Origin: Myxococcales bacterium
Lineage (GTDB): Bacteria > Myxococcota_A > Polyangia > Polyangiales > Polyangiaceae
Length of the DNA stretch: 64,000 bases
Reading direction: 5' to 3'
Assembly: GCA_016704525.1 (NCBI GenBank)
Contig: JADIZX010000009.1
Location: forward strand, 106,625-170,624
The first letter of the stretch is position 1; every line of letters begins with the position of its first letter. The notes below the pieces were generated by a model, which was not told where the DNA came from, searched no databases, and saw only the letters and a list, made by a program, of their open reading frames with translations. The position numbers and the translations under genes are program-made. Below, one piece after another: positions 1 to 64,000 of the stretch.

Positions 1-307
1 CGCCCGAGGGATACATCGTCCGGGAGGCCGCCGGAACGATCGCGAGACTCCGCGCCCGGCTGGAGCAGGCGCGCGAGCTGGAGCGCCTCCGCTGGACCCT
101 TGACCACATTCGCGTCGACGCGCCGAAGCCGGAGCCGCGCGCCGCTGACAGTGACGATTCTAGCCCCGACGACGATCGTTGACGATCTTTGTATCCGAGT
201 TCGGTTGACACGATGATCGAGCGGGGCTAAGAACACTCTCGTGGGGTGAGCATCATCGGGCATCACGCCCGATGGGCACGTGCGCCCGAGACCCGAGGAG
301 AGTTCAA

Positions 308-712
308 ATGCCGACCGTCAACACGCTCAAGAAGAGCGACATCACGCACACCGTCGTCGTCCGCGGCCCATGGAGGGGCAAGAACTACACGAAGGAAACG
401 ATCCTCATGTCCTTCACCTCGCAAGGCGACGCGGAAGCGTACGCCAACGAGCTCGTGGCCAAGGAGGTGGGACCGCTTTCCGAGTCCGCGTGGGGCTGGT
501 CCACGACGAACGAGAAGGAGGGCTGGACCATCGCCGTCCGCTACGACACGAGCGCGATCCACGGCGCTGCGCGCAAGCTCGAAGTGTCGCACGCCGAGGT
601 GGGCATCGCGTGCCAGATCGCCAGCCTGAATCAGGGACCGCTCACCCCCAAGAAGGCGACCGCGCTCCTTCGTGGCGTCCAGGCCCTCGCCGCGGAGCTT
701 GAGAAGCCGTGA
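308..712 (+). CDS. hypothetical protein (prophage)
   Basis: ATG preceded by a GAGGAG RBS; 134 aa ORF with normal composition. Confidence 0.45.
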   Translation: MPTVNTLKKSDITHTVVVRGPWRGKNYTKETILMSFTSQGDAEAYANELVAKEVGPLSESAWGWSTTNEKEGWTIAVRYDTSAIHGAARKLEVSHAEVGIACQIASLNQGPLTPKKATALLRGVQALAAELEKP

Positions 713-793
713 ACGCCAGCCGGCAACCCGAGACCATCGCTCACCCGACCGACCCGACAGACGCGATGATGAACCGCGGGGCTCATCCGGTTC

Positions 794-1051
794 TTGTGGG
801 ATCTCGACCTCGACGCGATCGGCAACGGCCCCAAGCGGGCGGCGATCCACGCATGGCGTGAGCGTGTGCTCGCGGTCCAACGCGCATGCACCGTGATGGC
901 CTGCCCGCCGAGCCTGGACGATCTCTTGTGGACGCACGGACACGGCGACGCGCTCGATGCGTTCCTGCACCGGGGCAACCGGGAGGCGGGAACGTTCTTC
1001 CAGGTCGACTCGGACGCGCTGTTCAACATCATCCTCTCCGAGCCGGCATGA
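794..1051 (+). CDS. hypothetical protein (prophage)
   Basis: TTG start; its stop TGA overlaps the downstream ATG (ATGA coupling). Confidence 0.35.
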   Translation: MWDLDLDAIGNGPKRAAIHAWRERVLAVQRACTVMACPPSLDDLLWTHGHGDALDAFLHRGNREAGTFFQVDSDALFNIILSEPA

Positions 1052-1410
1052 GCCCCGAAGAGGAGCTCTACACGCAGCACGTCTTGGCGCGCAGCGGGTG
1101 GGGCGAGGGCAGCGTGACGCGAGCGGCGCTCGTCAAGCGCTGGACCAGGAACGACTTCGACGTTGCCGCCTGGTACCGCTTCAAGAACCGCCCCGACCCC
1201 AAGCCGAAAAAGCTCACCGTCGAAGGCGTCGACCGCCTGCTCGCGGCGCTCGTCGGGCATGGCCTGCTCACCGTCGACGGTGAGACCTACCGGGCGACCG
1301 AGGCCGCGATCGTGCGCTTCCCCAAGCCGCCGCCGCCACCACCACCGATCGTGAACACCAAGGAGATCACGATCTGGGCTCGGGTCATTCCGATCCGTGC
1401 CACCCCGTAA
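1048..1410 (+). CDS. hypothetical protein with C-terminal poly-Pro tract (prophage)
   Basis: ATGA overlap with the upstream ORF; protein-like sequence MSPEEELYTQHVLARSGWGEG. Confidence 0.45.
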   Translation: MSPEEELYTQHVLARSGWGEGSVTRAALVKRWTRNDFDVAAWYRFKNRPDPKPKKLTVEGVDRLLAALVGHGLLTVDGETYRATEAAIVRFPKPPPPPPPIVNTKEITIWARVIPIRATP

Positions 1411-1671
1411 AGAGAAGCCTCGCGAGGATTGCCGTCCCCGCGAGGCTCGAGTGTCGACCCCGAACCGCGAAGAACAGGAGCAACGATTGAAGCCTACCAG
1501 CATTCAGACAGACGTCACCCACCCCGAAGCGATTCAGCCGGTCAAGAGAAATCGACCGAAGGCCGAGCGCGTGATCCGGTACTGGCCCACGAGCATGCGC
1601 GAGGAGATCGACCGGCCGATCCCGTTCGCCGTCTGCCCGCCGTCGAGCACCTACCCGAGCGCACGCGCCGC

Positions 1672-1899
1672 ATGCGCTCGAAGGACGGTGACGAAGTGAC
1701 CGCCCGCGCGAAGACCTCCGCGCCGCCCGGTCAACTCAGCACGGCCGAGGCGCACGGCATCGCAATCGAGGGCGCAGCGTCGACCCTCTCGGCGCTCATG
1801 CTCGGCGTGGAGCACGGGATGCCCGACGGCGAGGTGTGCGAGGTGCTGTGGAGTGTGCGGGACCGGCTGCGCGCCGTGGGAAAGGAGATGCTCCCGTGA
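1672..1899 (+). CDS. hypothetical protein (prophage); start uncertain
   Basis: The C-terminal 75 aa look protein-like; the upstream part of the longer ORF is low-complexity. Confidence 0.3.
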   Translation: MRSKDGDEVTARAKTSAPPGQLSTAEAHGIAIEGAASTLSALMLGVEHGMPDGEVCEVLWSVRDRLRAVGKEMLP

Positions 1900-2330
1900 G
1901 CGCCGACGCCATCGCCGCCGGCCTCGCCGCACGCGTCCGACAGGAGGGCCGGGACCACGACGAGCTCCGAGAGCTCCTCTTGGAACGCGCCGACGTGCCC
2001 ATGCACGGATCCGATCTCCACTCCGCCCTCGCGTGGGCGAGGGAGCGGGCGGGGCTGCGGGACACGGTCGGACGCTCGCCGTTTGGCGACCTCGTAGCGG
2101 CCGATCGGGGGGTCGAGGTGCCCGACGTCCTCGAGGGTGTCGCCCGCGATCTGCGGTACCAGGCGCGCGCCGTCGACGCCGACGACGAGATCCTTCTGTC
2201 CGATGCGTTGCTCGCCGCCGCGAACCGCATCGAGGCGTGCGCGGAGCTTGTGCGGCTGGAGATGAGCGCGTGGCGGCATGTCGTGGCGTATGCGGGCGAG
2301 GCGCGAGAGGCCGAAGAGGCCGCGGAGTGA
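1896..2330 (+). CDS. hypothetical protein (prophage)
   Basis: GTG start in a GTGA overlap with the upstream stop; AAAGGAG RBS upstream. Confidence 0.45.
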   Translation: MSADAIAAGLAARVRQEGRDHDELRELLLERADVPMHGSDLHSALAWARERAGLRDTVGRSPFGDLVAADRGVEVPDVLEGVARDLRYQARAVDADDEILLSDALLAAANRIEACAELVRLEMSAWRHVVAYAGEAREAEEAAE

Positions 2331-2478
2331 GCGGGGCTCGAAAACTAAACTCGAGGGCCTTCGATTGCCGCAACCGACCGCAATCGTTGGACTAAACGGG
2401 GAACAAGAGGGACTCGGGAGGCTGACACGGCGCGTCAGGCGCGCACAATCTTGGGGCGGGAAAGGTCATCTTGGGACG

Positions 2479-2495
2479 CTAGACGCAGCGTCTAG
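2479..2495. promoter_or_regulatory. 17-bp perfect palindrome CTAGACGC-A-GCGTCTAG immediately upstream of the HTH gene start; candidate operator
   Basis: Seen directly in the sequence; ends 2 nt before the ATG at 2497. Confidence 0.45.
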
Positions 2496-2496
2496 T

Positions 2497-2742
2497 ATGA
2501 CGTCTCCGCTTCCTCCCCCGGTCGACACGGCAGCAACCGACACCGAAGACGCCGCGCCCGACAGCGCCCGCGCGCTGGTCGGGGCCGCCGTCACAATGCA
2601 CACCGCGAACGTCGTCGCGAAGGCCATGGGGCTTTCGCGGCCGACGCTGGTTGGCTGGCTGGCAGGCTCATGCCGCCAGTCGACCGACGACTCGGTACGC
2701 GCACGCCTGCCGCTTCTTGCGGGGCTCGCCGCGAAACCATGA
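2497..2742 (+). CDS. HTH DNA-binding protein (Cro/CI-like regulator candidate)
   Basis: Motif AKAMGLSRPTLVGWLAG resembles a helix-turn-helix; a palindrome overlaps its start region. Confidence 0.45.
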   Translation: MTSPLPPPVDTAATDTEDAAPDSARALVGAAVTMHTANVVAKAMGLSRPTLVGWLAGSCRQSTDDSVRARLPLLAGLAAKP

Positions 2743-2810
2743 CCACAAAAGGCTATCGGCCGCGACCCAACCGCCAAGCGGGTCAACGGCCGATTCGGAG
2801 AGTTGAGAAC

Positions 2811-2981
2811 ATGGTTCTTCCGCAAGAACAAGTCCAGTCCCTCACGCGCACCCTCGCGCGCCTCCGCGTGGCGATCAAGCTCGTGGTGCAGATCGATGCG
2901 GCCTCGCTCCGGCGCGACCGCGCGGTGTCCGCGCTGGCGATCGTGGACGTGCTCGAGCGCGAGATCGGGGTGAGCAAGTGA
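2811..2981 (+). CDS. small hypothetical protein (prophage)
   Basis: ATG with a GGAGAG RBS; its stop overlaps the GTG start of the primase gene. Confidence 0.35.
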   Translation: MVLPQEQVQSLTRTLARLRVAIKLVVQIDAASLRRDRAVSALAIVDVLEREIGVSK

Positions 2982-3922
2982 GGAATCCGGGCGACGACTC
3001 CGGCGACCTCGCGGGCGAGGCTCCGCGCATCGGGGAGCACCTCCCGGTGAGGGTGTACGCCAGTCTCACGGATACGATCGGCGAGCGCTACCGCGTCGAG
3101 CTGGATCACATCCTGGCACACCCTCGGAGCGTGGCGCGCAAGGCCGACCTGCCGCTGTGGGCGCTGGTCGAGAGCGACGGGGAAGGGTGCTCTCGTGCCC
3201 ACGTTCTAACCGTCCACGCGCTCGTGCTCGACGTCGACGCGACCGACGCGGAGACCTTTGACGAGCTCGTGCGGCGTCTCGCGGTCCTCAACCTCGCCCT
3301 GTGGCTCCACACGACTCCTAGTCACCGGCTCGGCGCGGTCCGCGCCCGCCTCATCATCCCGGCGACCATGCCGCCCGTCGACGCCCTGGCGATCGGTCGC
3401 GTGCTCTCGGAGGTGCTCTCCGGCGCTGGCGTAGAGTGCGACCCGCAGGCGCGCGACCTCGACACGAGGCGATCCTACATGCCCGGCCGCGTCGACGGTG
3501 GCCCCTATGAGTGGCGTCGACTCGACGGTGAACCGCTCGACGTTGCCGCGTGGCGGGCCGTAGCAGAGGACCGCGAGAGGGCAGCGCGAGAGGAGCGAGA
3601 GGCGAGGCGTCGGGCCTACGTGGCGCGACCTCGCGAGGCCGGCGCCGCGTCGTTGCTCGAGCGTGCTCGCCTGTACGCCGCGAAGGTGCCCGGCGCTGTC
3701 TCGGGCGCGGGTGGCCACGCGGCGACGTGGAAGCTTGCGCTGGTCCTCGTCGGCGGGTTCGGGCTCGACGACGCCGACGCGCTCGAGATCATGACCGCGT
3801 GGAACACCACATGCTCGCCGCCGTGGCATGAGCGAGATCTCGCGAGGAAGATCACCCAGGCTCGCGAGCACGGTCGCGTGGACGTCGGGTTCCTGGTCGA
3901 CGCGCCTCGGAGGACAGCATGA
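2978..3922 (+). CDS. primase-polymerase-like protein with C-terminal PriCT_1-like motif
   Basis: C-terminal GGHAATWKLALVLVGGFGLDDADALEIMTAWNTTCSPPWHERDLARKITQARE matches the primase C-terminal 1 signature pattern (memory-based recognition). Confidence 0.55.
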   Translation: MRNPGDDSGDLAGEAPRIGEHLPVRVYASLTDTIGERYRVELDHILAHPRSVARKADLPLWALVESDGEGCSRAHVLTVHALVLDVDATDAETFDELVRRLAVLNLALWLHTTPSHRLGAVRARLIIPATMPPVDALAIGRVLSEVLSGAGVECDPQARDLDTRRSYMPGRVDGGPYEWRRLDGEPLDVAAWRAVAEDRERAAREEREARRRAYVARPREAGAASLLERARLYAAKVPGAVSGAGGHAATWKLALVLVGGFGLDDADALEIMTAWNTTCSPPWHERDLARKITQAREHGRVDVGFLVDAPRRTA

Positions 3923-4143
3923 GCGACCAGCCCACGAAGGTCCTCAGCATCGTTGCAGCGCTGGCCAAGCGGCGGAAGGCGCCCGACGTCACGCCCGACG
4001 CCGACGACGAGCGCCCGACGCTCGTCTACCAGCCGGAGAACCTGCACACCGCCTGCGCCGAAGTCGTCGACGTGCTCGCCGCCACGCCCAACGTCTTCGA
4101 GCGCGGAGGCGCTCGTGCGCGTCGCCGGAGCCGTAGACTATGA
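3919..4143 (+). CDS. small hypothetical protein; overlaps the start of the downstream NTPase gene in another frame
   Basis: ATGA coupling with the primase stop; 74 aa. Confidence 0.35.
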   Translation: MSDQPTKVLSIVAALAKRRKAPDVTPDADDERPTLVYQPENLHTACAEVVDVLAATPNVFERGGARARRRSRRL

Positions 4144-5620
4144 GCCCGGCCCGACAGGTGCCGTGCTCGAGCGCGCGGCGGCAAACGACGACGAGCGCGC
4201 AGCACTCAAGCGCGAGCCAAGAGTCATCCCGTACTCGCCGCCGACTCTCCGCGCACTGCTCGCGTCGCGTCTCATCGTGGGCAAAACGACGCTGGACAAG
4301 TCCACGGGCGAGTGGGCGTTTCGTCCGTGTCGCGCGCCCGACGATCTCGTCTCGGCTATCCTCGAGGCCGGCGCCTGGACAGACAGAATCCCCACCCTGA
4401 AAGGGATCTCGGAAACCGCGTTCCTGCGCCCCGACGGCACCCTCGCGGCGTCGCAGGGCTTCGACCGGCAGACGGGATACTTCCTCGCGCCGACGTCGAC
4501 GGTGCTCGACGTGGCAGACCGCCCGACCCAGGCCGACGCGGCCGAAGCGCTCGCCGAACTGGAAGAGGTGTTCGCCGATTTCCCGTACGTGGATCGGTCG
4601 CATGCGATGGTCCCGATCGCTGCGATCCTCACGCTGCTAGCACGCCCCGCAATCGAGGGCAGCGTGCCCGGCTTCATAGCTGACGCGAGCACCCGAGGCA
4701 GCGGCAAGAGCCTGCAGACCGACGCTATCAGCACGATCGGGATCGGGCGCTCTACCGCGAAGATGAGTTGGCCCCCGGACGCGACGGAGCTCGAGAAAGT
4801 GCTTTCGGCCTACGCGCTCCGCGGCGCCGTGTGCGTCAACTTCGACAACGTTTCGAGCGGCTTCGGTGGCGCGCCGCTGGACAAGTGCCTAACCGCGGTC
4901 GACACGGTGGAGCTTCGCGTGCTGGGAAAGAGCGAGGTGCCCGCGGTCGCGTGGCGAGCCGTCATCCTCGCAACCGGAAACAACGTCGAGATCCTCGGAG
5001 ACACGACGCGCCGCGTGCTCGTCTCGCGAGTCGAGTCGCCGCTCGAGAACCCCGAGGACCGCACCGACTTTCGGCACCCCGACCTGCTCGCGTGGGTCCG
5101 CGACAATCGCCCCCGGCTCGTGCGCGCCGCTCTGACCATCCTACGGGGCTTCGTCGCGGCCGGCCGCCCGTCTCAAGGGCTCCGCGCGTGGGGCTCGTTC
5201 GAGGCGTGGAGCGCGCTGGTTCCGACCGCGATCGTATGGGCCGGTGGGGCTGACGTCATGGCCTGCCGACCCGAGGCAGGTACCAGCATCGAGCCGGAGA
5301 AGGCCGCCCTTCTCGCGGTGCTCGAGCACTGGCCGACTCTCACCGGCGGAGTGCCGACAACAACGAAGCGGGCGCTCGCCGCGCTCTACCCCGCCAAGAG
5401 CCCGGGCGAGCGACTACCGCCCGACGGCTTCGACGATCTCCGCGATGCGCTCGAGAGCGTGACGAACGCAAAGCCGGGATTCGCGCCGAGCCCGAAGTCG
5501 GTTGGGTACTTCCTCGCGAGGGTGTGCGGGCGCTGGGCAGAGGGCAAGCGACTGGCCCGGCGAGACGACCGGAAGGGCTTCACTGAGTGGCGAGTGGAAA
5601 CCCGGAAGGTGGGCCAGTGA
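4115..5620 (+). CDS. phage/plasmid primase-helicase-like NTPase (P4/D5-type C-terminal domain candidate)
   Basis: Walker A motif RGSGKS; GTG start with a GGAGG RBS 6 nt upstream. The longer upstream ORF extension is low-complexity. Possible +1 frame fusion with the 3919 ORF. Confidence 0.5.
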   Translation: MRVAGAVDYEPGPTGAVLERAAANDDERAALKREPRVIPYSPPTLRALLASRLIVGKTTLDKSTGEWAFRPCRAPDDLVSAILEAGAWTDRIPTLKGISETAFLRPDGTLAASQGFDRQTGYFLAPTSTVLDVADRPTQADAAEALAELEEVFADFPYVDRSHAMVPIAAILTLLARPAIEGSVPGFIADASTRGSGKSLQTDAISTIGIGRSTAKMSWPPDATELEKVLSAYALRGAVCVNFDNVSSGFGGAPLDKCLTAVDTVELRVLGKSEVPAVAWRAVILATGNNVEILGDTTRRVLVSRVESPLENPEDRTDFRHPDLLAWVRDNRPRLVRAALTILRGFVAAGRPSQGLRAWGSFEAWSALVPTAIVWAGGADVMACRPEAGTSIEPEKAALLAVLEHWPTLTGGVPTTTKRALAALYPAKSPGERLPPDGFDDLRDALESVTNAKPGFAPSPKSVGYFLARVCGRWAEGKRLARRDDRKGFTEWRVETRKVGQ

Positions 5621-5657
5621 GAAAGGGCAATGATTCCAGCTATGACATTCGTGTCGC

Positions 5658-5766
5658 GCCGACTCTGCCGACTCCTGCCGATTACTTTTCGGTACCCCGT
5701 GGGATGAAATCGTTTTCACCCTGGAAGGGCTGGGAACTAGTCGGCAAGACTCGGCAGAGTCGGCAT
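5658..5766. repeat. Iteron-like inverted repeats (3x TGCCGA(CTC) facing 3x TCGGCA) in a lower-GC ORF-poor spacer; candidate replication origin or regulatory region
   Basis: gccgactctgccg at 5658-5670 is the exact reverse complement of cggcagagtcggc at 5752-5764; each arm has 3 tandem hexamer copies. Confidence 0.4.
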
Positions 5767-6135
5767 TTCGCTACATGCGCCCACATCCTGGCACACCCTC
5801 TCGCGACTCCCGGTGACAGCGGCGCGAGAGACGAGAGGGGTTTGCCAGTGGGAGCACGACTCCTCGCGCCACGATGCCCCACGCGGGCCTTGCGGTCGCA
5901 GGGTGTCCCGATGGTCACCCCGGTCTCGAAAGGCCCGCACAGGCCAACGTCGACGGTACTTGCAGAGTGCATGGGTATTACCCCGGCCGGGTCCAGCCTT
6001 CCGCGTCCACTTTGCCTCCACCCGATGATTTTTCGCGCACTAAATCAACGGCTTAACTCAATTCGACCCGTAGGAAGAGCATGACTCGCCCCCAAGAAAG
6101 CAGCGCCCGCATGGGCGAACCAGTGGCTTCACCAG

Positions 6136-6999
6136 GTGGCATACACCGGGCGGCCCAACGAGCGGTTGGCTGGTGAGGCCGCCGCCCGTGGCTGGCGCGT
6201 GAGCCCCGCGACCATCGGCCGCCGCCTGCACGAGATCCGTGGGAGCAGGCGCAGCGGCAAGAACGGCTGGACGCCGCCCGGCGCTCGAGCTCCGGTGGCC
6301 GCCATCGCTCAGCCGGTGGCCGAGACCAAACGCCTCGTCTCGCTCCTCTCAGAGGGCGCACCCGAGAGCGAGCCCGACTTCATCGCCTCGCTCTTCTCCG
6401 CGCAGGCCGAAGCGCTGGACGATCCCACCGTCGAGGCCGAGCGCCAGCGCCTGAGCGCCGCTCTCTCGGACGCCGAGAGCCACGACGAGATGAGCGCCAT
6501 CGAGCTCGAGATCGCGATGTTGGATCCGGTCGTGGCGCACTACCTCGCCGCCGGTGACTCGAGGGTGCTCGCGCTCAGCATCGCTGGTCACTCGCCGCTC
6601 ATCTTGAGCCGACCCGAGGACCTAGCGGAGCTTGCCTCGCTCGTCACGTACGGGCCCGAGCTGGAGCAGGAAGAGGGCGAGTCAGACGAGGACTTCGCCC
6701 GGTGCATCGGAGCCCGCCGGCTCCGCGCGATCGAACTGCTCACGCAGGCGCTGACCATCATCGTCACATCGAAAGAGGAGTCAAGACCCGCCACCGACAC
6801 CACACACCCGAGGTGCTCTACATCGTCCGCCGCTCCACGCCGACCGTGCCGGCGCCGCCGCCCGCCCTCGACCTCTCGCGAGCTGGCACGCTCTGCCGCC
6901 GCGACCTCGCCGCGGAGCTGGGGCCGGGCTGGTCACGGTCGATCATCCTGCGCCCCGCGAGCGTGCTCATCCGGTCCGACCATCACGGGGTGCCCGTAG
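6136..6999 (+). CDS. hypothetical protein with N-terminal HTH-like segment; only the first ~220 codons look coding, with a likely frame switch near 6800
   Basis: GTG start; protein-like until ~6790, then R/P/S-rich junk; the adjacent frame becomes protein-like from ~6810. Confidence 0.3.
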   Translation: MAYTGRPNERLAGEAAARGWRVSPATIGRRLHEIRGSRRSGKNGWTPPGARAPVAAIAQPVAETKRLVSLLSEGAPESEPDFIASLFSAQAEALDDPTVEAERQRLSAALSDAESHDEMSAIELEIAMLDPVVAHYLAAGDSRVLALSIAGHSPLILSRPEDLAELASLVTYGPELEQEEGESDEDFARCIGARRLRAIELLTQALTIIVTSKEESRPATDTTHPRCSTSSAAPRRPCRRRRPPSTSRELARSAAATSPRSWGRAGHGRSSCAPRACSSGPTITGCP

Positions 7000-7271
7000 G
7001 TGGCGCTGTGGAGCTCGCGGCCGACCACGTACCGGCCGCCCTTGCCGCCATCGCCTCCGCTCGTCGGGGCGAGGTCACGCGTACCGCCCTGTACCTGCCC
7101 GACACCCTGCGGCACGTCCGCGCCACCACGGACGCCGACGGCTTGCGCCTGCGCGTGCGCGCTCAGCAGCGGCTCCGGATCGGACCGCGACCTATCCCGC
7201 TCGACGCCCGGGAGCTCGACGCCCTGCAGGCCGCGCTCGTCACGCTGGCCAGTATCGTGAGGGCCGCATGA
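6813..7271 (+). CDS. hypothetical protein (possibly the C-terminal part of a frameshifted gene)
   Basis: Protein-like translation; stop overlaps the ATG at 7268. Confidence 0.3.
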   Translation: MLYIVRRSTPTVPAPPPALDLSRAGTLCRRDLAAELGPGWSRSIILRPASVLIRSDHHGVPVGGAVELAADHVPAALAAIASARRGEVTRTALYLPDTLRHVRATTDADGLRLRVRAQQRLRIGPRPIPLDARELDALQAALVTLASIVRAA

Positions 7272-7627
7272 GCGAGACTGTCTTCGCCGCCCGCGCCAAA
7301 AACGGTGTGGTCCGCTCGATCGAGCGGAGCGACACCGCGGTGGAGATCGTCCGGGCGACCCTCTCGTGCGAGCTAAGCCGCACAGTGATCCGAGCCGAGC
7401 ACGCGGCCGAGGTCCTGCGCCTGCTCGCCGCGGGCGATGGGTGCGCCACCCTCAAGGGTCCGGACGGGCAGAACCTCGCGGTCGCGGTTCTTGCGATCGA
7501 CTCGACCGTGACCCTGCAGCGCTTGCGCCGGAGCCGAGCCGACGGCCTGGCGGTCGTCCTCCGCGGCGACGAGATCGACGCGCTACGCACCGGGCTCAAG
7601 CGCCTCGCGGCCGAGGTGGCGGCATGA
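7268..7627 (+). CDS. hypothetical protein (prophage)
   Basis: ATGA coupling on both sides. Confidence 0.45.
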   Translation: MSETVFAARAKNGVVRSIERSDTAVEIVRATLSCELSRTVIRAEHAAEVLRLLAAGDGCATLKGPDGQNLAVAVLAIDSTVTLQRLRRSRADGLAVVLRGDEIDALRTGLKRLAAEVAA

Positions 7628-8127
7628 CGCTCTCGACCATGACCGACCGCCGCGAGCACTACGCCGCGCGCATGCTCGGCGGCCGCCGCGAACTGCACGT
7701 GGTCACCGGCTGGCTTGGCTTCGCGCGCGTCGTGGCCGTCGAGCTCGTGGTGCCCGACCGTGGCGAGGTAGTGTCACGCCGGGCGATTCGCTCAGATCGA
7801 CTCGCCCCGCTGCGCGCCGCGCTCGAGCACACCGAGATCACGCCGGAGCCCGTGGTCTTCGGCGCCGCACAGGCGCACCGTGGGGTCGCGGTCCGCGTGA
7901 GCGCGTGGTGCACGCGGCATGGCACCACGATCGCACTGCGGTACATCGCGGTCGAGACCGGGGAGCCGCTCGGGTGGGCGATCGAGCTCCGCGATCCCGA
8001 GGCGCTCGACGGCCTACGCCGCGCGATTGTCGCGCTCGACGCCGCGGCCGAAGCGCCGACCGCGAACGACGACGGCCTCACGCGTCGCCCCGAGAAAAAC
8101 CGGGGATGGGAGCCCCGCCGCGCATGA
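7624..8127 (+). CDS. hypothetical protein (prophage)
   Basis: ATGA coupling; 167 aa. Confidence 0.45.
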   Translation: MTLSTMTDRREHYAARMLGGRRELHVVTGWLGFARVVAVELVVPDRGEVVSRRAIRSDRLAPLRAALEHTEITPEPVVFGAAQAHRGVAVRVSAWCTRHGTTIALRYIAVETGEPLGWAIELRDPEALDGLRRAIVALDAAAEAPTANDDGLTRRPEKNRGWEPRRA

Positions 8128-9071
8128 CCACCCATCGATCGGGCCCGCCCGCCGAGCACCTTCGCATTTACGCCAGGAGCCTCGGGCTTCCCGAGGACGC
8201 CGACCTTGCAACCGTCGTCGCCGCCATCCGCGCATGCCGCGCGGCCGGTGTCGCCCGACCCGACCAGATCCCCACACGTGCATTGTGCACGGAAAGCCGA
8301 GCCACCATGGCAAACCATCCAGCCGCCCGAGACTGTCGCACCGCCACCCTCGCCGCCAAAGCGGCCTCCAAGATCCTCACCGCCGCGCAGATCCTCGCCG
8401 CCTCCGCGGAGGAGCTCGTCGCGTTCGCCGCGTCGTTGCTGCCGCGAGAGCTGGACGCCGCTCTGTACGCGGTACGAGCCGACGAGGCCGCGGTCGCGCG
8501 GCTCAAGGCGGCAGCGCACGCCGCGGCCTTCGGGGTGCCGATGCTGGAGCCTGCCGCGCCGGCCGGTACCGCGTCGCTCGCCGCCCGACGCCGCGCCTAC
8601 ATGGCGTTGGCTGTGGACTGGAGAAACCAACCCGCGCTCACCAGCGAGATCGGCGAACGCGTACTCGCGATGGCCGTCGCCGGCGACTTGCTCGAGTTCA
8701 TCGGTTCGATTTCGGATGCCGACCTCGCCGATCTCTACCGCCGCCTGAAGCTGTCATCGCGCACCAAGCAGGCCGCCGAGGCGCTGTACGCAGCGGCCGG
8801 GCTCCGTGCCATGGCGGAGCGCTACGCCGCGCCGCTCGCACACGTGGCGCCGCCGGCCGACAACGCGCCGGAGCTGCCGACGGCCGGTAAGCTCAGCGCT
8901 CGCGAAAAAGCCATGTGCGCGGAGTTCGGCACCGACGAGCGCGTGTACTTGCGCATGCGCGACGAGCGCGACGCGAAGAACGCAAAGGCCGACGCCGCCC
9001 GGCTGGCACGCCGCACCGCCGACCGCGCGGCGGTCGCTCGCGCTGCCGCGTCGCTTCGGGGTGCGAAGTGA
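8124..9071 (+). CDS. hypothetical protein (prophage)
   Basis: ATGA coupling; 315 aa. Confidence 0.45.
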   Translation: MTTHRSGPPAEHLRIYARSLGLPEDADLATVVAAIRACRAAGVARPDQIPTRALCTESRATMANHPAARDCRTATLAAKAASKILTAAQILAASAEELVAFAASLLPRELDAALYAVRADEAAVARLKAAAHAAAFGVPMLEPAAPAGTASLAARRRAYMALAVDWRNQPALTSEIGERVLAMAVAGDLLEFIGSISDADLADLYRRLKLSSRTKQAAEALYAAAGLRAMAERYAAPLAHVAPPADNAPELPTAGKLSAREKAMCAEFGTDERVYLRMRDERDAKNAKADAARLARRTADRAAVARAAASLRGAK

Positions 9072-9307
9072 GCGCGCCTGCTACGGGCTCCGCGCCCGCG
9101 ACCGTGACCGACGTGTTCCGCTTCGCGAAGACGGTCTCCGACTGCAGCATCGAGTCACTCGCGATCCTCCGCGAGGACATCACGGCGCTCCACGGCATCG
9201 TGAGCGAGGAGCGCAAGCTCATCTCACGCATGGTGGACGTCATCGTGGCCATGACCGCACGCCTCGACACTCTCGAGGCCGCCGCCAAAACCGACAGGCA
9301 AGGGTGA
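9068..9307 (+). CDS. hypothetical protein (prophage)
   Basis: GTGA coupling. Confidence 0.4.
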   Translation: MSAPATGSAPATVTDVFRFAKTVSDCSIESLAILREDITALHGIVSEERKLISRMVDVIVAMTARLDTLEAAAKTDRQG

Positions 9308-9312
9308 CCACC

Positions 9313-9498
9313 ATGAGTGTCTATCCCTACGGCGATCGTAAGTGCGGAACCACGCGGCTCGTCAAGAAGTCGCCGGAGCCCTCGCCCGACACCCTCTCTC
9401 CCACCTTGCTCGAGCTCGCCCGTCGGCGCCTCGGGCTTCCCTCCCATGCCACGAGATCCGAGATCATCGCGGCCCTCAACGCACATTTCACCCCGTGA
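9313..9498 (+). CDS. small hypothetical protein (prophage)
   Basis: ATG 6 nt after the upstream stop. Confidence 0.35.
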   Translation: MSVYPYGDRKCGTTRLVKKSPEPSPDTLSPTLLELARRRLGLPSHATRSEIIAALNAHFTP

Positions 9499-9506
9499 GA
9501 TCATAC

Positions 9507-10289
9507 ATGTACACTGCACCTAAGGCCAGCAACGCCAGCTCCAACCCCGTCGACCTCGCCACCCTCGAGGCCGAGTTCCGCACCGCGACCGCCGCCGCCG
9601 AAGCGGCTCAGAAGACGAACCTCGAGGCGCACGCCCGCGAGCTCAGCTCGCCGAACACAGACACCTACCGGACGACCGAGATCGGCATCATCCTCCGCGG
9701 CCTCCGCGCCGAAGCTCTCGAGGCCGGCGACGCGGCCGGGAAAGCCCGGGCGCGCCTCATGCGCGCGCTCGACAGGCCGGCCACCGAGGCGCTCGTCGCG
9801 GACCTTCGCGGGTCGTTCGATGCGATCGCAGCGCTGCGCGAGCAGATCGCGGAGCACGAGAGCACCGCGCGTGCTCGCCTCGCGCAAGCGGGCGCCGATC
9901 GCGAGGTCGAGATCCTCCGCCGACAGGCGGCCGGCCTCCCGTCCGTGGAGCCGGTGCTCTACCCGACCATCGAAGAGGCGCTTGGGCGCGCCGAGGCGCG
10001 GCTCACCACGGAGCCCGAAGCACGGAGCCACGCCGACGAGATCCGCAAGCTCCGCGCTCGTCGCGAAGAGGCTATGGCCTTCCTCGAAACGAAGCGCATC
10101 GAGGCCGAGGAGGCCGCGGACCTCGCCAAGCGACAGGCGAAGTGGGATCGCCAGCAGGCCGCCGCCGCCGCCGTGCGACGCGAAGAGGACCGCGCGAGGG
10201 AGCGCGAGCGACACGCGGCCGAGATGGCGAAGCGCAAGGCCCTAGCGGACGCGTACGCCGCTCGCACGGGCATCGCGAGGCCGGCATGA
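9507..10289 (+). CDS. coiled-coil rich hypothetical protein (prophage)
   Basis: Charged E/R/A-rich heptad-like sequence; 260 aa. Confidence 0.45.
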   Translation: MYTAPKASNASSNPVDLATLEAEFRTATAAAEAAQKTNLEAHARELSSPNTDTYRTTEIGIILRGLRAEALEAGDAAGKARARLMRALDRPATEALVADLRGSFDAIAALREQIAEHESTARARLAQAGADREVEILRRQAAGLPSVEPVLYPTIEEALGRAEARLTTEPEARSHADEIRKLRARREEAMAFLETKRIEAEEAADLAKRQAKWDRQQAAAAAVRREEDRARERERHAAEMAKRKALADAYAARTGIARPA

Positions 10290-10648
10290 GCGGCGCGATC
10301 GTAGTCACGCGGCCGGAGCCCGTGGCAGCTCTCCCCGGTGTGTCCCTCGCGCTCGACGCGAGCGGCGTCGGCTACGTCACCTTCGCAGATCCCAACGCGC
10401 CGGAGTGGAAGCCCTACGTCATCGCCGCGCGGGTGTCGGGCGAGCGGTACACGCTCCGCTCGCCTGCGGGCATCCACCGCGGCCTCGCGGCCTCGGATCT
10501 GCGCGATGCGCTCGACGGCTACGCCATCCTGCACGGCGCTGGCGTACTCGAGGCCGCGGACATCCCCGACGCAGAGCGAGCGGGCCGCTACCTCGACGCG
10601 CTCGAGCTCGCGGGCCCCAACGTGCTCGGCCTCCCGGTGTCCGCATGA
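10286..10648 (+). CDS. hypothetical protein (prophage)
   Basis: ATGA coupling. Confidence 0.45.
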   Translation: MSGAIVVTRPEPVAALPGVSLALDASGVGYVTFADPNAPEWKPYVIAARVSGERYTLRSPAGIHRGLAASDLRDALDGYAILHGAGVLEAADIPDAERAGRYLDALELAGPNVLGLPVSA

Positions 10649-10848
10649 GCCGGCCGATCACATCCCACTGCGGCTCGCGCACGGATCGCTACATCGGCCG
10701 CCGCACGGTGGCCGCTACGCCGGTCCGTGAGACCGTACCCGAGTACGTGATCGTGAGCTTGCGGCGCCTGCTCGGTCTGGCCGCTCACATCCCCGCGAGC
10801 GAGGTGCTGCAGGCCCTCGCGCGTAGCGCCGCCGACGGCGCGCCCTGA
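10645..10848 (+). CDS. small hypothetical protein (prophage)
   Basis: ATGA coupling; last gene of the co-directional block. Confidence 0.35.
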   Translation: MSRPITSHCGSRTDRYIGRRTVAATPVRETVPEYVIVSLRRLLGLAAHIPASEVLQALARSAADGAP

Positions 10849-10861
10849 CCCTCTCGCGTCC

Positions 10862-10878
10862 GCCTGCATGACGCAGGC
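10862..10878 (+). terminator. short GC hairpin GCCTGC-ATGAC-GCAGGC after the coupled gene block
   Basis: Seen in sequence; no U-tract. Confidence 0.25.
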
Positions 10879-11060
10879 GGCATGTGGGCGATGAAGATCG
10901 CGAGGGCGCAGGCGCAGCTAGCGGGCGATCCCAGTGGTGGCGCTTCGTGACATCGGGGCGAGGCGTGACGATCAAGAAGTGAGACGCGCGTGCGCGTCGG
11001 CGCCTCGCCTGCGGGGGAGACGTCGACGCGTGCGCCCGGCGGAGAGAGGGACCGAAGAAG

Positions 11061-11414
11061 ATGGCAAGCCAGCACCAACAGAACCCACAGGCGATCGTCG
11101 TCATGACGCAAGCCGAGTTGCTCGCGCTCGTGCGTACAGCCGTGCGCGAGGAGCTCGCGAGCACGCGGAGCGAGTCAGATCCGATCGATGTCTGCGAAGC
11201 GCTCCCGCTCTCGCGGCGTGTCGTGCTCGGCCTGTGTCGGGCCGGGAAGATCCAAGGCGCTCGCAAGGTCGGCAAGCGCTGGCTTGCGAGGCGCGAGGAC
11301 GTGGAGCGCTTCCTCGCGACGGTGCCCGCTCGCCGCGTGAAGGTCTCGCCGGCGAACGACGAGCCGTGGAGCGCCTCGGCCGCCCTGTCTCGCGCTGGCG
11401 TGCGCGGCCAGTAG
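11061..11414 (+). CDS. excisionase-family HTH DNA-binding protein
   Basis: IDVCEALPLSRRVVLGLCRAGKIQGARKVGKRWLARREDVERFL resembles HTH_17/excisionase-type domains; sits immediately upstream of the integrase. Confidence 0.55.
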   Translation: MASQHQQNPQAIVVMTQAELLALVRTAVREELASTRSESDPIDVCEALPLSRRVVLGLCRAGKIQGARKVGKRWLARREDVERFLATVPARRVKVSPANDEPWSASAALSRAGVRGQ

Positions 11415-11415
11415 G

Positions 11416-13060
<1,645 letters not shown>

Positions 13061-13160
13061 GTCGAACTTGAAGTGAGCCACGAGTGTAGGGCCCCGAGGC
13101 CTCGCCCGCAAGGACGACCGCGGCGAGCGGGTGGCTCTTCGCGCTCCCGCGTGCGGCACC

Positions 13161-13682
13161 TCAGCGTTCGGCCTCGGCCTCGAGCGCCGCGCTTAGCTCC
13201 GCCGCGAGCCGCTCGCCCTCCCCCGGCTCGTACATCACCACGCCGCTCGACCACGAGAACACCACAGCCGGCCGCGCGCGCTCGTCGACCTCGTCGACCG
13301 GCACCACGTGGACGTGCGCGTGCGCGTAGCTCGTGGGCAGATCCACCGGCGAGCCCAACTGTGCAATGTACACGCGTTTGGCGCCCCGCGCCTCGAGCAC
13401 GCGCGCGCCCTCCCACGCGAGGCGCGACAGGTCGGCGTGCACCTCCCACGGCACCTCGCGGAGGGTCGTCAGGTGGCGCTTCGCCACCACGAGCAGGTGG
13501 CGCGGGCGCGCGGCGTACGCGTCGAGCACGCAGACCGCGTGCTCGCTCTCGCGCACGAAGAGGCCGGGGGTGAGCGCGCGGGCCGCGAGGGCGCACATCA
13601 CGCACCCGCCGAACCGCGCCGCCAGCGTAGCGCGCCCCTCGGCGAGCGCCGCGAGCGCGTCGTCCTTCGTGAGGGTCCTCAC
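13161..13682 (-). CDS. HIT-family (histidine triad) hydrolase
   Basis: HAHVHVVP histidine-triad motif. Confidence 0.65.
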   Translation of the reverse strand: MRTLTKDDALAALAEGRATLAARFGGCVMCALAARALTPGLFVRESEHAVCVLDAYAARPRHLLVVAKRHLTTLREVPWEVHADLSRLAWEGARVLEARGAKRVYIAQLGSPVDLPTSYAHAHVHVVPVDEVDERARPAVVFSWSSGVVMYEPGEGERLAAELSAALEAEAER

Positions 13683-13695
13683 GCCCGGGTCCTCT

Positions 13696-14751
13696 TCACG
13701 GAGTGACGACGAGCGGGCTCGGGAGGAAGCGGAGCTTGTCGAGATCGTCGGCGAGCCGGGTGAGGTCGGCGGGGCGCAGGCCGCTGCGGCCGAAGGGCGT
13801 GGCGAAGGCCATCGACGCGATGAGCTTGTCGGCGCGCGTGGTGCCGACGCGCATCCACTTCCGAAGCACGGTGACGCAGCTCGGCCCGAGTGCCCCCTTG
13901 GAGCAGTCGAGATCCCGCGCGAGGGACCGCAGATCGCTCACCTCGGCCGCGAGGCGATCCACGATGGCCTGCGTGCCGAGGCTCCACTCGGCGATCATCC
14001 CGAGGTTTCCCAGGTAAAACTCGCGATAAACGAGCCCCACGTCGATCGTTCCGCCGCAGCTGAACGGATTCCCGACGGAGTCCATGACGGCCATCGAGTC
14101 GTTCATGAACAGGAACGCCGCGAGCCGCTCGGGCGCCGCGAGCGCCGTGGCGTCCGGCACCCTCGCGCCGCGCGCGTCATAGAAGGCATAGGCCCGCTGC
14201 TGGGCCGACACCGTCACGAACAGGGCGTCGGGCTTGAACGTGAAGGCGACGATCTCGTCGCCGTAGCGCTCGGGCGACACGCGGGTGCCCGCGAGGAAGG
14301 GCCACGCGAAGCGCCCGGTCTCGAAGCGCGGCCCCGCGAGCAGCGAGGCCACCGAGTCGCCGGTCTTCGCGCGCGCCTCGAGCACGTCGAACAAGTACCC
14401 GCGGTGGCCCGAGTCGGTCGTGGTCTTCGAAAACAACGGATCGCCGCGCCGCAGCCCGTCGGCCTGCGCCTTCGTGGTGAACGAGTAGAGGCGCGGGAGC
14501 GTGGGCTCTGCCTGCGCGAGGCCGGTGAGCGCCGCGAGGCCGGCCGAGGGGTTCTTGTCGCCGCACTCCTCGGGCGGCGGGGCCGCGTCGAGGCCGCTCG
14601 GCGGGAAGCTGGGCGGCGAGGAGGGCGTGGGTGGCGGCGCGGGCGCCCCGGCGTCGAAGGTCGAGGCGTCGGGCGTGTTCGCGACCGACCCGCCGCACGC
14701 CGCGAGGGCGAGCCCCGAGAGGAGAAAAGGGCGACGGCCGATCCTGCGCAT
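13696..14751 (-). CDS. secreted lipoprotein, function unknown
   Basis: Signal peptide with LALAAC lipobox. Confidence 0.5.
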   Translation of the reverse strand: MRRIGRRPFLLSGLALAACGGSVANTPDASTFDAGAPAPPPTPSSPPSFPPSGLDAAPPPEECGDKNPSAGLAALTGLAQAEPTLPRLYSFTTKAQADGLRRGDPLFSKTTTDSGHRGYLFDVLEARAKTGDSVASLLAGPRFETGRFAWPFLAGTRVSPERYGDEIVAFTFKPDALFVTVSAQQRAYAFYDARGARVPDATALAAPERLAAFLFMNDSMAVMDSVGNPFSCGGTIDVGLVYREFYLGNLGMIAEWSLGTQAIVDRLAAEVSDLRSLARDLDCSKGALGPSCVTVLRKWMRVGTTRADKLIASMAFATPFGRSGLRPADLTRLADDLDKLRFLPSPLVVTP

Positions 14752-14812
14752 GCCCCACGATGCGCGATCCCTCCCCGGGCCGCAACGGGGCCGCTGGTCA
14801 ACCTGCTTGACG

Positions 14813-16489
14813 TTACGCGGGCGCGCTCGCGGGCGCGGGCGCGGGCGCGGAGTCCTCGGCCTCGTCGCGCGCTCTCGTGGATTCGACGCTCGCGAAATAC
14901 TCGTCGATGCGCGCGCCCGCCGCGGCGCCGAAGAGGATCTCGCACGCCTCCTTCAGGCCCGCGGCCTCGCGGAGGGTCTCGTGACTGACGACGAGCGAGA
15001 TCTTCGAGCGGCGCCGGAGGAAGTCCTCGAGGCGCACGATCATCTCGCGCCTCGCGGCGTGCTCGATCTCGCAGCGGAGGTACTCGGCGTTCTCGATGAG
15101 CACCTCGGCCATGCGCGGATCGCGGCGAATGTCCTCGAGCATGGGGAGCGCGGCGGCCCCGTAGCGCCGCCACAGGCGCGTGGTGAGCTTCTCGGACGAC
15201 GACGGCGACGTGAGCTCGTCGAGCTCCATCAGCTCCGCCTGGTGGAAGAAGGTGTCGCGCACCTCACCGCTGGGCTCGCCGTACCAGACGTGCTCGGGGT
15301 AGCGGAGCGTGACGCCGAGCTGCTGGCACGCGGCCGCGATTTCCTCGCCCACGTTCAAGCAGTCGGTGAGCTTGCCCCCGTAGATCGAGATGTGCCGCTT
15401 GGCGCTGTCGATCTCGATCGCGTGCTTGCGCGAGAGCTGGAGCCAGTCTGTGGTGTCGCCGCCGGCGCTCTCGACCACGAGCGGGCGCACCCCGCAGCGC
15501 TCGGCCACGATGTCGGCCTCCGTGAGCGGCTCAGGGAGGTTCAGGCGCTTGTTGATGTTCGAGAGCACGAACGCGCGGTCCTCCGCCGTCACGTGGGCGT
15601 GCGGCGAGGTGACGCGCGTGTCGGTCGTGCCGATGCACGTGCGCACGCCCATGGGGATGACGAAGAAGAGGCGCCCGTCGTCGGCGAAGAACGTGAGCAC
15701 GCGGCCCCCGTGCGTGAGCTTCCGCACGATGAGGTGGATGCCCTTCGAGAACACGTGGCGGTGCCCGGTCGTGACGCCGTTCTTCGCGTTGACCTCGTCG
15801 ACGAAGGGGCCGCACGCGTTCACCACCACCCGCGAGCGCACGACCTTCTCGGCGCCGGTCTCGAGGTCGCGCACCCGGGTCTCCCACAGGTCGCCCACGC
15901 GCTCGCTCCCTACGGCCTCGACGTAGTTCGCCGCGGCGCAGCCGTGATCGAGCGCGGTGCGCACGAAGTTCCACACGAAGCGCGCGTCGTTGTCGTGCAG
16001 GTAGGCGTCGGAGTACTCGAAGCCGCCGTCGGTGCCGTCGAGGTTCACGATGGGCTCCTCGGCGGCGATGCGCTCGCGCGAGAGCAGGCGCGGGGTCTTC
16101 GTGAAGAACCGCCCGATGAGCCAGTAGAGCCACGTGCCCGCGACCAGCTTCCACAGGCCGTGACGAAAGCCCTTCTTGTGGGTCGTGTAGAAGCGGATCT
16201 CCTGCACCGTCGAGGGGTAGGCGCGGATGAGCTGGTTGCGGGAAGCGCAGAGCTTGAGCACGAGCCCAAACTCGAACGTTTCCATGTACTTGATGCCACC
16301 CCACGCGAGGTTCGACGACTGCTGGCTGGTGAAGCCCGCGAAGTCGCCGCGGTCGATGAACGCGACCTCGGCGCCGCGCACGGTGAGGCACGAGGCCGCC
16401 ACGGCGCCGTTGATGCCGCCGCCGATCACGAGCACGTCGAAGACCTCGCCGTCGAGGCGCGCGAAGTTGCTCTTTCGAAGGGACGGCAT
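14813..16489 (-). CDS. glpD: FAD-dependent glycerol-3-phosphate dehydrogenase
   Basis: N-terminal DVLVIGGGINGAVAA FAD fold, and the overall GlpD-like sequence. Confidence 0.75.
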   Translation of the reverse strand: MPSLRKSNFARLDGEVFDVLVIGGGINGAVAASCLTVRGAEVAFIDRGDFAGFTSQQSSNLAWGGIKYMETFEFGLVLKLCASRNQLIRAYPSTVQEIRFYTTHKKGFRHGLWKLVAGTWLYWLIGRFFTKTPRLLSRERIAAEEPIVNLDGTDGGFEYSDAYLHDNDARFVWNFVRTALDHGCAAANYVEAVGSERVGDLWETRVRDLETGAEKVVRSRVVVNACGPFVDEVNAKNGVTTGHRHVFSKGIHLIVRKLTHGGRVLTFFADDGRLFFVIPMGVRTCIGTTDTRVTSPHAHVTAEDRAFVLSNINKRLNLPEPLTEADIVAERCGVRPLVVESAGGDTTDWLQLSRKHAIEIDSAKRHISIYGGKLTDCLNVGEEIAAACQQLGVTLRYPEHVWYGEPSGEVRDTFFHQAELMELDELTSPSSSEKLTTRLWRRYGAAALPMLEDIRRDPRMAEVLIENAEYLRCEIEHAARREMIVRLEDFLRRRSKISLVVSHETLREAAGLKEACEILFGAAAGARIDEYFASVESTRARDEAEDSAPAPAPASAPA

Positions 16490-16594
16490 GAAGACCCGTT
16501 GTGGGAATAGTGCCAAGCGCGCGGGCGAACAAGTGCTGATCGCCGGGCGACGCCCGGGCGGCGGGCCTTTGGCGACGGGTGCTACGCTGCCGGA

Positions 16595-17317
16595 ATGTCG
16601 CGCGGCGTCGCAGACCGGCAGAGTACGGCGGGGACAGCGGCGACGGCGCTCCGTCGCGCGCGCGCGGTCACGGCGGCCGCGGCGGTCGCGGCGGTCACGC
16701 TCGGCGCGACCCCGGCGCGGGCCGAGGACCGCACGTTTGGTCTCGCGCTCCACGTCGCCGAGCCGAACGGCGAGCCGGTGCGCGACGACGCGTGGATCGA
16801 CGCCCAGATCGCCTCGGCGGAGGCCCTCTTCGGCGCGCTTCAACCTGGGGTCGGCGTTCACTTTCGCTGGACCGAGCGGCGCCGCGGCCCGATCGCGCAG
16901 GAGGCGCTCGAGACCCGCGAGGATCGCGACGCGCTCGGCGACGCGATCGTGGAGGCGCCCGGCGAGCCCCGCCTCATCCACGTGTTCCTGGTCGCGTCGC
17001 TGCGCGACGTGGACGAGCCGCCCGGGGTGAACGGCTTGCGTATGCGTATGCGTATGGGCGTGTGCTGGACGCACCGGGTCACGCGCCGGCGGTACATCGC
17101 CCTCTCGGCCATCGCGAAGCCCAGCGTGCTCGCGCACGAGCTCGGGCACTTCTTCGGCAACCCGCACACGACCGAGCAGGACAACCTCATGAGCTACAGC
17201 CGCGGCTCGGGCGCGGTGTTTCTCAGCGAAGCGCAGAAGGAGCGCATCGCGGCCTACGCCGAGCGGTTCGCGCGCGGCTCGCTCACGCTCCTCGGGCCGC
17301 CACGCTTCCTGCGGTGA
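16595..17317 (+). CDS. secreted zinc metalloprotease (HEXXH)
   Basis: HELGHFFGNPH motif; signal peptide; contains an in-frame (GTATGC)3 repeat encoding RMRMRM. Confidence 0.6.
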   Translation: MSRGVADRQSTAGTAATALRRARAVTAAAAVAAVTLGATPARAEDRTFGLALHVAEPNGEPVRDDAWIDAQIASAEALFGALQPGVGVHFRWTERRRGPIAQEALETREDRDALGDAIVEAPGEPRLIHVFLVASLRDVDEPPGVNGLRMRMRMGVCWTHRVTRRRYIALSAIAKPSVLAHELGHFFGNPHTTEQDNLMSYSRGSGAVFLSEAQKERIAAYAERFARGSLTLLGPPRFLR

Positions 17318-17338
17318 GCGCGGGACGCTCGCGTCAAG

Positions 17339-18517
17339 TTAGCGCGCCGAGAGGAACGCGTCGATCGCCGCGCGGAGCGCCGGGGCCTCCTCGCAGCCCG
17401 GCGCGAGGTGCGCGCACGGGCTCTTCAGCACGAAGGTCGCGGCGCCGAGCTTTCCGGCGAGCTCGAGCGCCGGCCCCGGGTTCACCGCGTGGTCGTTCTC
17501 CGCGACGACGACGAGGGCGCGCGCGCGCACGCGCTTGGCCGCCTCGTCCATCGAGCCGCCGAGCGGCGCCGTCACGTCGTGCGCGAGCATCGCCTCGAGC
17601 TGCCGCCGCCAGTCGTTCCAGTCGAAGCCGGGATCGGCCTCGGCCTCGGCGAGCCACACCGGGAAGCGCTCGCGGCTCGTCTCGCGCGAGCGGTAAGCCG
17701 GGGTCGTGAGGGCGAGCTGGTGGATGTCGAGCACCGCGCGCAGAATGGGCGCTCCCGGGTAGTTTCCCTGGGCGTAGGCGGTGTCGGCCTCGAGGGCGTG
17801 GAGCTCTGCGCTCCACAAGAGCAGGTCGTGCGACGTGAGCCGCGGACTGCCCACGATGGGCACGATGGCGTCCATGAAGTCGGGGTGCGACACCGCCCAC
17901 TGGAAGGCCAACATCCCGCCCATCGAGACGCCCGCCACGGCCCGCACGTGCCGTATTCCGAGGTGCTCGACGAGCAGGCGGTGCTGGCTCTCCACCATGT
18001 CGCGTATGCCGATCTTCGGATACGATAGGCGCGCCTGAGAGGGGCTATTCGACGGCGAGGTGGACACGCCGTCGGCGAGCGCGTCGACCACGATGAGGTG
18101 GTATTTCCCCGTATCGATGAGCTTGTCCCGCGCGAACGCGCCCACGGCCGCCGAGCGCCCGGAGAACCACGTAGGCCACACGATCACGTTGGAGCGCGTG
18201 GCGTCGAGCGTGCCGTAGGTGCGATAGCCCACGACACAATCACGGAGGGTCTCTCCGCTCTCGAGCCGGCACGCGCCGAGGTTCGCGAGGCGTTGGCCGG
18301 GCGGCGCCGCGGCGGCGGCCTTGGGGGAGGTGGCTTGCTGCGGAGGGTCGGAGGCCGACCGCGCACACTGCCCCGGCGCCGCGGCGGGCGCGGCGGGCGC
18401 GACGGGCGCGGCGGGCGCGACGGGCGGCGAGGCGCACGCGGCGAGCCCGAGCGCGACCACGAGCGTGACGAGGGCTGCTGCGGCGATCGCGATCCCGCGC
18501 GCCCGCGCCGCGCTCAT
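17339..18517 (-). CDS. alpha/beta-fold hydrolase (homoserine acetyltransferase-like fold) with signal peptide
   Basis: GVSMGGM nucleophile elbow; ATGA coupling with the upstream gene. Confidence 0.6.
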   Translation of the reverse strand: MSAARARGIAIAAAALVTLVVALGLAACASPPVAPAAPVAPAAPAAAPGQCARSASDPPQQATSPKAAAAAPPGQRLANLGACRLESGETLRDCVVGYRTYGTLDATRSNVIVWPTWFSGRSAAVGAFARDKLIDTGKYHLIVVDALADGVSTSPSNSPSQARLSYPKIGIRDMVESQHRLLVEHLGIRHVRAVAGVSMGGMLAFQWAVSHPDFMDAIVPIVGSPRLTSHDLLLWSAELHALEADTAYAQGNYPGAPILRAVLDIHQLALTTPAYRSRETSRERFPVWLAEAEADPGFDWNDWRRQLEAMLAHDVTAPLGGSMDEAAKRVRARALVVVAENDHAVNPGPALELAGKLGAATFVLKSPCAHLAPGCEEAPALRAAIDAFLSAR

Positions 18518-19755
18518 CGGACCTCCGCGAGCGACACCCCGAGCACCGCCTTGGCGATCGGTTCGAGGTCGGCGGCCTCGCCCACGAAGTGGAAGGTGCG
18601 GTGCGTGTGGGTGAGGGTCTCGCCCGGCCGGAGGGCGGCCGCGGGCGAGCTGGTCTCGAGCTCGTAGAAGCCGCCGAGCGCGGGCTTTCCGGGCGCGGGT
18701 GGGCCGTCGTTGTAGCTGTTCAGCACATCGCCGGCGAAGGGCTCGCGCTGCTCCTCCCACATGCTGTTCACGTATCGCTTCTCGCCCTCGGGCTTGTCGT
18801 AGTGCACGATCGTGAGCAGGCGAGCGCCGGGGCTGTAGCTGCCCGCCACGCTGCGCGCGCGGGCGGGCCCGAGGCCGATCTTGCTCCGGTACTCGCCATC
18901 GCAGGTGAAGACCAGCGCCGCGCCCCGCGCCGAGAGCCGCTCCGGCGGCACCTTGCCGAAGTAGGCGTCGTTGACGAGGGGGCCCTGCGCGGCGGCGTTG
19001 AAGGGCACGATCACCTTCGCGTCGTGTGCGGGCGCGAACATGCCTAAGATCCACACGCTTATCAGGCCGGTCGCCTCGGTCCACGCGGCGCGCCCCGCGT
19101 TGGTCACGGCGTTGCGCGACTCGAACGCCACCCACCGCACGGAGGGCGCCGGCGCGACGCCGAGGTGGCGCTGTACGTCGGCCGCGGCGAGCACGCGGAG
19201 CTCCCGCGCGACGTCGAGGTCGAAGCGGGTCCCCAGGCGGCTCTCTACCGAGAATTTTCGGTTGAACGTGAGCGAGCTCGGCGTGCGGCTCGACGCCGCC
19301 CACGCGCCCTCTTGGAAGGCCGCGGGCGTCTGCCACGAGCCGAACCCGAAGGGCGCGCCCTTTGCGAAGTAGAGCGCGTACTGGCCCCCCTCGGGCCCGA
19401 GCCAGAAGCGGTCCTCGCCGCCGTAGTTGTCGAACTGTGTCCCGGCCTTGCCCGCCTCGATGAACGCGCGGTGCACGAAGCCGAGGCTCTCGTCGTCGGG
19501 CCCGACGGCGCTCGTCATCACCCGCGCCTGGTAGGTGGGCGACACGGCGACTCGCCCACCGGAGGGGCTCTCGAGCACGACGACCTCGCCGTGGCGCTGG
19601 AGCAGCGCCACGTCATCTGCGAAACGCGCGCGCGACGGGGCTCGCGACGCGGTCGGAGGCGCCGCGGGCGCGACCGATGCAGCGGGCGGCGTGGTCGGCC
19701 CGCACGCGAGCGCGGCGACGAGAGCGAACGGGCGAGCGGAGCGCGCGTGGGACAT
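18514..19755 (-). CDS. hypothetical lipoprotein
   Basis: Signal peptide with LAC lipobox; coupled to the downstream hydrolase. Confidence 0.45.
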   Translation of the reverse strand: MSHARSARPFALVAALACGPTTPPAASVAPAAPPTASRAPSRARFADDVALLQRHGEVVVLESPSGGRVAVSPTYQARVMTSAVGPDDESLGFVHRAFIEAGKAGTQFDNYGGEDRFWLGPEGGQYALYFAKGAPFGFGSWQTPAAFQEGAWAASSRTPSSLTFNRKFSVESRLGTRFDLDVARELRVLAAADVQRHLGVAPAPSVRWVAFESRNAVTNAGRAAWTEATGLISVWILGMFAPAHDAKVIVPFNAAAQGPLVNDAYFGKVPPERLSARGAALVFTCDGEYRSKIGLGPARARSVAGSYSPGARLLTIVHYDKPEGEKRYVNSMWEEQREPFAGDVLNSYNDGPPAPGKPALGGFYELETSSPAAALRPGETLTHTHRTFHFVGEAADLEPIAKAVLGVSLAEVR

Positions 19756-19829
19756 ACCTCGAGCGTCGCGCCGCGCGACGCGATCGTCAACGACGGCCCA
19801 CGACACACGCGCGAGGCGATGCGGCGGCG

Positions 19830-21137
19830 ATGCCAGTGGAAAGGGCCGACGACCCCGACCATACTCGGCGCGTGCTCCCCTACCCCACCGAGGTCGACGT
19901 CGTGATCATCGGCGCCGGACCCGCCGGCAGCTTGGCCGCGGCGCGGCTCGCGCGCCAGGGCCACTCCGTGCTGATGCTCGAGCAGGCCACATTCCCCCGC
20001 CACGTGGTGGGCGAGTCGCTCCTCCCGAGGTGCCTCGACTTGCTGCGCGACGCGGGGCTGCTCGAGCGGGTCGAGGCGCGCGGGTACGAGGTGAAGCGCG
20101 GCGCGACGTTCTTCCGCCGGGGCGAAGTGCAGCGCTTCGCGTTCGAGCGCAGCTTGCCCGGTGACTACGCCTTCGCCTACCAGGTGCCACGCGACGACTT
20201 CGACCAGACCCTCGCGACGGGCGCGCTCGCGCTCGGCGCCGACGTGCGCTTCGGCGTCTCGGTGACCGGGGTCGAGCTTGGTGGCGATCGAGGGCGCTCC
20301 AGGCTCTCGCTCCACGACGCCCTCACGGGCCGCGAGCTCGAGGTGCGGGCGCGCTTCGTCCTCGACGCGAGCGGGCCTGGGCGCGTGCTCGCGAAGGCGC
20401 TGTCGCTCGACGCCCCGGCCGACCTGCCCACGCGCACGGCGCGCTACCTCCACGTGGAGGGCGATCTGCGGCCCGAAGGCGAGGCCGCCGGCGACATCTG
20501 GGTGACCATCCACCCGAGCGGCGCGTGGCTGTGGGTCATCCCCTTCTCCAACGGGCGCACGTCGGTGGGCGTGGTGGCCGAAGAGTCTCTCTTCGCGACC
20601 TCGGGCGACACCGACTCGGCGAAGGTCTGGTCGCTCATCGCCACCGAGCCCGTGGCGGCGAGGCGGCTCGCCCAGGCGCGACCCGCCATGCCCACGCGAG
20701 TGCTGCGCGGCTGGTCGCGGCGGACTACACGGCTGGCGGGGCGGGGGTTCGCCATCGCCGGCAACGCGGGCGACTTCCTCGATCCGGTGTTCTCGAGCGG
20801 CGTCATGTTCGCCATGGAGTCCGGCAGCCTCGCGGCCGCCCTCGCGGCGCGCGAGCTCGCGGGCGAGCGCGTCGACTGGCCCGGCGAGTACGAGGCGCCC
20901 CTCCAGCGCGCGGTGGGCGTGTTCCGCACCTTCGTGGGCGCGTGGTACGCGGGCGAGCTCGCCGAGCTGTTCTTCCACGACCCGAAGCCCGACAGTGCCG
21001 TGCGCAACATCACGTCGGTGCTGGGCGGGAACGTGCAAAATACACACAATCCACTGGTCCGCGGCGACACGCGCGCGGAGCTCGACCGGCTGCTCGCGCG
21101 CGTGCGAGGTGGCGGAGCAAAGCAGGGCGGGGCGTGA
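19830..21137 (+). CDS. FAD-dependent oxidoreductase (geranylgeranyl reductase / flavin halogenase-like family)
   Basis: VDVVIIGAGPAGSLAAARLARQGHSVLMLE Rossmann motif; family-like middle and C-terminal regions. Confidence 0.6.
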   Translation: MPVERADDPDHTRRVLPYPTEVDVVIIGAGPAGSLAAARLARQGHSVLMLEQATFPRHVVGESLLPRCLDLLRDAGLLERVEARGYEVKRGATFFRRGEVQRFAFERSLPGDYAFAYQVPRDDFDQTLATGALALGADVRFGVSVTGVELGGDRGRSRLSLHDALTGRELEVRARFVLDASGPGRVLAKALSLDAPADLPTRTARYLHVEGDLRPEGEAAGDIWVTIHPSGAWLWVIPFSNGRTSVGVVAEESLFATSGDTDSAKVWSLIATEPVAARRLAQARPAMPTRVLRGWSRRTTRLAGRGFAIAGNAGDFLDPVFSSGVMFAMESGSLAAALAARELAGERVDWPGEYEAPLQRAVGVFRTFVGAWYAGELAELFFHDPKPDSAVRNITSVLGGNVQNTHNPLVRGDTRAELDRLLARVRGGGAKQGGA

Positions 21138-21356
21138 GCTTGGGCGCGGCGGCGCCCGAGGCCGCGGTACGCCGGTGCGATGCGTGAGGAGAGTCGGGGG
21201 CGTGGGCTCTTCGTCTTGCGCGCGTGCTCACTTCTTCTTGCGCGTGCTCACTTGGGGTCCTCAACGTGATCCCGTTCGACGTGACCCGCGCGCGGCACGG
21301 GTGCGCAACGAGCGGGCCCCTCGCCGCTCCGGCGCAGCGGGTGAGAGCGTCGGCCG

Positions 21357-22217
21357 CTACGCCCGCTCGGCGACCAGCAAGCGCTCGCTCCGCAAGAGCG
21401 CGGCCGAGCGCCCCTCGAAGCGCCGCGCCCACTCCAAAGAGCTCGTGTCGGAGAGCGCGCGGAAGCCCTCGCGCGCCGCGAGCGCCGCGACCTCGGGGCG
21501 GCTCCACGTGCCGCGGAACGGCTCTCCGAAGGCCCTTAGCGGGAGATCGACCAGGCCCCGCAGCGGGCGAGGCAGCGGGTGCTTGTCCGACTCCATGTAC
21601 GTGAGCGCGAGCCGGCTGCCGGGCGCGGACAGGTCGCGCACGGCCGCGAGCAGCGCGCGGGTCTCGGCCGGCGCGAGGTACATCGTGACGCCCTCGCACA
21701 CCCACGCAGTCACCCGCGCGCGATCGTGCCCGGCGCCCCCAAGCGCAGCCTCGAGCGTGTCGGTCGCGAAGTCCTGCGGCACGTAGACGAGGTCGCGCGC
21801 GTTCACCGGAAGCCCCGCGGCGCGGCTCCGCTTGTACGCCTGCGACGCCGGGTGATCGACCTCGAAGACCCGCACGTCGCGGACGGCGTGGAGGCGGTGC
21901 GCGCGGGCGTCGAGCCCCGCACCAAGCAGCACGAGCTGCTCGGCGCCGGCGTCGATGGCCTCGGCGATCTCCGCGTCGATCGCGTGCGAGCGCATGGCCA
22001 GGTGATCGACGAGGCCGAGGGAGGCGGCCCGCAGAAACCCCTGCGCCACCCGCGCGCCGAGCGCTCCCACGCGCGGGACGAGGGCGCCCACGGGGAAAGG
22101 CAGCAGCGCGCGAGCGTGGTCGTCGTGAAACGGTGGCGAGCCCATGCCCGGGCTCGAGGCCGCGCCGCGCGCGAACGCGACGAGCGTGGCGGTGACGCTG
22201 GGGAACCCGGGCCGCAT
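21357..22217 (-). CDS. class I SAM-dependent O-methyltransferase (LCMT/TIGR00027-like)
   Basis: LVLLGAGLDAR ... VFEVDHP ... EGVTMYL motifs. Confidence 0.6.
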   Translation of the reverse strand: MRPGFPSVTATLVAFARGAASSPGMGSPPFHDDHARALLPFPVGALVPRVGALGARVAQGFLRAASLGLVDHLAMRSHAIDAEIAEAIDAGAEQLVLLGAGLDARAHRLHAVRDVRVFEVDHPASQAYKRSRAAGLPVNARDLVYVPQDFATDTLEAALGGAGHDRARVTAWVCEGVTMYLAPAETRALLAAVRDLSAPGSRLALTYMESDKHPLPRPLRGLVDLPLRAFGEPFRGTWSRPEVAALAAREGFRALSDTSSLEWARRFEGRSAALLRSERLLVAERA

Positions 22218-22344
22218 CCGCGCTCCATACCACCGCGTCCACCCTCCGGCCGCACGACGTCGCGCCGAGCCGCAGCAACTTGAATAGATCTGAGTTATAT
22301 GCGGCGCGCCGCGCTCGCGTCGGGCGACGAGGTATCCTCGCCCG

Positions 22345-22638
22345 ATGTGCCGCAACATCCGCGTGCTCCACCACATGGCGCCCCCCTCGACACCCGAGGA
22401 GATCCGCGCGGCGGCGCTCCAGTTCGTGCGCAAGGTGAGCGGCACGAGCGGACCCGCACCCCAGCGAGGCGGCGAGGTGGCGTTCGCGGCGGCGGTCGAC
22501 GAGATCGCCGCGTCGACGGAGCGGCTGCTCGACGCCCTCGACGCCCTCCCGACCCGCTCGCCGCCGCGCACCCGCGAAGGCGAGCGCGAGAAGGCGCGCG
22601 AGCGCTGGAGCAAGCGGGCCCGCGCCACGGCGACGTGA
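22345..22638 (+). CDS. small hypothetical protein
   Basis: Protein-like N-terminus; weak RBS. Confidence 0.3.
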   Translation: MCRNIRVLHHMAPPSTPEEIRAAALQFVRKVSGTSGPAPQRGGEVAFAAAVDEIAASTERLLDALDALPTRSPPRTREGEREKARERWSKRARATAT

Positions 22639-22972
22639 GCGTTGGCGCGTCGCCAGGCGCCGAGGAAACCTCTCCGGCGCATGAAGCGACGTACGGCAAG
22701 CACGTCGATGTCTTGCGCCCGGCGCGGAGCCCGTGGGCGTCGAGTACGTCAGGGCGGGCATCTCCTCGGGTACGCCGATCCGGACGCCTATGGCTTCGCG
22801 CTCGTGGGCGTCACGGCGGCCCGCGTGGAGGTGACGTTCGTGCAGCTCGGCGATCCGCGCGAGGAGAGCTCGGCGGGCCTCGTGGCCCGCCAGAACTTCG
22901 TGACCGAGGCCGGGAAGAACCTCGTCCGCGCGGTGTAGCCGCGTTCGGGCGAGCCCCTGAAGGGCGCGAACC

Positions 22973-23936
22973 CTACTTCTTCACGGCGCGCTGGATCTCG
23001 TCGCACACGCGCATCGCGGCGAGGCCCGCCTCGACGCCCGGGTGCGACGCGGCGCGCTCGCCGTGGCAGCTCGCCACGAACGCCTGGAGCTCGCTGAGGA
23101 GGGCCTCCTGGGGACGCACCTCCACGCTCTCCTGGATTCCCGCGATCTTGTAGGCCTCGCCGGGCACCTGCACGATCTCGGACTGGCGACTGATGATGAT
23201 CTCCTTACGGAAGAGCTCGCAGTCGACGAACATGTCGACGCACGTCGCCTCGATGAGGCGGATCTTCTTCTCGGTGATGCGGCTCGCCTGGATGCGCGAG
23301 AAGCGGCCGTTCTCGTGGGTGATGAGCGCGGACGCGAAGTCGATCATCTTCTCGGTGCCGTAGCCGTGCGCCGACACGAGGCGCGCGGGCCCGTTCAGGT
23401 AGAGCGCGAGATCGATGTCGTGGATCATCAGATCGGTCACGACGTCGACGTCGGTGATGCGCGCGCTGAGCTTGTTCGTGCGCGTGAAGTCGATGCTGAT
23501 GACCCCGGCCGACTTGTCGATGATGTTCTTCAGGCCTTGCACGGCGGGGTTGTACCGCTCGATGAAGCCGACCTGGACGTTGAGCTGCTCCTTGGTGGCG
23601 AAGTCCGCGAGCCGCTGGGCCTCGGCGAGGCTCTGCGCGATGGGCTTCTCGACGAAGATGTTCTTCACCTTCGAGGCCACCTGAAGCATGTACTCTGCAT
23701 GGGTAGAGGTCGGCGTCGCGATGACGACCGCGTCCACGTCGCCAAGCCCCTCCTCCACGTTCGTGAGGGCACGGGCGCCGCTCGCTTGCGCGAGGCGCTT
23801 CGTGGCCTCCTGGTCGACGTCGTAGATGGAAACGAGGTCGACGCCCTTCAACATCGAGAGGACGCGCAGGTGGTTGCGGCCCATGTTTCCGAGCCCGAGC
23901 AGACCAACCTTGAGATTCTCTTTCATCTTCATTTCC
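22973..23936 (-). CDS. Gfo/Idh/MocA-family NAD(P)-dependent oxidoreductase (markedly lower GC than its surroundings)
   Basis: KVGLLGLGNMGRNHL Rossmann motif; AGGA RBS; K/I-rich, AT-richer codon usage. Confidence 0.7.
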
Positions 23937-24155
23937 TCGGTGCTTCTAGGAGCGGAGTGGGAGCAGCGTGGGCGGGTCGGGTTAGCAGAGATCGATGGGG
24001 CTGGGTGGAACAAAGGGGGGCCGCCAGGGGTCGACGGCGGCGCATGCTCCGGTGGCGCGGGGCATGCGGGGCATGCTCAGCTGGGGTGCGCGCACGCTCC
24101 GCGCCATTCGAGGCCGACCCGTGGCGCCAGGCTTCCCGCGTGGTAGGTTGCCGCC

Positions 24156-24596
24156 ATGCTGCGTGGGCTTGAGGTGCGGCGCTGGGCGAGCCTGGCTGTG
24201 TCCGCGGCTGTGTCCGCGGCGGCCACGAGCGCGTGCACATCGTTCGGGGTGGGAGACGACGCGTCGGCGCCCTCGGAGCCCGGCGACGGGGCCGCGCTGT
24301 TGGACGCCGCGCCCGCGGAGGCCGCGCCCACCGACGCGCCGGCCGCCGACGCCGACGCCTGCAACCACGGGTTGAAAGGCACCGCCGACGCCTGCGCGGG
24401 GTGCCAGGTCGAGCAGCTCTACACCGTGCCTTCGGGCGACGCCGGCAACGGCGGCGAGGGCCCGTTCATCTTTGGCGTCGCCACCGACGGGGTCCATCTC
24501 TACTGGCTCGAGCAGAGGGGCACCAAGGCCTACGACGGCACCTCGGCTTCCCGGACGGCCAGGGCCTCGCTCGCTGGGCGCCCGGCGGTGCTGTGA
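24156..24596 (+). CDS. secreted hypothetical protein (a possible frame switch near 24590 extends into 24724)
   Basis: Signal peptide; the adjacent frame is protein-like up to 24724. Confidence 0.3.
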   Translation: MLRGLEVRRWASLAVSAAVSAAATSACTSFGVGDDASAPSEPGDGAALLDAAPAEAAPTDAPAADADACNHGLKGTADACAGCQVEQLYTVPSGDAGNGGEGPFIFGVATDGVHLYWLEQRGTKAYDGTSASRTARASLAGRPAVL

Positions 24597-24725
24597 CCTC
24601 GCTCGTCGCGAACAGGAGCGCCTGGAGCCTCGCGATGACAGACAACTACGTCTACTTCGACGACCACGGCCCCTTCGGCGCGCCGCGGAGCGTGGGCATT
24701 TACCGCTTGAAGAAGTCGCAGTGAC

Positions 24726-26712
24726 GTGAGCGCGGGGGGGCGCCGCTCGTCCACGCCGCGCCAGCGTCGCGCGGTCGTGCTCGCCGGGTTGCTCGGGGCG
24801 TGCGCAGCGGCCCCGCCGACCCCGATCCCCACGCGCGGCAGCGCGGTGGACGCGGGCACCCAGCCTACCACGGGGGGCGCGGCCGACGCGGGCGCTCTGG
24901 ACCCCCGCGCCCCGGGTGGACCTGCGGGGCGCACGCCGCTCGCCCAGGTCGACGAGGTGGCGCTCCCGTACGAGCTCGTGCCGTCACCCGGGGGTCGCTC
25001 CGTGGTGTTCCTCTCGAAGCACGCGGGGGAGCGCGGCGGGTGGGCGCGGCGGCTCGACGGCGCGACCGGGCGCCTCGGAAGGATCGTTCCGCTCGAGGGG
25101 GCCGAGCTGCTGGGCGTCTTCGACGGCCACGACGCGGCGGACGCGCCGCTCTGGGTCACCTCGTCCGAGGGACTCCTCTGCGTGTTCAGCGACCTCGACG
25201 CCCCGTCGGCGCCGGCGACGCGCGCGTGCGCGCGGGTCGCGCCGCACGCCGTGGTGCGGCTCGGAGCGCGCCTCGCCCTGCTCGAGCTCGGGGCCCCTGC
25301 CGAGGCCTCGGCGCGGGGGTTCGTCCCAGGATCGCGGCCCCGCGAGGTGCGCGTCCGCTGGGCCACGGCGCGCGTGATCGACGGGGGCGCGCTCGCGACG
25401 GGCCTCGTCCTCGACGAGCCTCTCCCCGGGCTCACGCTGGTCGGCGCGAGGCCGCAGGCGACCTCCGGAGGCGCACACCTGCTCTGGTACGACCGGGCTC
25501 CGCCACCCCCGTCGGCGCAGCCGGGCAAGCTCGGGTGGGCTCGGCTGGTCGCCGGTTCGCTGGCGCCAACCGGAATGTTCATTCCGACCTCGCGCGCGAC
25601 AGTCCTGGAGGGCGAGGTCACGTACGGGGGGCTGCGCGACCACCGCGACGTGCGCCTCGCGGGCGACGCGCTCCCGCTGGCGCTGGGCCTCGACGCGAAG
25701 GGGGCGTGCGAGGCCAGTCGAGCGCTCCCCGCGACGTCACTCACGACGTCACTCACGACGTCACTCACGACGTCACTCACGGCCTCGCGGGCGGCCTGCG
25801 CGGTGGACCCCGACCACCTCGGCGAGGGCTCCGCGCCGCCCGGCTCCGCGTCGTCCCGGGCCGCCACGCCCGACGCGATCGCGCGCATCCTCGCGGAGGC
25901 GCCGCGCCTCTCCCCGGCTCAGCCGGCGACCGACCTCGGCCTCGCGGCGTGGGCGGGCGACCGCGCGTACTACCTGGCGGGCGGCCAGCGCCTCCGCTCC
26001 GCCGACCGTGGGCGCGGAGAGAGCCGCGACGAGCCCGCGCCCCTCGTGGGCCGGAGGGCGCGCGTCGCGTGGGCGTCGTTCGCGTCCGACGGCGAGGGCC
26101 TCGCGTACGCGGGCGACCACCTCGTCCACGTGGCGCTCGACGGGCACGTCACGCGCAGCGCGATCACGGCGCTGGCGCCGCAGGTGGGCGCGAACCGGCG
26201 ACGCGCAGCGCGCATTGGCGGCTCGTGGTGGACCGCCGACGGCGACGTGCTCCGGCTGCTCCCGACCGTTCGCTCTCCGCCCCACCTCCGCGGTCGCGCG
26301 ATCCGCGACGGGTCCGCGCTCGTCGGCGGACGCGAGCGCGGCCTGCTCCTCGAGCTCTCCGGCGGGCTGCTCCGCGCCTCGACGCTCGACCCCGAGGGCG
26401 TCGTGGCGCCGCTCGGCGAGGGGCGCTCGGCGGTGCGCGCGGGCTTCGACGCCTGTGAACGCGGCCAGGGAGGGGCGCTGGTGGTGGGCGTGAGCGCGGC
26501 CGAGCTCCCGCACGCTCCCGCGCGCGTCGTCGTGTTCACCGTCGACGCCGCCGGGAGAAGCTCGCGCGCGACCGCGCTGCCCATCGCGCCGGGAGCGAGC
26601 GCCCTCCGCGTGCACCTCGCCCCGCGCCCCGGCGGCGGCGCCTGGCTGTTTCTCGAAGGCGATCGGCGCGAGACCGAGCGCGGGAGCAGCAGCGCGCGGG
26701 ACAGCGCGCGTC
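24726..26712 (+). CDS. large lipoprotein, N-terminal ~660 codons; the ORF continues in-frame to 27593 but only this part looks coding, and the downstream FGE gene starts in another frame
   Basis: LLGAC lipobox; contains a 12-bp x4 tandem repeat (TSLT)n; protein-like until ~26700. Confidence 0.4.
25733..25780 (+). repeat. 12-bp tandem repeat gacgtcactcac x4 inside a coding region (encodes TSLTTSLTTSLTTSLT)
   Basis: Seen directly in the sequence. Confidence 0.8.
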
Positions 26713-27834
26713 ATGTGGCTCGACGACGACGGACGCCCCGAGGCCGACGCCGAGCTTCCCATCGCCGGGGAGCCCGCGCACGCTCCCTGCCTCGACGGCC
26801 GGCGCGTCGCGCGCGTCCCCTCGCCGACGCCGGGGAGGCTCGCGCTCCCTCCAGGGCTGGACGCGTCCGACGCGTGCGTCGTCGGGGACGTGGGATGGAC
26901 CGAGGGCGGCCACGTGGCCCGCTGGATCGGGAGCGCGACGCGCGATCTCGACGCGATCCCCGAGCTCGGCGTGGCGCGCTTGCCGGACGAGGTCGCCGCG
27001 GCGGGAGCTCACTCGCCCGCACCTTCGCCCGACGCACCGCCCGCACCTTCGCCCGACGCGCCGCCCGCACCTCCGCGCGCTCGGTGTCCGGGCGACATGG
27101 TCCCCATCGCCGAGCGCTTCTGCATCGACCGCTTCGAGGCGCACCTCGTCGACGCGCGCACCCTCGCGCCGCTCTCCCCCGACTACCCCCTCTCGCCGGC
27201 GCACCTCGCGCGGGCCCTCGAGTGGACGACCGCGCGCCGACGTGTGGGCGACGTGCACGCGCAGGCCCTGTCGCTCCCCTTCCTGCCCGCCCTCCACGCG
27301 AGCGGGCGCGCCGAGCCGCTGGCGCGGAGCGAGCGCGGCTCGCGGCCGAGCGGGTACGTGAGCGGCCACGTCGCCGAGGCGGCGTGCGTCGCGGCGGGCA
27401 AGCGGCTCTGCAGCCGCGAAGAACACCGGGTGGCGTGCCGCGGCGAAGCCGACTCGAACTTCCCTTATGGTGCTCACTACGTGGCGGGCACGTGCAACGT
27501 CTTCCGCCCCGAGCACCCGGCCGCGAGGCTGCACGGGAACGCGTCGATAGGGCACCTCGATCCGAGGCTGAACCGCCTCGCGACCGGGGGTGATCCGCTG
27601 CTCCGCGAGACCGGTGGAACCCCCGCGTGCCGCAGCGTGTGGGGCGCCGACGCGGTGTACGATCTCGTGGGGAACCTGGACGAGTGGGTCGCCGATCCGC
27701 GCGGCGCCTTCGTCGGCGGCTTCTACTCGCGCTCGACGCGTGCGGGCTGCGGGGCCACGGTGTCAGCCCACCCGCTGAGCTATGCCGACTACTCCACCGG
27801 CGTGCGCTGCTGCCGCGACGCGGGAGGGCCGTAG
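26713..27834 (+). CDS. formylglycine-generating enzyme (FGE/SUMF1) domain protein
   Basis: C-terminal ...GFYSRSTRAGCGATV...GVRCCRD matches the typical FGE-sulfatase domain ending; contains a 24-bp tandem repeat encoding PAPSPDAPPA. Confidence 0.55.
   Translation: MWLDDDGRPEADAELPIAGEPAHAPCLDGRRVARVPSPTPGRLALPPGLDASDACVVGDVGWTEGGHVARWIGSATRDLDAIPELGVARLPDEVAAAGAHSPAPSPDAPPAPSPDAPPAPPRARCPGDMVPIAERFCIDRFEAHLVDARTLAPLSPDYPLSPAHLARALEWTTARRRVGDVHAQALSLPFLPALHASGRAEPLARSERGSRPSGYVSGHVAEAACVAAGKRLCSREEHRVACRGEADSNFPYGAHYVAGTCNVFRPEHPAARLHGNASIGHLDPRLNRLATGGDPLLRETGGTPACRSVWGADAVYDLVGNLDEWVADPRGAFVGGFYSRSTRAGCGATVSAHPLSYADYSTGVRCCRDAGGP
27014..27078 (+). repeat. ~24-bp tandem repeat (cgcccgcaccttcgcccgacgc x ~2.7) in the FGE gene
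   Basis: Seen directly in the sequence. Confidence 0.7.
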
Positions 27835-27904
27835 GCCAAAGTCGTGTACAGTCGCGCCTCCCAGCTGCCCGGATCTGCAGCGACCCCCACGAACGGAGTG
27901 TTTC

Positions 27905-28408
27905 ATGGCCCCCGGCGGCAGCGACCAGGTTCAGGCGACCCACCTCGTGCTCTCGTGCATCGATCACCGCTGCACCGACGACCTCGTCTCGGTCATTCCA
28001 GACATCATCGACGACCGAAAGAACGCCTGGGATCGCTACGATCTCATCGCGCTCCCCGGCGCGAGCATGGGCGTCATGCAGACCGAGCGACCGTCGTGGG
28101 GCGAGGCCTTCTGGGATCAGGTCGCCGTCGCCCTCAGCCTGCACACCCGCATCACCACCGTGGTCGTGGTCGATCATCTCCAGTGCGGCGCCTACCGGCA
28201 TTTCCACCCCGGGTACGAGGCCAACATGGAGGAGGCCCACCGCGCCGTCACCGCGGACTTCGCGGCGGCCGTCCGCGCGCGGCACCCCGCGCTCCGCGTC
28301 GAGCGGTGGCTGCTCGAGCCCGTGCCCGGGTCCGACCTCAACTGGGAGGCGCGCTGCCTCGGCACCGAGCGCCGGGCGGAGCGCGTCGTGAGGTGCAAGG
28401 TCCGCTGA
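27905..28408 (+). CDS. beta-carbonic-anhydrase-like small protein
   Basis: SCIDHRC (C-x-D-x-R) and DHLQCG (H-x-x-C-G) motifs; GGAG RBS. Confidence 0.4.
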   Translation: MAPGGSDQVQATHLVLSCIDHRCTDDLVSVIPDIIDDRKNAWDRYDLIALPGASMGVMQTERPSWGEAFWDQVAVALSLHTRITTVVVVDHLQCGAYRHFHPGYEANMEEAHRAVTADFAAAVRARHPALRVERWLLEPVPGSDLNWEARCLGTERRAERVVRCKVR

Positions 28409-28482
28409 TCCCCCGGCGCGGCGTCCAAAAGCGGCCCCCCACGGCGACCTCGCCGGCGCCCCGCCCTGGTAACATCGCGCGC

Positions 28483-30541
28483 ATGTCCACCGCACGCGAC
28501 GCCCACGCGAAGCTCGTCCGCGAGCTCGCCGCGCACAACTACCGCTACTACGTGCTCGACGACCCCGCGGTGACCGACGCCGCGTTCGACGCGCTGCTGC
28601 GCGACCTGCGCGCGCTCGAGGCGGCGCACCCCGAGCTCGTGAGCCCTTCGTCGCCCACGCAGCGCGTGGGCGGCGAGGCGCGCTCGCAGGTGGCGAAGGT
28701 CAAGCGCAAGACCAAGATGTTCTCGCTCGACAACGCGTACTCCCAGGCCGATCTGGGGGAGTTCCTGCGGCGCGTGCGCGACGGCCTCCCGGAGGGTCAA
28801 GTGCCGACGTTCACCGTCGAGCCGAAGCTCGACGGCGCGAGCGTGGAGGTCGTGTACGAGGGCGGCGCGCTCGCGATGGCCACCACGCGCGGCGACGGCG
28901 AGATCGGCGAGGACATCACCCCGAACCTCCGCACCCTGCGCAACGTCCCGCTCGGCATCGCGCACCCCGGCACGCTCACGCTGCGCGGCGAGATCGTGAT
29001 TTACCGCAAAGACCTCGACCTCCTGAACGAGGCCCGCCTCGCCGAGGGGCTCGAGCCCTACGCGAACCCCCGCAACGCCGCCGCGGGCGCGATCCGCATG
29101 CTCGACCCTCGCGAGGTCGCGAAGCGCCCGCTCCGCGCAGTGTTCTACCAGGCCGTCGAGGGCCCCGAGCAGCGCGCGAGCCACGCCGACACCCTCGACT
29201 GGCTCGCCGCGCTGGGGCTGCCGACGCACCGCAAGCAGGCGCGGGTCTCCGCCGACGGCATCGCAGACGCGATCGCGGAGATCGACGCCGCGCGCGCGAG
29301 CTACCCCTTCGAGACCGACGGCGCGGTGGTGAAGGTCGACGCCTATCGACAGCAAGACATGTTGGGCGCGACGAGCAAGTTTCCCAAATGGGCAGTCGCC
29401 TACAAGTTCGCGGCCGAGCGCGCGAGCACGCGCGTGCGCGACATCGTGATTCAAGTGGGGCGCACCGGCGCGCTTACGCCCGTCGCCGAGCTCGACCCCG
29501 TCGAGCTCTCCGGCACCACGGTCTCGCGCGTCGCTCCACAACCCGGAGCACCTCGCGAAGCTCGACGTGCGCCGCGGCGATCTCGTGCTCATCGAGAAGG
29601 CCGGCGAGATCATCCCCCAGGTGGTGTCGGTCGTGCTCGAGGCGCGCCCCGCCTCGGCCGAGCCGTTCGCCCCGCCCACGACCTGCCCAGCCTGCGGCGC
29701 CGCGGTCACCTCCCGCCTCCGCGAGGAGGACCGCCCCGAGCTCGGGCAAGAGGCCGCCCTCCGCTGCGTGAACCGCGGGTGCCCGGCGCAGGTCAAAGGT
29801 CAGATCTACCACTTCACGCGACGCTTCGCGATGGACCTCGAGAACCTGGGCGAGGTGCTCGTGGAGCAGCTCGTGAGCGAGGGCCTCGTGCGTGACGTGG
29901 CCGACCTCTACGACCCCGAGCGCGTGAGCGTGGAGTCCCTCGCGCGCCTCGATCGCATGGGCACGAAGAGCGCCCAGAACGTCCTCGCGGGTGTGACCGC
30001 CTCGAAGGAGCGCCCCCTCGACAGGCTCCTCTGCGGGCTTGGCATTCCCCAGATAGGCCAGGTCGCCGCCCGGCAGCTCGCCGAGGAGGTGGGCACGCTG
30101 GAGGCCCTCCTCGCGCTCTCGCCCGAGGCCCTGGCCGAGCGCGTAGGCCAGATCCGCGGGTTCGGCCCGAAGATGGTCGAGAGCGTCGTGGCGCACCTCG
30201 GCGATCCGCGCGAGCGCGCGCTCATGGAGCGCCTCGTCGCGCGCGGCGTGGGGCGCCCGGTGGTGAAAGAAGCGGTCGCCACGACAGGGCCGGTCTCGGG
30301 GCAGTCGTTCTGCGTCACGGGCGTGCTCTCACGCAAGCGCGACGACGTGCACGCGAGCATCCGGGCGGCGGGCGGCGAGGTCCACGACGGCGTGAAGAAG
30401 ACCACCACGTTCCTCGTCGCCGGCGACAAGACCGGTCAGTCGAAGCGCGACCAGGCGAAGAAATTCGGCACTCGCGTGATCACCGAGCCGGAGCTCGAGG
30501 CCCTCCTGCGCGGAGAGCCCCTCGCCCCGGCGGACGGGTAG
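28483..30541 (+). CDS. ligA: NAD-dependent DNA ligase LigA, with an apparent frameshift near 29521-29535
   Basis: N-terminal adenylation domain (KLDGASVEV, TRGDGEIGEDIT). The second half (SLHNPEHLAKLDVRRGDLVLIEKAGEIIPQV ... BRCT) is in the +1 frame relative to the first. Confidence 0.75.
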
Positions 30542-30562
30542 CTGAGTCAGCGGCTCGGCGAG

Positions 30563-37892: not shown

Positions 37893-38845
37893 GGGATACC
37901 TCGAGACGACTCAGCCAAACCCTCTTCGATGGAGAACGGGGGCGCCCAGCCGGTGATCCGGCGGAGATCTTCATCGTCGAGCGACAGGTTCTCGATGAGG
38001 CGCGACGCGGCGTCGCCCTTGCCCGCGAGCCGCGCGACCGCGCGGAGGAGCCTCTTCGGCATCGGCACCACGCGCGGGCGGCGCCCGTCGGAGCGGGCGA
38101 TGCGGCGCACGAGCTCGGGCGTGGAGAGATCTTCACCGTCGCGCACGACGAACGTCTGGCCGCGCGCCGCCTCGCACTCGAGGCAGGTCGCGATGGCGTC
38201 GGCGAAGTTCCCCACGAAGAGCAGGCTCCGTTGGTTCTTGATGCTCCCCACGGGAATGGGGAGCCCCGAGCGCACGAGGCGCCACAGCAGACGGAGGTTG
38301 CCCTTCACGCCGGGGCCGTACATGAGCGGCGGTCGCAGCACGACCGCGCCGAGGCCGGGGATCGCGCGGAGGCGCTCTTCCGCGTGCAGCTTGGACCGGC
38401 CATAGGGGTCTTCGGGTCGGCACACCGTGCTCGGACGAAACGCCGTGCCCGGCTGCGTGCGCTCACCCATCGCCTTCACGGAGCTCACGTACACGAAGGA
38501 GCGCACACCGGCCGCTAGGGCGGCGAGGCCCACCAGCTCCGTGACCTCGGCGTTGTCGCGCTCGTAGTCGTCCGCATGCTCCTCGCCGCCCTCGTTCATG
38601 CGGTGCGCGCGGCCCGCGAGGTGGACCACGGCGGTGGCGTCGCCGAGCGCGTCCTGCAGATCGGCGGTGGCGAGGTCGCCCGTGACAAGCACTTCGACTC
38701 CTGGAGGGAACGGGGGCGCCGACGCGGGGAGCGGCTTCCACACGCCCGCGCGAACCTTCCACCCGCGCGCGACGAGCGTAGGCACGAGCCGCGCGCCGAC
38801 GAACCCCTCAGCGCCAGTGACGAGCGCGGTCCGCACCGTGCTCAT
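37889..38845 (-). CDS. NAD-dependent epimerase/dehydratase (SDR family)
   Basis: TGAEGFVG glycine-rich motif and a YxxxK region; ATGA coupling with the downstream transferase gene. Confidence 0.7.
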   Translation of the reverse strand: MSTVRTALVTGAEGFVGARLVPTLVARGWKVRAGVWKPLPASAPPFPPGVEVLVTGDLATADLQDALGDATAVVHLAGRAHRMNEGGEEHADDYERDNAEVTELVGLAALAAGVRSFVYVSSVKAMGERTQPGTAFRPSTVCRPEDPYGRSKLHAEERLRAIPGLGAVVLRPPLMYGPGVKGNLRLLWRLVRSGLPIPVGSIKNQRSLLFVGNFADAIATCLECEAARGQTFVVRDGEDLSTPELVRRIARSDGRRPRVVPMPKRLLRAVARLAGKGDAASRLIENLSLDDEDLRRITGWAPPFSIEEGLAESSRGIP

Positions 38846-38928
38846 GCGCGTTCACCAGGGGACTTCTCGGACCGGTAGGAGTGGCACATTCCCAAGGAAG
38901 ATCGCACGTGTCGCCGCCACGCGAAAGC

Positions 38929-38968
38929 GGAACGAGCCGGAACGAGCCGGAACGAGCCGGAACGAGCC
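38929..38968. repeat. 10-bp tandem repeat ggaacgagcc x4 abutting the stop of the capD-like gene
   Basis: Seen directly in the sequence. Confidence 0.8.
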
Positions 38969-40909
38969 TCACCCGCTGACGGCGACGAGGAGCGGGCCGC
39001 TCGCGCGGTCCTTCGACTCGTCCACCAGGGCGACGCCACGCGGCTCGCTCTTGCGGGGCACGCCCGCGAGCTTCGCCTCCGGCACGAGCTCGGCGAGGAT
39101 GGTGCGGACCTTGAGCGCGTCCGGCTCGTGCGCTGCCGCCTCGAGGCTGTCGAGGCCGCGGGTGAGGAGCTCGCGGCCCACGGGACGGAAGCGGCCGACC
39201 TGGATCTTCGGGTGAGGCGTCTTGGCGAACGACTCAGCGTTGTGGAGCAGCTCCTCGAAGAGCTTCTCGCCGGGGCGAAGCCCGCTGAACTCGATCTGGA
39301 TGTCGACGTCCGGGGTGAGACCCGAGAGCTCGATGAGGTCGCGCGCGAGGTTCACGATCTTCACGGGCTCGCCCATGTCGAGGATGAAGATCTCGCCCGT
39401 ACCGCCGAGCGCGCCCGCCTGCAGCACGAGCTGCGTGGCCTCGGGGATCGTCATGAAGTAGCGCGTGACGTCGGGGTGGGTGACCACCACCGGTCCGCCC
39501 TTGGCGATCTGCTCGCGGAAGATGGGGACGACCGATCCGGCGCTGCCGAGCACGTTGCCGAAGCGCACGGCCGCGAATCGGGTCTGGCTGCCCTGCGCGC
39601 GGAGCTGGGTCACCATCTCGGCGATGCGCTTCGTGGCGCCCATGACGTTGGTGGGGTTCACGGCCTTGTCGGTCGAGATGAGGACGAACGCCTCGGCCTT
39701 GTGCTCGTGCGCCGCGCGGGCGATCTGGATGGTGCCGAACACGTTGTTCTTCACCGCCTCGCACGGATTGCCCTCCATCATGGGGACGTGTTTGTGGGCC
39801 GCGGCGTGGAGCACGATGTTCGGCTGGTAGTGCTTGAACACCCACTCGACGCGCCCCTGATCGGTGATGTCACCCATCAGCGCCTTGATCTTCTCGGCCG
39901 GGTGCAGCGCGCGGAGCTCTCGCTCGATGTGGAACAGCGCGTTCTCGTCGTGATCGAACAGGAGCACCACGGCGGGGTTGAAGCGCAGCGCCTGCCGCGC
40001 GAGCTCGGTCCCGATGCTCCCACCGGCGCCCGTGATGAGGACCGTCTTGCCTTCGAGGAAAGCCTCCACCTGACCGACGTCGAGCTTCACGGCCTCGCGC
40101 TGGAGGAGGTCTTCGATGGCGACCTCGCGCACGTTGCGGAAGCCCATGTCCTCGATGCGGTCGGAGACCGACGGGAGGGTCTTGGTGGGCACGTTCAGCT
40201 CGCGACAGTACCCCACGATCTCGCGCATCCGCTTCGAGTCGCTGCCCATCGCCAGCACGACGAGCTTCACGTCATACATGCCCACGTAACGGCGGAGGGC
40301 CTCGCGGTCGGCGGGCCCGAGCACGCGCACGCTGCGGATGAGCGCGCCGGCCTTCCGCGGGTCGTCGTCGAGGAAGCCGACGATGCTCCACTTGGCCTCG
40401 CGCATGCGCTGCACGTCACGGAGGAGGCTCTCGCCCGCGTCGCCGGCGCCGATGATGAGGGTGCGCGTGCCGTCGATCTTGGGGCCGCTCACGCGCTCAC
40501 GGAGCAGACGAAAGAGGAAGCGGAACCCGCCAATGAGCGCGAGCGACGTCAGCCACTCGCCCACGTAAATGGAGCGCGGCATGCGGGTCGATTGGACCAT
40601 CAGCCCTATCACCGCGAAGCCCGCCGTGCCGACCGTGGTCGCCGAGACGAGGCTGCGCAGCTCGGGGATGCCCGCGTACTGCCACAGGCCGTGAAACTGC
40701 CTCATCGAGTAGAAGACCACGATGCGCGTGACGATGAGCACGGCGAGCGCCGTCGGCACGCGCTGAGCGATCTCGGGCTCGATGCCCCCTCCGTCGAACC
40801 GGATCGCGAGCGCGAGCACGAAGCCCGCGGCCCACAGGCTCGTGTGGAGCGCGATGATTCCGATGCGTCGGAGCCACGGTCGGATCCAGAGGGTCTCGAG
40901 GAGGTTCAT
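38969..40909 (-). CDS. membrane-bound polysaccharide biosynthesis protein CapD/WbpM/PglF-like (nucleotide-sugar 4,6-dehydratase)
   Basis: N-terminal TM helices; two Rossmann motifs (IIGAGDAG, LITGAGGSIG); family-like catalytic region. Confidence 0.75.
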   Translation of the reverse strand: MNLLETLWIRPWLRRIGIIALHTSLWAAGFVLALAIRFDGGGIEPEIAQRVPTALAVLIVTRIVVFYSMRQFHGLWQYAGIPELRSLVSATTVGTAGFAVIGLMVQSTRMPRSIYVGEWLTSLALIGGFRFLFRLLRERVSGPKIDGTRTLIIGAGDAGESLLRDVQRMREAKWSIVGFLDDDPRKAGALIRSVRVLGPADREALRRYVGMYDVKLVVLAMGSDSKRMREIVGYCRELNVPTKTLPSVSDRIEDMGFRNVREVAIEDLLQREAVKLDVGQVEAFLEGKTVLITGAGGSIGTELARQALRFNPAVVLLFDHDENALFHIERELRALHPAEKIKALMGDITDQGRVEWVFKHYQPNIVLHAAAHKHVPMMEGNPCEAVKNNVFGTIQIARAAHEHKAEAFVLISTDKAVNPTNVMGATKRIAEMVTQLRAQGSQTRFAAVRFGNVLGSAGSVVPIFREQIAKGGPVVVTHPDVTRYFMTIPEATQLVLQAGALGGTGEIFILDMGEPVKIVNLARDLIELSGLTPDVDIQIEFSGLRPGEKLFEELLHNAESFAKTPHPKIQVGRFRPVGRELLTRGLDSLEAAAHEPDALKVRTILAELVPEAKLAGVPRKSEPRGVALVDESKDRASGPLLVAVSG

Positions 40910-41114
40910 GGGGGTTCCGGACGGTGAGGGGTGCCTTGTGTGGTGCCAAGCCCGGGCGCTGCGTTCATCTCCGAAGAGCGCTTGTCACGGTCGCGGCAGG
41001 CCTCCCGCGGAGCCTCGGTATACTTGCCGCGCCCGAGGAAGCAAGGCCGAACACCTACCACGAGGGAGATGTAGGTGAGCGTATGTCCAGTCCCCGGAGG
41101 CGACGGGCTGGGCC

Positions 41115-44105
41115 TCAGTCGGGGATCTCGACCTCGGAGGGCTTCATCGTGCGGAAGCTCGCGTCCACCAGGTCGATCACCTCGTCGAACCACGCGTCGA
41201 ACTGCGGGCCGCCCGGCCTCGACGAGTCGACGTAGAACGAGCCCTGGATGCACTCCGGGCGACCGTCCTGCGATCGGCACCTCCCGTCGACGTACACGAC
41301 GATGAACTTCGGCAGGCGGTTGGCCGACGAGCGCGTGCCATCGTTCATGAAGTTGTTGGTCACGAGCGCGACCGCCTCGAGATCGCGGGGATCTTGGCCG
41401 TACCCGTGGAGCACATAGACGACCGGGTAGCGCACGTCGCGCGCCTTGTTGTCGGCGTGGGCGTAGCCGGGCGGCAGGGTGACGGCGATGGGGCCGGTGC
41501 GCTTCGTCTTCGGGCCTGTGAAGAAGTGCTCGCAGCGGCCTTGTTGGAGGCACTCGGCGCTGAAGGGCCCCGCGGCCTCCGGCGAGGGCTTGTCGATCGT
41601 GACCTCGCTCCGGGTTCGATCGGCGTCGGGCCAGCGCTGCGCGACATAGTAGAAGCCGAAGAGGAGCCGGTTCAAGAGCTGCGCGGCCGTGCCGACGTGC
41701 TGCCCGTCGCCGAGGAGGATCTGCGCCTTTGTGGCGTCGACCGCGCCGTACCGCACGTTGGGCATGTCGACGATGTCGGCCCAGCGGAGCTCCGAAGGCG
41801 CGAAGTCGATCGGGCGGGCGGGGTCCTGGCCCGGCAGGTACTCGTACCCGTTGTAGAAGGCGACCGACTTGAGCTGTCGGCCTAGGCCGTCCTTGCGTGA
41901 GCCCACGGCGCCCGCGAGGTGGTTGCCGACCGACGCGAAGTTGAAGAGGTCGCGCACGCCGCCGTCGGTGATGATGTCGAGGCGCTTCAGCGCGGGATCG
42001 GTGAGCTCGCCACCGGGGATCTCGGAGGTCCACCGGGCCACGATCGAGTGCGCGTCGAAGCGCCGCACGTTTTTGTGCCCAGACGCCTCGGAGTAGACGC
42101 CGTCACCCTCGCCGGGGTCGCCCGCGACGTGCCGATCTTTGGTGTTCGGCACTCCGTCGAGGCCGTCGTCGCGGAACTTCTCGCCCTTGTCGTAGTGGTG
42201 ATTGAGCTCGGCACCGCCCGGCGACAGCATGTAGTCGTAGTCGTCTTGGTTCGGGTCGGGGTTCTGGACCGGATCGTAGCCAGGCTCGTCCTTGTCGCAG
42301 AGTCCGTCCGCGCCGCAGTCGTCCCACGGCTCGTGGCCCGAGCGAATGACGGGCTCATCCTTATCGCGCAGGCCGTTGCCGTTCAGGTCGACGGCGACGG
42401 CGAAATTAACCGGCTCCGTGTGCTGGGATGGCACATCCATGAAGGTGTTCTTGTACGGGCTTACCCCCTCTTGGCCGCCGTCGCAGAAGGTGATCACCGG
42501 CTTCGTGCCGTCGGGGTTGTACTCGTCGTCGAAGTAGTTCGCGGGGGCCTTCCACTGATTCTTTGGATCGCACCGGAACTTGGCGCATGCCTGCGCGATC
42601 GTTCGCTGCAGGGCGTTGTCCTTGTCGCCCTTCACGGGCGAGACGGAGAACGAGCAGTCGAGGCCCGCCGGGGCCCCGGCGACCCCCGACAGATCGCCCT
42701 TGATCCAGGGGTCGTTCTTGGTGGGGCCGGCGACCATGTGAGAGAGCGCCGGATCCCTATTTTCGCTGGCGAGGTTCCCGAACGCGAGGGCGAGATCACC
42801 GAAGATCTGGGCATACTCGTGGCGAGGGAACGAGCCCCCATTGCCATTGCCCTCTTCGTACCAAAAGTGGTTGTAGTCCATCGAGTGCGCGAAGGGCTCG
42901 TGGAACGGGTAGCGCCCGGGCTCGTACTTCGTGCAGTTGGGGTTCGACGTGGGGCAGAAGCCACCGAGGGCGTACGCGTCGATGAACCAGGTGAGCCAGG
43001 TGTAGTCGGCGAGGCCGCCCAGCGGCGCCACGGCGTCGAACTTGTCGTGGTGGCGGAGGCCGAAGCTCGCGGAGCCGCCGGCGCCCATCGAGAAGCCGAG
43101 GACCGCCCGGTGGGTGAGGCGGCGCTTCACCTTCCCCTCGCCCGCGCCCTTCCGCGCGACCACCTGGTAGGTGCCGAGCCACGGCGCAGAGAACCGAAGC
43201 ACGTAGCCGGCGCCCTCGGCCTCGACGCGGGGATTCGCGACGGGGACGGCCCGCGGCGTCTTGGCGCGGGGCCCCTGGTAGAGCACCTCGACGTGGCGCA
43301 TGCGGGCTTGGCTGGGCAGCGCGGCCGGGTTGATGGGGAGGGCGAAGTCGACCTCGCGGCGGAGCACGTTGGACGAGGTGACGGGCGCGGTGCCTTCGAA
43401 CGACACGGCGGGACCGAGGGCGCCGTACGTCGAGCCGGCGGTGAGGTCCGGCGTCTTGGCGCAAGCCACGGTCGCGCCGAACGAAGGCAGGGCAAACTCG
43501 TCGGTGCGCGCGAAGGCCGTGGCGGGCGACGAGAGGGCCGCGCTCGCGAGCGCGCCGGCGCCGGTCACCTTGGGGCTCGCGCCGCTGAGGGTGCCCTGGC
43601 CCGCGCCTTCGCCCGGGGCGCAAGTGGGCGGCGTGCCGTCGCGTACGTCGATCGGGAGCTCGGCGGTGGCGGTCTCCACCTGGCCCGCGCTCGACGGGCT
43701 GGGTCGCTCGACGACCGCGGTGAGCGCGGTCGCGCCGGCCGAGACGGCCTGGAGATCGAAGGTCGCCGAGGGCTTACGGAGGTCGATGATCGCCGTCTCG
43801 GGGGCGCGCACGCCCTCGGTCTTGACCTTGAACGTGACCTTCACCGGCGAGCACAGGTCAGGGTCGACCGTGAGCGTGACCGGCCGGCTCGCGCCGGGAG
43901 CGACGATGACGCGCGCCGGGTCGAAGCGCAGCTTGAGGGGCGCGGAGTTGTCTGGCTCGCAGATCTCGCCCTTCGCGAGCGGCGTGGGGCCGGCCGGCGG
44001 CGGCGCGGTGGGCCCGGGTGGCTCGGAGCTGGTGCAGGCCGCGAGGGCCACGAGCAAGCCGAGCGAGGCGCGGGACGAAAGCGAAGAGAGAGGCCTGTAC
44101 TTCAC
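41115..44105 (-). CDS. large lipoprotein with thrombospondin type-3-like Ca-binding repeats and a C-terminal alpha/beta esterase domain
   Basis: LAAC lipobox; DLNGNGLRDKDE ... DDCGADGLCDKDEPGYD TSP3-like repeats; esterase-like VLHGYGQDP ... FIVVYVDG. Confidence 0.55.
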   Translation of the reverse strand: MKYRPLSSLSSRASLGLLVALAACTSSEPPGPTAPPPAGPTPLAKGEICEPDNSAPLKLRFDPARVIVAPGASRPVTLTVDPDLCSPVKVTFKVKTEGVRAPETAIIDLRKPSATFDLQAVSAGATALTAVVERPSPSSAGQVETATAELPIDVRDGTPPTCAPGEGAGQGTLSGASPKVTGAGALASAALSSPATAFARTDEFALPSFGATVACAKTPDLTAGSTYGALGPAVSFEGTAPVTSSNVLRREVDFALPINPAALPSQARMRHVEVLYQGPRAKTPRAVPVANPRVEAEGAGYVLRFSAPWLGTYQVVARKGAGEGKVKRRLTHRAVLGFSMGAGGSASFGLRHHDKFDAVAPLGGLADYTWLTWFIDAYALGGFCPTSNPNCTKYEPGRYPFHEPFAHSMDYNHFWYEEGNGNGGSFPRHEYAQIFGDLALAFGNLASENRDPALSHMVAGPTKNDPWIKGDLSGVAGAPAGLDCSFSVSPVKGDKDNALQRTIAQACAKFRCDPKNQWKAPANYFDDEYNPDGTKPVITFCDGGQEGVSPYKNTFMDVPSQHTEPVNFAVAVDLNGNGLRDKDEPVIRSGHEPWDDCGADGLCDKDEPGYDPVQNPDPNQDDYDYMLSPGGAELNHHYDKGEKFRDDGLDGVPNTKDRHVAGDPGEGDGVYSEASGHKNVRRFDAHSIVARWTSEIPGGELTDPALKRLDIITDGGVRDLFNFASVGNHLAGAVGSRKDGLGRQLKSVAFYNGYEYLPGQDPARPIDFAPSELRWADIVDMPNVRYGAVDATKAQILLGDGQHVGTAAQLLNRLLFGFYYVAQRWPDADRTRSEVTIDKPSPEAAGPFSAECLQQGRCEHFFTGPKTKRTGPIAVTLPPGYAHADNKARDVRYPVVYVLHGYGQDPRDLEAVALVTNNFMNDGTRSSANRLPKFIVVYVDGRCRSQDGRPECIQGSFYVDSSRPGGPQFDAWFDEVIDLVDASFRTMKPSEVEIPD

Positions 44106-44242
44106 CGGGGAACCATACCCCGCCCCCTGGGCACCGCCACCCAGGAATCCGTGCCGTGCGCAGCCGGGCGTGTGCGCAGGTAGTGAAAAAACTTACGTAT
44201 TCTCGTGAGGCGAGGTGGCGGGCCGCGCGGCGAAGGCGGAGA

Positions 44243-47200
44243 TCACTGAACGACGCTGCACGCCAGGGGGTAGCGGAGGTTGCCCCACACGGCCCCGACC
44301 GGGAGGCCGCCGCGCTTCGCGACCGCGGGCCCCTTGCGCACGACGAACGCGCCGTCGCCGACGACGTTGCCCGCCGCCGCTTCGACGCAGGCGCGGCCCG
44401 GCGAGATGCGCACGCGACCGAGGGCGTTCGAGAGCGTGGCGAGCCGGCCGCCGCCGAGCCGGATCCTCAGCCCCGCCGAGAGCGGCACCTCGAGCACGTA
44501 GCCGGGCTCGTCCCCGACGCACGCGCCGAGCGCGACGTCCGCGTACTCGGGGTCTCCAAGCAGCGTCGGGCCCCCCACGGCGCCGGTCTCGAGATCGACG
44601 GCGACGACCCACCGCTCCGGGCTCCCTCGCGACGCGGCGCCGGAGGCTTCGAGCACATAGCCCACGGCGCGCCCGTCGGTGCGGCGGGCGAGGCGGCCGA
44701 CACGGCGCGCGCCGGTCCCCGCGCGGGGGACGCGCGCGAGCCGGCGCGCGACGCCGCCGTCGATCACCAGCAGGTCGCTGCCGGCGTCCGGGTCGACCGC
44801 CGTGCCGGAGCGCGCGACGGCGATCACCCAGCGCCCCTCGACGCGCACGACGGACTCGAGCTCGGGGACATCGGCGCCGTCGGCGGACCGCACCTCGATC
44901 GGGCCTCGCCCAGACTCGAGCTCCCAGAGGCGGAGCCCCACACCGCCTAAGCGCGACGCGAGCAGCGCGTGTCGACCGTCGTCGCTCACGGCGACCTTCC
45001 ATTGCGTGGAGTAGTGGGTGTACGCGTGGCTGAAGCTCGGGGTGGGCGCGCGCATCGCCTCGAGCAGCGACGCAGGCAGGGGCGTGGGCGCGGTCGAGTG
45101 GACGTCCGCGTAGCCATCGAAGGGGCTCAGCCAGCGCACCAGCAGACGCGTGGTGGCGTCGGGCTCTCGCGTGGGCGTCTGGGGGCCCCACACGTAGACG
45201 TGCGCGAGGGCGCGCGAGCGCGGCAGCTGGCTCAGGCTCTCGAACACCGCGGTGTTCAGCGCGGCGTGCTCGCCCTCGCGGACCTTCGGGGGCGCGGTCG
45301 CGAAGAACGGCGTGAGCTCCCGGACCGCCGCGGTGGAGCCGCCGTACGACGAGGAGAGCAGCCCGTGGAGGGGCTGCGGGCGGACCATCGGCCCCGAGTG
45401 CGCGGGCGGCACGCGCGGCTTGGGCGCGCCCGAGGCCGCGGGGAGGCTCGGGCTGGGCGCGAGGGCGTCGCACTCGAGGCTGAGCGGCGAGGTCGCGCGC
45501 GCAGGGACCTCCTCGACATGCGGTGACTTCGACTCACCGGTCGCCTTCGACCCCACGCCCCAGCCGACGCGGAGCCACCCGGCCGCCGCGGCGCCGATCG
45601 GCCCCACCGCGCGGCTCGCGACCTTCGCCAGCGGAACGAGCGGCTCCGGCACCTCCTCGGAGCGCCAGGTCATGCCGCCGTCGCTGGTCTCGTAGAGCCG
45701 GCGGGCGTTCGTGTAGCCGAGGCCGTAGCGGCCGGAGACCGTGGGAAAGCCGGCCTCGCGCACGTGCTGGCCAACCTTCACCGCGCCGTCGACGCCGATC
45801 TCCAGGCCCACCACCGATCCGCCCGCGTCGACCCACGCGCCGAGCACGCCCGGGCGCCGCTCTTCGACCGGATCGAGCCACACACCGAAGCGGAGGGCGC
45901 GCGCCACGTTCGCGTCGAGGCGAGGGAACGAGAGCGCGACGGTCTTCGCTTCGCCGCGGGCGTCGAGGAGGGTGAGCCGCGCGGTGCCGAGCTCGCCGCC
46001 CGACGCGACCGACGCGACGGGCGGCGAGAGGATCGCCACGCTGCGGTTCGCCAGGACGGCCACGCGCTCGGAGCCGACGTCACCGCGCACGCGCACCTCG
46101 CGGAAGCGGTCGCCGTGGTCGAGGATGCAATAGGTCTGTTGTTTTGGCGGGTCGACCACGTCGACCCCGCAGGCGCCCCGCACGGCGAGCGCGCCGTTGC
46201 CGGAGGAGAGCACGACGCGGGGCGAGTCGAAGCGGCGGAGGAGCACGAGCCGGCCGGCGAGCGGATCGTACGCGTACAGGTCGGTGCGACCCCGAGGCTC
46301 GCCGCACACGAAGCCAAACGCGCCCTTCGCCGCTGGGCGGGTGAGCGAGACGCCGCGGCACCGAGCGGGCGAGAGCGGGAAGGCATCGGGCACGGCCTCG
46401 ACCAGCGCCCCGTCCGAGAGGCGCACCCGACCGAGCGCGCCGTCGCGAGCGACGAGGGCCACCCCGTCCGTGAGGGGCCAGCCGTCCTCGATGGCGGCGA
46501 GCAGCGGCCGGGGGCCGAACACACGGACCTCGGGGCGGGCGGACGGGCGGCCCCCCCCGGAGTCGCTGCGCGCGGAACCTCGACGGAGCGCCGCGCCGCT
46601 CGGCGCGTCCGGCGCGACGCGCACGAGCTCGTCGTGCTCGCGCAGCTCGGCCGCGACCGCGCGGCCTCGCTCGACACCGGTGACCACGAGCTTGCCGAGG
46701 GGGGTGAGCGTGACGTCTCGCACCTGAAAGCCCGCCTCGACCCGGCGCCAGGTCGCGCCCGCATCGCCCGTGGCCACGAGGCCCGAGAGATCGCTCAGCG
46801 CGGCGGCCCGCCAGCCGTCGGTCGCCCCGTACGCAAACAGCTCGGGCCCGGGCGGATACGGCCCGAGGTCGCGCGTCGCGCCGGTCGCGGCGTCGATGGC
46901 CACATGCCCGCGCGCGGTGCGGAGGTATACGCGGTCGAGCCCGGCGAACACCCGCTGGATGGGCGCGCGCGCGGCGTAGACGGGCCGCGCCTCCGACAAC
47001 CACGAGTCGGCGCGGAGCACGGTCGTGCCCACGACGAAGAGGTGGCCGCCGCCAAGCCGCGCCGGGATCGCCAAGGAAGACGCGGGCACGGCGCTGAGTC
47101 GGTCTTCGGAGACGCGCACGGCGCCGTCACTGGCCACGAGCACGCGGTAGCCCGCGACGACGCCGCGGAGCGCGCCGTCGGGCGCGGCGTCGGAGAGGGC

Positions 47201-47458
47201 CCCGGGATCGATGTGCTCGGGGACGAGGCGCGGGTTGCCCACCGTGGGGTCCTCGAAGGCGCCCACGCCGGCGTGCCGAACGCGGGCGGCCGCTTCGCCG
47301 ACGGGCGCCCCGACGGCGACGGCGGGGGCCGGGCGTTGGCAGCCCGCGCCCGAGGCGAGGGCGAGGAGCAGAAGCGCCGAGAGGCCCCGCGAGGCGACGC
47401 GCCGGAGCGCTCGCGCCTCGCGCGTTCGCAGGGTCGGGCGAGGGGCGGCGAGCACCAT
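44243..47458 (-). CDS. large secreted BNR/Asp-box repeat protein
   Basis: Signal peptide with lipobox GAGC; BNR-like SDGGMTW and DAGATWRRV motifs. Start ATG chosen over the upstream GTG. Confidence 0.45.
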   Translation of the reverse strand: MVLAAPRPTLRTREARALRRVASRGLSALLLLALASGAGCQRPAPAVAVGAPVGEAAARVRHAGVGAFEDPTVGNPRLVPEHIDPGALSDAAPDGALRGVVAGYRVLVASDGAVRVSEDRLSAVPASSLAIPARLGGGHLFVVGTTVLRADSWLSEARPVYAARAPIQRVFAGLDRVYLRTARGHVAIDAATGATRDLGPYPPGPELFAYGATDGWRAAALSDLSGLVATGDAGATWRRVEAGFQVRDVTLTPLGKLVVTGVERGRAVAAELREHDELVRVAPDAPSGAALRRGSARSDSGGGRPSARPEVRVFGPRPLLAAIEDGWPLTDGVALVARDGALGRVRLSDGALVEAVPDAFPLSPARCRGVSLTRPAAKGAFGFVCGEPRGRTDLYAYDPLAGRLVLLRRFDSPRVVLSSGNGALAVRGACGVDVVDPPKQQTYCILDHGDRFREVRVRGDVGSERVAVLANRSVAILSPPVASVASGGELGTARLTLLDARGEAKTVALSFPRLDANVARALRFGVWLDPVEERRPGVLGAWVDAGGSVVGLEIGVDGAVKVGQHVREAGFPTVSGRYGLGYTNARRLYETSDGGMTWRSEEVPEPLVPLAKVASRAVGPIGAAAAGWLRVGWGVGSKATGESKSPHVEEVPARATSPLSLECDALAPSPSLPAASGAPKPRVPPAHSGPMVRPQPLHGLLSSSYGGSTAAVRELTPFFATAPPKVREGEHAALNTAVFESLSQLPRSRALAHVYVWGPQTPTREPDATTRLLVRWLSPFDGYADVHSTAPTPLPASLLEAMRAPTPSFSHAYTHYSTQWKVAVSDDGRHALLASRLGGVGLRLWELESGRGPIEVRSADGADVPELESVVRVEGRWVIAVARSGTAVDPDAGSDLLVIDGGVARRLARVPRAGTGARRVGRLARRTDGRAVGYVLEASGAASRGSPERWVVAVDLETGAVGGPTLLGDPEYADVALGACVGDEPGYVLEVPLSAGLRIRLGGGRLATLSNALGRVRISPGRACVEAAAGNVVGDGAFVVRKGPAVAKRGGLPVGAVWGNLRYPLACSVVQ

Positions 47459-47607
47459 CGGGTTCCACCGTACCACCCGAGGACCACTTTTTCCGGTTCG
47501 GCGCTAAAAGCGGCTACGGTGCCGTCGTTCATGGCGACACCTCGCCGTGGGCTCGGGCTCGCCATCGACCTTCCAGGTTCGGCATGTTTCTCACCAAGGA
47601 GTCGACC

Positions 47608-48606
<999 letters not shown>

Positions 48607-48663
48607 GCGCGACGGGATTCACGTGCATACTGCACGCCTATCCCGCCGCGTCCCGCCGCGTCG

Positions 48664-49830
48664 TCAGAACGAGTAGGAGAGCCCCGCGCCCAGGGTGGGG
48701 CCGCCACGGTTGAACGTGCGCGCCTGGTACCCGCCCCGCCCGACGAGCCCGAACCCTTTGCCTAGATCGACGCGCGCCTCGCCCAGTAGTCGGACGCCCG
48801 CGCTCTCGGCGTGAGGCATGCCGGTCACTTCCACGATCGGCGACACCATCAAGCGGCGATTCGCGACGAGGTCGAGGCGAGTGTATCCCCTCACGCCGAA
48901 CACCTGGATGCCCTCGGCCCCGAACACGATCTTGGTCCCGTAAGGGTCCCCAACGAGGACGGCGCCCCCGCCGCCCACCGAGAATCCCACCTCAGTCACG
49001 CTGGTGAGGAGCTCCGCTTCGACGTGCAGCCAGTCGGTCGCCCGCAGGCGGACGCGCGGCGCGCCGTAGTTGAGTCCAACTTGGTATTTGGAGGGGTCGG
49101 TCTCCCCCTCCACCACGGACTCGCCACGAACGGCGCCGGCGCGGATACCGAACTCCGAGACGACCCCGAGGAGCCGGTAGGTGTACGCCCCCTCGAAGCG
49201 GTAGAAGTGGTCCGGAGTGTCGAACGTGCGCACCGGGGCGCCGCGGGTCCGCAGGGTGGTCGTCTGGTCGCCGAAGCTCGCGTACTCCGCTGACGTCTCG
49301 ACGACCGAGCGGCGCCCGCCGAGGCGCGCGAGGGTGGCCGCCGACGCGCGGTCGTCCACGTCGTCGAGCACTGTAACGGGGTGCGGGAGCGCGCGGGTCG
49401 CGAACGCCGGTAGACGCTCGCCCGCCGTGGTCTCGAGCTCGATCGCATACGTGAGCGAGCCCCGCACGGCCGCGGCGGGGATCACCGCTGCGTACGAGCT
49501 CGAGCCCCTCGCGAGCTCGACCTCCCCGTGGGTGCCTCCGCCCCGGTAGACGAGCACGGCGCGCTTGACCAGGTCGGGGCGCTCGAGCGTCGCCTCGATC
49601 GTGATGTCGCGTGCCTCGCTGGCGGTGAGGCACGGCGAGTGGTGCACCGCGGGGCGAGCGGCGCTGGCAGCGGCGGCGGGCGGCTCGGCGCTGGGGCCAG
49701 CGGCGCTCGTCGACGGCGCGCCCGCGACGGGCGCGGACTCGGGCTCGGCGTTCGCCACGGCGGGAGAGGAGAGCGCGAGGGCGCAGGCGAGGCCAGTCAC
49801 ACCGCGCTTCAACTGCTTTTCGTTTACCAT
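48664..49830 (-). CDS. outer-membrane beta-barrel candidate (C-terminal ...SYSF)
   Basis: Signal peptide; alternating beta-strand pattern; terminal Phe. Confidence 0.45.
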   Translation of the reverse strand: MVNEKQLKRGVTGLACALALSSPAVANAEPESAPVAGAPSTSAAGPSAEPPAAAASAARPAVHHSPCLTASEARDITIEATLERPDLVKRAVLVYRGGGTHGEVELARGSSSYAAVIPAAAVRGSLTYAIELETTAGERLPAFATRALPHPVTVLDDVDDRASAATLARLGGRRSVVETSAEYASFGDQTTTLRTRGAPVRTFDTPDHFYRFEGAYTYRLLGVVSEFGIRAGAVRGESVVEGETDPSKYQVGLNYGAPRVRLRATDWLHVEAELLTSVTEVGFSVGGGGAVLVGDPYGTKIVFGAEGIQVFGVRGYTRLDLVANRRLMVSPIVEVTGMPHAESAGVRLLGEARVDLGKGFGLVGRGGYQARTFNRGGPTLGAGLSYSF

Positions 49831-51506
49831 TGGTAGCTCGCGGCGAGTCCGGCGCCAGGGCCGGCGTGGTTGATTGTTCTGCCTTGGTACGAGAAACGCG
49901 CCGAAACCGTGAGATCGCGCACGAACTGATACCCAACTTGCCCAATCACGCGAGCGCCCACGTCACTCGAGCTCGACGGCTGAGTGGTGACCTCGGTGCG
50001 CAGGAGGATGGGCACGCGTGGGATGGTTCGCCACTCGAGCTGCACGATCCCTCGCTGACCGACGGTGCCGAGAATTTCGCCGCCGAGCGACAGGTTCGTG
50101 TGGAGATCGTGGCCTATCCGGAGGAAGCCCTGCGCGCCGCCGGTGACGCCGCCGTCGCGGAGCCCGATGACGGGGCGGAGCACGAAGGCGAGGTTTGGCG
50201 CCGGCGCGAGCTCCGTCTCGACGTATCCGTAGGTGAGGCCCACGCTGGTGGGTTCGAGGCCGAGCTCGTCGAGGTCGCGCAGGCTCCCGCCCTTGCCGCG
50301 GAGCACGCCGAAGCCGGAGCGCACGGCGCGGATGCCGACGTCTTGGAGGCGCCACCCGACCGAGCCCTCCGTCTGGAACACGTAGTCGTTCGCCTTCTTC
50401 ACGTTGAACGACGCGATCTCGCTCTGCAGCGTGACCTGGGCGAGCTGCCCTGGCTCACGCACGCGGGTGGGGAGCGTCTCCACCTCGGCCCCACGCGGCG
50501 ACTCGGCCGAGCCCACGAGCGCGACGGCGACGCCGGTGGGGAGCACCCCCTCGACGAAGTACTCGAGGCCCGGCTCGGCGAGCGCGTCGCCCGGGAGCGC
50601 CGCCGACCAGTACCGCGCGCCCACGGAGCCCATGGGGATAGAGCGGTATGTGGGCGTCCCCTTGCGGCGCGCGTGGAGCACGGCGCCCACGAAGCGAGCG
50701 TCGATCTCCAGGGTGTAGCGCTGGGCGACCCCCACACGTGCACGTCGGAGGCCCCCCTCGGCCACGGCGTAGACCGGCGCGGGGGGCTCTTGGGCGGCCA
50801 TCAGGGCCCGCGCCTCCTCGACGAGCACCCGTGCATAGGGGCTCGCTCCATTCGCCGCGGCGAACTTGCCGTAGGCGATCGCGCGCTCGCCAGGGGCGCG
50901 CCCTTCGAGGCTCTTCAGCAGGGCCGTGACGGCCTCCGCGTCCGGGTCGCTGGGGCGCGCTTCGACGGCGGGGGCCGCGGGCGACGCGGGGTCGGTCGGC
51001 GCGGGCGCGGCGCTCGCGGCGGGCGCGGAGGGCGCGACCACCGGGGCCTGCGCGAGGTGCGCGCCGGGTACGAGCACCTCGTCGCCGGTGGCGGGCGCCC
51101 GGGTGGCGGTGCCCTCCAGCGTGGCCAGCGACAGCGTGCCCCGCACCTGCACGAGCCGCAGCGCGCCGATACGGAAGCGCTCGTTCAGCGGCTTCCCGGA
51201 CACAGGGTGCTTGAGCCGGAGCGGGCGCCAGAGCTCGACGATGTCGCCATCGCGCGCGCCCTTCCGCGCGCCGAAGTCGATCACGAGCTCGCCCGCGTCG
51301 ATGGCGACGATCGTACCGGCGGGCTCGACGGGCGCGGGCGCGGCAGCAGCGTGCGCGGCAGCGGCAGGCGCGGCGGCACCCCGGGGCGGGGGGTGCCCCG
51401 GCTGGGCGACAGCGCGCCCGGCGCTCGTGAGCGACGTCGCGACGAGCGCGGCGAGCGCGGTCACGATCGGCGCGGAGAGCCGGGGGTGTGGTGGGCAGCG
51501 GACCAT
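49824..51506 (-). CDS. outer-membrane/secreted protein candidate (C-terminal ...SYQW)
   Basis: Signal peptide; AAGGAG RBS; aromatic terminal residue. Confidence 0.45.
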   Translation of the reverse strand: MVRCPPHPRLSAPIVTALAALVATSLTSAGRAVAQPGHPPPRGAAAPAAAAHAAAAPAPVEPAGTIVAIDAGELVIDFGARKGARDGDIVELWRPLRLKHPVSGKPLNERFRIGALRLVQVRGTLSLATLEGTATRAPATGDEVLVPGAHLAQAPVVAPSAPAASAAPAPTDPASPAAPAVEARPSDPDAEAVTALLKSLEGRAPGERAIAYGKFAAANGASPYARVLVEEARALMAAQEPPAPVYAVAEGGLRRARVGVAQRYTLEIDARFVGAVLHARRKGTPTYRSIPMGSVGARYWSAALPGDALAEPGLEYFVEGVLPTGVAVALVGSAESPRGAEVETLPTRVREPGQLAQVTLQSEIASFNVKKANDYVFQTEGSVGWRLQDVGIRAVRSGFGVLRGKGGSLRDLDELGLEPTSVGLTYGYVETELAPAPNLAFVLRPVIGLRDGGVTGGAQGFLRIGHDLHTNLSLGGEILGTVGQRGIVQLEWRTIPRVPILLRTEVTTQPSSSSDVGARVIGQVGYQFVRDLTVSARFSYQGRTINHAGPGAGLAASYQW

Positions 51507-51962
51507 ATTACTCCTTGAATGGTTGAACCACTCGAGCAACAAGCAGGTGGCATGCCAACCCCCCAAATGGCCGACGCGCGCGCTTTCCGCGCCGCGACGC
51601 GCACCTCGCGGTCCACGGCGGGGACGGATGTGGACGGGCGGTCACACACGGACCGAGCCCGCGGGCTCGCGGCGCCGCGGGTCCCGGCTGGACCGCGGTT
51701 CAGCACCCCTCCGCGGCGGCCGCGCGAGCGCTCGCCGATCCCGCGCTCTGCTCGCTCCGGCGCGACTTCGCGCGCGAGCTCGAGCGCTTCCTGGGCGCGT
51801 TGGCGCGAGACGCGGTGCGGCCGCGCGCGTGAGGCGGCGTCCGTCCGCGCGTGGGGCCGACTCGGCGCCCTCGGTCGCGCGCGCGGCCAGTTTTTCGACC
51901 CGCGCGGGGAATATGGTACGCCTACGGTGCTCGCGCCGCCTCGCGCACGGGAGAAACGAAGC

Positions 51963-52967
51963 ATGATCCACGCTCGCCTCGCTACGCTCGCCTCGCTCGC
52001 CTCGCTCGCCTCGCTCGCCTCGCTGCTCGCCACCGCGAGCGTCGGCTGCTCCAGCGGAGCGACGGCCGTGCCCACCGAGGCCGGCGTCGACGGCGGCGCG
52101 ATCGACGGGGCTCCCGATCCGGGCCCGGGCCCGGGTCCCACCGACAAGATCTCCGCGGCTTCGGGCGGCACGATCCGACTCGAGGGCGCGACCCTCACGA
52201 TCCCGCCGGGGGCCCTCTCGGCCGACACGGCCATCACCGCGAAGGCGAACGCGGCGACGAGCTACCCTGGCGCCGAGTCCCTCCGCGGCAAGGGGTACGA
52301 CTTCGGCCCGTCGGGGCTCACGTTCGCGAAGCCGGCCACGCTCAGCGTCGACGTGCCGCCCGGGGTCGACGGCGCGACGCTCGTGTTGGCGAATCTCGAC
52401 GAGAAGACCCGCACGTGGGTGCCGCTCGCCGACTCGAAGCTCAGCGGGACGGCCGTCTCGGCCAGCCTCGCGCACTTCTCGAGCTACGCGCTCTTCGTGC
52501 GGCTCGGCAACGCGAACCTCACAGTCGACTTCTCGGCGTGCGCGACCCCAACCTCCAGCAGGGAAGGCTGGTACGCCGACACCTGCGGCGCCGACGCCGT
52601 GAAGGGCTCCATGGTCGGGCTGAAGCTCGCCGGCGCTGCCGGTGGCCCCTCGGCGGGGAAGAACTGCACGGTGACCTATTCGTTTGGCAAGCTCACGATC
52701 GCGACGGATCTCCCGGCGCCCGGCGGCGGCACCGTCACGTTCGTGACCCACCTCGACGGCGAGCGCGACGACAACGTCATCGCGCAGGGCGACAGGAGCG
52801 GGTCGCCGATTCGCTTCGTTCAGATGCGCGAGGTGCTCCCGGGCGTGCCCGAGAAGGTCATTCGCGCGTCGTTCTGGCTCAACGAAGACCGCGGCCTCAA
52901 CTACGTCAGCGCCTCGAGCGCCGACGGATCCATCGCGTGCGGGGCGGATCCCCGCGCGTCGAACTAG
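51963..52967 (+). CDS. secreted lipoprotein, unknown function
   Basis: GGGAGA RBS; signal peptide encoded partly by a 9-bp tandem repeat (LASLASLASLASL); lipobox VGCSS. Confidence 0.5.
   Translation: MIHARLATLASLASLASLASLLATASVGCSSGATAVPTEAGVDGGAIDGAPDPGPGPGPTDKISAASGGTIRLEGATLTIPPGALSADTAITAKANAATSYPGAESLRGKGYDFGPSGLTFAKPATLSVDVPPGVDGATLVLANLDEKTRTWVPLADSKLSGTAVSASLAHFSSYALFVRLGNANLTVDFSACATPTSSREGWYADTCGADAVKGSMVGLKLAGAAGGPSAGKNCTVTYSFGKLTIATDLPAPGGGTVTFVTHLDGERDDNVIAQGDRSGSPIRFVQMREVLPGVPEKVIRASFWLNEDRGLNYVSASSADGSIACGADPRASN
51986..52024 (+). repeat. 9-bp tandem repeat gcctcgctc x4 within the signal-peptide coding region
   Basis: Seen directly in the sequence. Confidence 0.75.
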
Positions 52968-52979
52968 ACGACGAAGGCC

Positions 52980-53092
52980 GGGGGGGGGGGGGGGGAAGGC
53001 CGGGGGGAAAAAACTAACAGGGGGGGGGCCGCCGGGGGCGGAAAAGGGGGAGCCCCGCGGGGGACGGGGGGGCGGGGGGGGGGGGGGGGGGG
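52980..53092. repeat. cluster of extreme poly-G homopolymer tracts (G17, G6, G9, G7, G18) in a convergent intergenic region
   Basis: Seen directly in the sequence; probable sequencing/assembly artefact or G4-forming element. Confidence 0.8.
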
Positions 53093-53140
53093 CCGCAGGG
53101 CGCGGAAAGGCCGGCAAGACCCTCGAAGCGGCCGGCGCCC

Positions 53141-53536
53141 TCAGAGCAGCGCGGTGCGATCGAAGTAGACCTCGGTGCGCGCGATCTTGTCGCCGCGCAG
53201 GCCGAGCAGGGCCATCCCGTGAAGGCGCTTCTTGTCGCCCCCCGCGATGGGCGTGAAGTCGGCGAGCCAGAGGAACGCGCCCCCCTCCCCCTCCTCGAAG
53301 GCGTGCACTTCCTTCACGCGCCAGTCCATGCGCCACGTCGCGAAGAGCCTCACGAGGTAGGCGCGGACGCCCGCGTGGCCCTCCATCGCGCCGCGGGTGT
53401 TGGGGTCTCGGTACTGGCAGTCTTCGACGTAGCACGCGAGGACCGCCTCCACGTCGAGGCGGTTCCACGCCGCGAGCACCCGCTCAGCGTGCTCCGCCAC
53501 GCTCGGCAAGTGGGCAGTCTCTGCGGGCGCGCTCAT
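53141..53536 (-). CDS. SnoaL/NTF2-like fold protein (start may be the upstream M at 53611)
   Basis: ~130-aa alpha+beta cone-like pattern VLACYVEDCQYRDP... Confidence 0.5.
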   Translation of the reverse strand: MSAPAETAHLPSVAEHAERVLAAWNRLDVEAVLACYVEDCQYRDPNTRGAMEGHAGVRAYLVRLFATWRMDWRVKEVHAFEEGEGGAFLWLADFTPIAGGDKKRLHGMALLGLRGDKIARTEVYFDRTALL

Positions 53537-53674
53537 GAGGAATCGCTTTCCGTCGGCCTCTAGTACGGCCGGCGAGGGTCGCGGCGAAGCGCCGCTACGC
53601 AAGACTCGCACCGCGGCGGCCGGCGCGCAGCCGAGAAGCGCCGGCGTCGCGCGTTCTCGTCGCGCGGGTGGTGC

Positions 53675-54739
53675 TCACGCGGCCTCGGGGGCGCCCAGGA
53701 GGAGCGGATGCGCGCCCGCCACCGGCCCTTCCGGGAGGCCTCGGCCCGCGAGGAGCTCGAGGGCCAGCCGCTCGTAGAAGGAGGGCGCGTCGAAGCGGCC
53801 CCAGCCGACGGCGCTCCAGTGGTCGGCGTCCAGGTGGCCGAGCACCCGGCCGCGACGCTGCGACGCCAGCGGCACGACGCCGTCGTTGTCGCCCGCCGAG
53901 CGACGCAGCCAGCGGTACGTGGGTAGGAGCCACGGCCCCACGCCGCGCGCGCCGCGGCCGGGAGAGACCGCGATGCTGGCGTATTGCACAGTGCACACAT
54001 CGGGGGTCTCGGCCTCGAACACGCGCATTCGCTCGGTGGTGAGGTCGAGCACCGAGCCGAGGCTCGCGGAGAGCACGCGGGAGCCGCGCACGAGCCGAGC
54101 GCCCGCGTCCGCGAGGGGGGTGCCCCGGTGCGGGGTGGCGATCGTCACGAGCGAGGCTACCTGCGCGTCGAGGCCGAGGTGCGTCACTGCGAAGCGCGCG
54201 TCGAGGCCGCCCATGCTGTGCGCGACGAGGTGGGTGCGGCCGGAGCCAAGCGCCCGGACGGCGGCCGTCAGCTCCGCGGCGCGGATCCCAATCGAGGCGA
54301 ACGGCGAGACCCGGATGAACGCCGCCGCGACGCCGCGCGCGCGGAGGCGCTCCGCGACGCCCCGGAAGTACGCGGACGACACGGGACCGACCCCGACCTC
54401 GTCGAAGCCCGCGAAGCCGTGGAGGAACACGACGCGGTCCGGCTCCGCGCCGACGCGGGCGACGCGGGCGACGCCACCCACGCGAGCGGCGCGAGGCGCC
54501 GGCCACGCACGCCAGTGCGCGGCGTCCGGCGCGGCTTCGGCAGGCTCCACCGGCGGGGAGGCCCGCGGCGCGGGCGAGGCCTCCGGCTCGGGCGCGGCTT
54601 CGACCGAGGCCTCGAGCCGGCCGCGGTGCGGCTCAAGCTCCTTCTCGCGGGGTGGGTGTGCGGGCCGCCCTGCGAGCCAGACGACGAGACCTTGGACCGC
54701 CAGCGCGAGTAGCACGGCGACGAGCACGGATGCGATGGC
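53675..54739 (-). CDS. membrane-anchored alpha/beta hydrolase (lipase class 2-like)
   Basis: VAHSMGGL nucleophile elbow; GTG start with a GGAGG RBS 6 nt upstream; N-terminal TM helix. Confidence 0.55.
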   Translation of the reverse strand, partial: AIASVLVAVLLALAVQGLVVWLAGRPAHPPREKELEPHRGRLEASVEAAPEPEASPAPRASPPVEPAEAAPDAAHWRAWPAPRAARVGGVARVARVGAEPDRVVFLHGFAGFDEVGVGPVSSAYFRGVAERLRARGVAAAFIRVSPFASIGIRAAELTAAVRALGSGRTHLVAHSMGGLDARFAVTHLGLDAQVASLVTIATPHRGTPLADAGARLVRGSRVLSASLGSVLDLTTERMRVFEAETPDVCTVQYASIAVSPGRGARGVGPWLLPTYRWLRRSAGDNDGVVPLASQRRGRVLGHLDADHWSAVGWGRFDAPSFYERLALELLAGRGLPEGPVAGAHPLLLGAPEAA

Positions 54740-54863
54740 CACGGGGCACCTCCAGCCCCTGGACAGTAGCACCGCAACGCGACGCGTCAACGCAACGCGT
54801 TATTTCATTGCGCGGAGCGGCGTGCCGCGCGGCAGCACGCCCATGCGTGGCCTGCGCGCGCGC

Positions 54864-55574
54864 TCAGGACGGCAGCACGCCGCGAAGGGGCCGCGGCTCG
54901 GACAAGGAAGCGTCGACGCCGAGCTCGCGCCTCACGTCGGCGAGCGGCGCCTCGAAGCGCTCGCGCCACGGGTACCCAAAGAGCAGCCTCGCGCGCTGGC
55001 CCAGCTCCCACCCGCGGGCGACCGCGTCGAAGCGCTCCTTGGTCTTCTGGCTCGATCGCTCGATCGCGGCGTTCAGCAGCAGCGCCGACACGAGCGCGGC
55101 CGGCAACATGCCTGGCAGCTGCGCGGCGTACACCGCCTGGAGGCCCGCCTCGCCCGCGGGATCGGGCGCGAACCCCGTGACCACGTGCCACAGGTCGTGG
55201 GTCTCGTAGAGGTGCGCGCGCATGTAGTCGGGGCCGACGTCGTCGACCACGCTCGGGATGGCGTCCGGGCGCAGGTGGTGGCGGCGCATGAAGTCGCCGT
55301 AGGCGCGGCCGAGCGAGCCCTCGGGGCAGCCGGCGAGCAGCGCCTCGGTGACCACGCCGAGACGAGGGCGACGCTCGACCGCGACCTTCGCCTCGGGCTC
55401 GCGGGCGAGGCGCTCGTAGATGGCGCGGGTCATCACGGGATCGTTCGCCGAGTCTCTCATCTGGAAGACCCGATCGAGCTGGCTCGGATCGCGGGCGAGC
55501 CGGAAGAAGTGATAGAGCGGCTTGGCGAGGCGTAGGAGCTGCATGAGCCTCAATATGTGAACGTTTGCTCGCAT
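54864..55574 (-). CDS. Coq4-family protein (ubiquinone biosynthesis COQ4 homologue)
   Basis: HDLWHVVTGF...E zinc-ligand motif characteristic of the Coq4 family. Confidence 0.55.
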   Translation of the reverse strand: MRANVHILRLMQLLRLAKPLYHFFRLARDPSQLDRVFQMRDSANDPVMTRAIYERLAREPEAKVAVERRPRLGVVTEALLAGCPEGSLGRAYGDFMRRHHLRPDAIPSVVDDVGPDYMRAHLYETHDLWHVVTGFAPDPAGEAGLQAVYAAQLPGMLPAALVSALLLNAAIERSSQKTKERFDAVARGWELGQRARLLFGYPWRERFEAPLADVRRELGVDASLSEPRPLRGVLPS

Positions 55575-55730
55575 CTGCTACTCGCATCCCTTGGGCTGGA
55601 AAAACCGGGGCGCGACGGCGATCTCGCCCCCGCTGGCTCGTGTTCAGGCTCGCGGCGGGCCGCCCGAGATCGGCGGGATGAGGTACCGTACGCGGGCGAC
55701 GCCGCCGCGTCGGACGCCGCCAAGCCAGGC

Positions 55731-56411
55731 ATGCCCACGAAGCCGAAGACCACGCCCAGCGCGAAGGCGAAGCCGCGGGACGCGACCATCGCCCCACGCA
55801 AGGCGCCTCGGCAAGAGCGCGCCCGCGTGACCGTCGAGGCCCTCCTCGACGCGACCGCGCGCGTGCTCTGCCAGAGCGGCTACGACGGCCTCACGACGAA
55901 CAAGGTGGCCGCCGCGGCGGGGGTGAGCGTGGGCTCGCTCTACCAGTATTTTCCAGGGAAAGACGCCCTGGTGATCGCGCTGCTGCTGCGCCACGCCGAC
56001 CACCAGCACGCCGCGTTCCAGCGCGCGCTGCTCGGCGTCGCGGACGCCCCAATCCCGGCCGTGGTCGACGCCGTGCTCGAGGTCCTCTCGGCCCAGCAGG
56101 ACTCCGATCCCGAGCTCGGGTTCGTGCTCATGAACCAGCTGCCCCGCGTGGGCGAGATGGGCCAGATCATCGCGTACAGCGAGGAGAAGCTGGCCGTCCC
56201 GCTCCTCGCGTTCCTGCGGGCCCGCGCCGCCGACCTCCCCGACCTCGACCTCGCCGCCACGACGTTCCTCCTCACGCACGCGATCCCGCCGCTGCTCCAG
56301 CGAATGCGCCTCACCCGGCCCTCGAAGGAGCGCCGCCGGGCGGTATTCCAGGAGCTCCGCAAGATGCTGGTCGCCTATCTGGCAGGCGCGCCGGGGCGAG
56401 CGTCGCGATAG
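55731..56411 (+). CDS. TetR-family transcriptional regulator
   Basis: LTTNKVAAAAGVSVGSLYQYFPGKDALV HTH signature. Confidence 0.7.
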   Translation: MPTKPKTTPSAKAKPRDATIAPRKAPRQERARVTVEALLDATARVLCQSGYDGLTTNKVAAAAGVSVGSLYQYFPGKDALVIALLLRHADHQHAAFQRALLGVADAPIPAVVDAVLEVLSAQQDSDPELGFVLMNQLPRVGEMGQIIAYSEEKLAVPLLAFLRARAADLPDLDLAATTFLLTHAIPPLLQRMRLTRPSKERRRAVFQELRKMLVAYLAGAPGRASR

Positions 56412-56833
56412 GCCACGAGCGCGGGGAGCCCGCCGAGAAGTCGAGGGCCCAGGCGTCGCCGGGCCTCCCGTGGTCCTTCCAGAACTTGGTGGGGATCGCG
56501 CCGGAAGAGGCGGTCGTGTCGACCCACCCCACGGGCCGCGTTGGTCGAGGCGCGCTGCACGGTCGGCGCCGGGTGCTTGGAGAGCCACCTCGCGCGCGAC
56601 GCGGGCGAGATCGAGAGGGTAGACCCCCCCGCGATCCTGACGTTCGCGCCGCGCGTCCTCGAGACGCGCCTCGAGGTGGCCCTCGAGGCGCTCGTGCGCG
56701 CGCGGCACGGGCTCGGGCCGTGCGTGGCGTCGAGCGACGGGGCCCCCAGCGCGAAGACGCTCGTAGCGACGGGGCCCGAGGTGAGCGCCGCGGGGCTCTC
56801 GTTTCCGCAGCGGGGCGCCCCGAGACAGTAGTG

Positions 56834-58315
56834 CTAAGTACCGCAGAACGTTCGGTATTCTTCCTGAAACTCCGCTCCCGGCGGCGCGGCGAGGTGCGCG
56901 TGCTCGGGCTGGTCGTCGAACGGGCGCGCGAGCACCGCGTGCAGGGTTTCGAAGGGCTCGAGGTCGCCCTCGCGCGCGGCGAGCAGCGCCTCCTCGACGC
57001 GGTGGTTTCGCGGGATGAACGCCGGGTTCGCGCGGCTCATCGCCTCGGCGCGGGCCTCCGCGGTGCCCGGCTCCTCGGCGAGGCGGCGGCGCCACTCCTC
57101 GGCCCACGAGAGGAACGCGCCGGGCTCGTCGAAGAGCGCCGCGGCCTCCGCGTCGGCGTCGGGAGTGCGCGCCGACTCGCATAGTCGCCGAAAGAGCCGC
57201 GTGTGGTCGACATGACCCGCGGCCATGCGCTGGAGCAGATCGCGCGCGAGGAGCAGGTCGTCGCCGCCGACCTGCGAGAGCCCGAGCTTCGCTCGCAGGA
57301 CTTCGCCATAGGCGGCCTCGAAGCGCGGCACGTAGCCTTCGAGCGCGCCCTCCGCGAGTCGGACCGCGTCGCGCTCGTCCGCGGCGAGGAGCGGCAGCAG
57401 CGCCTCGGCGAGCCGCGTGAGGTTCCACAGCGCGATGCGGGGCTGGTTGCCGAACGCGTAGCGGCCGCCGCGGTCGATCGAGCTGAAGGTGCGGGAAGGA
57501 TCGTAGGTGTCGAGGAACGCGCACGGCCCGTAGTCGATGGTCTCGCCGGCGATCGACGTGTTGTCGGTGTTCATCACGCCGTGGACGAAGCCGACCCCCA
57601 TCCACCGGGCCACGAGCCGCGCTTGGGCCTCGATCACCCGCTCGAGGAGGGCGAGCGCCTCACCGCCTGGCTCGGCGCTCGGACGCGCGCCCGGGTAGTG
57701 GCGCGCGAGGGCGTGGCTCGTGAGCGCCCGCAGCGCCTCGGTGTCTTCGCGCGCCGCGAAGTACTCGAACGTCCCGACTCGCAGGTGGCTGGCAGCGACC
57801 CGCGCGAGCACCGCGCCAGGCAGCGCCTCTTCGCGGTGCACGAGCTCGCCCGTGGCGACGGCGGCGAGCGCGCGCGTGGTGGGGATGCCGAGCGCCGCCA
57901 TGGCCTCGCTCACGAGGTACTCGCGGAGCACCGGCCCGAGCGCTGCGCGTCCATCGCCCCCGCGTGAGAACGGCGTGCGGCCTGCGCCCTTCAGCTGGAG
58001 GTCATGGCGTGCTCCGTCGGGCGCGACGAGCTCGCCGAGGAGCACCGCGCGGCCATCCCCGAGCTGCCGCACGAACGAACCGAACTGGTGCCCGGCGTAG
58101 GCGAGCGCGATCGGCTCGGCGCCCTCCGGCACGGCGCTGCCCGCGAGCATCGCGATCCCTTCGGCCGAAGCGAGCGCGCCCGCGTCGACGCCGAGGCGCT
58201 CCGCGAGCGCGCGGTTCACGCGGAGGAGCGTGGGCGATCGCACGGGCGTGGGCGAGACGCGGGCGTACATGCGCTCGAAGAGCCGGGCGTAGCTGTTGTC
58301 GAACGCGAGCTTCAT
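56834..58315 (-). CDS. selO: protein adenylyltransferase SelO (YdiU/UPF0061)
   Basis: N-terminal MKLAFDNSYARL and kinase-like core with ...GVMNTDN... Confidence 0.8.
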   Translation of the reverse strand: MKLAFDNSYARLFERMYARVSPTPVRSPTLLRVNRALAERLGVDAGALASAEGIAMLAGSAVPEGAEPIALAYAGHQFGSFVRQLGDGRAVLLGELVAPDGARHDLQLKGAGRTPFSRGGDGRAALGPVLREYLVSEAMAALGIPTTRALAAVATGELVHREEALPGAVLARVAASHLRVGTFEYFAAREDTEALRALTSHALARHYPGARPSAEPGGEALALLERVIEAQARLVARWMGVGFVHGVMNTDNTSIAGETIDYGPCAFLDTYDPSRTFSSIDRGGRYAFGNQPRIALWNLTRLAEALLPLLAADERDAVRLAEGALEGYVPRFEAAYGEVLRAKLGLSQVGGDDLLLARDLLQRMAAGHVDHTRLFRRLCESARTPDADAEAAALFDEPGAFLSWAEEWRRRLAEEPGTAEARAEAMSRANPAFIPRNHRVEEALLAAREGDLEPFETLHAVLARPFDDQPEHAHLAAPPGAEFQEEYRTFCGT

Positions 58316-58450
58316 CGACGAAGGTCTAGTCGTGCCGGCGCGAGACATCCACCACGAGCTGGGTCCCGCCGCGCGGACGCGAGCAAACCACCTAGCTCAT
58401 CCATTCGGCACGCGTGAGCCGCAGCAGTCGCGTTGCGCTACCTTGTCGGA

Positions 58451-64000: not shown

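Follow-up and report, generated by a model that had tools for sequence, protein, structure and literature searches.

The cluster of long G runs between two convergent genes of the window, by which we mean the whole 64-kb stretch of Polyangiaceae DNA analysed here, is very probably a technical artefact, made of mis-called sequence and representing no feature of the genome. As judged from sequence comparison with the same locus in other assemblies, positions 52982-53118 are very probably a degraded, G-overwritten copy of an ordinary strain-variable spacer segment, a 163-bp insert hereafter called B (AGTTGGCTCGTCGACATGCCC...GCGTCCGTGACTAG), and the true sequence at these positions is most likely B or a close variant of it. 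An artefact is favoured over a real allele because the tract is absent from all other assemblies and because the changes that separate it from B run one way, towards G.

The poly-G cluster and its surroundings

The poly-G runs span window positions 52980-53092, within a 173-bp spacer separating two convergent genes. The upstream gene (51963-52967, forward strand) encodes a lipoprotein-like protein of 334 amino acids with a signal peptide ending in ...ASVGC, and stops with TAG; the protein matched no Pfam family above the curated cut-off. The downstream gene (53141-53536, reverse strand) encodes a SnoaL_2 (NTF2-like) protein of 131 amino acids. Both ends of the spacer are genuine: the left part (52968-52981, ACGACGAAGGCCGG) is identical in other assemblies, and the right part (53119-53140, ACCCTCGAAGCGGCCGGCGCCC) is identical in the assemblies that carry B and in those with an empty site. 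Between them lies a window-specific insert of 137 bp, which holds the poly-G cluster and is placed at 52982-53118 on the forward strand (52981-53117 is equivalent, owing to a one-base placement ambiguity).

The insert consists of 89 G, 24 C, 23 A and a single T, and is thus 65% G. It opens within a G16 run (52980-52995, forward strand), of which the first two G are genuine flank and the other 14 stand for positions 1-14 of B (AGTTGGCTCGTCGA). A G6 run (53002-53007) is followed by an A6 run (53008-53013), and a G9 run (53020-53028, forward strand) equals GGGGAGGGT of B with A and T overwritten by G. Three G5 runs are also present in the cluster, and its most degraded part is a G7-C-G19 stretch (53066-53092, forward strand), composed of a G7 run at 53066-53072 and a G19 run at 53074-53092 and aligned to GCAGCGTCCGTGAGGCAGGCGCTGGGG of B. 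The first-pass annotation had listed runs of G17, G9, G7 and G18 between two convergent genes; the place and the two shorter runs were confirmed, and the two longest runs measured G16 and G19 instead.

Such runs are far outside what the composition of the window, with a G+C content of 71.5%, would give. Under independent base draws, the number of G or C runs to be expected by chance in 64 kb is 0.007 for lengths of 16 bases or more and 0.0003 for lengths of 19 or more, and the longest G or C run in the 64-kb window outside the cluster is a C8. The 100 bases starting at 52981 contain 66 G, whereas 100-base stretches average 36 across the window (sd 5.4) and nowhere else exceed 55, and no comparable poly-G cluster occurs elsewhere in the 64 kb. 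In a scan for further degraded stretches, the remaining composition outliers of the window resembled ordinary high-GC sequence. One of the stretches seen, at 18380-18435, is free of T and is made up of a short unit repeated imperfectly in tandem (GGCGCGGCGGGCGCGAC...); it has the look of normal high-GC DNA, perhaps of a repeat in coding sequence, and not of degraded sequence.

Phase-variable G/C contingency tracts are known from Neisseria, Campylobacter, Haemophilus and other bacteria; they are found in reading frames or in promoters, usually measure about 7-15 bases and differ in length from strain to strain. Contingency loci and the window tract have in common that long G homopolymers occur in bacterial sequence, and the likeness ends there: contingency tracts sit in a frame or promoter, whereas the window tract lies 3' of both stop codons in a convergent spacer, and the length of contingency tracts varies among strains, whereas the window tract reaches 16-19 bases repeatedly and is wholly absent from other strains. 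A promoter scan found no promoter-like site at the poly-G tract. As written, the sequence trivially contains at least four runs of at least three G with short loops, the pattern by which G-quadruplexes are predicted, in a sequence that we judge not to be real. Nor is a potential quadruplex conserved, the tract being absent in 12 contigs of the same population and in two related Polyangiaceae species.

The same locus in other assemblies

The locus was retrieved through exact matches to three proteins, namely SnoaL, the lipoprotein and a neighbouring hydrolase, which gave 14 contigs from different samples, none of them the contig of the window itself. All belong to the Polyangiaceae population of the window, and their flanks match the window at 96-100% identity (≥99% in most); the record names of several indicate a wastewater metagenome origin, and two are very long MAG contigs of 814 and 617 kb. 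The junction is crossed by 12 of the 14, of which eight have an empty site, three carry B and one holds a 58-bp remnant of B. Poly-G was found in none of these 12 junction-spanning contigs from other samples.

The eight contigs with an empty site (L003, L005, L006, L007, L008, L010, L019 and L022) have a 36-bp spacer, TGAGGGCGCCGGCCGCTTCGAGGGTCCGGCCTTCGTCGTCTAG, and match the window to 52981 before picking up again at 53118. B occurs at exactly the same junction in L001, L020 and L002 and is 100% identical among the three. It is complete in L020 (L020 1488-1650) and in L001, the latter with an extra 12-bp flank deletion (L001 2676-2860), while contig L002 ends inside B, with 129 nt of the segment present and intact. 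The remnant in L021 (L021 3610-3667) comes with small flank deletions and an altered lipoprotein stop. At least four real spacer alleles are hence present, namely empty, B, B with the 12-bp flank deletion, and the 58-bp remnant with flank deletions, and the convergent SnoaL/lipoprotein spacer is a strain-level indel hotspot in this wastewater Polyangiaceae population. The two contigs that fail to cross the junction, L004 and L009, terminate precisely at the stop codon of the SnoaL gene; together with the end of L002 inside B, they indicate that assemblers often break at the polymorphic junction.

A protein-based scan of reference genomes assigned the organism to the Polyangiaceae (Myxococcota) and, outside the population, identified two related Polyangiaceae species (92 and 89% amino-acid identity) that keep the convergent gene pair, with spacers of ~16-26 bp that lack a G tract. 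When metagenomes were scanned for a 21-base pattern from the flank, the hits were five unrelated loci and a single true but truncated one, and gave no allele information.

The allele to be expected in the window can be read from a nearby haplotype marker. A TetR-family gene upstream of the lipoprotein gene contains a 248-bp deletion, whose junction lies at 51703-51704 in the window and which is common to the window and the B carriers: it is shared by the window, L001, L020 (with B) and L021 (with the B remnant). The 248-bp segment is kept in the empty-site contig L019 (L019 2493-2740), and the related species that serve as outgroups (L011 and L012) hold 171-175 bp of it. Because the window shares the deletion haplotype with the B lineage, its strain is expected to carry B or a close variant. 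The affected gene was classified as TetR_C_34, and the deletion joins reading frames into a spurious open reading frame of 482 amino acids (51519-52967), which begins upstream of the real lipoprotein start at 51963.

Collinearity of the insert with B

The likeness between the insert and B was first spotted by eye and then confirmed with a gapped alignment. The insert is collinear with B, with the ordered blocks CTA.C, A-GGGG.GGG, CCGCC, AAA, GGAGC, ACG and CGCAGG. The global alignment score was 73. In 1000 mononucleotide shuffles the scores averaged 32 and never exceeded 60, and when the runs were put in random order the scores averaged 14 and peaked at 44; reversed B scored 28 and reverse-complemented B scored 1. 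Against natural 163-mers from the window, which form a broader null (mean 27.7, sd 12.8), a score of 73 was reached by 1 of 2985. B was the single a priori candidate, and no multiple-testing correction is therefore needed. The start of the insert can also be compared with B without gaps: with both sequences lined up from the left junction, the non-G bases agree at 10 of 15 positions (P = 3e-4) and all eight G are retained. When the insert was cut into 45-nt pieces and these were compared without gaps to L001 and to the window, with G as a wildcard and non-G matches counted, nothing stood out from background, since small indels disrupt the register.

A second scoring scheme treated a G in the window as uninformative and demanded that a G in the source remain G. 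With this dark-call scoring, B reached 86 against a null maximum of 61, and none of 3974 natural 163-mers reached the score of B (z 6.6); the first 84 bases alone gave z 6.4. As the scheme was devised after the pattern had been seen, these values are taken as supporting evidence only.

The differences between the two sequences have a strict direction. All 49 aligned G of B are read as G in the window. The A of B are read as A in 16 cases and as G in 12, and the C as C in 21, G in 12 and A in 3, so that ~40% of aligned A and C became G. T fared worst: a single T was kept, and 15 were read as G, 4 as A and 3 as C, i.e. 22 of 23 aligned T were changed, and the T count fell from 28 in B to 1 in the insert. 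Of the 49 substitutions in total, 39 yield a G, and none replaces one. Relative to B the insert has a net deficit of 26 bases, with 27 bases deleted and 1 inserted, mostly in the last third, where the alignment is ambiguous from G7-C-G19 through the right junction; deletions of T and A dominate near the right end. An origin of the insert from degraded copies of the local flank (AAGGCCGG, three times) was considered and rejected: the internal copies align to unrelated positions of B (CATGCCCG and others) and arise via changes to G.

Ordinary divergence is ruled out as the source of these differences, which amount to ~45% within the insert and to zero in the flank beside it, where L002 and the window share 100% identity across 3,525 bp. 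The collinearity also bears on the literal version of what the first-pass annotation had proposed, namely that pure no-signal poly-G reads bridged a gap and left unrelated junk. The 65% G content of the insert and the breaks of other assemblies at the same site would be compatible with such a fill. The insert is, however, significantly collinear with the allele that occupies the same junction in contigs of its own haplotype, and its non-G bases repeat CTA.C, CCGCC, AAA, GGAGC and CGCAGG of B in order, which makes unrelated junk very improbable. The proposal was thus right about the artefact and wrong about an unrelated fill, the sequence being a collinear degraded copy of B. Its broader suspicion, G overcalling at a place that is hard to assemble, is supported by the absence of the tract in 12 of 12 contigs, by the one-way changes to G and by the breaking of assemblies at the site.

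A real allele would require a one-strand hypermutation of B towards G, or its replacement by a G-rich tract, and a genuine hotspot of quadruplex formation or slippage would result where the two transcripts converge. Hypervariability of the spacer is indeed real, with several true alleles in the population, and indels are compatible with real mutation. Nevertheless, the tract is found in only 1 of 13 junction-spanning sequences (the window and the 12 contigs), its flanks are identical to those of a contig with intact B (L002), and it is absent in the related species. G16 and G19 runs would be highly unstable, yet no strain shows a tract of a different length, and a convergent spacer 3' of both genes offers no obvious target for phase variation. 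To our knowledge, no biological process, in bacteria or otherwise, changes A, C and T to G on a single strand and leaves all G intact. We accordingly regard a real allele as highly improbable, and the strong quadruplex or slipped-strand hotspot that had been put forward as the alternative to an artefact finds no support, being absent from independent assemblies. The most specific form of this idea is a strand-specific, template-independent or damage-bypass rewriting of B in one strain, in which C would be inserted on one strand (read as G on the forward strand) opposite almost any base, to leave a quadruplex-prone G16-G19 tract; we give it hardly any credence.

How the artefact may have arisen

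The following route is proposed for the mis-called copy of B. The strain of the window would belong to the B-carrying lineage, and its B would have been written from degraded calls in which missing information became G, such that G was kept, T was nearly all lost and some bases were dropped. The degraded calls most likely stem from dark or no-signal cycles in two-colour Illumina chemistry, in which G is the dark state. An equivalent route would be software that converts uncalled N to G, an encoding that certain programs use. The bad calls probably reached the consensus at a site that is polymorphic (empty, B and B remnant), where the assembly graph would branch and few good reads of the filled allele would be at hand. 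The flanks would be backed by reads of all strains and the interior of B by those of B-carrying strains only, so a few degraded reads may have been the sole path across, or may have been taken up by a gap-closer or polisher.

The likeness to two-colour G overcalling, as in NextSeq and NovaSeq data, is considerable. Errors run only towards G and true G is untouched, and the calls are unreproduced in independent assemblies (0 of 12). Two-colour chemistry overcalls G where A, C and T signal is lacking, and T>G is a recurrent artefact of the NovaSeq 6000 (PMC13218037). The base most often lost in the insert is likewise T, which fits the published T>G error (PMC13218037). There are also differences: the classic two-colour poly-G is a 3' read tail that is usually trimmed, whereas the window tract is internal to 64 kb, has indels and retains part of the true sequence. 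The degradation along the strand is non-monotonic and is followed by clean sequence, and a simple model of dark cycles in a single read fits poorly, given these two features, the 26-base deficit and the indels, which are atypical of Illumina errors. The internal position, the clean sequence that follows and the indels could stem from several contributing reads, from graph traversal, from a true allele slightly different from B or from another technical route. Furthermore, the degradation begins and ends exactly at the borders of B, which can be explained only if plentiful reads of the empty allele are assumed, in addition, to have backed the flanks.

Another artefact route would be an error made in building or polishing a long-read or hybrid consensus, where empty and B reads, or poly-G short reads, came together in one pile-up. 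A nanopore or PacBio draft would then have held B, and polishing would have garbled its 163 bp; the tract would likewise not be real. The 27 deleted bases and 1 inserted base relative to B, and the prevalence of T and A deletions near the right end, are in line with this route, as is the confinement of the damage to the polymorphic segment, the place at which the reads of a mixed pile-up would disagree. The 814- and 617-kb contigs of the population also suggest long-read metagenome projects. On the other hand, the window is free of indels elsewhere when compared with short-read contigs (100% identity over 3,525 bp and 1,108 bp). The strict one-way change to G, with 49 of 49 G kept, also speaks against a long-read or polishing error, since we know of no long-read error signature of this kind. 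We consider such an error possible but rather unlikely, and favour G overcalling of B. The absence of the tract from every other assembly, its collinearity with B and the one-way changes to G are shown here, whereas the platform, and the step of assembly or polishing at which the calls slipped through, are inferred.

Nature of B and of the convergent spacer

B itself is real, as it is identical in three assemblies, and is unremarkable by every test run. A repeat search found no terminal inverted repeats, and the repeats of B are confined to short internal direct ones (AGCGTCCGTGA and GCAGGCGCT, twice each). No target-site duplication is present at its junctions, CCGG|AGTTGG...GACTAG|ACCC, and no second copy of B was found in the 64-kb window or in ~90 kb of compared loci. 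Rfam gave no match in the B-carrying loci, the folding of B is no better than that of shuffled sequence (z -0.22), and no promoter-like or terminator-like sites were found when the spacer was scanned in its B form and in its window form.

B resembles MITE-like and REP-like intergenic indel elements in being an identical segment that is present or absent at one precise junction in near-identical strains. It differs from MITEs and IS-derived inserts, for which terminal inverted repeats and a target-site duplication are expected, in that B has neither. As the related species are without B, it is probably an insertion that was later lost or trimmed by some strains. The TetR-family regulator next to the locus was probably inactivated in the lineage of the window.

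The identity of some contigs to the window is unequal on the two sides of the spacer. For L003, identity reaches 100% over the 1,440 bp on the SnoaL side but only 95.8% over the 1,011 bp on the lipoprotein side (window 51971-52981, L003 1440-2450), and L007 likewise shows 99.1% on the SnoaL side and 96.4% on the lipoprotein side. This inequality suggests inter-strain recombination with a breakpoint at or near the convergent spacer.

Implications

The data presented here leave no poly-G element to study, and the biological importance of the tract is small. Predictions of G-quadruplexes, repeats or genes from 52982-53118 would be false. Where a poly-G cluster lies inside a metagenome-derived contig, it can be the degraded copy of a real sequence that varies among strains and not pure junk, and the comparison of independent assemblies from the same population can reveal such artefacts without recourse to the reads. 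The real biology that remains is minor, and consists of a strain-level indel hotspot at the convergent spacer of these Polyangiaceae.
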